Notes: generated by a model from the sequence alone, not told the origin. DNA of 64,000 nucleotides from Fimicolochytrium jonesii (GCF_025526975.1 NW_026515668.1:1-64000), one strand, 5' to 3'; positions 1 through 64,000 are shown, counted from the stretch's first letter. Made by a program: numbers and translations.

Positions 1-21
1 CTGGCTCTTAGGCATTGGGGG

Positions 22-1963
22 ATGATGCCAGGAGGTGAGTGCCAAGCGGAGCGGAGAGAGTCGCGAGTACGAGAGCGAGCGGCTTTTGAGATGCGTGATG
101 GATCATTGCTAACACCCCTCTTTCTCATCAATAGGACGCCTTGCAAACCGGGCAACGATGGTGATAGTGATCCTCCTGACCGCCGGACTCTCAATAACAG
201 TCTTGAGCTCGCTAAGCTCGTCAACACCCGACTACATACCTACATCAGACAGCTCACAACGACATAAACAACTAGACCCAGACACAGCCGTCCTGAACCT
301 AGAAACAGGCTTCCGCGCCCCGAAAGTAGAAGGCGTGCATCTCACCTCCGACCTCGAATCTGAATCCCTCTGGGAGCGCAACCGGCAATACGCCATTGTC
401 ATAGACGCGGGAAGTTCCGGGTCGCGCGTGCAAGTGTATTCATGGACAAATCCGGCGTTTGCGCGCAAGGCGCTCGGTCAAAACGCCATGAATAGATTAC
501 CCGTCATCGAAAAGGGCGACGAGAAGGGCGAACGCTGGACGTTCAAGGAAGACCCCGGAATCTCCTCTTTTGCATCAAGACCCGAAGCCATCGGGTCACA
601 TCTCCAACCTCTTTTGGATTTCTCAGACAGTGTGATCCCCAAACGGAAACGCGCCCAGACCCCCTTGTACCTCCTCGCCACCGCCGGCATGCGGCTAGTC
701 GAACCAACCGCCCGCGACCGCCTGCTCGACCGGACATGCCAGTACATCCGCTCCCACTCCCCCTACCGTCTCGACGGGGGCTGCGCCTTACACGTACGTG
801 TCATCTCCGGCGAGCTAGAGGGCATCTACGGCTGGGTGACGGTCAACTACCTCAAGAACGGGTTCGACGTCGCCAACGACCCCAACACTCCCAAAAAACA
901 TACGTTTGGATTCCTGGATATGGGCGGGGCGTCGACGCAGATTGCATTCCAGCCGACGCGGGATATGGCCGAACGGCATAGCGATGATTTGACGACGATG
1001 AAGTTGAGGTTCTTGGATGGGGTGGAGATGACTTATCGCGTTTTTGTGACGACTTTCTTGGGGTTTGGGGTGAATGAGGCTAGGAGGCGGTACCTAGAAG
1101 GTTTGACCGCCGCGGATAGTTCTCATACGGATACGACCAATTTGCCAATCCCCGAACCCTGCCTCCCCACTGGCCTCCTCTACAAAGACCCCCACCTCGC
1201 CTCCACGACGCCCACCCCAACCTTCCTCGGCACCGGCTCCTTCACCCAATGCCTCACCTCCCTCCTTCCCCTCCTCAACAAATCCCTGCCCTGCCCAGAT
1301 CGCCCCTGCCTCTTCAACGGCGTGCACGCGCCCGTCTCGAACGCGTTGCACTTTCTGGGTGTGAGCGAGTACTGGTACACCGCGTCGGACGTGTACGGCC
1401 TCGGAGGTAGCTACAACCACTCCCTTTTCCTGGACTCCACCACAAAGTTCTGTTCACAGCCGTGGCCGGAGATCCAACAACACTTTGGTGAAAAGCGATG
1501 GCCCATGGTGAACGATATCGACCGGCTGAAACTCCAGTGCTTCAAATCAGCCTGGATCATGAGTGTCCTGCATGACGGGCTTGGCGTGCCGAGGGAGATG
1601 GTGCGTGTGCCGAACGATGAGGATGACAGTGGGAGGGGGGTGGATGTGCATGGCGAGGGTGCGAGTTCCGATCCGGCGTTTGAGAGTGTGAACGAGATTG
1701 GGACGTTTAGTGTGAGTTGGACGTTGGGGGCGATCTTGCTGCATGTTGCTGCTACTATACCGAGGGCGGACGGGGAAGCGCAGGGGGTGGTGGGGAGGGT
1801 GGTGAAGTGGGTTTTGGGGATGGTTTTGATGGGAGGTGTGGGAGGGGGACTGCTGTGGCAGTGGAGGAAGAGGAAGCGGCTGACAAGGAAGTATTCGGAT
1901 GTTGCGCAGGTTGATCCGGATGGGGTGGGAAGGATTGAGATTGTTTATGAGCGGCCGAGGTGA
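22..1963 (+). CDS. YND1: Golgi apyrase / nucleoside phosphatase (GDA1/CD39 family)
   Basis: Apyrase conserved regions IVIDAGSSGSR, LLATAGMR, ISGELEGIYGWVTVNY, FLDMGGASTQI and VSWTLGA, plus a C-terminal TM helix followed by basic residues. Exon 22-34 joins in frame to 135 through a GTGAGT..CTAAC..TAG intron (35-134). Confidence 0.9.
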
Positions 1964-2129
1964 TTGCGTAGTCAGCTATGTTTTTAGCTACATTACATCT
2001 CCCCTTATATCGGGATCCTTTGTAAAAAGGCAATGCTTTCAGTTGAGTAATCCCTTGATGCAATAATATTGTTCCAACGATCGTAACATTTCCTTGTCCT
2101 GTCCATTTCCTCGCGTCATGCGTGTGCAA

Positions 2130-2247
2130 GTCACATCAACGCTCCTCCCTACGTCAGAGTTTCAACTACAAGTTGCCATCATCGGCGATGCCTCCGGCAG
2201 AGGTACAATGATGTGGATGGCAGATAACCACCACGGCAAATTCTAGA
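2130..2247 (-). ncRNA. candidate Fanzor omegaRNA scaffold
   Basis: Lies directly 3' of the Fanzor stop, where omegaRNAs are encoded. Nested stem TGCCATC..CCTCT-GCC-GGAGG..GATGGCA (~2174-2222) plus a small overlapping CAACT-TGT-AGTTG hairpin. Boundaries are guessed. Confidence 0.4.
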
Positions 2248-5200
2248 CTACTGGTTACGGGAGAATGCGTCTGGTCTGCCATTGCCAAGCACCACCGAAC
2301 GCACAATCGAGAGGAAATTCTTGGTACTTAGGACGTCCCGATTGTGCACTTTCATCCGTAGTCATAGTGGTCGTCTTCCAGCAGGAATCTCAAATGGCGT
2401 CCAGTCTTGGTTGATACATTCGGGGTTGCGGCAACCCACCAATCCATGGACGAATTCCATTCTTCCCTTTCTAGCTTGCCACGGCCGAGATGACAGCCGT
2501 CGTCGGATGTTTTTCTTCACACGGCCGTGGCAGTTGGGGCACACGGACGATGTTCGATACTCATCTAGCAAGTAGCATGGAATGCTGCTTCTTGCAAAGA
2601 GTGTGCGGAATCTGATTTCCATGATGAGTTGGCATATTAAAATACATAGCAGGTACCACCAATGATAATCACTCACCCTTTGGTCTTCGACGACTCCTGA
2701 AAGCGCATGGTCTTTCCAGCGTCGCTCCAATCACCCAAGATGACTGAAAAATGCTTTCCATACAGGCGTCGCATGTTCTTGATGAGCTTGCTCTCAGACT
2801 TTTGCCGCAGTGAGAACGCCTTGAATCTGCGAGCCACGTGAACCTCATCCTGGTAAAACTCATCCAGGGCGGGATCTGGGATATGGATGGATGTCAGCCC
2901 ATGTGTTACCAAAGTTGAAAATCAAAGTTGAAGTAGAACATCATACCCGCATGTTTGTAATCCACAATGAACGCTGAGAACACCTCGATGTTCATGCTCT
3001 TGTGCGACGGAATATGTGATTCCATCTCAGCAATGCCGGCATTGGTCTTTCGCTCTCTCATGTCTCTTTGAAAGTACCGAGACTTTGTCTTGACCGCCCG
3101 TTGATTGGATGTGTATCTGGTATGGGGTGGTGCATTGTGAGAACGCGGCAACGGAATGTCGAACAAAGGGGATGGTGGGGATGGTGACGGGAGGGGATGG
3201 TGGGGATGGGGACGGGGACAGGGTTGAGGAGGGCGTTCATTGGGATAGCGGCGACAGTGGGGACAGCGGCGACAGCGGGGACGGCGGCGACAGCAGGGAC
3301 AGAGGCGACAGCGGAGCGGGGACAGCGAAGCGGGGACAGCGGCGACAGCGGGGATAGCGGAGACAGCGGGGATAGCGGAGGTACTGCAGATCGAATTCAG
3401 TCGCCGTCGCAGTCGCAGTCGCCATGCATTGCTCCGCATTCTGATCTCATTGAATGTTCCGCCAACTTCCGCGATCGCTTGAGTCCAGCTTGGAGTAGGA
3501 GCCGGGCTCGCGCTTCGCGCTTCACGACTACGACGGCGAAGCGACAACACATCCCATGCCGGTCGACCTCCCGCAAGCGGCGGTCGTGCTCAGCACAGGA
3601 AGCGTCGAGATCAGCGATGGCGGAAGTTGATAGCATAAAGTTGATGGCGTAACCAACAGCGGCGACAGCGGCAACAGCGGGTACGGCGGGGACAGCGGGG
3701 AGGGACAGCGGGGACAGCAGGGCGGTAGTAATCAACTGAAACGTACCAAAATGGCTGCTCCTTCTTGTTGTCTCGACAGAATAGGAGGTCACGCTTGCCC
3801 GGATCAATGCAGACAATGTTTGGAGCCTCCCTTAATTTGTCAATGTGGTGCTCAAAACACAGTTGCTTGACTTCTTCCTGCATTTGGGCCTTGCTGCGCT
3901 TCCGGGCCCGATACCCATACTTGAGCCCTGGCTTCTTGAAGTGGATGGTAACGGAATACCCGTTGGCGCTAATTGACCCATCGAACTTGAGACCAAGCTT
4001 CTTTCGATGTTTGAAGACCTTGTCCTATAATCCGTCATTCAGCAACGTAATCTGATTGAAATAAGCACATAAGGATAGAGACTTACATTCACGTTGATAA
4101 ACTGCCCCCACAGCTCCCGCTTGCGTTCATCAGTGAGTCTTCCCATGCAACGTCTGCTGACATCCAGGATATGAGTACTCAGGATCAGCGTGTCCATCCG
4201 AACAGGCGACTGGATTCAAGATTTGCGCAGTGGAATAGCAGAAAACAGCCGCATTCCACGGCGCTCATAAAGGCGTGAGAGCTCACAATAGGCACCTGTG
4301 GTGAAACAGGAGTGGACCATGATTAGACAAAAGAGGAAGCCGAGGGGGGGGGGGGGGGCAAAAGGGGCGGGCGGTTACGCCAACGCCATGGCGGTGGGCA
4401 AGAGCATCGGGCGTGCCCCGGGCCCGCTGTGCGCGCACTGGGGGCGTCGTCGAGGCGGGGGAGGAGGAGGGGGGGGGGGAGCCCGCAGGAGCCAAGCGTG
4501 CGGGCGCCCAGCGGCAACAGCGCATCGCGAACCACGTCGGCCGGGGTCCCGGCAAGCAACCACTCGGCCAGGTCGGGGTATCAAGCGAGGCGCGCGCTCG
4601 TGCCGCTGCACAGCCACGCACGGGCTGGGGGGGGGGGGGGGGGGAGGGGGGGGGGGAGGGATGAGAATATACAGGATGCAACTCACCTAAAAATGGCATT
4701 GCGTCCACCGCAAGGCTGTATGCAAGCGGTTCATCCTGGGGAGGAAACAGAGCACATAACTCGTCGAGGAGAGTCCGCTCAAGTCGTGTGAGGCCGGCAA
4801 ACTCCTCTTCCGTTGGGTACTCTTCAAATGTCGCGTACTTTGTGAATTGACGGACACGCCGATAATACTGTTGGCGCTGCGCTCAGCTGACTCCGGCTCT
4901 CCGAAGATGCAGTACGGCTTGCTTCAAACCAAGCCGCTTGTTGAAGTAGCGCAGAAGCATTTGCAGAAAATGCTCCTGTACGTTGACTTTGAGGTTAGTG
5001 AAGATGCTCGTAGCTGTGTACGCTGCAGTCTGTTGGCTATTTCGCATGCGGATGGGGGCAAATCCGTGAACATTACAGTACTCTTGAACCCGTGGACGCA
5101 ACTCTTGCGCGATGATCGGACTGCCATTGTAGCCGGGGTTGTTTAGCAGCTCAAATATCACACTAATGTGCTTGTTGGTGATGTCCGGGAAATTGTGTAG

Positions 5201-5493
5201 AGGATGATCAGCTGCGGTGAGCAGACGTAGCAGTCAGGACATTGTTTTGTGGGAAATGTACAGTGTAGTGTAAATATACAGTGTAGTGTACGCCAAAAAC
5301 TCACCAAGGTAGTACTTGAGGAAGAAGGTGGTGTGGCGCGCAAGTATGTGAACATTGCCAATGAATGTTGTCAGGTGCTCCCTTTGAGCTTGATTGTGGA
5401 TGATTCGGTGAAGTGAAACCTTGGTGCTGGCGTGTGTCTGCGGGCGGGGTCGTTGAGCTGGTGGTGGTGGCGGGGGTTCGTACACCCGGTGTG
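2248..5493 (-). pseudogene. Fanzor (Fz1-like eukaryotic TnpB homologue, RuvC RNA-guided endonuclease), multi-intron, with in-frame stops
   Basis: Hand-spliced minus-strand exons ~5493-5305, 5211-4687, 4295-4087, 4024-3747, 3116-2947, 2875-2677 and 2611-2248 are all phase-compatible (~640 codons). Motifs: FSAIPLRKS.I..PVRMDT; FDGSISANGYSV; RuvC-I VCIDPGKRDLL; YTSNQR; VILGDWS; LLDEYRTSSVCPNC..HGLVGCRNPEC (rearranged Glu plus Zn finger); RuvC-III HNRDVLSTKNF; C-terminal GRPDAFSR. Four in-frame TGA codons interrupt it. Confidence 0.9.
3241..3720. repeat. degenerate 9-bp repeat arrays (GGGACAGCG/GCGACAGCG) flanking an insert in Fanzor intron 4
   Basis: Arrays at ~3241-3380 and ~3655-3720 bracket a ~275 bp segment. 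Confidence 0.8.
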
Positions 5494-6566
5494 CTGGGAA
5501 AAAGGAAAGGGATGGGAGCAGGGAGGTTCAACGGACGCTGCAGGCCCCTGTCCACGGGTGAAAGCCCTCGCTGCTGTTGCTGATGCTGCTGCCCGTCTTC
5601 ATTGCCGGAACTCTCGCTAACCATGTCTGCAATTGCTTGGGGCAAGTGGCGTTGGACAGACGGTGGGAACTCGAATCGCGTGGGCTGCAATGGCGTCTGC
5701 ACAGCGGTTGGCAGACGTATGGGCAGCCGCGGGGTAGCCAGAGTAACCTTCCTCCTCTTCCGCCGCGGTGTGGTAGCTCCGCTAAAGATGCCACCCCACA
5801 GGTGCCCCTGGAGCGCCTGGTGTGATGACATGATGGCCATGCTGTGCTGTGCTGTGCAGGCAGGTGGTGAGATCAAGGGGACCGAGCAAAGGGGCCTGCT
5901 CTTGATGAGGATCCAGGATTCCTGCTTACCTGCGATGTCTTGAAGGCTTTTAGAGATTGGTTGGGGGTTTGCCTTGATGTGCAAGGGTGGAAGTGTGGGC
6001 AATTGTGCGCAATTGTAAGAAGGAGCTCGGTCTAGGTGTGAAAGCAGGTCTGGAATTTGTCTTCTCGCCTGTGGAGCCCTCAATGGATTTTGGGACCCAC
6101 AGGATCGGTAGTCCCTCAATTGGTCGGGACCGAAGAAGCGATCTGTTTGGCGGCAGTCGGACGGTTCCCAAGACCCCGTGGCTGAGCCTGGCGTTGGTTG
6201 TCGGCGGGGCGCACATTGTCGGTGGACGAAGTAGCCTGCGTCGGGCGAGCGTCGTCAGAGAGGTGAAGATCATCGGTGCTCGACATGCCAGGTCCGTAAA
6301 CTAGTTGTTGTCATCGGATGCGCAAAAGCTCAGCAACCCATCTTGAGTTCGTCCGCAACGAGGCTAAGGGTGGTGATTCCGGAAGTTTCGGAGGTATGGT
6401 GCAAACGGATACTGGTGAGTATGCTCTTCCGGGTAGAGAGAGGGACACACAAAGGCAGTTTTGGTCGTCGTCGGACGGTGATTCTGACTGAAAAACAGAC
6501 GGTGATTCTCGGTCTTTGTGGGAAAAAGGACGCACACGAAGCGCGAGCTCCATTCACCAGACGCCC

Positions 6567-6792
6567 AGTTAACAATCACGCCTGGCCGTGCCGGCAGTGA
6601 ATACCACGCCTGGCCGTGCCGGCAGTGGTCATAACTGTTCATCGGTTGTGGAGCAAGAGTCTGAGCGAGAGCCAGCATTCACCATTCACCATTCACCATT
6701 CATCATTCACCAGACCCACCAGAAGATAGTTAACAATCACGCCTGGCCGTGCCGGCAGTGAATACCACGCCTGGCCGTGCCGGCAGTGGTCA
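6567..6792. repeat. two ~65-bp direct repeats, each with two copies of the 23-mer CACGCCTGGCCGTGCCGGCAGTG
   Basis: 23-mers at 6577, 6605, 6738 and 6766; the blocks are offset by 161 bp and separated by a (CATTCAC)n tract. Confidence 0.95.
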
Positions 6793-7326
6793 CAACTTCT
6801 TCTACGTGTACTGGGGAATGGGCAACGGAATCTGGGGACTGGGCCACGGAATCTTGGTCTTGATCTTGGTCTTGAAATGCTGAGGAGGAAAAAGGTGTTC
6901 CGTCCGATGACGAGCGGCTATTTATACGTCCTGCACAGTATGTCCGAGCCTTCAGACTCCTACGTTTGTTTGTACGGTGATTGTTGGTTGATTGTTTCTG
7001 ATATTAGGTGGTTATTGGATTATTATATGATATGTGGATCCTCTCTAGCATTTAGCCGTGGATCTATTTTCATCAAGCCGGTGCTATTTTACTTTATGTT
7101 AGATTTAGGCCATCATACATTGCACTGGAGCCTGGAGGCGTGAGCCGGACTTTTTCTTCAGGGTCCTTTCGAATGGGTATAAAAGCAAGCCAGTGCCGAC
7201 ATTCCCCTCCCAGGCATTACCTACAAGTATCATACCACTACCGACCGCTTCAACTCCAAGGTAACAGATCCACCCAATCCCTACACTACAGTTGAGAATT
7301 AGAAGCCGCACACACAACCAAAACCG

Positions 7327-7425
7327 ATCGCCTGAGGCAGCTCGGAATAGGAGCAGCCTCGCAATACGCTATCCACGTGCGCCATCGCCTGAGGCAGCTC
7401 GGAATAGGAGCAGCCTCGCGATACG
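7327..7425. repeat. tandem 42-bp duplication, each copy a hairpin
   Basis: 7327-7368 and 7384-7425 differ by one base; each contains GAGGCAGCTC-GGAATAG-GAGCAGCCTC. Confidence 0.9.
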
Positions 7426-7625
7426 TTTGCCGTTCTACGTCACAAACCCACTCCCATGCTCCCGCGATGACCTACATACTCCGCCCCAACTAACTCACAT
7501 ACTCCCTTCACCAGGCAAATCACCATGACAGTGTCAACGTCAACGCCAGTGTCGAAGTCCAAGCCGCCACGGCGACGTTCCAAAGCATCGAGGGCTAGGG
7601 GAAAGGCGGCAACCCAACAGCGCAT

Positions 7626-8160
7626 ATGAGAAACCCAACAGTCCTTTCGTGGGCGTCCCAAGTCATCTGGCAGGCGCGCGTATATCTCAGCGAACTATGG
7701 AAGCTGACCGGCGTCGTCAACGCGAGCAAGGGTTCCCAGCATACAGTCCGACTGTCGGCTCGCGCCCCCCATGACCTCCGATGGCACTACGATACGCTCG
7801 TTCAGTGGTCTAGGGTTTGTTTGCTATCGGAGCAGGAATGGGAAACGCAAGAGCTCTTTGGCATTGCCTCTGACTCTGGCGAAATTGGTCTCGGTGTTAC
7901 TTGCAAGGACTTTTTCATCGTCGGTCGCTGGTGTCCCGGGTGCTATCACGCTGCCGGATCTTCATCAGCCCTGTTTGAAATGGCAACCATCGCGATCGGA
8001 CTCGAGACCTTTGGTCCCTACTTGTCGGGCAAGAGAGTAATCTCGGTCATGGACAACGAGGGAACGCCACCGCTTTTGCCAACGGCCGCGCTCGCTCAAC
8101 ATCTCTTTGCGAGCTCATATGGAATATCTACATGGCGAGTGTGCACTTCGAGTTCGACAT
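7626..8160 (+). mobile_element. degenerate DIRS/Ngaro-type (tyrosine-recombinase retrotransposon) connection/RNase H fragment
   Basis: DLRWH..LVQWS..L; IASDSGEIGLG (TDAS..G.G equivalent); SSALFEMATIAIGLETFGPYLSGKRVISVMDN (E..A...L.GK.V...DN pattern of DIRS RNase H). No RT core or YR domain was seen. Confidence 0.65.
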
Positions 8161-8162
8161 TG

Positions 8163-8325
8163 TATAGCAAACACGCCCAGACAGCACGGCCCAGGCAGGT
8201 CGACCTCCCGCAAGCGGCGGTCGTGCTCAACATGGGCATCGAGATCAGCATATAGCAAACACGCCCAGACAGCACAGCCCACGTAGGTCGACCTCCGCAA
8301 GCAGCGGTTGTGCTCAACATGGGCC
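8163..8325. repeat. 88-bp-period tandem repeat (about 1.9 copies)
   Basis: TATAGCAAACACGCCCAGACAGCAC..GGTCGACCTCC(C)GCAAGC..GTGCTCAACATGGGC starts at 8163 and again at 8251. Confidence 0.9.
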
Positions 8326-8510
8326 GCGTGCCCAGGCGGTCAACACCCAGCGGAGATGGGCTTGCCGGGCTTGAGCTGGAAGGAGGTGGGCGTTGGCCAG
8401 GGGGGTGAGGGGGCTGCCGTCCGCTGCGAGCGCTTGACGTTTCGTGTGAGAGGAGGAGAGTGTGGTCTTGGAGATGCGGCGATCAGCAGTGTGGACAAGC
8501 CACGACTGTG

Positions 8511-8656
8511 CCTAACCCTAACACTACCTACCTTTGTGTAAAAGTCGGCCGAGTGGTACACGGCACGGGTGGGTCAACCCTAACCCTAACCCTAACCCTA
8601 ACCCGGACTCTAACCCGGTCTCTAACCCTAACCCTAACCCGAACCCGAACCCCAAC
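8511..8656. repeat. interstitial telomere-like (CCCTAA)n tract
   Basis: Perfect CCCTAA runs at ~8576-8604 and ~8622-8640, variant units (CCCGAA, CCCGGA), and a short run at 8511. Confidence 0.9.
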
Positions 8657-8913
8657 TGGGCACGTGGTCAGGATTATATTACCCGGGTATGGGAGATTCC
8701 GTGATGAGTTATGACATGGGGGGTTTGCAGGCGGGTTTATTGGGAGTGGATGAGAATGAATGAATGAATAAGATAATGATTAGCCAGCGGCAATTGTCGT
8801 TTCGAAACTGGAGTAAACCCCCGGCCCCCCGCCTCCGACGCGCTCCCTCGCCCGCCCCGCCCTCGCAAGCAAGCGCCTAATCAAAAAAAGGCGGTCGGTG
8901 GAGGAGACTTCGC

Positions 8914-9621
8914 ATGGTGCTAAAGCTGCGAGCGGCCCGCATCGCTCGCGAGACCCGCGAATCGCAAACAAAGAACGCCTCGGCTGTGCCGGGCAAGATT
9001 TTGCCCACCCCCGATGAGCAGGTCCTCACCCAGACCCTAACCAACCACGGCATACCCGAAGTCCACCGCGTCTCCTACAAGCGCCCGCGCAACCTCCATC
9101 AACAGGCCACCCTTCGCCGGTTCGACCAGGCGAGGCTGAGGCGGTGGTGGAACTGGCATGATAAGCATATGGAGCTGTTGAGGGAGGATAAATTGCAGAA
9201 ATCGCGGAGACAGCAGTTTCTTTCCAACCTACGTACGCATGCCTGGATCACACCACCGCCGTCGCCTGCGGCCGGGCAGCAAAACCCGGAGCAGCAGCAA
9301 CAGCAGCAACGCCCGATGAACGTGCAGGCTACCGACGAGATCAAGCAGCGGAAAGAACGTGCCCAGCATCTCACGAAATTGCGCACCAGCTCAGCCCCCA
9401 ACCTTCGTTTACAAGGCGGTAAAGCGGAGGTCGTGGTGTTGTCGCCCGTCTCACCCGTCGATGCCAATAACTTTTCAACTATACCCACAGCATTTGCTTT
9501 CATTTCCCACGACACATACACACATTGCTTTCAACGTCTGCGCCTCGCCTCGCCTCTCTCTAGCCTCTATATCCATATCAACGTACGGCTTCCGCTCTGC
9601 ATATACCGTGGAGCAATGTGA
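8914..9621 (+). CDS. hypothetical protein (3' end uncertain)
   Basis: ATG-initiated 235-aa ORF with a basic helical N-terminal half and polyQ; no family recognised. Confidence 0.4.
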   Translation: MVLKLRAARIARETRESQTKNASAVPGKILPTPDEQVLTQTLTNHGIPEVHRVSYKRPRNLHQQATLRRFDQARLRRWWNWHDKHMELLREDKLQKSRRQQFLSNLRTHAWITPPPSPAAGQQNPEQQQQQQRPMNVQATDEIKQRKERAQHLTKLRTSSAPNLRLQGGKAEVVVLSPVSPVDANNFSTIPTAFAFISHDTYTHCFQRLRLASPLSSLYIHINVRLPLCIYRGAM

Positions 9622-10388
9622 ATTGGAAGGTATGGTTCGCACAGTTCTTGGGTTTGGGTTCTTAATGCAACGTTTGTGAGTGCCATCCCCTTTCTCAGTG
9701 CAATTCAAGTGAGAGACGGGGGCAGGGATGGGGGCGGGAACGGTGGAGACGGGGGCCTGTGGGACGACTACGGCGCCGGGGATGGCTGCGAATTGGGCTT
9801 TATACGCAGCAGCCCGGCCGCACTTGTTGCACGCAGCGCGCGCAGTCTTGACCTCCCCCACAATCCCCGTTCTCCTCGCCGGCGACGAGGTGACAGCAGC
9901 GGCCACCGGGGGCAAGGCAGGTGTACCCACGATCGTCACCATCCGGCTGGCTGGAGCGCGAGGGGGTCGCCTTCGGCATGGTTGTGGTTGTGTGTGTGTG
10001 GTTGTGTGTGGGGTGTGGTGAGAGTTTGCTTGGGTTGCAAGAAGAAGGTCGCAGAAGGAGCGTGAGAAAAAGGTCTTAGAGAGGGTCCGCAAAAGTGTGG
10101 AGGTTTTGACAGCATTTGGACAGACCCCAGCGATGGCGGCGGGTCGGGTCTCTGCTTGAGTCGACGTGCGGAATACCCACGGGTTATGGCAACGGACAAA
10201 GGCCGGGTACCAGTGAAGTGTAAGAGAGCCTCGGTGACGGCAACTCGAAGTGCGCCATGACGTCTGGGTTCCGCCGCGCTGCTTGATGGAGATTTTTGTA
10301 CTCCTTCAGGTCGTTGTTGTTGAAACCCGTGAATACCACGCTGTAAAAGGTCCAGTGGTTCTTGTTGAAAGAGGCACCTCTGAAGACA

Positions 10389-10475
10389 GGCAAGCCGGCC
10401 GCGACGGAGACGCCATTCCAGATGGTTAGTGCTCTTCATGCTCTGAAACGCTGCTTTGATAATGATGCGGAGCTT
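10389..10475 (+). repeat. 87-bp dispersed repeat, copy 1
   Basis: Matches 23318-23404 with 3 mismatches. Confidence 0.95.
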
Positions 10476-10882
10476 GGCACCTCAAGGACAAAGCGCCAAC
10501 ACGTACTGTACGTAACAATTATCTATGGCGTTAAACAGTTTCGACAGATAACAGCGCAGGAGACATCTCGATCGTCAAATTCCTGACCGAATTTCCATGA
10601 TAGGACGGAACGGGAACCTTCTTCAATTCGGAACTGGCCAGCCAGCGCAAGTATTCAGCACCAGTGGGCGTGTGTAAGACGAGAACGAGATCCTCCCTTA
10701 GCTCACTGTCGCTTTCGTCCGCGACCCATGTCCTGCCTGCGGGCATCTCATTTGCAACGTTTCGTCGAAGATGAGACCCCCATAAGATAACACAGAGGGT
10801 ACGTCGGATACCGGGCGTCCGCATCAGAGGGTATGGTGTGCCTATGTATGTACAGTGCGAGATCAACGTCTTTCTCGACTGC

Positions 10883-11915
10883 CTACTGTCCCAGGATTAA
10901 TGGCAACCCATCTTTCCCACCTACAACCACAACTTTCGCATTCGGCGACATCGCCAACCTCTCCGTCGCCTCAATCCCCTTCCACCTCAACAAATTCTGA
11001 CTGACCCCCTCCGCCACAATCTTCTGAAACCTTGCGATCCCCTCTGCCTCAATCGCCTTCCGCTCCGCCTCCGCTCTCTCCCGTTCCAGCACAAAATGCA
11101 TCTGCATCGCCCCCTGCTCCGCGCGCAATTTCTCCTCGATCGCTTGGGTGAGACGTGCGGGGAGGGTCAGGTCGCGGAACCGGACTTCTTCGACTTGGAT
11201 ACCCCGGGACGAGAGGGAGGCGCGCAGGGATTGCTCGACGGCGAGGGTCATGGATGTACGCATCGAGGAGGAGTAGAGGTCTTTTGCGTCGTGGGCGGAG
11301 GTGATGTCGCGGATGGCGGAGCGGAGTTGCGGGCGGAAGACAATGTCGAGATATTGGGGGCCGATAGTTTTGTAGACTTTTGCGGCGCTGTGAAGCGAAA
11401 AGGGGGAAGTGAGTGAGACGGGATTCTGGTATGATCAGCCCGGACGACGTACGAAAATACCTCTCAGGCTCCAACCGAAACAGCACCGACACAGCCATCG
11501 TGACAGACAACCCCTCCTTGCTAGGCGCCGTGCATGAATAGTCCTCCAGCTGCGTCTTTGTCGAGATGCGGATACACTTCTCCAACGGCGATTTCCAGCT
11601 GAAACCCGGGTGTAGAACTGTGGGTTGAACGACGCCGAAGCGGTCGAGGACGCCGACGTGGCCCGCGGGAACGACCTGATTTTACAGAAAGGGTGGCATA
11701 AGGAGCGAGTGGCGCCAAAAATCTGCATCAGGAAGTGAAATTACCGCGAAAACGGAATAATCAGACTTGAGATACTTGTACGTCAAAAAGGAGCCAGCTA
11801 GGACTGCTCCAGCTTTGGCAACGTGACGGCCCCGCACACCTGCCCTTAGACGCTGTTTGATGAGCTCTGTGGCTTGGCGCGTTGCGGCTTCTGCTGTTTT
11901 GTCGAATTGGGTCAT
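10883..11915 (-). CDS. SPFH/band 7 (prohibitin-family) protein, about 2 introns
   Basis: VVPAGHVGVLDRFG; PSKEGLSVTMAVSVLFRL; QLRSAIRDITS; LTLPARLTQAIEEKLRAEQ; AERKAIEAEGIA; GGKDGLPLIL. Confidence 0.9.
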
Positions 11916-12792
11916 GTCGTTTGGGATGTTTAGTGTGGATCTATGGAGAAGGGCGGATCACATCGCCCGAAGGAGGCGGTTTTTATGGCATTGCGGGTGG
12001 TTATGAATGCGAAGGCTTGTTCAACGAGAAAGCGGAAAGCGGGAGGCGTCTCCATGGCCGCATATGCATAGCGTAGCGAGGACGTCCGCAGAGTCGGCAC
12101 ACGTCGATAACGCGAGGTTGACACGTAAACGTCACGGAAAATGTCGCGCCCTCAAATTTGACACGGCTGCCCTGACAACCAACGCGCGAGATTCCCACCG
12201 CCTTTTCTCGTTCCAGCGACAACGTCGGTTCCTCAGCTTCTCCATCACTACTCCATTCTGTGTGTTCAAGTTACTGGAGTGTGTGTATGCCTTGGTTGGG
12301 TAATTGGCACTCGCGCTGGGACGCCGAGTCTCTAATGACCGTTTTCTCGTCGCACTTTGTACAACTACCTTCCACGTCCATCATATGCAGGTATCGTTTT
12401 GAATGTATGGGCCCGATTCCCACGGAGTCGGCCCGATTGCAACGTCGCTTCGGGGGTGTCCGTTCTTGGCTACATCATCATAATGTACAGTACAGTACAT
12501 TGGGGGTTGGGGGTTGCAAAGCAAAAGTCGAAGTTCGCGGCTGGGAGGAAAGAAGCCGCTCCGACCCCAACAAGATTCGTGGGCTCATACTGTACAGCTG
12601 TACAGTACACGATTTCGCAACTCCCCACGAACAAGACCATGTACAGTAGATCAGGCCGTACAAGGCCGTAAAGCGTGATGTATAGTACATAAATAGAGCT
12701 GCCGGACACTCATGCCGCCGCCGAATCAGCCTTATACCCCAACCCCCGCAGAGTCTCTGCATCTTTCTGATCTTCACCGCCCTCCACTCCGC

Positions 12793-13923
12793 ATGATGGC
12801 CAGCCCAACCCCACCTCCCCCATCCAAGTCCTCACCACCCTTCTCCGCCAACACTACGTCTTCCCCGACCAACTCGCCTTCCACATCCAATCCCGCCTCG
12901 AGTCCGGTGCCTACGACTCCCTCCTCACCGACGAACCCGCCCTCGCGAACCTCCTGTCCCAGGATCTTCTGCATGTGAATAACGATGGGCATCTGGGGGT
13001 GACGTACTCGCCGGCGGTTTTAGGGGAGGATCTGCCTGTGTGTCCGGCGGAGGAGGAGTTGCCGGTTGATGAGGAGGATGGGGTGAATTTGCAGCAGTTG
13101 GGGGGTGGGGGGTTGATCAATTTTGGGCTGAGGAGGGTTGAGTGTTTGAAGGGTGGGGTTGGGTTACTTGTTTTTCAAGGTGGGTCCGCGGGTCGCGAGC
13201 GAGGAGAGCAGGGTATCGTTTTTGTGGGGTGGTTGATGGCTGGATGGTGTGAAGATTGACATATCCCGCGTTGTTATCTCCAGGCTTCTTCCCCCTCGCC
13301 CTCTCAGGCCCAGTCATCACCTCCGCCTTCACGATCCTGGCCTCAACACACTCCTTGATCATCGACCTCCGCACGTGTTTCGGCGTCGACGGCAGCACCG
13401 CCGATTTCGTCCTTTCCTACCTCGTCCCGCGCGCCATCCACACCAACTCTGTCCACTGGCGGCCATCCAACACCACCGAGCAGCTTCGCACCCTCCCGTA
13501 CGTCCCCGGGCCGCGGTACCAAAACGCAAGGTGTATACCCTCACCTCCGCACGCACTTTTTCGTGTGCTGACAAGTTCGCCGGTACCGCGCAGGCGATTG
13601 GACGCGCGTGTGTCGTGGGCGAGAACACCGGCGGGGCGGGACACCCTTGCCATGGGTTTCGGTTGAACGACCATTTGCAGGCGAGTATCAGTATCGGATG
13701 CACGACGAATAAGGTGTTGGGACGCGGGTGGGAGGGGTTGGGCGTGAAGCCGGATATGGAGTGTGCGCCGGAGGTTGCGTTGGATGTTGCGCATCGGTTG
13801 GCGTTGAGGGAGAGTAAGGGGGAGGGAGAGGAGGGGTTGGGACAGCTTGGACGGATGGTCAAGGAGGAGCGTAGGGCGGAGTTGGAGAGGCTTGAGGGGA
13901 GTTTGGGACAGTTGGGGTTGTAG
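12793..13923 (+). pseudogene. S41-family (IRBP/tail-specific protease-like) peptidase, frameshifted
   Basis: LRQHYVFPD..LSQDLLHVNNDGHLGV; NFGLRRVECLKGGVG; LIIDLR; VYTLTSARTFSCADKF; VVGENTGGAGHP; WEGLGVKPD. One intron (~13180-13283). Apparent frameshifts near 12810 and 13520 could be assembly errors. Confidence 0.75.
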
Positions 13924-16560
13924 ATAGATGGGTTTTCGTTGTAGAACGGCGTAGATCTTGCATAGCTGGCTTTTGTAGGAGTTTGGCCGTGGTCACGATG
14001 TGTCTCATAGAAGTGTATACGGTTTCCGGACGATAGATTTGAAGGCGAATGACTCGTCCAATGCTATCCTTCGGCGGTTTGGCGTGCTCCTGCTCTGCAT
14101 TGTGCAGTAAGGGGGTTGAGTGTAAACCTCGTTTTCCTGACGACATCTCCCGCCGTTCATCAAAGCAGCGAGATCAGCTCTGGGATTAGAGTCATTGGGC
14201 CGAGTCTCAAAGAGTATCCAGTCACCGCTGCAAAGCAAGTCCCCGCAGTCGATGCTTTCCAACAATACCGGCGTTGATCGTCGGCTCCCGTAGTGCTTCA
14301 ACTCGACTTCCAGCCCAGGAAAAGCAGAAGCATGAACTTACGCCAGAGCACTCGCCGCGGCGCTCGCACTACCACGATAGCACTGGACCAACCATCGCCG
14401 TCCCCCTCATATCCGATATTTGATTAAGATAGTGTATTGTAGTGTGTCTGGAGACTATCTATCTTTGGTTGGAGATGAAAGACTGCTTTTGCCTTCATGC
14501 GCTGATTGTCTTCCCTCGTCTCAATGAACGCAACCCTCCATAAACACATCTTGAAAAAATGGGGGATGTCAACAGCCCATGCGCACCAAAAATGTACGAA
14601 CCAGCATTACTGCCCCCACGCGGTGACCTCACACACGCAGGGGCCCTGTTGATGCGCTCGCCTTCCCAGAAGAGGGATTGATACTGTTGCGTGCGATCGT
14701 ATCCATCCGACCCCAAAAAGATACGAAAACCTTCCGGGTCGGGGGAGGATGTGTCAGACTGTTCTCAACGGGATGATTCGAAAACCGGGTCTGGCGGTCA
14801 ATCGGAAACCCTCCGAGGGCCGGGACGTTCCGCTGCACGCGTAGGAGTGTGCGGTGAACGAGGAGAGAGGTCATGGACCGAGCGACAAGACCCGTCGGAC
14901 GGTCGCATCGTGAGAAGCGGGCAGTGGCCGGGAGGAGGATAGCAGATGATATCACCTCCTGCCGGCCAACTGCACGCCCCTTTTGACAGACATGCAGTCA
15001 ATGACCCTGCGTACACACAGCTTTGCCTTCTTCGTTATTCCTTTCGTCCGGTTGTGTACCTCTACATACACAGTACGTCTTGGATGAAGGAGAGTAATCT
15101 GTTACTTCGTTCATGTCGGAAAGAACACTGCCAGGAACGAGGACAGCTCACCTGCACGAATTTTCGAGAATAATCTTCGCAGTGCGAGTTTGAGATGTTG
15201 GCAGTCGCTGGAAGCCGACCATGCATGCTAACCCTTACAGCACACAACCCTGTCGGCGATGAGCTCAAACTTCCTCCTCAACCTCGGCCAGAATGTCGCT
15301 AATCCCATTGACCTCCGCCGTTTCGCTGACCGTGAACACACCGCCTCTCTTCACATTCAGTTCGCCCCACACTCCATCAATCTGCTGACCATAACCTTGT
15401 TCCTCCGCTGGCCATAAGGATGTTATACCTTGGGCTCCCGGAAGCGAACCAACCCCGAAGCATCCCCGTGCCTCCGCCGCGATCTCAAGCATTCTTGCGC
15501 CTATGGCGCAATGGGCGATGGATAAGCTGCTTTGCTCGCCGCAGGACCCTCGCTGTCGTTCGAGCGAGTCAAGCTTACTATCGCTCGCCCAACCTCAAGC
15601 ATCCGCTGCTTCTCGCTTCTCTCGCCGCAAATCCCTCTCTACCTATCTTTGAGCATAAATTTCCTTCCCGAGGTGTAGTGAATCACCTTGTGTCCGTATT
15701 TCTGCGGTTTTCCGTAAGAGACTTTTTCTTGAGCCATGCCGGCGAGGTCGTTGATGTGCGAGGACAGAAAGGAGGAGGATGGGAAGGAGGTTGGGTTCAG
15801 TGCAAAGGAGGTTTGTTGTCGGGGGGGGAGGCCCTTGTTTGAGAGACTTCTGCACGGAGCGACGAACACGCCGCGGTGCTGGAAGTGATGGTGGATGAGA
15901 ATCCCGTAGCTGGGTGGGTGTCGTTGCTGGCTGGCGACGGTGGCAAATCGGGGATTCTGATGGGATCGATCCAGGTTCTCGGGATGAACCACCCAGTCCG
16001 ATTTGAGAGCGCCCGAATCGCAAGATGGGAGCAGCATTGGTTTCCCCACAGGCTTCGACAGTGATTCGACACTTTTTGGGAATCGACGGAGCAGCCTGTG
16101 AGGAAAGCTTCTCTTTTTTGCGCGGACTCCTCCGACTCCACCGACGGCCCAGGCCCTTGCAGGTTCGGTTCCACTGTGGTAGAGCCCATACTTATCGATA
16201 CTACGCCCTCGGCGAGTTGGCATTGGTGGAGGGCCTTTATCTTTTCCCAGGCGGGGGATTCTGAAAAATAGACTCCGTATACCGCCGCTACACCGTTCAG
16301 ACGATAAAGTGTGAGGCTCTCTCCGCTCCGTTCGGCCTTCAGTAGTACTATCCACCTCGAGTCCCCTACGCCTTGGAGCCGTGGGAGCAGTTGCCCGCCA
16401 TTCGGAATCTTTCCCACCAGCCAAATACGTGCCACTGCCGGAATTCCACATCGTGTCTACGCCACAAACCCAGCTGGACAATCTATATACAGCTCCCTCT
16501 CGACGGTGCTGCTGCTTAGAACACTATGGAAAGCCGAGTCTTTGCTCAAACGATACAGCG

Positions 16561-19509
16561 ATGTTTCACGGGCGGCTGGCCTTAGTGGGTGCAGTCATTT
16601 CGGCTGGGATACTCCTGGCCCAAGGTGCGCCGAAGAGCTTTGGTTTGGAAAGATCGAGGTTCTGTATGGTTGCTATAGATGCGTTGAAAGAAGGGTCTCA
16701 AATTGTCGTCTTGGGCGGCATTGCATTTGACCAGGCCCGAGGTAGGTTCTCCCTTGTCCTTAAGCCTTCTTCCTTCCCAAACCTATACACATGGCGGCTG
16801 GTTACGATATTTAACACTCGAGCCACACTGCGCCAAGGGCCCAATACCCCTCTCACCGAACGTGGTAGCTGCTAATTACCATGATCGAAACTCGCCTCTT
16901 ATTGATTACTCCCCTCCACATTTCTTTGGTCGTAAATAGCCGAGACCAACCGTATCCAAAAGACAGCTGTGTCGGTGATTAACGGTGTGGTTGAGCTCAA
17001 ACCGGTCAAATTGCCGGACAGTGAGACACCGGGTGATAGAATGAACTGTGTCTCCTACAATAACCGGATCTATCTCAACGGTGAGTTGGCATAGACCTCG
17101 AGCTGCTCCGGACACCCTAGTCTGGTTCCATGTGCATGCCTGATAAGTTCGTTCCGACTTTTTAGCCGGCTTTCGGAATAGCAACATGTCAATCACCTCT
17201 GTAGACGCGGACAACCTCGCAACCGACCCGTTCACCCCCAGTTTGATTTCTGGGGAGTCGCGGGTGTTCCACGCCTCGGCCATGTTGGGTTCCAAACTGC
17301 ACTTCTTCGGCGGGTTTTCCGAAAAGGGTACGCTATTAAGCGACCACTGGATCGTTGACCTCAATGGGGCCGCGTACTCGAGTACTCAGATGACCAGGTC
17401 CCGTCCGTCCCCGCGGGCTGCCCATTGCATGGTTACCCTATCTTCCGATTCCATTCTTCTGTTCGGTGGCATCGATGATAAAACCGGCTTTCTCGCTGAA
17501 ACCTGGATATATACTGAGGCGGGGGGCTGGGTGCAAATCCAAGGAACATCGTCCCCCCCGCCCGGTCACACTCTGCGTGCGCCGTGGCAAATGGCCTCGT
17601 ATACCTCTTCGGAGGTCTTGACCGCGCTGGGTACGACCTCAGCGACCTTTGGGTCTTTTCCCCAAACACCCGAACATGGAGTGCACCCCCGTTGCAACCG
17701 AGCGATCCCGGGGCCACGCCCGCGGCTAGATCTTCGCATGGAATGGTTGGAATAAGGGACACTCTGGTCGTTTACGGAGGGTCCGGAGGAGCGGGAAGCA
17801 ACGACATCAATGCATACATCTTTGACACTCGGAAGAACAAGTGGAGCAGCGATTGGTCCTTACTCGCGCCGCCAGCAGCTGGCGCTGGTGCTCCCACATC
17901 CAATAGTAGCGCTGGTGATTTCACACCCAACAGTAGCGCCGGTGATTCCACATCCAAGAGTAGCTCGTCGAATTCACCTATTATAGGCGCGAGCATCGGT
18001 GTAGGCGTCATTCTCATCATAATAGCCATAGGACTATTCGTTACCAACTATCGGAAAAGGCATGGTTCCAAGCCGGTCGTACCATCGGCGCCACCGGAAA
18101 ACGGAGTCGAAACGATCCAAGTCACTACCTCCGACACTCGCCCATCTTCTCCATCGCTGCCGCGCTCGCTTCCGCAGGTTTCGAATGAAGCACATTCCGT
18201 GGGCAACACTGGGACTGCCGCAGCAACGCAGCTAGCTCCCGGCCGGGGACAAGAGGATATGCATGAGACCATTCATATTCCGTACGCTTCATTGGGCAAC
18301 GGCCCGTCCGCAATGCAGCAACAGCAGCAGCAGCCATTAATCGAAGCGAGCTCATTGGCGAACAGTGCGGCGGGACCGTTTCAGCACTCTGCCGGCGTGG
18401 GACCCAACGATCTGATTGCCAGCATTCCTGTCGCAGCCGGATCGGGCAGTAGTAGTAGCGCATCATCACCGCCTCTGCAACACCCGGGTTCCCACGATGC
18501 GATCTCTGTAGGGATCGGAGCATCGGAATCAGCGCAACCCGGCACGAGACGCAAAGATTTGATCGCCAACATCCCCCCCACCACCGGCGCATCCAGCCGC
18601 GCGTCTTCCCCACCTCCGCAATCAAACGACGCTAACCGCGCGGGAATCTCAATCATAACCCCCTCTCAAACAGCAGCCTTGGAACGCATCACCTCCGAGC
18701 TCTTCCCACCCCCACCAACAAGCGCATCATGGCACGACCGTCACTCAAGCATGCTCTACAACCCCACGCCCACCGAAACCGCATGGGCCGTCCCCCAACC
18801 CATGCCCCGTCGAAGCGTCCCATACGGGTACGAGATCCCGCCCGCCGAGGAGGCTGTCAACCCTCGGAGATCATTCCACAGTGCTACGACTTTAGGGCTA
18901 GGACGAACCGCGTCATCAGTGTCCTCAAACGATGAGGGCACGTCCCTCCTCCCACGACCCGCGCCGCGCACATCGTCCGTGCCTGACGATATCGAACCCG
19001 CACAACACCAGCCGTTTGTATTGCCACGCGGGCCAATGGGCTATGAGATCTTACCGGTAGAAGCGCACCCCGTGGATCCGCGGACGTCGTTTTATAGCAA
19101 CGACACGACATCAAGGGGCGAGGAGGAGGAGGAGGGTGTGGGGCTTTTAGCAAGGCGTACGAGCTCACCTATCCCAGAGGCGAGTGGTCAGGATACCCGG
19201 AGGGTGGATGAAGGGCGGGCGGCCGTCAACACGCCGTGGACGTCCGTGGCCCCCGTCGCGCTCCCATTGCCGCAACAACAACCACAAAATCACGAGTTTG
19301 AAATCCCACCCCCACCGCCGCCACCTCCCAGCACCGCATCGTTGTACCCCACCCAATCCCTTCCCGACGACGACGCGGATTTGCCCCCCATGTACCAAGA
19401 GTTCCCATCCTCGCCCCAGGACGAAAGCAGTTCGAGCTCGGTTCCGCCTCCCAGAGCGACACCTGCGCGGTTTGCTTCGAGGAAGGCGCATTATATGCCT
19501 AACCATTGA
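16561..19509 (+). CDS. signal peptide + Kelch-repeat ectodomain + single TM + long disordered tail
   Basis: N-terminal hydrophobic MFHGRLALVGAVISAGILLAQG; Kelch blades (RVFHAS..HFFGG, RAAHCM..LLFGG, VYLFGG, RSSHGM..VVYGG); TM IIGASIGVGVILIIIAIGLFV. Introns early in the gene and a 1-nt frameshift in a C-run near 17555. Confidence 0.8.
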
Positions 19510-19993
19510 ACTGAGCCGGGGAGAGTGGATCTCTGTGAATGATTAACGTATGGGGCCCTTGTCAAAGCGGAGGTGGAGATACTAGTATTATTTATGGCGA
19601 GGATGTGACAATGGAGGCGTAATGGGAGTGCGGAGAACTATTAGATTTCAAAGACCCGATACTAATATACGACACTGCAGACGAACGCTTAGGAATAGAC
19701 GTACATGTTACAGTTGCCCCCGGTTTTTGCCGCGTGGGCTATGCACTCTGACAGCACTCGTCTCTTAGCGCGAGTACTGCATTCCTACATGTGCACATAT
19801 GCAGTACAGTCACCCCCAGCTGATACAGTATGTCTGATATCTATGAGATGCCCCCCGCGCGTCATTTCCGCTCGGGCCCTTTTCCCCGCAACCTGCACTT
19901 CGCTCCGCGCTGGCAGCATCATCATAACTGGCCCCCTCCAGCGAAAGAGACCGGCAGCCCCCTGCTTCACAACCCCCGTCTGCATCCAGTACA

Positions 19994-21255
19994 ATGGCGA
20001 GCCCAACGCAACAACAGCAACCCGCCGCACTGCCAGCTGCAACTGCGGCCACAGCGTCAGGCCCAAACTCCCATCCACAACCACAGCCACAGGCAACTCA
20101 GCTCCAACCTCTCCAACGTCCAGTGCAACATCCCTCGACTGCTTCAACAGGCTCGATATCCGCAGGTCTAGCCGCTTCCTCCCTCACGTCCCACTCCTCA
20201 CGCTCCTCCACGTCCTCAAACCCGTCCCATCGCCCACAACAAGCACACCCACCACAGTTATCAACCTCCACCACACCACCTTCGACAATGCGCTTTCAGA
20301 AGAATTTATTGTTGCAAAAACACCAGGCGGAGATGGAGGACTTGAGGGAGGAGTGGGAACGGAGATATAGGCCGGTTTATGAGACTGTTGATAGGGAGTT
20401 TGAGGCGATGATGGTATGTATTTGGGGACAAGAGAGCGGGGGTGATGAGGTGAGGAAGGTACGGGGCGTTGGAGAGCGTTGAAGGAGAAGCAACTTGGCG
20501 AGCGACGGCGACCCTGATTCGCGAAGCGAATGCGGTCTGCCGCGAGCGAAGAGAGACGCAGGGATGCATGAGGTCATGAGCCATACCCGAGAGCGATCGA
20601 TATTTTGCGAGCGAGCTGCACTTTACAAGCGCACTTCTAGGCGAGCGACGGTAGATGGCCGACGGTGAGACCAACACCTTCATTCTCACCCCATTTCTTT
20701 CTCGTATTTCAGCGCTACCACGACCCCCTAACACTCTCCCTAATCCGCACGGGCGTCCTGCCCGCCCACCACCCAACAACCTCCTCCGACCCACATCCGG
20801 GCTTTCACGACCACATCCCCGGCACCTACACCCCCCACAACTCCACCTCCTCCCCCTACCACACCATCACCTCCTCACACCCTTCTCAACACTCCCCTTA
20901 CATCCTCAACCGCTCCTTCTCCGCCGTTTTCACCAACGGTCAGCAACACGATGGTGTTGCTCGCGCGTCAACGAATCTATCGCCCGTCGCGATGGCGCGG
21001 AGCAGGAGTATGGGGTACGCGGGTGGGAGCCCGGCGATGATGAGACGGCATCAGCAGCAGCATGGTGGGGATGGGCATGGGAGTCCGGCGAGTGAGAGGG
21101 CGCCGAGTAGGGGGTCGACGAGGAGTTCGGGTGGGGGAACAATTAGGGGTTTAGCGGCGTTGTTTGGGGCGGGGTTGGAGGGGTGGGTTGGTGGGAGTGG
21201 GGTGGAGAAGGGGAAAGGGTTGGGGTCGGGGTCGGCTGGGGGGAGTGTGCGGTGA
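19994..21255 (+). CDS. hypothetical low-complexity protein with short coiled coil, 1 intron
   Basis: Q/S-rich ORF with LLLQKHQAEMEDLREEWERRY; GTATGT donor near 20414 and pyrimidine-rich CAG acceptor near 20713. Confidence 0.5.
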
Positions 21256-23317
21256 TGGCGCTTTTTGGGAGAGTAGGGTGTTGTGATGGGCGGAATCCAA
21301 AACGCGGAATAGAGCTCTCATGTCCCGCGAAGCACCCACATTCGTTCGACTTGTTTTTGCTCTCGGCCAAGGATCGTCAAACGCATTGTACCACCCACTG
21401 CGATCATACCACCACAAACTCTCTTCACGAACGAAACCATCCCCTCAACACCCACAAAGTCTCACAAACGTAAACAGCACCCATGGAAACCCCAACCCAG
21501 CCACTTACATCATCCATCCAGCACACCCGCACCGCTCGCTAAGGTATCGCGAACTTCCGTCTGTCCCATGCCCCGATCGAGCGAACATCCGACTGAAACA
21601 CACATATTTGCACATGACGCGCACATTTACGTCGCATTGAACACCCGCAACACCATCAGCAATGGAGTGTATGGATCATCGTCCTTGGCGTCGCACACGA
21701 CTCGACCGCAAGGTTCCGCGTCAAGAACACCACTGGACGGAGATAGTTTAGCGAGCCGGCGGAGCGGACGGAGGGGATGGGGCAGACGAAGGTTCGGCGG
21801 AGCTGGCGAGCGCTGCGCCACATCCTACGTAGCTGCGGTGGGGATGTTCTCCTTCGCGCGGCGTCTGTGAGGTTCGGCGGCGGACTGCGAGGGTGGGATC
21901 GGGGACATGTCGGAGGATATAGAGGCAGCATCGCGCTACCGAGATGGAGAGCGTGGCGCCCGCGACTCTCACGCAACACTTCCTGCCCCACGCCATAAAC
22001 GAAACCCCCCCGTACTTCATGCGAGACGCCACATGCACACCATATACCCATTTCAAAATACATATATGAATCCGATCCCAGGGAACAAAGACATCATTTT
22101 TGATTCGTGTATGGGTGCGTACCCGTCTTTGAGAGTTGAACAAAACTATGGGGATGGATTGTACATGTTGAAGGTCGCACCCACCATCTCCTTTGAGTTT
22201 AATGGGTAACTATGAACTACGGAGAATAGTTGTGGGCAGGAATATCGCCATACTCGTTCATAATCCACCTATCGAGAGCCACACACTCAGATATAATGCC
22301 CAGCAATGGGCGGATGATACAATACCACCGACTTCTGTTGATGACCAAGGTGTGGTCGTGGCGACAGGTGAGGCTATCCGACTCCCGTGGCCGCATTCCC
22401 ACCCTCCAGTGTCGTCACTCTCCCCTCAGCCCATCCCTCCATCCCCCCAACCTTCCACATCGCCCTCTCCCTGTTTGTGAGCTTCTCCTGATTGGTAAAT
22501 ACCACGGGCAGGCGTATTGTGATGTTCATCATATTTTTTTCGTCTGATCTCGGAAAACGAACTTATTGACCTTTTTCATGACATGTTGGCGATTCGCAAG
22601 TACCGTTCGGATCAGTCCAAGGTTTACAATGGGTTTCTCATCAGCGTAACAGGCCGCTGAATCGATGGGAGTCCGTACGCAAACCCAGTCTTGTTCCCCT
22701 TGAGGACGTGAAGGGAGTGCAAAACAAACACAGATGACTTCCCTGCCTCCGATGGATCAATTCGGCTGGCTGTGTATACCTAATTGCGCAGATTTTCGAG
22801 GTACACTATAATTTCCGTCTGTCAGATCGACAGGAGCCCATTCCCCCGCCTTGCTGGGACTTTCGCGGCATTCTCGCTCGTAGAGGTACCCAATGCGAGG
22901 GTACTCACGTATGGCGTTGAACTTTGCCCGCCTATTGAGACTACTGAGATCGGAAACAGATTTCGGCCCGCCGAATGTCGTCGAGACAGGCTTGAAAGCG
23001 TGGCCGATGGAGGTTCCTAGATTCCGCCTCGAGGCGATACACAACAGAATCGGGTAGGACGCTCCAGAGCTCGTCAGAGTGAATGGCGGCGAGCGAGAGT
23101 AAAGAGGTCATTGACTCGCGAATGATGATATGATGCGGCTCGATGCTATCCCTCATTGTTGCAATTCCTTCGGAATTGGAAACCTGGTGCGATATGTGCG
23201 TCCGCCATGCTTGGCTGCTCTCAGCAATGATCCGACTCTTCACATATGTATCCCACTTTGTTGCGAATCCTACGGAATTCGAACCTTGGTGTGGTACAGT
23301 CACCTCGCAAACTCTGT

Positions 23318-23404
23318 GGCAAGCCAGCCGCGACGGAGACGCCTTTCCAGACGGTTAGTGCTCTTCATGCTCTGAAACGCTGCTTTGATAATGATGCGGA
23401 GCTT
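23318..23404 (+). repeat. 87-bp dispersed repeat, copy 2
   Basis: Matches 10389-10475 with 3 mismatches. Confidence 0.95.
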
Positions 23405-24082
23405 AGCGGGTCCGATGGGCTTGCTGTCTCGCTTGCGGTTAAAGCCAGCATTTGCGTACAGCTGTCGCCACCCCATCAATGCATCACCAGGCCTTTCTTT
23501 GAGTTCCAGCCGTGCAGACAATCCTTTCCATGAAGTCTTTCCTCGTCCTATTCAGTTTCCAAGGCATATCTGACACGACGGTGTCGGTGTGAGTGCACCG
23601 GCCGGTGGAATGTTGGCAGCGGGCGCTGCAACCGGAGTATAGGGCCAGACGCTGATCACAACGAAACCGATGGTGACGGGCTGATCAGCAGCTGCTTCTG
23701 TTGCTATTGTGGAGGTCACGCTGACATGGGGATCTCCTTGACGTTTGTGGTGCCGAGGCAGGTATGCCGGGTGATGCCGGTCGGCTGGTCTAAGGAGCGT
23801 CTTCCTCGCCGCACGCTCAAGCGGGTGCTGCTATGTATGGCTATGGGAAGTCTCTTCCAGCAACGCACCGGGTCCCCTCCACAAGAAGAAGAAGACGGGA
23901 ACTTAATCTCGTCCAGGCGTCACGTGAAGAGTGCAAGCTGCCCTTCTGCCCGCCCCAAGCTCTTCGGCTTTCCACGCAGGCATTGCAACTTCTAGTTCGG
24001 AGCAGAACGCACGAGAGCCCCCTCCCCTGTCAGCAGCAGACCATGCTAGCACAGCAGCTACATATCGTTCGCGCTATCATCT

Positions 24083-25424
24083 ATGTACACTCTCGCGCTG
24101 GAGGATAAGGTTTCAGCATTGCAATGTCTTCTCGCTTGTCGTGCGTGGTCCCAAGCGCTGAGCAAAGAGGATAAGCTCTGGCTTCAGCAGTACGACTTTG
24201 CGGGGACAGTGCCCTTCTTGGTCATAGGGCGACGCTCTTTCCAAAGCTATGGTCCACAGGACAGGCTTTTTGAAGGGAAGCCCCTGCGTTTGGGGACCTT
24301 CTGCTCAGACCAGCCCTTTGCGATCTGGACGGGAGGAGTGCCAGTTATGGTCCTGAACGCACCGATCGGGCCGTCCAGAATACCAAACGGACTCGAAGAA
24401 GCTGAGAAACCGTCTCGTTGTGTAGTGACCTCTCGCCTTTATGCTCAAGTCGTCGCCGCTCCCGCTGCCACTCCCCTACCCATACCTGTGAAAGCCAGAG
24501 TTTCCCGTCATCGACAGCAAGGGAACCGTCGCCAGCTTCTCACTGAGGCCCAGCTGAGGTTGTGCTCCTATTCGATGCCGCCCTCATCGAAGACGGTACG
24601 AAGTGGACTCAGCATACTGACGGAACCTGCTACGTCTAGGCCGCCTCCGCGCGGGTGAATGGAAAGTGTTGAAACAAATGGCATGCTGGAGTCACCCGGT
24701 CGATATCAGCTACTTGCTCGTCAAAACCATTGTTTTGCCACCCATCCAAGGCCTAGATGACACTGGGGACTTGCCGCATCCCCAATATGGGAGCCGGCTC
24801 GTTGACCTCATGGCTGGCTCTGCGTTGAACCGGTTTCTCGATGCACTGGACATTCACCCCGGGATCCGGTCATACTATACCTTGCACAGAGTGTCGGTCC
24901 ACGATTTCGGTGCGGGTTACGAGCTGATTCATGATGGCAACGGTGTAGAGCAACAAGATCCTTTGCATGTAATCAACTGTAGCGTCTGGGAGTCGATCCA
25001 CGGTGGCTGGCATGTCCACAATCAGAGAGCGTTGCGCTGGTTTGATACATGCTGGGATGCGTCGAACCGTCCGCCCTCCTCCGATGTCTTACTTTGGGAA
25101 TCTGACGACACCGATCCCGCTTTGTTGGCGACTGCCGCGGAAGCACAGCAATGGCGAGACCATAACCCGCGATCGAATGCCCTACACCGATTCTTGGACA
25201 GGCGGCGCGCTGCGCTGTGTCAAAATTTGGCTAAACAAGGGTTCACTGAGCTTCTGTATGTGCAGGCAGGGAGGTTGTTGCTCTGTGACGAGTTGCTCAG
25301 GAACTACGGGTTCCACCGAAGCAGAGGCCCTATCTTTGACTATGTGCTCGCGAGACATCCCACGGATGAGACCAGGCCTCTGATGGGATGGGTGATACTG
25401 CGTTCACCTGTGGATTATGACTGA
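24083..25424 (+). CDS. hypothetical protein, possibly F-box-like N-terminus; split or degenerate
   Basis: SALQCLLACRAWSQAL..DKLW resembles the end of an F-box; a second 252-aa ORF follows in another frame. Confidence 0.35.
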
Positions 25425-26511
25425 AGACTTGGGCCTTCTGATCCTGCTATCCGTGCATTCTAATATTGACTTGAATGATAGATTGTGATGATTCCTTGAA
25501 CGGGAACCGACTTGGTGTATGTGGAGCCCATATGTGGTGCATGTATCGGTAGAGAAGGTTGCACGTTTAAGTTGTGATGTTTTTATCACAGGCTGATAGA
25601 CTGTGGGTCCCGACTCGTATGACTTGTAATAGGGTAACTTTTGCAAACCATTCGGCCCCATCTTCAACGTCGGTCCGACGTCGGTCCGATGGTTTTCTGG
25701 GTCCAAGGCGCGCTTGTCATCGGGGCACACGTAAGCGACTCGCACAGGTCCGCGCCGTCGCTCTTCCTGAAGCAAAGCGTCCAAGTTCAGCGTCGTTCTT
25801 CCAGCCGTACAGCGCCTGTCTCTGCATAGATATCTTCTGCACCGGAATGGCTTCCACTTTGTACAAGCATGCATGATAACCGCAGCCTACCGCATTTGCC
25901 TCTTCTTTCAGCATCTCGATAGCTCACTTAACTGAGGGATGGCAGATGCCAACATGAAGGCCTCTTCTTCCACGTGGTCGTGCATCTCTCCCGTGCCATC
26001 ATCAGTTGTGAGGGCCTGCCTCTGTGCAGCGAGCGACTCGAGCGTGTCCAGCCAGACCTTCAGGAGAGAAGCCACGCGCAAGGGGACAACGCGTGGAAGG
26101 AACAGTAACAGGTCATTCATGATTACGCGTGATGGCCTGTCCCTCGCCCCCCTTGCTCATTTCGCCCCCTCTCGTTTTTCCCTTCCCTAGTCCCTAGTCC
26201 CTTTCTCTCCTGGTGACTCGGGACTTTCCCACTCCGCCCAAAACAAGGCTGCAGAGAAGGAGGTAAGACGCTCGCTCTTCCACTGCAACTGACTTCCCCA
26301 ACCTGCCAAGCCTTCTTATATCCTTGTGCTCATCTCCGGGCCCGCCAACGGCACTTTTCGGCAGCTCTCACTGGTCCAAGCCATTCCCACGGAAAAACAA
26401 CTTTGGGAATCCCCAGGACTTTTTGCAACCAACCCCCGACCGTACACTCCGTCACAGTCTACACTCAAAGTCCTTCCTATCGACCCACCAAGGTCGGGCA
26501 CTCCCTCCCCC

Positions 26512-29500
26512 ATGCTCTCCAGCCCCACCAGCATGGACCGTCCCCGCCCCCTCCATCACCAAATCTCCACCTCAACTTTCGGCGCCCACTCCGACTCCCG
26601 CGGCGCTCCCTCCCCAACTTTCAGCGCCCACTCCCACGTCGCTTCCCCCCGAATGGCCGCTGCCGGACCACCTAAACAAAGCGTGCTGAAATCCACCCCG
26701 AATATGGCGTTCAACCCGATCCCGACGTCCCCCGGCAAATCGTCCAAATTGAAGATCAATGTGTTGCTGGATTCGACGATTTATGTGGCGGGAGGGAACC
26801 TGCATGGGCGGTTGGAGGTGGTTTCGTCGAGTAGTAAGAGTTTGAGGTTGGGGGAGATTGCGGTGGAGTTGAATGGGTTTGAGGGTGAGTTTCGGTGAGG
26901 TAGAGATTGAGTGGGTGTAGGGTGAGATCCGGGTGGTAGTAGTAGAGAGTGGGCTTCCTTCGAACGAAGCGAGCTATGTCTCTTGGGATCAGACCCTTCC
27001 GCACATTTTCTCACATCCCGGTACTAATCGATTCCCACCCCAATGTCTCTCTCACAGAGGTATCCGACAAAGACTACGCCCGTAGCCAAGCCTTCCTCTC
27101 CTCCCGCATCGTCTTCCAAGGCGATCGCCTCCCCCCCTCCAACGCCGTCCGCGGCCCCTCCGAGAACGGCTACTGGCAAGCCAACAAAGGCAAAACCACC
27201 TTCCCCTTCGCCTTCCGCCTCCCCGACGACGCGCCAAGCTCCTACTCCTTCCAGTCCCTCGCAAGCCTCCGATACGTCATCACCGGTGTGGTCCAGTATC
27301 AGCAGAACGGACGCAGTGATAGCTTGTTTCGCTCGAAGGAGGGGTTTGTGGTGGAGAATTGGTATAGTAGTAACAATGGGGTTATGACGAGCGAGCCGGT
27401 GAGGGCTAAGAATCATCGGAAGGTGTGGTTTGGAGGCGCGGGTGAGGTCCATATTGAGGGGACTATACAAAAGTCCTTCTTCTGCTCTGGCAATGATGTC
27501 TATGTCGAGTTGCGTGTGAGGAACGAATCCAAACGAAGGGTATGTCAGATTCAGGAAGGGATCGCATTCCATACACCCATTGACGACATTCTCTATGCAG
27601 GTATCAGGCATTAAACTCTCACTCGTCCGCAAGCTCCTCATGGTCAAGGACGGCAAAAGCAAAAGCCAGACCACCGGCGATACGAAGATCGTCAGGGAGA
27701 CTGTCGCGGAAGTGGCCTTCAAGGAGAAGGATTTCATCTTTGATCCTGGAGAAGATCGCGCGAATATCTTGAACATGCAAATTCCTGTGAGTTATAGGGA
27801 GTCTGATGGTGGGACTTGATGGATCCTTTGCTTATCGAGATGCTCTCTCGATTTGATCCTTCCAGCGATTCGTGAGGACTTGCAAGCATACGGCGTTGGC
27901 GGAAGTCGCGTGTATGTTGGTGATGTCCCTCAACATGGGTACCTTCAAGTATGTGTTCATGTGCTTGATGTACGCCCAACACCATATGCATCCACTAACC
28001 CATCGCACCGACCCTCCAGCAAAGAGCTAGTAATCGAACTCCCCATCAACGTTTGCCACTCCGCAAGCATCCTCCCACCCCCTGAGATCGACACCCAAGC
28101 CAACATGCACCCACAGCATTACAACGTCATCCCGGATGACCCAGAACCCTTCCCCTCGGTGCGCAATACCTATCGTACCCGCAATAAGAACTGGAAAGCC
28201 ACCCTCCGCGCCCGCTCGGCTTCGCCGCCTAAAACCATCCGTGGAGCGGCTTACGTTGTGCATGCCGCAAAAGACGCGCCGGAACAAGACCAGGATGACA
28301 CCCGCGGGGCGCCCACGGGCCGGCGAGCGCTACCGTGGTCGGATGATGAAGGGGATGTGCAGGAGTTCCTGACAATGAGGAAACGGTTGGCGAGGAAGGC
28401 GCAGCAGCAGATGGGGAGAGGAGTGAATGAGGATGTGGAGGATGCGTCGTCACCATTTGGGGGGTTGTTGAGGGAGTTGGCGCCGAATTCGCCGTCGATG
28501 GCGACGTTGAGGGGTGTCCCTAGTAAAGGGAATATTGCCAAATCTCCCGCTTTAGGTACGTTGTCATTCATCATGTCCTAATTTCCTATCCTCCGTCACT
28601 CACTCTTTGCGATTGATCAGATCCAGCAACACCGATCTCCTACATCCCCGCCACCGAACGCTCCAAGTACATCTCCAACAAATCCATCCTCCTCGACGAG
28701 CCCGCCTCACCCACTCAAGAAACAACCCACCCAACCTCGCCTCAAAGCTGGGGAACCCACCGCATCTCCGCCCTCTCCACCGACCCCCTCGCCCTCCCAT
28801 CCCCAATCATGAAGGCCCGCAGACCGTCCCTCCCGCAGGGATTGTATGAGCCGACTAACCGCTCGGCTGCGATCAATATGTCGGTGGTGAGTGGGAATGG
28901 GAACACGACGATGCAGGCAACCACGCCCCCTCATCTTAGACAAGCGCGCCCGCTCCCCTCCGTACCTGCCGTAACAGCATCGTCTCCCCACCGTGGCCGA
29001 ACGAACGAAAAGGAGGACGTACCAGTGCAGTACCGCACCATCTCCCCACCCCTCAAACCCCGCCCTGCAAACTACGTCCCCAAAACGTTACGTGACCCGA
29101 AATCATTACAAAATATCCGACAACCGGGCGCACGACCCGCGACGCTGAAACAGGTCGTGTCGGATGAGCATTTGAAACCGCCCTCCTCTTCGTCGAGGAA
29201 GCGTGGGAATGCTGGGAGGAAGGGGGAGGAGGTGTCCCAGCTTTCGACGATAGTGGCGGGTGGGGCCGGGAGGAAGGATAGGAATTTTTTGGATGTGTCG
29301 TTTGATTTTGGGGAGGAGTTTACAGGTATGGGTTTTCATACAACCTCCGCCCCTGGTCGTTGGGACATTTCCGCAGATCTAACATTTCTCTCTTCGTGAT
29401 GGATCAATTACAGGCAAAAACGCAAAAACATCAACCCTCGCCCGCCTCGCCAACGGCGCGAACGGGAACAAATCCGAACGCAAACCCATCTCCGGCCTCT

Positions 29501-30072
29501 TCACATCCTCCGCTTCCACCAGCGATAAAGAGAACAAAAGCCCTGATCGGTCCCACCACATCTCACCACAACGGCCCGTTTACAGCCAACCACCACCCCA
29601 CCCACATCAGCAACAACGGGGGAGAGAACAATCGCATCATTATGTCGGTGATCAATCTCGTTCCGTGTTGGGTACGTCCCCGCCGATGGATAGGTCGATT
29701 TTATACCAGCAGCAGCAGCAGCCGAGGATGGTCCATATGCAACGGCCGTATCCGCGGCAAACGCAGACGGCGAATGGGCAGGATGTGGAGAGGGGACGGC
29801 CGGCTGTGGTGGAGAGGGGACGACAGGGCAAGAATAATGCGGCGCAACGGACGATTTCCCCGAGGGCTATGTCGCCGCAGTTGCAGGAGTGTGAGTACCC
29901 ATTCGTGTGTTTTTTTCATCGGGCCAGTTTTTTTTGGGTAGTTTATGTATTGAATCTTTGTTTCGTCCCTTTTGGGGTAAAGATCTCGCAAAGTATTCTG
30001 AAGCTGCCAGTCGGGTCTGAAAGTGCAATCCCTACCGCAAGGCGTTCTCACCCCATTATCGGCGTCGTGTGA
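26512..30072 (+). CDS. alpha-arrestin-like protein, multi-exon (ends approximate)
   Basis: Arrestin_N-type motifs IYVAGGNLHGRLEV, IAVELNGFE, GKTTFPFAFRLPDDAPSSY and LRYVITG; Arrestin_C-type VELRVRNESKRRV..IKLSLVR and LVIELPINV; long disordered tail; several GT-AG introns. Confidence 0.8.
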
Positions 30073-30543
30073 GGCGATGTGCGACATAGGCGTATATAAC
30101 AGCGGCGTTTGGACAGACATTTTCATAGGAGAGTTGTCCCATATTCCCTTTTTTGAGTCTCCCCTCAGGTCCCTACACGCCTTCCCCCTCCCCACGTCCT
30201 CGAGCTGAAACCTCGTGTACGGATGTACAAGGATAATCTTGTCCCCCACATCCGCTTCCCACCATCCCTTCCGCTATTCTCCCATCCTAACCCATATGTT
30301 CCCGTCTTCCCTGTTCTAATTTCATTTTATGCGTGTTTCTCTGTGTTACATCTGTTATTGAAGTCTCTTGGACATCCATCCCATAAGAGCCCGTGGGCGT
30401 TGGGGTGGATTACTGTACTGTGCCTTCGCGTCTTCAAACGGCGACCGTCCACGTCACGACTTGCAACCTCCTCAAAGCCGCCCTACAGTATACAACCGCC
30501 AACCCACACACCCACCCCAATTAAAACCACCCCAACCCACACA

Positions 30544-31542
30544 ATGCCCTTCCCAATAGAAGAATGGTACTACGAAGTTCCCATCGTCACCCGCTCCTAC
30601 GTCACCGCCGTCTTCCTCACCACCCTCGCCTGCGTGAGTCCCCCCCTCGGATACCATCCCCCCCCCCCTCCGCCGCCTACTCACATCCACCATTCCCTCC
30701 CCTTTTGTAGCAATTGGAACTGGTGTCACCCTTCCACCTGTACTTCGACTGGAGTCTGATATGGAAGGGCGGGCAGGTACGTACGGGGGATGCTCACATG
30801 CGCGAATCCATGCGGGGGGGATCTGATCGTGCGGGGCCCAACCGCTGATTTTTGTTTTTGTTTTTTCCGAACCGACCCCCCCCCCCCCCACAGTGGTGGA
30901 GGCTTGTGACGAGTTTCTTGTATTTCGGGAGTTTTTCGTTGGATTTTTTGTTTCATTTGTTTTTTCTGTGAGTGAGAAAAAAACGTAAAACCGGTGGGTG
31001 GGGGGGGCTGGGCTAACTGGAGTTTTGATAAAAACCCCCTAGGGTGCGGTATAGCCGGATGTTGGAGGAGGGGTCGTTTCGAGGACGGACGGCGGATTTT
31101 GTGTGGTTTTTGGGGTTTGGGATGTCGGCTTCGATCGTAAGTTTACGAGTGTTCAGAAGTGGGGGCGGGGAGAGAGAGGACCCCCGCTGATGAGAATTAT
31201 GACACACAGCTGCTAACGCCGCTGATCCCATCCTCGCTCGCGATCCCGTTCCTGTCCGCGCCGCTGACGTTCATGCTGGTGTACGTGTGGTCGCGGCGCA
31301 ACTCGTCCGTGCGGATGAACTTTCTGGGCGTGTTCAACTTCAACGCGCCGTACCTGCCGTGGGTGCTGATGGGGTTCACGGTGCTGCTGAATAGTCATTG
31401 GCCCGTGGGGGATCTGGTTGGGTTGTTGGTCGGGCATGTGTATTACTTTTTGGAGGATGTGTATCCCGGGATACCGCATACCGCGGAGTGGAGGCCGTTG
31501 AGGGCGCCCGAGTTTTTTAGGAATGTTATTGGGGATGGGTGA
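30544..31542 (+). CDS. DER1: derlin (ERAD rhomboid pseudoprotease), 4 introns
   Basis: VPIVTRSY; WWRLVTSFLYFG; RYSRMLEEGSFRGRTADF; LVYVWSRRN; APYLPWV; VGHVYYFLEDVYP. Confidence 0.93.
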
Positions 31543-31717
31543 GGCATGCCATGGCATTTGACGATTTTTTCCTTTGTCCTGTCAAGTCTAAGTGGGAAGG
31601 TGCGTTCGCATACTGTACGCCGAGTACCAAGCCTACACTCTACATCGTCAGTCGGTGGATGGCGCCTGACATCTCCCTACGCCGCATGGGTAGTCCACTC
31701 CTCGGAAATGTCCCCGT

Positions 31718-32212
31718 CTACGAGCTCTTTGCGAACAAAGTCAACGCCTCCCCATCTAATCTAAACCCAATCCACTCGTCCTGGCTCTTCGCGCCCACCT
31801 TCTTCCTATAAAACTCAATCGCTGGAGTGTTCCAATCCAAAGCCTGCCACTCCATCCTCCCACACCCCTTCTCGACGGCCACGCCGGCCAAATACCTCAA
31901 CAGCTCCGTGCCGACGCCCTTCCCCCGATCCTCCTCGGCGACCATCAGGTCTTCCAAATACAACCCGGGGGCCGCATTCCACGTCGAGTAGTTGAAAAAG
32001 TACAGGGCCATCCCCATCTCCCTGCCCGATTGTTCGTCGCATGCAAACACGACGTGGGCGTAGGGGTGGGCACCGAAGAGGGTGGCTGTGAGGGAGGCTT
32101 CGGTGGCGAGGACCTTGTCGAGGGCTTTTTCGAAGAGGGCGAGGGAGCGGATGAAGGAGAGGATGAGGGGGACGTCGGTTGGAGCGGCTGGGCGGATTTT
32201 GATGGAGGACAT
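31718..32212 (-). CDS. GNAT N-acetyltransferase (diamine/SSAT-like)
   Basis: YFFNYSTW..GLYLEDLMV..RGKGVGTELL; RMEWQALDWNTPAIEFY. Confidence 0.92.
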   Translation of the reverse strand: MSSIKIRPAAPTDVPLILSFIRSLALFEKALDKVLATEASLTATLFGAHPYAHVVFACDEQSGREMGMALYFFNYSTWNAAPGLYLEDLMVAEEDRGKGVGTELLRYLAGVAVEKGCGRMEWQALDWNTPAIEFYRKKVGAKSQDEWIGFRLDGEALTLFAKSS

Positions 32213-32558
32213 TGTGCTTGAGGCTCCTGTGGGGGAGGGAGGGCTGACGGACGGGTTAGCTTAGCGAGAGGGGGGAGACGTGGAGGAGTGGTTGAGGACG
32301 AGTGTTACCTTGTGGGCTGTTCTCTGTGTGGGTGTGTGTGTGTGTTGGGTGGGTTGACCTTTTGGACTCCCGTGCTGCTTTGCTCTCTTTCTCTCTTTGC
32401 TGCTGGGCGCTGCTCTCTCCTTAAGACAGCCTTAGACCCTTCACAAGGCGCTGCTGGGAAACCCGTGGGAATCTGGGAATGGGAGCACAGCACACGCCCC
32501 CCCAACAACATCACAACCCACACACACACACACACACACACTCAGCTGCACCACCACC

Positions 32559-35500
32559 ATGCCAAAGGCCACCCGCAAGAAGAAGCTCAAGGAGCAGGAC
32601 TTCAAGGTATGATACTGCACGAGCGTCTATGCATATCCACCCGTCCAGTCACCCACACACCCACCCCCCAATTCCACTACAGAAAGCGAAACTGAAAGTG
32701 GGAAAGAAGAAGCCGGCCGCCAACAACGATACCAACGTTTCCTTCAAGTCGCAGGGTATGTGCCCTTTGTCCCTCTCATAATCCATCCTCTGAGGTGGAC
32801 TTGGCTGACCGTTTCTCTCTCCAACAGCAATTGTCGTTCCCAACCAAAGCATCAACGACGACAAACCACATGAGGAAGTCCTTAGCAGCAAAAACCAGAG
32901 CTTGAAAGACCTCCTTGCCCAGCTGCGGCATTACAGCGCCCAGGCTCGGAAAGGTCCGTCTCCCCTAACTCGTACCGTTCTCATATTGCACCACTCAACC
33001 CCCGCATATCCCCCAAACAGAAGCCCTAGTAGGCCTCCGGGAACTCCAACACCGGCACCCCATCCCCCTCCGATCGCACCTCAGCGCCCTCTTTACCTCC
33101 CTCGCCCCCCTCCTCGTCGACGACGAGCCGCAAGTGCGCAAACTCCTCCTGTCGTTCTTTGATGACCTCGCGCAAAGGGTCACCGCGGAGCACGTCAGAC
33201 CGTTCATGGGCCTGACGATGGCGTATACCTGCTCGGCGATGACGCATATTGGGGAGGAGGTTAGGTTGGATGGGTTGAGGGCGTTGGATGTGTGGATTAG
33301 ACGGTGGCCGGGGATTGTCGGCGGGTTTGCGGAAAAGGTGGGTTTATCATGGGAGAGGGAGAGATTATCTGGGCGAGGGCGTGCCGGAGCGGGTTTGGTG
33401 GAGGTGGGAGTTTTTGCGAGCGAGCGGGCGGGCGAGGGCCGCGAATTGCGCCGATGCGGCGCCGAAGCTCTCTCCTGCGATCCCAGCCCAACATGCGTGT
33501 TGCGATCTCGATATCGTATTCATATTCGCCAAACACCGCATCTAACTGACTTCGGATGCAGGTCATCCCAAACTATCTATCGATGCTGATCTCGAATGGG
33601 AAGAACAAGGGAGGCATGACGAGCACGGGCGCTTCCCTGCTCGTCAACCCTCGTAGCCAACTCGGGTCTGCAAAGGTGCGATCTTTGCTGTACTCTTGAC
33701 GATTTGCCTCGCGTCCAGGGGTTGCTGATCCGCTTCTTCATTGTAGACACGTGTGGAAGTCCTTGAGAGCTTGCTGGGTTTTCTTACCTTGATTTTGCGC
33801 AAGGATGATGACCCGTACGTTTGTAGATTAGGTTGCCTTCGCTTTCTACCGAGCATACGCGATAACGACTTCTCTCCAGATGGTGGTTCTTCCCATCGTC
33901 GGCGCCCAAAAAAGCCGCGTCCAGCATACGTGGACAGCTACGCACATATAGATGGTCGGATTACAAACAAGTGAGGCTTCCAGAGGCTCTGTCAACCCGT
34001 CCGCGCTGAACGTCTCATCTAATTCCTCTTATTTCGCAGACAGGCATCGTAATACACGATTCGGTCGAGTACCTGGACATTCATACCAATGCAACCGCGA
34101 GCGCAACGACCCCAGGCCTCTTTGGAGCCGGGTCTGGACCAGCCATCAAGTCAGATCGTGTATCGATCGGTGTAAGCACCAGCACATCTAAAGTAGACAC
34201 ATCGATTCGCAATGTGTATCATTTAGACGAGCTGGAGCATCTAAAGGTAACCACCCAAACCGTCTCGCATATCAAATTGCATTCATTGAATGTTTGGCGT
34301 CATGATTCACAGGCCCTTACGGACGTCCTAATGCCCACCCTCGTGGATCTCTGGCTCGAGTCATCCCCCAGCGTCTTCACGGCGGGCACCATCACGCTCA
34401 CGCCAGCGCTCGGGGTGATGCACTCGGTGTTGAAGATGATGAATCTGATCTGGAGGACGTTTTTGCTGCAGTTCAAGGACCGCGTCGATGGCGGGTGGGT
34501 TGAGGGGTGGTTCAAGGGGATTCAAAAACATTTGATGGTGCATTTTCCGTTTGGGAAGGGGAATTTCGCGCATAGGGATAAACAGGTAAGAATATCTTGA
34601 TGTTAGGGGCGCGGGGATGTTGTATTGATCGATGTTCTTTTTGCTGCAGGTGGATAACGTCTTGCAAGACATGAACATCCTCTTCTGCGAGCTGCTCTCC
34701 CACTTCCTCCTCCAAAACCCAACCAAAAACCGGGCCGAGGAAGAAGCCGGCCACTCATGGCAAGGGCTGATGCTGGACTATATGCTCGACGTCTTCAACG
34801 GGAAAAAGTCCAAAGGCGAGACCGCCACCGTCACCCAGCTCACACCCCAACAACTACAAGCCAGTCTCCCCGTAGTCTGGTCACTCCTAAGCACACTCGG
34901 CGAACCAGGCTACTCTGAATTCCTCCAGGCGTTCATCGCGATGACCAACGCGGCGGGGGGAACGCCATGCGCCCCGCTCGGGTTCGAGTTCCTGTTCCGG
35001 TTGGTCAAACTGCCACCCTCAGCATCACCCTCACAATCAGATGCCGCCGTCACCACCCACCTCCAAACCTTCCTCCTAACCCTCCCCAAACGCCTCTGGC
35101 AACTCAAACAATCCAACCCCACCCTTACTCTCTCCATCCTGTCCATGCTCCTGCACACCCTCCGCAACAACCCGCGCGGCCTCGCCAGAACCCCGGCGTT
35201 CGTTACCGGCTTGCAGAGTGCGCTTACACCGTTTTTCTGGGTGGAGACCCCCAAAGGCGGGGTGTTTGGACCGTTTGTGGAGGCGGCGGAGGAGACGCAG
35301 GTTCTGGCGTTGAGTGTCGGGTATTACTTAGGAGCGTGGGGGGAGAAGTTGGCAAGGGGGGTTGCGGAGTGTTTGACGCGTATGTACCTTTTTTACATCC
35401 CCCCCTCCTGGCGTTACCTGTTGGGAAACTGATTTGATTTTCACCTTGAAATAGATATATCGACTCCGACCTCGACGACGCTATTCGCCCTCCAACTCCT

Positions 35501-36551
35501 CCACCACCGCCACACTCAAAGCCCCGACCCGCTCCCGCACGCCACTTTCGCAAGCTTGGTGTTTACCATCGGCGTTGTCGGTTACACTTCCTCAAATTTC
35601 CACGCCTTGCGCACTTCTGCTGCAACAACAACACGGGCGCTGGGGATGGTTATCGGGACGGAGGCTTTGCTGGGACGGGATATGTCCCCGACGGTGTTTT
35701 GGGAGAGGAGGAAGGCGGTTGTTGGGGAGATGAGGAATGTGGTTGGACAGGATCTGGGCCTGGCGGAGGGGTTTTTGGGGGGTGTTTATGAGCTGGTGGT
35801 ACGTTTTACAACCGTGGTGGGCTTCCCCAATCTTTCGGCTATCATCCTGACGTGTTTCGTTTGTGATCAGAACCAATCATTGGTCCTCCCCATCGACACC
35901 TGCTACGGAATTGCGGCGGCTATGGACGTGCTTGCCAGCCACCCGCGCGCCACGGAAGGCGTTTTCGAGGAGTATGTGGGCTGTCTGGCCAATGTGTTTG
36001 TACCGGCTGCCGTGGCTGTTTTCAGTCTGCCTGCAGGCAACGAGGTACGTTGCCTCGTCTCTCCCTTTGACATCCCTATGACTGACTCAATACCGCATCA
36101 AAACCGTTCCGCGATTCTCAGGCCCGCAAAGCATCAACACCGCTCCTCGACACGCTCGCCTCCCTCTTCACCCACTCCCCACCCCTGCGGCGCCAAGTCC
36201 TCGCCAACATCGCGGAAAGGTTCCGCAGCGACCACGCACCGCCCGTGACGGAGATGCTGGCCCTGTTGAAGATTGCGACACGGTTGATGTTGGGGTATGA
36301 GCGGCTGAGGGGGGTTATTCAGAGTGAGGATGGGGCGGAGAGTGTGGCGGTTATGGAGGGGATTCATTCCGGTGTCGTGGTATGTACCCAAACTCCCCCC
36401 CCCCCCCCCCCCCAAAAAAAAAAGATGCGGTGGATTTTTTCTAACATTTCTTTGGATGCAGACATATCTCAACCAAACACCCACCACAGCGGCACTGGGC
36501 CTGCACCACGTGAGGGACGAGGTGGATATGCTTGGACGGTTTTTGGCGTAG
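32559..36551 (+). CDS. IPI1: pre-rRNA processing protein IPI1/TEX10 (Rix1 complex), multi-exon
   Basis: Spliced N-terminus MPKATRKKKLKEQDFKKAKLKVGKKK..NDTNVSFKSQAIVVPNQS; LLAQLRHYS; SAMTHIGEEVRLDGL. Confidence 0.88.
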
Positions 36552-36796
36552 ATGTACTGTACACGTCCTTGGAGCCCTCATCCTCCTTCACAAGATTACA
36601 TCACCTCCATTTTTGGGTAGATAAAGCATTGGGGGGGAGCGTTCATACATAAGCGTAGTAAACATGTATATGTAGTTCCCCTCCCTTTCGTTAGACATAG
36701 TCCTGTAACTTATCTATACTTATTTGGTTCCCCATTCTGGTCCTCGCATCTCGAATCATGTCCAGTGAAAACTCCGAAAGACATAACATCGGAGTG

Positions 36797-39252
36797 TTAA
36801 TCCCACGCCCTTTTAGCTCCATCCACCCACCCCTCCTCTTCCTTCTCCGGTTCGTCATCATCCCCAACAACAAACCTCGCCTCCAGCGGCTCCTGCGGCT
36901 CCCGCGCCTCAATCTCCTCAATCAGGCGTCGGCTTGCCAGCACGCCTGAGCGTTTGGCGGGGACGGATGTGTGCAGGATGTGGGGTGGGGCGGGGGTGTC
37001 TGGGAAGAGGAGGGTTGTTGAGCGGGTGGTGGGTGTGGCTGTGGGTGTGTTGGGGGCCGAGCGGAACATTTGCGTCGCGAGGTGTTCGGCGTGCAGGCCG
37101 GGTGGCTTAATCGTGTCGGTGGGAGGGGAACGCTGCCCGGCACCATCACCGTCGTCATCCACCCCCGCGTGGTCCTGCTCGTCAGCGTTCCTGTCCGTTC
37201 TCGCTCCTGTCGTAGGGGCGGCGGGGCCAGGCGGAGTATTCATATCCACACCCGCCATCCAATCCAACCCGCCCGACGCAGCCGCCGAGCTCTCCAACAA
37301 CGCCAGCAGCGGCAACAGCTCCGAGGAGGGGTTATCCTGCGTAGGGTGAGGCTCCGCGCTCGGATCCCGTGTGCTCACAGCTCCGCTTCGATTGCGACTG
37401 GACCGGAGGGTCAGGTTGGGGTTTTCCGCTGCCACGAACGTCTTCTCGGCGTCAGCGTGCACGGCGTCGTCGGCGAGTTCATGGATCCCGCTTGTGAACC
37501 CACTGTGGAACGGGGGGGATCCGGCTGTGCGGGCTGCGGCTGCGGCACGTTCCCGCCGCGTCGCCCAGCCGTGGGTGCCGATGGGTGTGGGGAGCGATGG
37601 GGCTGCGTCGTCGCCGTTGAAGAGGGCGGTGAGGTCGTCGCTGGCGTCTTCTAGGGGTGGGATGTCATGGTTGGCGATTGTCTCCTCCTCCTCATTGTCG
37701 TCTTCCTCCGCTTCGTCAACGACCATCGGCTCAGGGACCCACCCCGCCGTGTCGTCATCACCCCCGCTGATGCGATGCCCCGCCGTCGACATCTGCGTGA
37801 ACTGCCTGATGGGCGCGCCATTCACCTTCCGCGCTTTCTCCGGGTTCGAGTCGGAGGACGGCTCGGCGGCGTGGGCGGCGGGCGAGATCTTCTCGAGCAT
37901 CGAGTCGCGGAGCTTCGTGAGGGCGGGCGTGAAGGTGGGTTCTGGGTCGGGCCCGTATTTCTCGAGACGACGGGCACGCGCGGCGGATTGGAGGTCGCGG
38001 AGGGCTGGGAATATTCATGATGGGGCAAATTTTAGATACCTCGGGATGGGATGTGGGGGTGTGGAAATAGGACGGGGTTTTTTTCTCTACCTTCAAAGTT
38101 CCGATTCTGCTCCTCCTTCTCGGCATTCCGTTGCCGCTCCCGTTCTTCGCGCTCGGCTTCGACTCCGCCGCGCGCCCTATCGGATCCGCATCAAAATAAG
38201 CAAAACTCTCTCATGTTCACCTTTTTGACGATCAAGATTGCAAAGCCTTACCAAGCCTCAACAGCCAGCCTCTCCTTGTCGAACACGGGCCGGTCGTCGA
38301 GATAGGTCAGTGTCGGGATGCGGGAGATCAGGACACGGCGGTAGTTTGGGATTTTCGCGATGACGGGGTTGGACATGAGGTTCAGGACCGCCTTTGCCGG
38401 GAAAACGAAAAAACGCCCACATTCAGTTGCCCTCCTTCTCATCATGTCCTCCCCCCATTGCGAGAACCAACACCTACCAGGTTTGGCAACCCCGCGAGCA
38501 CATCCACAATCGCAGGATCCTCCAACTTGTTCCCGCTCAGATCCAGAATCGTGATCCCGGGCGCCTGCATTAACCCCTCCAGATCCTCCCGAGTCCTCAA
38601 CAGATTCTTCGCAACCTGCAGCGTCTTCAGACTGTTCAACCCCTTCAGCCCCTCCCCATTGATGCGCTTGAGCAGGTTATTGTCGAGGGCGAGCGTGTCG
38701 AGCTGCGTGAGCGCGGACAGGTTCTCGATCTCCTCGATGCAGTTCTGTTGCAGGAACAGGCAGCGGAGGTCGGTTTGCGCTGAGAGGTTCTCGATCCGCG
38801 AGATGCCATTGCCTTCGAGCCAGAGCGAGCGCACGCCGGTGTATGCTTCGAGGTTTTCGATCTTGGCGAAGCCTGCCGGTGGGGCGGTGAGCGGCCGGAG
38901 CAGGTGGAGGGAGGCCGTAGATGATCAGATACTGCTGCTGGATGGTTTTCCTTACCTTTGAAATGCAGGTACAGCTTATCATTCAGTTCCGGAGTGTTGT
39001 ACAGTTTCTGTTCCTTGCATAGCTGCTGCACGTACTTCAAGGTCATACGCGTGTTCCTATTGACCAGTAGCAACAATCATAGATCAGTCCAAGATACATG
39101 AAGAGCAAGTGCTTCCTAGCTCTTTCGATCAATTCCAAGACTCCGTCCCGAACTCACCCCTGCTCATCAAGCTCCTTGGCGTTCCTGCGGAACCCGAACG
39201 CGCGAGAACCGGCGACGGCGCTGACGGGTGGCTCGGTCGCTAGCATGTTCAT
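36797..39252 (-). CDS. DNAAF1: dynein axonemal assembly factor 1 (LRRC50/ODA7)
   Basis: [49 protein letters not shown]22-type LRRs; [20 protein letters not shown]. Confidence 0.92.
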
Positions 39253-39539
39253 GCATATATTTACGGAGGATGAGTGTTGGCGCAGAACGGGTGCCAATTG
39301 AGATTGAATAACTACCACTCTTATGGTAGTCCGAGTGAAGTGAGTTGGGAAAGGGAGATGCCTTTGGGGGTTGGAACATGGTGAATGAAAGGCGCAAACA
39401 AGATGAACGCGAACACTACGCGAGATTAGGTAAGCAAAAGGAACACGTCCGGCTTTCACCCACCGGGCATACTGCTTCCCAAGTGTAAGTGCCCAGTCTC
39501 AACCCTACCCACCCCACCTCCACCACCACCGCCCCCACG

Positions 39540-40186
39540 ATGGCAACAACCGCCGACCCCGAACCCATCCAAAAAGAACCCGGCGCCGACACCCTCCCCT
39601 CCACCAGCCTCCCACTCACGTCGGCCCCGACCCTCGCCCCCTCCTCCTCCCAAAACAGCTCCGAAGAATGGCTCCTCCTCCGCATCGGCTCCCTCCCGCG
39701 CAACTCCCTGGGCTGGTTCCGATGCGGCGTCGGGTTCTACAACAAGAAGGATTTCACAAAAGCGATTGAATGTTTTGAGAAGAGCGTCGCTTTGGATCCG
39801 CTTAATGTGGGTAGATGTGCCCAGGCGGGTTATCGGAATCACAATATTACTGATGTTCCCCATCCCAACCCCAGTACAACGCCTTCCAGATAATGGCCCG
39901 CGCATGTATAGCCGTAAATCGTAAGTGTTGCCTTTGCGTCGAATCTTCCATCTCCAACCGATGTTTTTCCTTACCCTTTTTTTATTTGGAATTCTGTAGG
40001 CAAAGACGACGCAGTAGCAGCCCTTAAGCAGTCCGTGATGCTGGACAACCCTTCCGACTGGTACGTCTCATACCAATTCGAATCGCTGTTTTCGTTCGAT
40101 GTGATAGTGATAGTGGGCGCTGAACCAACTGATGTTGATGCGTTTGCAGGCAATTGTTGATTGAACTTACGTCGAATAAGGAGTGA
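39540..40186 (+). CDS. small TPR-repeat protein, 3 introns
   Basis: GWFRCGVGFYNKKDFTKAIECFEKSVALDPLN|YNAFQIMARACIAVN|RKDDAVAALKQSVMLDNP. Confidence 0.8.
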
Positions 40187-40467
40187 TGGGTTGCTGTGTT
40201 CCCCGTGTGCGTAAAAACCAACCTTCCGGTATTCGTTCTGCGCATCACAACGACCCCCCCATCTTGTACATATTACATATCCCAATAAAAAAAAAAGCGA
40301 AGATAGAAACCCTTTGGAATGCGTATGATAATCAAAGAACCAAAATGCAAAGCAACATCCATCAACGCCTCTACAGACACATCACGCCTTCAAAACAATC
40401 TACGCTAAAACCCATACGCCTTCATCCCCGCCTCTAAGCCCTAACCACCCACCCCGCATCTTCCCCA

Positions 40468-43400
40468 CTAACCCTCATCTAAACCCCCCAACTCCCCATA
40501 CTCCCCAAAGAACGCATCCCCCACCACATCCGGCTGTATCGTCATATCGTCAAGATCGAGCTCAAGCCCGCCGAGCTCCTCGTAACTCCCCGAGGCAGAT
40601 TCCGCAAAGAACCCGGTGAGCGCCACCGGCTTTCTTCCAACCTCCGCTTCGGGGATCTCCCCATCTTCCAGTTCCTCGCCGAGGGGTGTTCCCCGCGTTC
40701 TTTCAGATGCGGGTTCAGGAATTTCCCCATCTTCCAGGCCCGCCTCCAAAACCGCTCCCCCAATCTCTAGGCCCACCGGGTCCGCGTCTCCGTGACTCCT
40801 AACCCGAAGAACCCCACCCCGCGTCTGCACGCCTCCAATCCACTCGCTCCACCCCGCATCCCGAACAAGCAGTTCAACCCTCCCCACAACCACACACAGA
40901 CTCTTCGCCCGCGTGACCGCCACATTGAACCGTTTCGGAAACCCAATGAGCCCCATGTCGTTCTCCATGTCCTTGGCGAGGGCAGAGGGGCGCGTGCGCA
41001 CGGGGGAGATGAGGATTATGGGGAACTCTTGGCCCTGGGGGGGATCATAGAGAGGGGGCGGGAGGGGGGGGTCAGTGACGAGGGGGGGGGGGGGGGGGGG
41101 GGCGACCGAATGGGTGGCAGGGTGAGGGGGACGCACCTGGTAGTCTTCGACGGTGCCGACGTTAACGTCACGGAGTGTTTTTGCCTTTTTCGAGGGAACG
41201 CCTGAAGTGCGGATGGTAGTTTTCCGGAGCATGGAGCGGATGCGTTTGACTTGTTCTCTGAACGGTGACATGACTCCCACTAGAAAAAAAAAATTCGAAA
41301 CCAAAACGATGGGGTCAGTCCTCCTTTCATAATTCAAAGAAACCCCAACAATTGCGTTTCAAAAAAAGGGGGCGGGAAAGCCCACATACCCTCCCTCGCC
41401 TCCACAACCCCGGCCTCAACCACACCCCTCGCAACCCTCACCACCTCCCTCGCCTCCCGCAGATTCCACCACCCACTGACCCCATCGCCCTCCACAACCT
41501 CCGCGACGGCGTCCGAGTCCTCCTCGCCCACATCCACAACCATCATCGGCAGCCGCGGGTTCACCAACACCCCCTCCAGCCCCGCAATCACAACCCGATG
41601 CGTTTCGCATGGTTCGCCCACGGCGCGGAGGCGGGAGTTGTAGAATAAGCGCGAGGGGACGGTGAGGAGGGAGGGGTGGGAGCGGTAATTGTCGTCGAGG
41701 GTGCAGACGGTGGGGCGGACGCGTTTGCCCTTTTGGATCACGCGCGGGTCGGAGCCCGGTTTGGGGGCGATGCGGAGGTCGAGGCGGCCGGAGTGGGAGG
41801 GTTGGTACAGTTTTTGGGAGACGATGAGGCGTTCCATGAGTGAGATGTGGAGATGGGCGGCGCGCGCGGGGTGGGAGGTGACGCGTGGGCCGAGTTGGTA
41901 CGGGTCGCCGCAAAGGACGAGCTTTGCGGTGCGGGTGATGGAGGGTAGCGCGTCGGTGAGGAGGGTTAAGGGGAGCAAGGTGTCTGGTTCGGTGGCCTGG
42001 CCGGCTTCGTCGATGAGGAGGTGGGTGAAGTGGAACAGGGGGTCGTTCGCTAGCGGTGTGCGGTTGGGTTGGAGTGTTGCGCGCAGGTCTTTGTTGGCGA
42101 GACCGAGGGATTGAAGGAGGGCGGCATCGATGCAGGTTACGACAACCACCTTGTACTTCATGAGCGTGGCGAGCGGGGGCACGGTGTGGAAGAGGATGCC
42201 GTCGATTTGGGTGGTGCAGCAGTATCGGCGGAGGTCTTCGGGGACCTCGTCCTCTGTTCGGCGGGAAGGGTGATTGATCCTGATAAGCTCGTCGGGCCCG
42301 AGATACGCCGCGAGGCGGCGGGCGATGGTGTCGCAGGCCGAGTTGGACGGCGCCGAGACGATCACGCGGGCGGTCGGGGATCTCTCCTTTTTCAAGATCT
42401 GCATACAGCATTCCGCCAACGTGGATGTCTTCCCCGTCCCGGGTCCACCAATGATAACAAAGGGCACGTCGCCGTAATCGCCTTGCACTAGCCGTTCCGC
42501 GGCCATCTTCTGTGCCGGGTTCAGCTCGTTGTTGTAGAAAGTCAAGGTCGGTTCCGGGTCGCCGAGGGGAATGTTGTCGTCCAGGACCTTGCAATCGCTT
42601 TCCGTCGGGAACAACATTGTCCTGAGCCCGTCCATCGCGGTGTGCTCACCATTATTCCCAGCGTCCAGCGCCAACAGCGCCCGTCTCGCCAGCGCAGCTT
42701 CCTCCACCGGCAGCGGGAACGAGACCACATACTTGAACATATGCAGGCTCGATTGTCCACCATCCCCGGTTGCCATGATATCCGGCAACCCAACAAACAC
42801 CTTCCCATCGCGGCGTACCAGGTTGTGCACCCACCCGCGGTGTTCCTTCACAGTCCATTTGCTAGACTCGTAATTATCTTGAGTGAGCACCAGCGGGAAG
42901 AAGCGCACGTGGACTGGGTCCCCGCGCTGGAGGGGGGGCTTTCCATCTGCTATTCCGGGGACTTTGATGAGGTAGTTTGAGCATCCCGGTTCATTTGCCT
43001 TGGAGTGGAACTCCAGCGTCGAGTCGTAGAGTGTGTACTCTGCATATTGCCGCTGCACGGCACCGAGCTCCAAACGCAGAAGCAAGTCGAAATGCAATCC
43101 AAACGTGTCGGGGGAGAGCTTAAGGAAGAGCCTCGATTCCTGTTGGTCGGGTAGCATGGAAACAATGGGTAGCGAGACGAGTTGGTTGATAGTCGGATCG
43201 GTGATATTGGGCATGTTGGCGTGGAGCCATCTTCGCAAATTCAGACCGGACGGGGGTGCGGGCATCGTGGCGATCTGTGAAGGGGTCAGATCGAAGGAGG
43301 CGAGCTCTCGCAGCCATGCGGGGGTGAACTTCCCGGCAAGGACAGAGAGAGGCGAGACCCTGTCGACGAAGCTGATGCTGATGTTTCGCGTGAGAAGGAG

Positions 43401-44504
43401 GGATAGCGAGCCGATCCGGGGCAGGGAGGGTTTCGCATCGGCCGAGGATGCGCATGAGTGCGAGGAGACCGTTACGATCAAGCACAACGTGGCGTCGACT
43501 TTTCCAGCGGACGTTCGCCACCCGCTGTTGCAAGCGAGCGAGATCTGCGCGCTCTGGCCTGGTTCTACGCAAGTCGTAGGGTCTGGGACCGAGACCTGAA
43601 AGAACCCATGGGCGGCGTTGCTCAAGATCACCGCGTCCTCGATAGTAAAAGCGTAATTTCCGATCGCGGCAATCTCCAGCTGCTTTTGCTGGACGTCAGT
43701 GGCAGAGGCTTCCAGCAGTTTCACCAAATCGAAATTGAAAGGGGCGCTGTCATCGCCCATGTGCGGATAACCCGCAACCCGCAACCCGCAACCCTTTGCG
43801 ACGGCACTGAATGCCTCGCTTTGCACGGTCGCAAAGGAGTTCAGATCCTCCATCAACAACTGTTGTTCCATGGCGACCGCCGGGCGTCCCAGTGCCTGGC
43901 CCAACATGGCATCCACCTTCCGGAGCCGGCGTAAGGATCGTTGAAATTCTTCGGTTATGGGTTGGAGAGAAGCCGCAACACCTGCGTCGAAAGGTACCGT
44001 TTGTGCGGCAGCCTTTGCGGCCTTCGCGACAGCAGGAGGAGCCATCTCCACCTTCCTGCCAGATGGATCGGATATCGAGACTTTTGCGGGAGAGGCCCGT
44101 GATAAGGTGGTTGAGGTTGAGGAGGACTTAAGAAGCGGAAAGTCTTGCGGCGACAAGGCAGGCGCTTTGGATACACCTGCGGGCGGCAGTGGTACTGCTG
44201 GGGGTGTTGGCACGTAGTAGCCTCCGGAAGTAGGATGTGGAGGAGGTTCATACCGCAACGCATAGCCCGCCGGTGGTGGGCCTTGATAGTGAGGATAGGG
44301 AGGATAGGGAGGATAGAACATGTTCTGTTGCGGTGGGGGAGCGAAATACTGTCCTTGCAGCATCGCGGGAGGATACTGTCCATCGTGATAAGAGTAAGGC
44401 GGCATAGGCGGAGGGAACGGAGGACGTGTGGAAGGGGGTTGAGGAGGATTAGGAGGCCGTTTTTGCTTCGACTTGGCAGGTCTAGCCGTTGTGGGTGCTA
44501 CCAT
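40468..44504 (-). CDS. MOV10/SDE3/Armitage-like SF1 RNA helicase, 2 introns near 3' end
   Basis: GGPGTGKT, IDEAGQATEP, GDPYQLGP, LDDNYRSHP, VGTVEDYQGQE and KRFNVAVTRAK; MOV10-type barrel VPGIADGKPPLQRGD. Confidence 0.9.
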
Positions 44505-47500
44505 GATGACGCAGGTGCTAAACGGCCGGCGGATATCCGTAAGTCCTCCGCCTCTTAGACCATACGGTAAGTACGCAAGCACCGTAGTCCCGTCTGGACT
44601 GTCTAATGTCTATCTGACTTTGTAAACTGCGAGACGTTCAGGCTGAGGAGAATGGACGTTCTTTGTCTCGCTCACTTCGCCCGAGAGTCCCTCCTGTCGG
44701 TTGCCGTCAGTCGCTTGCTAGCTAACTAACTAACCGCCGCCTTTTCTTGACTCCGCTCGCCCCCCGCCGTAAGAGAACTGCTCAAAGACACAACTCATTG
44801 TTATTAAAGGTGGGACGCGGATACTGTACACGACTCAAATGGGAGTCGGGCATGCTGTCTTGATCTATAGCAACAGGGCCCGTCGCCTTGTTCTCTCGCA
44901 CGTACAGTCTCCTTACACCCTTCACACACAGCACGACAGGAAGACGGCGATTTTTTTCTTTTGAGAACGCGGACATTGCATTGCAGAAACGATACACAGC
45001 ACGAAACGTATTTACGACAAGTTCACAACAACCCAATGTACTCATGCACGACTCGAGATCTACAAAGGCGGCTTCCGCAAAAGAGCGCAACAGGAGGGTG
45101 CCAACAGTAACGAAAAGGCTCATAAGTGAGAGGGGTTGGTATCCAGAGCATCCCACTCGAGTCCGGCCCGCAGGCCGACTTGTGAATTGCACTTAACGGG
45201 TAGCTGCACGTGGACCGCTTTCATGAGTCGATTGCAAGTTTCCAGCTCTGGTAACTCCGAAAAGTCGTCATGGAGAGTGAAACCGATGCATGACCCGCAG
45301 TTTCTGATAATCCACCAGAGCTTGCGCCCTGTGTTCTTTCGAACATGTGTTATGTGCTTGTGGGAGCCTGTCCCAGGTGAATGTGAGACGCGAGTCGTTG
45401 CGCGTAAACGCAACGACTCCGTCCGTATGTGTTCCTGGAATCACAAGCTTGGAAGCCAACCCCCTCAATTATGCCTGTGTACTGTCGGGCACCGTCGTGT
45501 CTTCGCGATGCGTGAACGAAGCCGCCTGCCTACTAGGAGTGACCCTGTCTTGGCTCACTCACTTGACCTTCATACGTACCCGAAGAAACCTAAACAATTA
45601 CAAGGAAATGCAGGATCAGCGTCTGTTACAACACGAATGCATATCAACGATAGTGGCAATGAGTAGTGGGGGGTAGCACGCCTCAGACATCCAAGGAAGG
45701 TGCTTCTGCCGGCATCGGGACTTGCGTCCCTTCGGAGGAAACTGCGAATATGGTAATCTTCATCCACGGCAGTGCTGATACCCCCCACTCACTATGCTGG
45801 GAAGGAGGAAGGGAGAAACCAACCTGCTCGGACGACTGTGGTCACGACATGAAAGCGGTACTGAGATTGTTGCTCATCGAACCATGTTGGGACCTTTAAG
45901 TATGAGAAGGAAAACAGTTGATGAGGAACCAATCCCAAAACACAAAGAGATGAATAAAAGGAATCACGCAGCGGTCTTCCACAAGCAGAGGGGTCAGAAA
46001 AAGCACTGGCTAGAGTGAACCCCGCTCCGTAAAGCGAGGCGCCGTTTTCAACATGGTCGATTAGACGGGGAAAGAATTGCTATCATCATACCCGGGCGTC
46101 TGCCAGTTTGAATCGTGCTGCGTGATTCCTGATGAGGGGGGTGGGAACGTAAACATACCGAGCTGTGGGATCACCTATGAGGGGAGCGTCGCTGAAGAGA
46201 GATAGGCGCGCGGATAGTAGAGAGATACAGGTGCAGCGCCTGCCTGTCCCAGCACGCTCCGTCGAAAACAGATTGGGGAACGGAATGGGTGGTAAACTCC
46301 GGCGGTGGCAGGGTCTCCTTTTATAGGCGGGGGGCGGGGGTGGGTTTTTCTTCGACAAGGCCTAGTCACGTGGACAGTCATGTGACCGTCCGAACGCGTG
46401 TATTTGAATTGCGGGGCACCCGTGGTTTGCAGCAACTGACACTAGTATCTACGCGTCGTCGCCGTTTTCAGCTTCACAATAAACGGAGCTTCCCTTTTTC
46501 GACGCAGAGCGCTGGACAGGCAAGGGCAGCGCGTGAGCGCCGTTGGTGCGGGACTTCAGCGGAATTGTCAGGGCTATCAGAATCACCAAAAATATCTGAA
46601 TAAAGTTCCGGACTGGCTGAGTTATGGCAGATTTTGGGTAAGGAATGGGTGAGGAAGAGAGGCCCAAAACGGCGTCCGGCGCCGTCGCGATAACCCCCAA
46701 AATGGGTGGCGCAGCGAGGGTGCCCCTGAGCCCTCCGTTGAAGAAGGCGCTGAAGGAGCGCATCGCCAGCCAGTACGCGGCGATGGTGAAGATCATACGA
46801 GGACACCCCATGCACTCCTCCTAAGCTGCTCGTTTTTCTGTCTTTGTAACGACGCGTCGTGTTCATCGATCAACCTCTGCACTGCGTCCGAACGCGAAGG
46901 CAGCATGCGGAGGTAATCCGCCACCGGCAACATATCTGCGTCCTGTCAATCACCGTGGTCTTCTGTATCATCGCCATCGTCAAAAGGTATAGGCCATTGT
47001 ACAGTCAGGTAGCAAAAAGCTGTCTCTCCTCCTAATTGAGGTCAATGACCGTCCCACAAGGCGGAGAGGGCGGCACTGACTTAATCTCGCGGAGAGACAG
47101 CTTTTTGCTACCTGACTGTATTTCAAAGCCGCACGTAATTTACTACGAGCGATGGCGAAGGTGCGGCGTTCAAAAACTTCAAGTACGTTCTGAGCCGGAC
47201 CAGATCCTCCAGTTTGATTGTCACCATCGGGTCGTAGATTTTCTACGTACGGGTCAGGCTCTGTCTAAAGGTCTGTTTTTCCAGAAGAACCCAACAGGAT
47301 TTGCCCTCGACGAAAGGTATGGTGTTGCCGGCCTTGTCCACTGTCACAAATTCCAAGGCTTTTCCGAAGGCGATGGGCGTTTGCTGAACGTCTGTGGGCC
47401 GAACGGGAAGGTGCTTCTTACGATACGCTTCTGGCTGCTCGCTCAACCAACGCTCAGGGTCTGCATTTGAGGAGTACGCCGGCATCGGGCACACAGTCAG

Positions 47501-48066
47501 CTCGGTTTCAAGCGTGTCCATCTTGAGCGCAACCTGCGTCACTAACGCTAAATGATAGTTGGCTTTGCCTGAACCGGAACCCAATGTGAGACCAGAAGAG
47601 GAAACCGACGCCGGTCCGCCGATGGGTCTACCCAGCCTGACTTTGATGACTTCTCCGATGGAGGGAAGTCGCCTTGGTCTTGTTATTGGAAGTGTACATC
47701 AAGCTACGTATTTAGCGCGCGCGAACTCGATCCATCGCTATCGTTAGTTCAACAACCGGTTGTCAATTGTACATTTGTATGGTACGTATATTCACTATGG
47801 TACAAAAGGTGGGAGTCCCGGATAAACCAAAAAAAAAACAAAAACGGAGGAAAAGACGGACGGGATTACGACGGTGGGATTTAGGGGGGTTGGGGAAACT
47901 CAGCTCGTTGCGATGGGGTGGGCAGTTTTGCGGTAACCGGCGATACAAGCGGATGGTGGGCTGTACAGGCGACGTGTGGCCCGCTGGTGAAATGGCTAGG
48001 TGAACGACGGTTTGTGCACAGAGTCGTGATGTGATCTGACCGGATCCTCTTTTGCGTCGCCTGCGT

Positions 48067-48813
48067 CTACTGACCCGACTTCACGATCGACACTATATGT
48101 ACAGAAAAGGGTGATGAGCAGACACGTCTCGAAACCTCCTCGCCAATTCCACATCAAGTCCATCCGCCCAACTCTTTTCCGCGCGCAGCCGTACATCCCC
48201 ATCATGCCCACCACACCTCCCCACATCCTGGCATCCCGCATCCCCGATCGCATCCAACCCAAAAGAAATAATCCCTTACCAATGATGATAATAAGAATAA
48301 CAGCAACAATGCCTCCAATGATAAGTTTCATCTTCATATCCTTCCACCACATCTGTTTCCGGACGCGGGAGGCGCCGCGTTGGAATTGGAGGGATGATTG
48401 TTGGAGATCATCTGTTGAAAAAAACAGAATGTCAATCTTATTTGATGGATAGAGGGAGTTATGACAGATGGGTATTGGGGTCAATTGGGTGGATGTGAAT
48501 GACATGGGGCGGTGGGGTGGGATGGGGGTTTACGCACCGGTCTTGTTCTGTAAGGTGTCTAATTGTTCGCCGCGTTGCATGACCTTGTTGATGTTGTCCT
48601 ATTATCCATAGATGGAACAAAACGAGGTCAGAACTCCACCCCTCAATACCTCACCCCACTTGCTCCGCTTTCCTCCCCCTCCGCACGCACGCACGCAAAA
48701 CCCTCCCGTGATCTCCAGTTGAGTCGACTGACACGCACCTGCATGATCCCAACAACCTCGTTAACCTGGTTCTGGACCTGGCCTGTTTTCGAGGGACCTT
48801 GCTGGGAGGACAT
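48067..48813 (-). CDS. synaptobrevin/VAMP R-SNARE (Snc1/2-like), 3 introns
   Basis: QVQNQVNEVVGIMQ|DNINKVMQRGEQLDTLQNKT|DDLQQSSLQFQRGASRVRKQMWWKDMKMK plus TM. Confidence 0.95.
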
Positions 48814-48971
48814 CTTTGCGTGAGTGGGTGAGTGAGTGGTGTGGGTGGTGTGAGAGTGAGTAGTGAGATTGTGTAGTGAGAGAGGTCGGGCTGGGAAGTG
48901 TATCTACAGTAGGTGCGGTTGTTTTTGAGAGGCCGGAAAGTTGAACGCCAAGGGGGGTTGAAGGGGGGCAT

Positions 48972-49591
48972 GTGAAGCGAGGCTTTTTGGTGGCCGTGAC
49001 TGCGCGGCAAATACAGTATAACAACTACACTTCCATCGCTCCACCTCGGCTTCTCGACAAGGACGACTGGAAGCATTTCTTCGTGAAGAGCACGATAGCC
49101 GTGGAGGCGGCTCCTAGGATCAATGGGACCTCCTTTCACAAGAACCTGCATGTCTGTCTGCATATCTTTCGCGGGGCCGCCCACTAACAACCGCATGGGC
49201 TTCGTGCTCTACCACGACTTCGGCACCACCCCCATCCTCCACCGGCCCCTACCTGATGTGGGTTTGCCCTCGGAGCCGTGGCCAGGGGCTCGGAAGAGAG
49301 ATGGTGCGGTATATAGAGGCCAAAGCCGTCTTCCAGGGGGACACCCGTTGATGGCCATCGCCGCGTATGAGGAGGCTTTGGACTTTTGGAACCGTATGGG
49401 ATATCGCGCCGCCCGCGGATTGCCTCGAGTGGGGTCAGGCCCGCTACTATAAGGAGCTGCAGCCTGCACATTATAGGTGCGATGTTCGAATGGACATCAT
49501 CACGGCAGACGGCGGCCTGGTCGCCTTGTCAGACGTTCTCGATGAACATCTCCTCCAACGTCCGCCTCCGCCTCCGTCCTACCATGGTTGA
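48972..49591 (+). pseudogene. frameshifted GNAT acetyltransferase-like remnant
   Basis: Motif A YLMWVCPRSRGQGLGREMVRYIE (~49250-49320) is in a frame missing from the ORF track; motif B-like EEALDFWNRMGY is in another frame. Confidence 0.6.
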
Positions 49592-50042
49592 GCGGCCCAC
49601 TTCCAGCAGCTTCCGATCGTCCACCACCACTGCCTGCACTTCGGGGACGCAGAGGGTAACCACCGAATGAATGAACCACCCTGCACTCTTTACGATTTTC
49701 GGTTCGGAATTTTCCTTCGCGGCGAACGATATCGCAATGGTAGCCGGCGGGATGCGTTTTCTCCAATCGCATGAACTCTTCTCGGGGGGGCATCCACCGC
49801 TTCGTCATTCAAAAAAAAAAAAACGAACCTTTCATTTGTTGGTGAAACCGCTACACCGCAATACGCACAAAAAACACTTCAAAAATTTAATAAAGAACAA
49901 ATGACCTATATAAATTACGCTAATGCTATGTGAAACACCATGTGTGGGAAATGGCAATGCTACGTACTGTGTGAGGTGTGTGTGTATGTGATGTGTGTGT
50001 TGCATGTACGCGCAACCATGGAATATGTGTGTGACTTGCTTT

Positions 50043-53000
50043 TCAAGCAGTCTTGACGAAATCCAACAAACACAATCCATACTGAAACATGCCCTCAAGC
50101 GTGTTCCACGCATCCGTGTGCCGGCGGAGGAGGGTGTCGAGGCGGGGACATTCCAGGAGTTGTTTTGAGTGGACCTGTTGGATGGAATGCATCGTGTCAG
50201 TGAGTTGGGGGGTGTGAAAAACACTACGAATACAATCGAGGGCGTATCACAAGGACTGGCGAACATACCTTGACCAAAACGGCCAGCACACTCTCGACAG
50301 CCTCAAAATCCCTCCTCCGTTCCATCATCCACACCAACGCATCCACCATCCGTCCCAAATCGCCTCCCTCCTCCATCCCACCGCCCGCGGTATCCAACAA
50401 TCTCAGACTCAGATCCAACTGCGCCGGTCCCAGGTCCCTCAAATGGTTGGCAAAGTCGGTGAAATCGGCGTCGAGGTGGGACTGGCGGAGGAGGAGGAGG
50501 AACTCCGTGTCGGGGGTTTCGTGGAGGGTGAGCGGGGTGGTGAGGATGCGGGATTGGGTGGGGTTTGGTGGGGGGGTGGGGGTGGCGGTGAGAAGCTTCT
50601 TTTGGTCGCGGAGGGTGGGGAGGAAGAAGGGCGCGCGGTCGGCTTTGGGGGCTTCGGTTGGTTGGCTTCGTTTCTAGATGGGGAGATCGCTGGGGTTTAG
50701 TATATAAACGGGGGAATATCAACGACAGGTTATGGTAGACGCGTACCTTGAGAGCATCTAAACTCAGCAGATTCTGCCACTTGGACTTCGGCACGCCAGA
50801 CAGCACAATCAGCTGGTCATCCACCTCCTCGCCCGGTTGGAGACCCGCGTCTGCGGGCGGTGGTGGTGCCGGTCCATTCCCACCCTCCTCCTCCTCTTCT
50901 TCTTCTTCTTCCTCAACCTCCCCAGTCGTCGGCAACTCCAACACAACCTCATCCCCCTCCTCAACCCTCTGCGGCACAATCCCTCCAAAATTCACTTTAT
51001 TCGCCCACAAGAAGATCCCGACCTGGTCGGCATGCGCCGTCGCGATATAATCCCCGTTCGCCGACACCGCTACGCAGCGCGGCACGCTGCCCACGCGGGA
51101 GATATCCACACAGTGGCCGGTGGGCAGGTCCCACGTGCGGATGGTCGAGTCCGTGGATGTCGAGATGAGGTGGCGGCCGTCCGGGGAGAATGCCGTGTCG
51201 GTGATGGCGGACCGGTGGCCTGCAAACTCGCGGACGGTGCGGTGTGTGCTGACGTCGATGATGCGGAGGATGAAGTCGTCGGTGGTGACGCAGAGGAGGT
51301 TGGATTCGCGGTGCAGGTCGATCGAGGTTATTGGGAAAGGGAGGGCGATGGTGTGCAGGAGGGAGGCGGATTGGAAGGACCAGAACTATGTTCGAAATCC
51401 GCGTGAGTTCTGCGCCGTAGAGCGACTGCTTTTGCCTGAACGACAACAACACATACCTTGACCAGCCCATCAAGACCCGCTGTGATCACTAGCCGATTCA
51501 CCCTATCCGTCACAATCCCAATCACAGCCTTCGTGTGCCCTCCCCCAGACTGTCCATACGTCTTTCGGAGCAGCCCCGACTGCAAATTGTACCGGTCCAC
51601 ACCGCCCAGCGCCGACCCAACGAACCCGAAATTTCCGCAGGCGCTAATCGCAACAGACTAATAATGTAAAAGTTTCAACGTGAGCATCACCAATCTCGTC
51701 TAGGTTGAGCATGATGTTCCGTGTCTCACCTTCACAAGAGATCCGTCAGTGCAAGTAAACACCCGTTTGTCCAACGGTTTCCCGCCGTACGAGCAAATCC
51801 TCGCATTCAGATCCTTCACATGGGCCGTAATGATATTGACAGACTTATGCAACGTCTCCTCCGCTAGAAAAGAATATCCGCATCAGCTCGTCAATCAAAA
51901 TCACACAACCCAGCGCGCCAAATTCGCATATGTTTGACTTACAAATGGCAAATTGCGCCACAGGCGGTATCCTCGCATCCTCAGCCGCCCACCCCTTCAG
52001 CTTCTTATCAAACAACGGGATCTCCATGCAGTTTGCGTCACGCGCAATGTTGAAGACACGGATGGCCTGGTCGGCTCCCGCTGTGATGATCTGGTGCTGT
52101 TCGAGAGGGTGGTAGTGGATCCGCGTTGGTGGGGTCTGGTGTCCGCCGCGGTGGCGGAGGAGGCGGGGGTGGCCTTCTGCTGAGTCAAAGATCCATTGCT
52201 GTGGGAGATAGATTGAGGAAAGGGTGAGTTGGGCTTTTCCGTGAAGGTGGCGAACTGAGTATGCGGACTTACGCGAATGGCGTTATCGGCGCCGGCGGTG
52301 ATCAGGATCGGTTGTCCGGCGTAGTAGTGGGCAGTATGTATGGCCCCAGCATGTGCGCCGCTCGTCACGTTCAGCACTTGCTGTTTGCTGAGATCCCATA
52401 CCGTCAAATCCCCCGAGATGCTCGCAGTGACCATGTGTTGCTTCTCGTCTGCATACGCAAGTCAGTCGTTTTTTCCTTTCTCCAACCCTTGCTACCGATT
52501 TCTCGCGAGACCGATCCCTACCTGTGCGGAAGGAGATAGCGGTAACCTTCCCATCTTGCTTCAGCCTCATAATCTCCACGTCCGCGCGGATGTTGTGCAA
52601 TACTGTTGATCCGTCCAGCAATCCGATCGCCACGACATCAACCGCTGGTGCTTGTGTGAAGTATACGATCGGCGACTCCAGTGATGCAAACTCGTAGAGC
52701 ATTGTTCTGTCGTTCAGAGAGGTTGTGATTTAGCAAGTCGGACTGCAGCGGGGATCTTCAGATGACGACATACAAAGTGCGGATGTTCCATAGCTGCATC
52801 GTTCCCTGCTGACTCGCCAGCAGTACTTTGTTGAGGTATGTGCTGGGATGCAGCACGGCCGAGACACGGAAGGAATCCGGAAACGACAACTCGTTGTAGT
52901 ACTCTATAGAAATCGAGATTGAGTCTCCGTGTTTGAATGGCTACGAAACCCTTTATTCAAAGCCTTTGACAATACCTCCAGTAGAATGATCCCAGATTCG

Positions 53001-53638
53001 CAGCACGTTGTCATCACATAGTGCCAGTATCAGATTCCCAAAGACCAGCAGTGAGAAGATCTTGCACGCCGCGTTGGCCTCCCATCGCGCAATCTCCTTT
53101 CCACGCTCCGCCACAGATATCACGTTGGAGCACGCCGAGAAGATCCTGTCCTTGAACGCAGCGACGGCAGTGACCGGTCCGGCATTTTGCGGACCTATGT
53201 TGACATTACCCCCCACACCGTCAGTCCAGACCGCCTCCAATTTGTTCTCCCTCTACGGTATCGCCGACAAACCTGTGAACAGGAGCTTCAATTTCTCTCC
53301 CTGTACCCAAGAAAGACTTTAGTGTGTGGTCGGCCGCTCATAAAGCGTAAATGAGACACTCACATCATAGATATGGAACGAGTTCCCGACAGACGCCGTC
53401 AAAGCATGGACGTTCCCACGGGCCTGTACGTTCAGCGGGACGTCGGCACAGACGTAGCCAATTGCCCGAAAAGGTTGGTACAGTGCCGAGGCTGGAGGGG
53501 GAACGCAAACCGGTTTCAGTCGGGCCGATGAACTCAGCGGTCAAGCCTCCCACCCATGATCCAGCCAGCAGCTTCAAAGGAAGCGGTACCTTTCGTCCTT
53601 TTGGACGGTTGCCGTCCCGAGAGTGTCCCTGAGGGCAT
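50043..53638 (-). CDS. UTP21: U3 snoRNP WD40 protein UTP21/WDR36, multi-exon
   Basis: LYQPFRAIGY..SVGNSFHIYD; HPSTYLNKV; QAPAVDVVAIGLLDG; YNLQSGLLRK; PKSKWQNLLSLD; APFFLPTL; LGPAQLDLSLR. Confidence 0.92.
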
Positions 53639-54575
53639 TGTGCGCACAAACTCTGTAGAAATTGGAGGGGTTGGGATACGTTTTGAGCGGGCAAGTTTCT
53701 TCCGACACAAGGAGCCCCACAGAGCGTAGAGGGGAGCATACCTTCTGTAGTGACGAAACAAAGTGCCGATAACACCTCCTACTCCTCCCTGAGCGCTTTG
53801 CAGTTGTCAACAGGGGCCAATGTCAAAAGGTCGAGGAACCGACTGAGAAGTTGGCACAGCGTGAACTGGAAGTTTAATAACGTGAAGGCCTGCGCGCACG
53901 TGATGCCTCTCCCAATTCAATTAGGTTGCCTCTTCTAGACCTCCCGTCAAAAACGACCCCGTCAAAAACTGATCCCTCCCACGATAGATGAGGGCCCACC
54001 GCATAGGTTTTCTCCGTAGCCTGAGACTCCGATACACCCTGTTAGATGGATTGAGTGCCGACCCCGGAACACTTCCACCCGCACAAATGGACTGATGTGC
54101 AGGAAATCTTTCCAAAGACAATCCAGCGATTCTCATCGATCTCATCACCACCAAATCCTTGCTCAACAACTCAGGAACACTCACACACTGAATACTCTCA
54201 GTTCTCATACATTACGATGACTCTAATAACGTGATGGGGTCTTAAGTGAGGTGAGGTGGTGGGGTGGGGAGTATACGAAAAAAAGAAGAGGGTGGTCCAC
54301 CACAAAGTGTTCGCGCGTTGACATCAAGTCAAAGGGGGCAAGAAGGTAAAATTGTAAAGAATACAGTTGCGTGAGGGGGAATATTGCGTGGTGGTGTGTG
54401 TCCGAAGGGATGAGGGAAACAAGGTGAACGCTAGCTGAAATGTTGTGTTGTCGGTCGTTAAAAAAAAAAGTCTCATAGAAGCGTGCGAAACAAAGAGCGG
54501 AAGTGTCCCAGTTCTAGCAATGCGCCAATCTTCCCCCATCTCTCTTCGTATGTCGATGGTTGCCCAAAGGGTACT

Positions 54576-57500
54576 CTACATCCCGACCCGTCCCAATCCC
54601 TCACACCCCTCAATGACCTCATTATAAAGCCTCTTGAACTCCCACACGTCGCCTCTTGCACGCTTGAACTCGACCACAAACAGCCCAGGGAGATTCTTGA
54701 TGCGCTGCACTTCCACCGTGAACCGCACCTCGCCGATGGCTGCGGGGGGTTGTTGGGGTGGGAAGTGGGGGTGGGCCGGGGCGTTGTTTGGTGTGCTGGT
54801 GTAGTGGGAGGCGTGGGAGGTGACTGAGGAGTTGTTGCCGTGCAAGTAGAAGCCGTTGCCGGTCCCCTGCGCGGGGTTGGGGTTGTGGTGATGGTTTTGA
54901 TGTTGAGAGGTTGCGCGTGTGGCATTACTCGATACGAAACTCTCGCGGGAGCCGTTGATGGACACGCCCGATGCGTTCAGATGCGCCATATAGGGGTGAT
55001 GGCCATTGGACACCGGCGACCCGTAGTTTGTATTGGTAGTGGACGTGGATGCGAATGTGGCAGTCGAGGTTTGCGCGGCCGGATTGCTATAGTACATAGC
55101 TGCCACGTCGGCCTTGTTAAAGCCCTTATTGTATCCGGGTCCGTATCGCGCCATATTCTTCAACTTTTTCACGAGACTGATTGGAAGTGAAGCCAGCATT
55201 TGGCCGAGGCCCCGGTGATGGTGATGGTCCAATTGTGGGGTATGAGAGTGTGCAGCCGAGTTCGTCGTCGGTGATTGAGCAGCACTGGCCGGCGGGGAAG
55301 GTAACGGCCCATGCGAATGGTGCGGGGAGCCCGGCGAAGCGGAAGGTATAATGCCCGACTGATGCTGGTCAACGACAGGGGAGGCCTGCTCCCACTGTCT
55401 GGCTTGCGCGACGAGGGCCTGCTGATGCGCTTGCCGCTGTTGCATGGCCAACTCCGAGGTCCGTACGACCCTCATCTTCACTCCATCCGATTTCACCACC
55501 GTCATGCCCAGCCCTTCAATCACCGACCTGACGTCGGCCATGATTCCAAGCGGATTCTTCGACCCGAGTGCGCGTTGATCGATCGGACCCGAGTGGTATC
55601 GGAGTTTCACTTTAACGGCCGGCCCACCATTCGTCTGTGGCGCCATAACCCAGTCACTCGCAACCGAATGCACGCTCGCCGCATTCGTCGAAGTCCTCGG
55701 CAGCGGCAAGGTCGAATCATTCCCATCAGCAATAAACGACGAATGAGGCCGTTGCCTATTCACCACATCAGTCGGCGCCGCAAAACTCGCCCTCGGCACA
55801 TTCTCCTCATTCTGAATCCTTGTGACCCCCGTACTCGTATTACCGCGTTTCATCCAACCAAACAACTGCTTACGCGACGAATTCAGTGTGTCCGACCTCC
55901 TCACATCAAAGCTCTTCCGAGCATAGGGCGCCGTATTTCGCGGCTGTGTCGAAAATCCAGCACCCGCAGCTGCGTTGGTATCTTGCTGTTCATTTCTAGC
56001 AAACGCCACGTGGGTGGTCGGGTCACGCTGGGAGTAGGCTCGGACCAGGTTGGGTGTGCTCTGCGCCGCGACGGAGGTGGGGACGCCGTAGATCGCGATC
56101 TCGTTGCTGGTCGATGGCGGCTCTGATCTTGAGGATGGGGACGGGAGTGGTTTTTGTAGATTGAGTGGGGGTTGTTGTTGTTGGCTGCGCTCTGTGCTGG
56201 TTGATTGATGCTCCCGTTCGATGATAGGCGTTGAAATAGGTGAAGTCTGTGCTTCTTTAGTTCTGGGGCGTGTGTCGAGTTCTGTCTGACTGCCTTCATC
56301 ACGAACGGTGCGGATTGGTGGGAGAACAGGTGGGGCCGGTTGTTGTGGAGCTGGCGGCTGTGCCAGCCGCTTGGAAGCGGGTGGTGGCGATAACCGGTGA
56401 CTAGGGAACAACGGCAGGTTTTGCTTCCTGGCCTCGTCCTCAATCCGCAAGCGAAGGAGGCCGTCGTCCCCACCGAGCATCCACGAATGAATCTTGATCC
56501 AGTACTCCATTTGCCAAGCCTCGATTTCCTTGCCTAGCATCTCCCTCGGCATCAAAGCCCTGACTTCTTCAACCGGGGTCTCGGCCTTCAGTTTCTCAGA
56601 CGGCGGCGCATCCTTGACCGTCTTTCTGCGCAGGAAGTCGACCCCGTTTTCGTCGATCGGCGCGCGGTCGGCAAGCCACTCGTTCATGAGTGTATCCAGA
56701 TACGCAGACATGAATTTGTCCTTGCCCCAAGTGTCCCTCCAGAGCCGCCACTCCTCAAGTGCTGGGGCCTCCGTAAGTAGCGACTTCGGATTAACCACGG
56801 CGACGTGGTATTTTGCATACCAAAGCTTGTGAGCGAGAAGCTCAATCTGCAGGTCATCGAGTTCGTCGAAAAGTGTCGGCTGATCGGCCAGGAACATTTC
56901 TTTCAGCTTGAGCGTCTCAGACGCGTACCATGGGTCGTTGATGCGGTTCTTGACCCACAACGCGTACTCATCAGCAGACAACTGTGCTTGAGCGTACTCG
57001 AGATTAGGATGAGCGACAGGCGAGTGAGGAGCGACCGCCAGCGGACCGCCCATGGGCACGGTTAAGGGTTCGGCGTTTAGGGCCACGTCGCTGCGATGTT
57101 CCGCTGAGCTGTACGTACTGTCGCGGCTTTGAGACGAAGTGAAGGCTGGCACGGCTGAGTCGGATGCATCGACGTCCATATGGTCTTCGTCGTGCGTGTC
57201 CGTGTCGGGGACGATGGTGTGCGAGATATCCATCGCCCCGACATCCGCCTCGTCGAGTTCTTGTGGCATGCTGTCTTCGGTGTCGAGGTCGGTGATATTG
57301 GATACCGTGGTGGTTCGGCTGACCCCGGCTGAACCCATCAGCTCCATCTGTTCATCATGGAAGTAGTGCTTGTACGGTTCAAGGAACGGGTGATCCATTA
57401 TCTCAGGCATTCGGGCGCGGCGGCTCGGGTCAATCACAATCATTTTGCTCATCAAGTCGGCTGCTTCGAATGACAAGTGGTCAGGGAACTTCAGCTTAGT

Positions 57501-58757
57501 TCCGGTGATGTAAGTGTATAACAGATTGATGTCGTTCCCGTCCGGGTTCGTCGGGTCATCGTCGTACGGGAGAAAGCCGCAGAGCATCGCATGGAGGATA
57601 ACACCACAGGACCAGATGTCGGCGGCCTCACCCATGTATCCGTGGCCGAGGACAAGTTCAGGTGCCGCGTAACAGGGTGATCCACATGAGGTCAAGAGCA
57701 ATTTAGACTCGTCGGGCTTTTCCGCTTGCATTCGATTGGCGAACCCGAAATCGGTAATGAGAACGTTTCGATTTCCGTCCAAAAGGAGGTTTTCGAGTTT
57801 AAGGTCACGGTGAACGATCTTCCGATTGTGTAGATAAGCAACACCGGAGAGTAGCTGGCACATGAATTTACAAGCCTCGGGTTCCTTGAGTTGGCGACGG
57901 GTCAGGACGTACTCGAACATTTCGCCGCCGGAGGCATACTCCATGACCATTCCAATATACTCTCGCGTCTCTACGACCTCTTCAACTGCGACGATGTATG
58001 GATGACTAACAGTCTGTGCGTACGGAAGAGATGAGAAGGGAATCGTGAGCATATTTGCCTTCATATGTGGCAGCAGCTTGTCAACGAATTGCTTCCTTAC
58101 CTGGAAGATTGAGATCTCGCGCATAACTTTCGCCCGCTTGGTAGTCTGCTGGTCAAGGCTATCCTTTTTCATGAGCTTGATGGCGAATGACTTCCCCGTA
58201 TCCAGATGGATAGCCAGCTTGACTTTGCCAAATTCCCCTTCTCCAAGGGTTCGCTGTAAGAGGTATGGCCCGAATGTGGAAGTGTATCTTCGACTGCCAG
58301 AGCCAGCAGCGACTTGACGGCCAGGGCTTGGCGAGGTGGGCACTGAAGACGAAGACCGACGGGAATCCCTTGGCGATGCAGCGGACGATGCTCCTGAAGT
58401 CGGACGAGAGTTGCTTTGACGAGATGCGCCGGACGACGTGCGCTGCCGACCGGGTCGGTCCATGCTGGGGACGGTCAATTCACTAGAGTGATCGTCTTGG
58501 ACCGATGGAGACGCCCTTGTCGAGCTGTATCTTGACGTATTGCTCTGTTCGTTGGATTGAGAACCACCTGACGGTGGGCGCGATCGAGACGGTGTGCGCA
58601 CATCCCCCTCCTGCTGAGCCCAGAATCGCTCGGTTGCGCGAACGAATCCAGCATCGAGGTGGCGGGGATGGGTTGTGTAAGATTGGTCCGAGGATGCATT
58701 GGAAGTCGTGCGCGAACGCCGACTAGAGTCGCTGGAATAGTGAGCCGGAGATGGCAT
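54576..58757 (-). CDS. KIN4: Ser/Thr protein kinase, KIN4/Frk1/Ppk1-like, with C-terminal KA1 domain (intron ~58013-58101)
   Basis: LGEGEFGKVKL, HRDLKLEN, DFG and TSCGSPCYAAPE; subfamily insert DDDPTNPDGNDINLLY; KA1 FTVEVQRIKNLPGLFVVEFKRARGDVWEFKRLY. Confidence 0.88.
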   Translation of the reverse strand: MPSPAHYSSDSSRRSRTTSNASSDQSYTTHPRHLDAGFVRATERFWAQQEGDVRTPSRSRPPSGGSQSNEQSNTSRYSSTRASPSVQDDHSSELTVPSMDRPGRQRTSSGASRQSNSRPTSGASSAASPRDSRRSSSSVPTSPSPGRQVAAGSGSRRYTSTFGPYLLQRTLGEGEFGKVKLAIHLDTGKSFAIKLMKKDSLDQQTTKRAKVMREISIFQVRKQFVDKLLPHMKANMLTIPFSSLPYAQTVSHPYIVAVEEVVETREYIGMVMEYASGGEMFEYVLTRRQLKEPEACKFMCQLLSGVAYLHNRKIVHRDLKLENLLLDGNRNVLITDFGFANRMQAEKPDESKLLLTSCGSPCYAAPELVLGHGYMGEAADIWSCGVILHAMLCGFLPYDDDPTNPDGNDINLLYTYITGTKLKFPDHLSFEAADLMSKMIVIDPSRRARMPEIMDHPFLEPYKHYFHDEQMELMGSAGVSRTTTVSNITDLDTEDSMPQELDEADVGAMDISHTIVPDTDTHDEDHMDVDASDSAVPAFTSSQSRDSTYSSAEHRSDVALNAEPLTVPMGGPLAVAPHSPVAHPNLEYAQAQLSADEYALWVKNRINDPWYASETLKLKEMFLADQPTLFDELDDLQIELLAHKLWYAKYHVAVVNPKSLLTEAPALEEWRLWRDTWGKDKFMSAYLDTLMNEWLADRAPIDENGVDFLRRKTVKDAPPSEKLKAETPVEEVRALMPREMLGKEIEAWQMEYWIKIHSWMLGGDDGLLRLRIEDEARKQNLPLFPSHRLSPPPASKRLAQPPAPQQPAPPVLPPIRTVRDEGSQTELDTRPRTKEAQTSPISTPIIEREHQSTSTERSQQQQPPLNLQKPLPSPSSRSEPPSTSNEIAIYGVPTSVAAQSTPNLVRAYSQRDPTTHVAFARNEQQDTNAAAGAGFSTQPRNTAPYARKSFDVRRSDTLNSSRKQLFGWMKRGNTSTGVTRIQNEENVPRASFAAPTDVVNRQRPHSSFIADGNDSTLPLPRTSTNAASVHSVASDWVMAPQTNGGPAVKVKLRYHSGPIDQRALGSKNPLGIMADVRSVIEGLGMTVVKSDGVKMRVVRTSELAMQQRQAHQQALVAQARQWEQASPVVDQHQSGIIPSASPGSPHHSHGPLPSPPASAAQSPTTNSAAHSHTPQLDHHHHRGLGQMLASLPISLVKKLKNMARYGPGYNKGFNKADVAAMYYSNPAAQTSTATFASTSTTNTNYGSPVSNGHHPYMAHLNASGVSINGSRESFVSSNATRATSQHQNHHHNPNPAQGTGNGFYLHGNNSSVTSHASHYTSTPNNAPAHPHFPPQQPPAAIGEVRFTVEVQRIKNLPGLFVVEFKRARGDVWEFKRLYNEVIEGCEGLGRVGM

Positions 58758-61700
58758 TATGGCCGAGATTATTTTCTTGCGAATTCAGCTATACCACGCT
58801 TCTAAAAGGATTTGTATCAGTAACAGCTCCAATTTCAGGCATCCACCCGCTCAGATGCGGATGGTGTGTTTTCAAAATCTCCGAGCCTTCATCGCAGCCA
58901 GCCAGCAAAACTCACCGATGAGGATTCCCCACAGGGCACCGTGATGCTCCCGAGTGCAAGAGGGGCTCCCGTTTTCGAAACGAGGAACACAAAAAACTAT
59001 GGGGTATCGAAGTATTAATCCACTCGACGGACGACCTGGTCTGCCGGTCCGGGATCGAAGGAAGCAGAATCGATGCTCTTTTCGTTGATTTGATGTCGGG
59101 ATGACTATGAGCTCGGTGGGTCTACTTGTTGGGAATGATAATCTAGCAGATATATCGTCGTTATCCTCTATTTCCAAACCCTAGACGAGTTCGTCTCTAG
59201 ATGAGAAAGTTGAAGAAAATCCAAGTACGCCGGCCGACCGAAGCGGAGTTTTGTATGCCCCAAAAACTACTGTCGACGGGATGCGTGTGGCTTGTTTGCC
59301 CCTATTCCTGCGTCCTCTCCTCCAATGCCCGGTGCCCGGATTTTTCCCCGTCCGTAAGCGAGCTGGGTCCACCAACAAGCTCAGAGTTGAGCTTAAATGT
59401 GTGGAATGCCTTGTGTAAGGCTTCGAAAAACGACGGGATTCGAAGCTGCCTCCTGGTCGTTCGCTCCTCCGGTCAGGTCTAGAAGCAGAAGGGAGAGATG
59501 CTTCTAGGCCACCAGTGTATGGACAAGAGGTGGTCTGTGGTTAGGTAGTATGAACCGAGAGCCTTGTATGCACTAGGGTGTTGGATTGTCAAAATGTCTG
59601 CTATAGCCGCTGCCTGTGGGAATGGTCTGCAGGTGGGCTTGTCGGCGGCGAGAGTCGACTAGTAGCGTATGTTCCTCTGCGTTTCCCGTACAGTCCAACG
59701 TCAGCTCAAGCAAGCGAGCGAGCGGACGCTTGTAGATGCTTGCTGCGAAGGAGAGGCCCGTGGGATAGTATAGTGGGCCTAGGGAATGAGTTCTGGGGGC
59801 GGCTGGGCCGACGAACCGCAAAAGCTCTCGCATAGGACTGTATGTACGGTAGCAGGCAGGAACCTCATTCCAGAACGGCCGCATAGGTCATGACTTAAGG
59901 CCTTAGCATATGCACAAGTGACTTAACGGGCCTTCCCTTATTGGTGCATTGTGAAATGAATATGCAGCAACAACCACAACTCTCTCTCAGGAGGCCCAAG
60001 CCGGAAATCATCACGCTGATCAGGCAATTGCAATACGGGAGGCGCCGTCTCATAGCAGGCAGGCAGTCAGTCCGTTGGGCGTCGGGTCTCCCATACAAAA
60101 AACATTATTTATTTGATTCCACACACGCCCAAAGCACGCACAGAAACAATTTGTGCCCCGGAAATCCCTCGGGCGTGGCTCTCCTCCTACCGTGTACTGT
60201 AGCTGCCACTGCACGTACGTATACCCCCGGTTCGCATCCGCAAGAGGCATCCCCATGCCAGCCGCTCGACCTGGATGACCTCCCAGTGCTCGCTCGCATC
60301 GCGCAGATTCATCAGGTACTTGCGCATCGCAGGGATATGCGAGATCCCAATCCCTCTCATCATCTGGTCTCGTCGGATACCCTCCCACACAAAAGACGGC
60401 TTACCCAAAAGCACCGCCATCTTGACTCGCTCCTCGCGCACAGTCTCGACTCCTCCTCACAAATAATAAATATCCCGGAATGAGAAGGTCCTGGCGCGAA
60501 ACGATGGCCATATGCGTTGGGAACTTGGTTCACGTTGCAGGAGGACGCGGTGAAATGACCTCGCCGTCGGGACGCCGTGAGCCAGAGGCATGGTTTTCGG
60601 AGGGGTTGGTATTTCAATTTTTCGCTTTGAAATTACGACACGGTTCTGACTTTTTCTCGTGTGAGGTGAGTTGTCGCCTCACGAAGAAAAGGTTGGCGTC
60701 GGCGCTTCGAAAAGTTCACCTATTTTCGCCTGCGCTTCGCCTCGAAACTCATGACGAGGCCACATGCCTGCCTGCCAGTGAGTACGAGATGGTCTGCTCG
60801 TCTGACGCTGTTTTAAAATTCTCCATGTTCTCTTATTCATGTCAAAGCGCAACCCATCCCACTGCGAAGATGGATATCTCGGTAAAAGGTGCCATTCCCA
60901 AGGTTCTGGCTCGCGGGCTCTGTCAACGTTACAGATCCATTCGACAGTATTCGAAGCAATACACTTATTGTATGTATGTGTGTAAGTCCCTTCACCGACT
61001 TCCTGGGAACGAGGAAAGAAATAAATTTGTTTGGAGTTGTACAGAATGCTGTCAGTCTTGGGCGGAGATTGGAGCCTGTCATTTTCTCCGTGGAAAGCCA
61101 CCCCGCGGTATGAAAAATGTGCTGCACGCCGCGGTGGATATGGCGGATATGTCTGTGACGTGAGGTTTTTCGAGGACTATCCTTTGCGTGACATATTCAG
61201 TGACATATTCAGTCGCATTTTGGCTCCATCTGATTCGGCCACCTGCATTCCGCTGCGTACTGCCGGACATGTGGTGCCAGATTCCGCGGGAGGTATTTGG
61301 CTGACTTTCCTTTCTAATTCCAAATCAATGTCGTGGTCTTCGAGTCAGAGAAGAAAACGTACGGTAAGGTCCAGCTGACAGTAGAGCGAAATCAAGCAAC
61401 CGGCACCGCTCAAAAACACCCTCGGCCGTCCAAAGAAGTACACAGCGGAGGATGTGGCCACAGTCCATAAGGCTGTAACGCAGAACATCGGAGCCAGTGT
61501 AGTCCAAGATCCAAAAGATCATCGAGACTGATGGTGCCCCAAAATACCCTATCGCCGCCTTGCGCTGTCTCATTTACCAAGCTGAAGCTGGTCAAGACAC
61601 GGCGGCCCCAAAACCTCTTTTGGATGAACAGAGCCCGTCTACGATGTGGAGGAGCGAGACGCTAGTTCGTACGCAGAGCCTTTTTCCCCTACTGCGGCTC

Positions 61701-63655
61701 CGAGACCCGCCGCCGGAGCAAGCGCCGTCCAACAATTTATGTTTGCATCGTGCCGTTTGAAGTGAACGAGGATGCCGTCCGAGTGAAATTTGCGGCCTAC
61801 GGTGTCATTACCAGCTGTCATGTGCCGAGGGACAAGACAACTAGCAACCTCAGAGGATGTGAGCGCCACTAGGGCTCTTACCGTAAATGGGTTTACTGTG
61901 GAACGGTCGCTACATGTATGGCCAGTGTTCCGGAGTTTGACCCCGTTCCAGAGTTCTTACCTGTGGTCTCTCAAGTTCTGTGCAATGGAATCGCAAGCCG
62001 CCCCCGGCGTCGTCGGAAGTCCCAGTCGGAGGACACCGAAGCACGACGTGGTTGTTCGCAGGGAACATATTCCATAGCGTCACCCGCGATAGGGTCGAAC
62101 GGCGCTTCAGCGACTTCGGCAGAGGGGTCTCGGTGGACTTGACGATGGCGGGTGGGACTGGCGAAGGAGGGGATGAATTCCCATGGAGTAGCGCTGTAGG
62201 TGCATCCATGTAACATATTTTCCCGTTGTCATTTAATAACGTTTCCCGCATCCAGCCTGGTCTGCCGCTTACGGCATATCACCGGCTCCTCAGTCGACTC
62301 CTGTGGATGACGGCGCCATTCCCGGCATTGAAGACACCGTCTTTTGATGTCGACAGGTGAACCACCCGATCCCAAAGGTCACTTCTGACGTGCTTGCGCT
62401 GTTCAAAAGCGTACCAGCCACGTATCTCTCGGATATTTTCAAACATACCCCCGTCCGCAACTGGATCTGATAAAACACAGAGCACCGCATCCTCGTCCAT
62501 GTTCATGTTCATGTCCAGCTCCATCCCATCCTTCTTGCTGCTCGCTACCCAGCGGTGATCCCGGCCGGGAAGGCATGGTCGTTATCTCTATTTGAAGGGT
62601 CCGCCGAGCGTGCTCCACTCGCATCGTTTTGCAATCTTTGGGTCAGTTGCGTACCGATATGCTTCCCATTGCGTCCCTGACCGTCGCGGTAGATGGAACT
62701 ATACAATACACCGGCAGACAATACTCGAGTTGTACGGCTCAATCTGATTGAAGCGAAGTGCTAGGACGAGGCGATTGTTTGACTAGAGGGACTGTGTTGC
62801 TCTTGCTTCGTTTGTCGGCAATCCAACACTGTTCCCGAGTCCCTCAAAGGGTATGGCGTCCCGCTCTTCTCTTCCCTGTCAGCTAAATTTACCCGGAACC
62901 AGAATTGAGCAGAACTGAGCATCATGCCCTATACGATACAAGGACGTAACGGGGTTCGCTTTTGCGACCTCTACCGGGTAGATGACGCAGGCAACACGGA
63001 GGCAACGCCGGGAATCTTCTTTGACTGCTCCCAAAGCACTCCCCATGTGTCAGGCGAACCAACATCAAGGCTAATCAGCCAGTCCATGCCGAGACAGCAC
63101 CCACCTACGGCCTGCCTCCAATGTTCAGCCAACCAAACCAACTCAATGTCAACCATCCTGCTTCACAACATCTGATTTCACGATTTTTTCCTCTCCATGC
63201 TGCGCGCCATTTGCACGCCGGTCTCCCTTCCCACACCACCAGACCCCACCGCCGTCTTGAGCCGCTCTCCGTCTCCACGCGGCTCTCCCAATGACTTCCA
63301 GACATGCAGAGTCAAAGCGGGCGGTCAAATGTGAACCCGTTGTTGGAAAACTGCCGGTAGGAGGTGTTACAATTCTGCTCGCAGGGGAAATCGACAGCGG
63401 CGGAGGAAAAATCACGGCGGCGTGACGGAGACGATTGAGAAAAAAAAGGGGAAAGACGCGGTCACGTGGTCCGCGGTTTCTTTCACGCCGAAAAGGAAAA
63501 GGACATCCCATAATTGCCCCACTCACCCCTTGGTGTGTGCTCGATTGTCGTTTGGGGTCAATAGAGAACGGTTGCAATCCTTCTGTTGGCGAGGCCGGAA
63601 CAGACAGGAAAACGCCATCAGCAAACCGGCAAACGTACCAGGGCAAACATCCGCC

Positions 63656-64000
63656 ATGTCCACCGACATACCTAGGGAAGATATAGTCGCCGCAGAACCG
63701 GCAGCCGACGACCACACCGTCGTAGTCCACAACAACACCATAACCACATTCAACTCAACCCCCTCCTACGTCTTGAGGACCTACAGCGAAGTCAAACTGG
63801 ACCGCACCGTCACCTTCCGCGGCCACCAGCTCCATATCGAATACCTGAAAGGCTCTTACGAAAACACCTGGATGAACGAAACCGAGCTCAGAATCCTGCT
63901 TACGGCCGAAGACACGGACGGCAAACCGCAGGCGGAGTTATTCTTCTGGGACTACATGCATGATTATCACCAGAACGTTGACCCGGAGCTGACTGTTGAT
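63656..64000 (+). CDS. hypothetical protein, runs off the window edge
   Basis: CCGCCATG start followed by 115 open codons to the end of the window. Confidence 0.55.
   Translation, partial: MSTDIPREDIVAAEPAADDHTVVVHNNTITTFNSTPSYVLRTYSEVKLDRTVTFRGHQLHIEYLKGSYENTWMNETELRILLTAEDTDGKPQAELFFWDYMHDYHQNVDPELTVD

What the first reader, a model, noticed from the sequence alone, without database searches (positions are those of the whole stretch)
2248..5493. Hidden six-intron Fanzor (eukaryotic RNA-guided nuclease) gene
Seen: six introns with canonical ends (minus strand 5304-5212 GTGAGT/CAG, 4686-4296 GTGAGT/CAG, 4086-4025 GTAAGT/TAG, 3746-3117 GTACGT/CAG, 2946-2876 GTATGA/CAG, 2676-2612 GTGAGT/CAG). 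Splicing them gives one continuous frame of ~640 codons with phases 1,1,0,2,1,2. Known: the D(PG), GDW, DExxTS-CxxC and NRD..N motif order is the Fanzor/TnpB RuvC with the rearranged catalytic Glu, and chytrid Fanzor1 proteins such as SpuFz1 are of similar length. Inference: this is a heavily intronised Fanzor1 family. All three catalytic residues and the Zn-finger cysteines are retained, so an active consensus may be reconstructable.
Basis: partly seen in the sequence, partly recalled or inferred. Interest (0 to 1): 0.92.

Follow-up and report, generated by a model that had tools for sequence, protein, structure and literature searches.

The report
Dead six-intron chytrid Fanzor1 copy
This is a broken copy of a six-intron Fanzor1 gene (a jumping-gene RNA-guided DNA cutter) in a chytrid fungus; it has dozens of sister copies, and one that looks intact is likely a working relative of the known genome editor SpuFz1, predicted to recognise a different target motif.

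Summary
The six introns, their phases and the D-E-D/zinc-finger residues are real, and the product is Fanzor1: exons hit SpuFz1 in order, 43% identity over 639 columns. But this copy is dead. The spliced frame has four in-frame TGA stops and a frameshift near 5482, and the gene starts at 5831, not 5493. It belongs to a multi-copy family in Fimicolochytrium jonesii: 45 of 60 gene models held cover the catalytic Glu. One model, P0079 (761 aa), is full length without stops and folds like SpuFz1 (Foldseek E 4e-51), so no reconstruction is needed. Differences from SpuFz1: six introns that are absent wherever 139 related loci span the sites (one exception at site 1, biased sample), a ~128-residue disordered N-terminus with an NLS-like motif, two changed TAM contacts, and no terminal inverted repeats found. 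Decay is CpG-biased. Intron-bearing Fanzor1 genes are already published, and this scan noted similar dead fungal Fanzor relics on other DNA. omegaRNA, element ends and activity are unshown. New member of a known kind; modest interest.

The parts
5852..5929 (-). Probable seventh intron in the 5' leader (GTAAGC...CAG, 78 nt; acceptor uncertain among repeated CACAG units)
   Evidence: Sequence; one paralog model, P0016, joins the same flanks. Weak: one predicted model
5305..5831 (-). Exon 1: ATG 5831, disordered Pro-rich N-terminal extension with NLS-like PRRKRRKV (5768-5745), frameshift at about 5482, then start of the WED/REC core
   Evidence: 15 F. jonesii models begin at this Met and 16 carry the basic motif; all 17 models printed for that site have more residues there than the window encodes; residues 1-128 pLDDT<50 in the P0079 model
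5212..5304 (-). Intron 1, phase 1, GTGAGT/CAG
   Evidence: 13 of 15 spanning HSPs clean
4687..5211 (-). Exon 2 (REC); premature TGA 4885-4883; TAM-contact positions G (5134, SpuFz1 R96), Q Q (5035, 5032), A (5023, SpuFz1 N133)
   Evidence: phmmer to 8gkh_P E 5e-22; residue map
4296..4686 (-). Intron 2, phase 1, 391 nt, GC-rich with poly-C tracts
   Evidence: 12 of 15 clean
4087..4295 (-). Exon 3; premature TGA 4218-4216
4025..4086 (-). Intron 3, phase 0, GTAAGT/TAG
   Evidence: 21 of 26 clean
3747..4024 (-). Exon 4 (WED, RuvC-I Asp at 3805 in IDPGKRD)
   Evidence: phmmer to 8gkh_P E 4e-15
3117..3746 (-). Intron 4, phase 2, 630 nt with 9-nt minisatellites; splicing creates a TGA across the junction
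   Evidence: 28 of 33 clean; paralog models P0016 and P0090 read into the same intron sequence
2947..3116 (-). Exon 5
2876..2946 (-). Intron 5, phase 1, GTATGA/CAG
   Evidence: 40 of 42 clean; P0021, P0097, P0001 read into it
2677..2875 (-). Exon 6 (GDW, lid region)
   Evidence: phmmer to 8gkh_P E 2e-17
2612..2676 (-). Intron 6, phase 2, GTGAGT/CAG
   Evidence: 43 of 43 clean
2248..2611 (-). Exon 7: catalytic Glu (2562), CxxC (2541, 2532), premature TGA 2364-2362, catalytic Asp (2337), stop TAG 2250-2248
   Evidence: phmmer to 8gkh_P E 9e-23 and 9cf0_P E 1e-8
2166..2241 (-). Candidate omegaRNA scaffold (two hairpins in a closing stem, ending near TTGTA); position inferred from SpuFz1, not shown
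   Evidence: z -1.75, 11 of 200 shuffles fold as well, ends chosen after looking; wider windows not significant; no Rfam match
6551..6797 (.). Two 86-94 nt direct repeats, each holding two copies of a ~23-nt GC-rich unit; possibly subterminal repeats of the element, membership not shown

Best explanation
This is a pseudogene copy of a six-intron Fanzor1 gene, broken by four stop codons and a frameshift, from a multi-copy chytrid family whose intact members likely work as omegaRNA-guided RuvC DNA nucleases like SpuFz1. Shown: gene structure, lesions, family membership, many sister gene models, SpuFz1-like predicted fold of P0079. Inferred: an intact ~760-aa protein is spliced, enters the nucleus through its basic N-terminal motif, loads an RNA made from the ~80 nt after the stop codon plus ~15 nt of flank, and cuts DNA beside a TAM that probably differs from CATA; this would help a non-autonomous DNA element persist. 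Copies share intron sequence, so the family likely spread by DNA-level copying after the introns were gained. The host likely methylates the copies at CpG, and deamination produced this copy's stops.
For: Exons hit SpuFz1 in order; spliced product 43% to SpuFz1, 51% to Gaertneriomyces P0017, 89% to P0079. Quick IQ-TREE of 32 rows places it inside the F. jonesii clade (SH-aLRT 100), sister to P0017 (100). P0079 model pLDDT 80, pTM 0.75; top seven Foldseek hits are SpuFz, PpFz, GtFz (E 4e-51 to 2e-18). D/E/D kept in 30 of 31, 45 of 45, 39 of 39 models covering the sites. All four stops are TGA opposite Arg (14 of 15, 15 of 17, 29 of 29, 22 of 25 models). 13 of 38 differences from the family majority fit CpG transitions; 13 of 28 transitions against ~14% expected, p 3e-5; 9 of 24 without the stops, p 0.003. 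PMC12695648 (passage) reports 5mC confined to transposons in Spizellomyces. Paralog models read into introns 4 and 5 with the window's intron sequence.
Against: Sister copies were seen only as predicted proteins; their DNA, flanks and transcripts were not available, so junction support comes from gene models and colinearity, not reads. No element ends, inverted repeats, target-site duplication or transposase were found, so mobility rests on copy number. The omegaRNA fold is only marginal. P0079 itself differs from the family majority at 25 positions, including T659K beside the catalytic Glu, so it may be inactive too. The family has Gly where SpuFz1 has the metal-coordinating N385 (PMC10432273 section 10). 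CpG origin was preferred where a transversion from AGA could also give the stop, and the baseline comes from the decayed copy.
Confidence: 0.85

Rival explanations
1. The introns are old and were lost in Spu-1 and other relatives (for example through a cDNA intermediate), so this family did not gain them recently.
For: The 139 related loci were found by contiguous peptide patterns and ranked by tblastn, which favours intronless genes; most are 21-32% identical and 59 come from viral contigs. The gene structure of the nearest relative, P0017, was not seen.
Against: All four 41-46% relatives (L001-L004; L001 and L002 are one locus) are continuous at all six sites, as are nearly all distant loci. 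SPu-1 is described as a single ORF (PMC3627910, PMC10432273 passages). Loss would have to be complete in several branches of the tree.
Confidence: 0.2
2. The protein gene is dead but the locus still works as a guide-RNA donor for intact copies, like the ghost Spu-1 loci.
For: Ghost loci with working omegaRNA scaffolds exist in Spizellomyces (PMC10432273 passages); the 3' segment can form two hairpins; a full-length sister model exists.
Against: The fold is marginal (6-11 of 200 shuffles as good, post hoc ends); the copy shows CpG-biased decay, which suggests silencing.
Confidence: 0.2
3. The family is a domesticated host gene family or a nuclease-dead RNA-guided DNA binder rather than a selfish element.
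For: Host-like introns, a conserved NLS-like motif (16 models), no inverted repeats or transposase found, Gly at the N385 position.
Against: Most of the 60 models held are fragments or misspliced; copies lie on about 30 contigs (my count of distinct contig lengths); the catalytic triad is kept.
Confidence: 0.06
4. This copy is expressed as a full protein by stop-codon read-through, a variant code or RNA editing.
For: All four stops are the same codon, TGA, opposite the same residue.
Against: It also has a frameshift near 5482; CGA-to-TGA deamination explains the pattern together with nine non-stop CpG changes; long host ORFs in the window read by the standard code.
Confidence: 0.02

Closest known systems
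SpuFz1 / SPu-1 element of Spizellomyces punctatus (PDB 8gkh, 9ceu-9cez; P0022)
   Same: 44% identity over 641 columns for P0079; same predicted fold (TM 0.85-0.88 by target); D383, E541, D606, C548, C551, Q129, Q130, R291, Y345 kept; multi-copy in a Spizellomycetales chytrid.
   Different: SPu-1 is a ~2.1-kb single-ORF element with 30-33 bp inverted repeats. This gene spans 3.6 kb with six introns, has ~128 extra disordered N-terminal residues, R96 to G, N133 to A and N385 to G, no inverted repeats found, and this copy is broken.
Gaertneriomyces sp. hypothetical protein P0017 (KAJ3177236.1)
   Same: Nearest non-Fimicolochytrium relative, 51% to the spliced product, sister in the tree.
   Different: 637 aa, no long N-terminal extension, keeps R96 and DPN; gene structure not seen.
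Intron-containing Fanzor1 of Chlamydomonas (CRe-1/2/3, CrFNuc) in Helitron2 elements
   Same: Multi-exon Fanzor1 in a multi-copy element (five and ten exons; PMC3627910 and PMC10530073 passages).
   Different: Green alga, known Helitron2 carrier; no carrier identified here. Sequences were not compared.
PpFz1 (9cf0) and GtFz1 (9cer)
   Same: Fanzor1 fold (Foldseek E 2e-30 and 2e-18).
   Different: 16-20% identity; GtFz1 has Asn at the third catalytic site (PMC11423790 passage), this family keeps Asp.

Membership tests
Fanzor1 | TnpB-derived RuvC with D...E...D triad, Glu placed just before the zinc finger | tested here: met
   Window D3805, E2562, D2337 align to SpuFz1 D383, E541, D606
Fanzor1 | C-terminal zinc-finger/TNB domain | tested here: met
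   CxxC aligned to C548/C551; Pfam Cas12f1-like_TNB only weak, E 0.023, and this Pfam copy gives no hit for SpuFz1 itself at 0.01
Fanzor1 | WED/REC/RuvC architecture with enlarged REC | tested here: met
   Model of paralog P0079 matches SpuFz, PpFz, GtFz far better than Cas12f or TnpB; the window copy itself was not folded
Fanzor1 | Groups with Fanzor1 proteins in a tree | tested here: met
   Nested with Gaertneriomyces and near the Spizellomyces clade (quick tree, midpoint root, no Fanzor2/TnpB outgroup)
Fanzor1 | Eukaryotic gene in a multi-copy mobile element | tested here: inconclusive
   Eukaryotic and multi-copy, but ends, TSD and transposase not found
Fanzor1 | omegaRNA from the 3' end | tested here: inconclusive
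   Two-hairpin candidate 2241-2166, z -1.75; no paralog DNA for covariation
Fanzor1 | RNA-guided, TAM-dependent DNA cleavage | not testable with these tools
   Needs a biochemical assay
Active Fanzor1 gene (this copy) | Open reading frame after splicing | tested here: not met
   Four TGA stops and one frameshift
SPu-1-type TIR element | 30-33 bp terminal inverted repeats around a ~2.1-kb single ORF | tested here: not met
   No inverted 20-mer with 5 or fewer mismatches between 2060-2250 and 5832-9000; a 14-mer from the candidate end gives only chance-level hits in the window
Helitron2-borne Fanzor1 | Asymmetric terminal repeats, 3' hairpin, Rep/helicase in cis or trans | tested here: inconclusive
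   No Helitron Rep or transposase domain among 129 ORF translations scanned (not every ORF of the window); ends cannot be set without other copies

The most novel reading that the evidence does not exclude
A Fanzor1 lineage gained six or seven spliceosomal introns and an NLS-bearing tail after splitting from intronless SpuFz1-like ancestors, then spread to dozens of copies in a carrier without inverted repeats that is not yet described; its intact copy P0079 is an active RNA-guided nuclease with a TAM other than CATA. That would give a close-range case of intron gain in a mobile nuclease gene and a new natural editor beside SpuFz1.
Probability: 0.3. Interest if true: 0.55.

Novelty: new member of a known kind. 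Interest (0 to 1): 0.32.

Why it matters
The copy itself is inert repeat content. The family is worth a note for two reasons. It is a 44%-identical relative of the structurally solved SpuFz1 with two of the six named TAM contacts changed (R96 and N133), so a natural full-length copy now labelled 'uncharacterized' could widen the target range of Fanzor editors. And it offers a near comparison of intron-bearing and intronless versions of one mobile gene, which makes the published idea that Fanzors captured introns testable at known positions.

Tried and rejected
No whole genome is held, so sister copies, ends and flanks could not be read as DNA. No sequencing run was listed: no RNA holder listed, no evidence either way. 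First metagenome scan with P0004: 91 pattern matches, none confirmed; the profile scan kept the best 80 of 265, none above 46% identity. Inverted-repeat searches found no TIR; none evident in L001/L002 either. Rfam: no match in 1900-9000. Folding of six wider 3' windows: z from -1.22 to 0.60; L001's 3' flank also not significant and aligns poorly with the window's. Pfam found no transposase in 22 and 107 ORF translations. The ORF 7599-8252 gave one hit among 1187 candidates, a F. jonesii model matching this stretch itself, so it gave no sign that 7.6-8.3 kb is part of the repeat. Introns share no sequence beyond one 14-mer: not an introner family. The polypyrimidine-CAG at 5494 is rejected as an acceptor because paralog models read through it. 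The protein atlas did not answer, so the N-terminal extension is unsearched there. The careful tree did not finish; the quick tree is cited. Supplements of PMC10530073 (2 files) and PMC10432273 (9 files, one unreadable) had no hit for Fimicolochytrium terms, but the first also had none for Spizellomyces, so these tables may list the family under assembly numbers.

Full report
Observation. The six introns are at the stated minus-strand coordinates with GT/AG ends and phases 1,1,0,2,1,2; five of the six have a branch-like motif near the acceptor. Joining the exons gives 643 codons in one frame from 5491, but with four TGA stops: 4885-4883, 4218-4216, one formed across intron 4, and 2364-2362. 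The gene does not start at 5493. A different frame from ATG 5831 encodes 116 residues that are 87% identical to the start of paralog P0079; all 17 models printed for that site have more residues at the join than the window encodes, so a short deletion near 5482 shifts the frame. This copy therefore has five lesions and cannot encode the nuclease.

Identity. Exons 2, 4, 6 and 7 each hit SpuFz1 (8gkh_P) best, in order, at E 5e-22, 4e-15, 2e-17 and 9e-23. The spliced product is 43% identical to SpuFz1 over 639 columns, 51% to a Gaertneriomyces protein and 89% to P0079. Catalytic D383, E541, D606 and C548, C551 of SpuFz1 (PMC10432273 section 10 for the acidic residues) map to D, E, D, C, C in the window. 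A quick IQ-TREE of 32 rows puts the copy inside a Fimicolochytrium jonesii clade, sister to Gaertneriomyces, near the Spizellomyces and Rhizophlyctis proteins (SH-aLRT only, midpoint root). An AlphaFold2 model of P0079 from a 41-row alignment (pLDDT 80, pTM 0.75; residues 1-128 disordered) matches SpuFz at E 4e-51, then PpFz and GtFz, with Cas12f and TnpB far behind. The host is a chytrid, likely F. jonesii, judged from paralog identity and a neighbouring gene model that matches the window.

Family. Searches returned many 'uncharacterized' F. jonesii models (13 of 13 hits; more). Of 60 held at that point, 58 align at 70% or more, 45 cover the catalytic Glu, and 18 carry all five catalytic and zinc residues. 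I count about 30 distinct contig lengths. Junction support is 13 of 15, 12 of 15, 21 of 26, 28 of 33, 40 of 42 and 43 of 43 spanning HSPs; these are predicted models, not reads. Misspliced models read into intron 4 (P0016, P0090) and intron 5 (P0021, P0097, P0001) with the window's intron sequence, and more weakly into introns 2 and 6, so sister copies carry the same introns and likely spread as DNA. P0079 (761 aa) and P0080 (693 aa) align to the spliced frame with only 3 gap columns. P0079 has 25 differences from the family majority, one next to the catalytic Glu, and P0080 has 32, including the position of SpuFz1 R407; activity of either is open.

Differences from SpuFz1. (1) Introns: SPu-1 is described as a single ORF in a ~2.1-kb element (PMC3627910, PMC10432273, passages). 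Among 139 related loci (80 of 265 metagenome, 59 viral) the six sites are continuous in 78 of 79, 135 of 135, 139 of 139, 139 of 139, 137 of 137 and 136 of 136 loci that span them. This favours intron gain in the Fimicolochytrium line, but the scan favours intronless genes, only four loci (three distinct) are above 40% identity, and the nearest relative's gene structure was not seen. A seventh intron in the leader (5929-5852) rests on the sequence and one model. (2) A ~128-residue disordered N-terminus with P(R)(R/Q)KRRKV in 16 models; calling it a nuclear localisation signal is from my recall of classical basic signals. (3) TAM contacts: Q129, Q130, R291, Y345 kept; R96 is G and N133 is A, so the TAM is predicted to differ from CATA. 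N385 is G in all five family rows aligned. (4) No inverted repeats were found and no transposase domain in 129 ORF translations; the carrier is unknown.

Guide RNA. By analogy with SpuFz1 (75-nt scaffold after the stop, 15-nt guide) the scaffold would lie at about 2241-2166. That stretch folds into two hairpins within a closing stem, z -1.75 and -1.94 (11 and 6 of 200 shuffles), but I chose the ends after looking, and six wider windows were not significant. It is a candidate only.

Decay. All four stops lie opposite Arg. Of 38 differences from the family majority, 13 fit CpG transitions: 13 of 28 transitions against ~14% expected (p 3e-5), or 9 of 24 without the stops (p 0.003). CpG observed/expected is 0.85 in the exons against 0.96-1.08 in four host ORFs. 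PMC12695648 (passage) reports 5mC confined to transposons in Spizellomyces. Methylation here is inferred, not measured.

Literature. Intron-bearing Fanzors are known: five- and ten-exon CRe elements (PMC3627910, passages) and intron densities up to ~9.6/kb (PMC10530073, passages and section 7); this gene has 2.6/kb. I also read passages of PMC11423790, PMC12247965 and bioRxiv 2023.08.09.552727. Searches showed no paper on a Fimicolochytrium Fanzor; the one listed paper holding both words cites Fanzor only in its references. Supplement searches were blank but weak, and large surveys may hold the family under assembly numbers. Earlier notes of this scan describe other dead fungal Fanzor1 relics on other genomes (not tested here); none matched this sequence or place.

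Verdict. Real, correctly identified, but a dead copy of a new member of a known kind. The lasting leads are the full-length paralog with altered TAM contacts and the likely recent intron gains. Interest 0.32.

Noticed in passing
window 3543-3615 and 8163-8335: A 73-nt piece of intron 4 matches (85%) a tandemly doubled ~88-nt unit at 8163-8335; paralog model P0068 carries the same sequence upstream of its Fanzor start in the other orientation. Possibly part of the element or a companion repeat.
   Followed up: partly
window 8576-8656: Interstitial telomere-like (CCCTAA)n array, 13.5 degenerate copies, about 2.8 kb upstream of the Fanzor start; link to the element unknown.
   Followed up: no
window 10389-10478 and 23318-23407: A 90-nt repeat at 96% identity, 12.9 kb apart; probably another dispersed repeat.
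   Followed up: no
window 47000-47120: 41-nt inverted arms, 88% complementary, 39 nt apart; could be a small MITE or hairpin.
   Followed up: no
window 7327-7425: Two 42-nt direct repeats at 98% identity.
   Followed up: no
window 113-1963 (+): GDA1/CD39 nucleoside phosphatase gene ends about 200 nt from the candidate right end, convergent with the Fanzor; it bounds the element on that side.
   Followed up: partly
protein P0043: A F. jonesii model joins a tyrosine-recombinase-like domain (PF00589, E 6e-4, below cut-off) to a Fanzor fragment; probably a nested insertion, but Crypton-Fanzor associations are reported.
   Followed up: partly
proteins P0052 and P0068: Two models on different contigs share an identical long N-terminal stretch, suggesting a very recent copy event.
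   Followed up: no
L001-L004: The four closest metagenome Fanzor1 loci are intronless and each has a frameshift; L003 also has stops.
   Followed up: partly
window 10886-64000: Ordinary fungal host genes: band-7, peptidase S41, kelch, arrestin, GNAT, Ipi1/TEX10, superfamily-1 helicase, synaptobrevin, Utp21, KA1 kinase.
   Followed up: no
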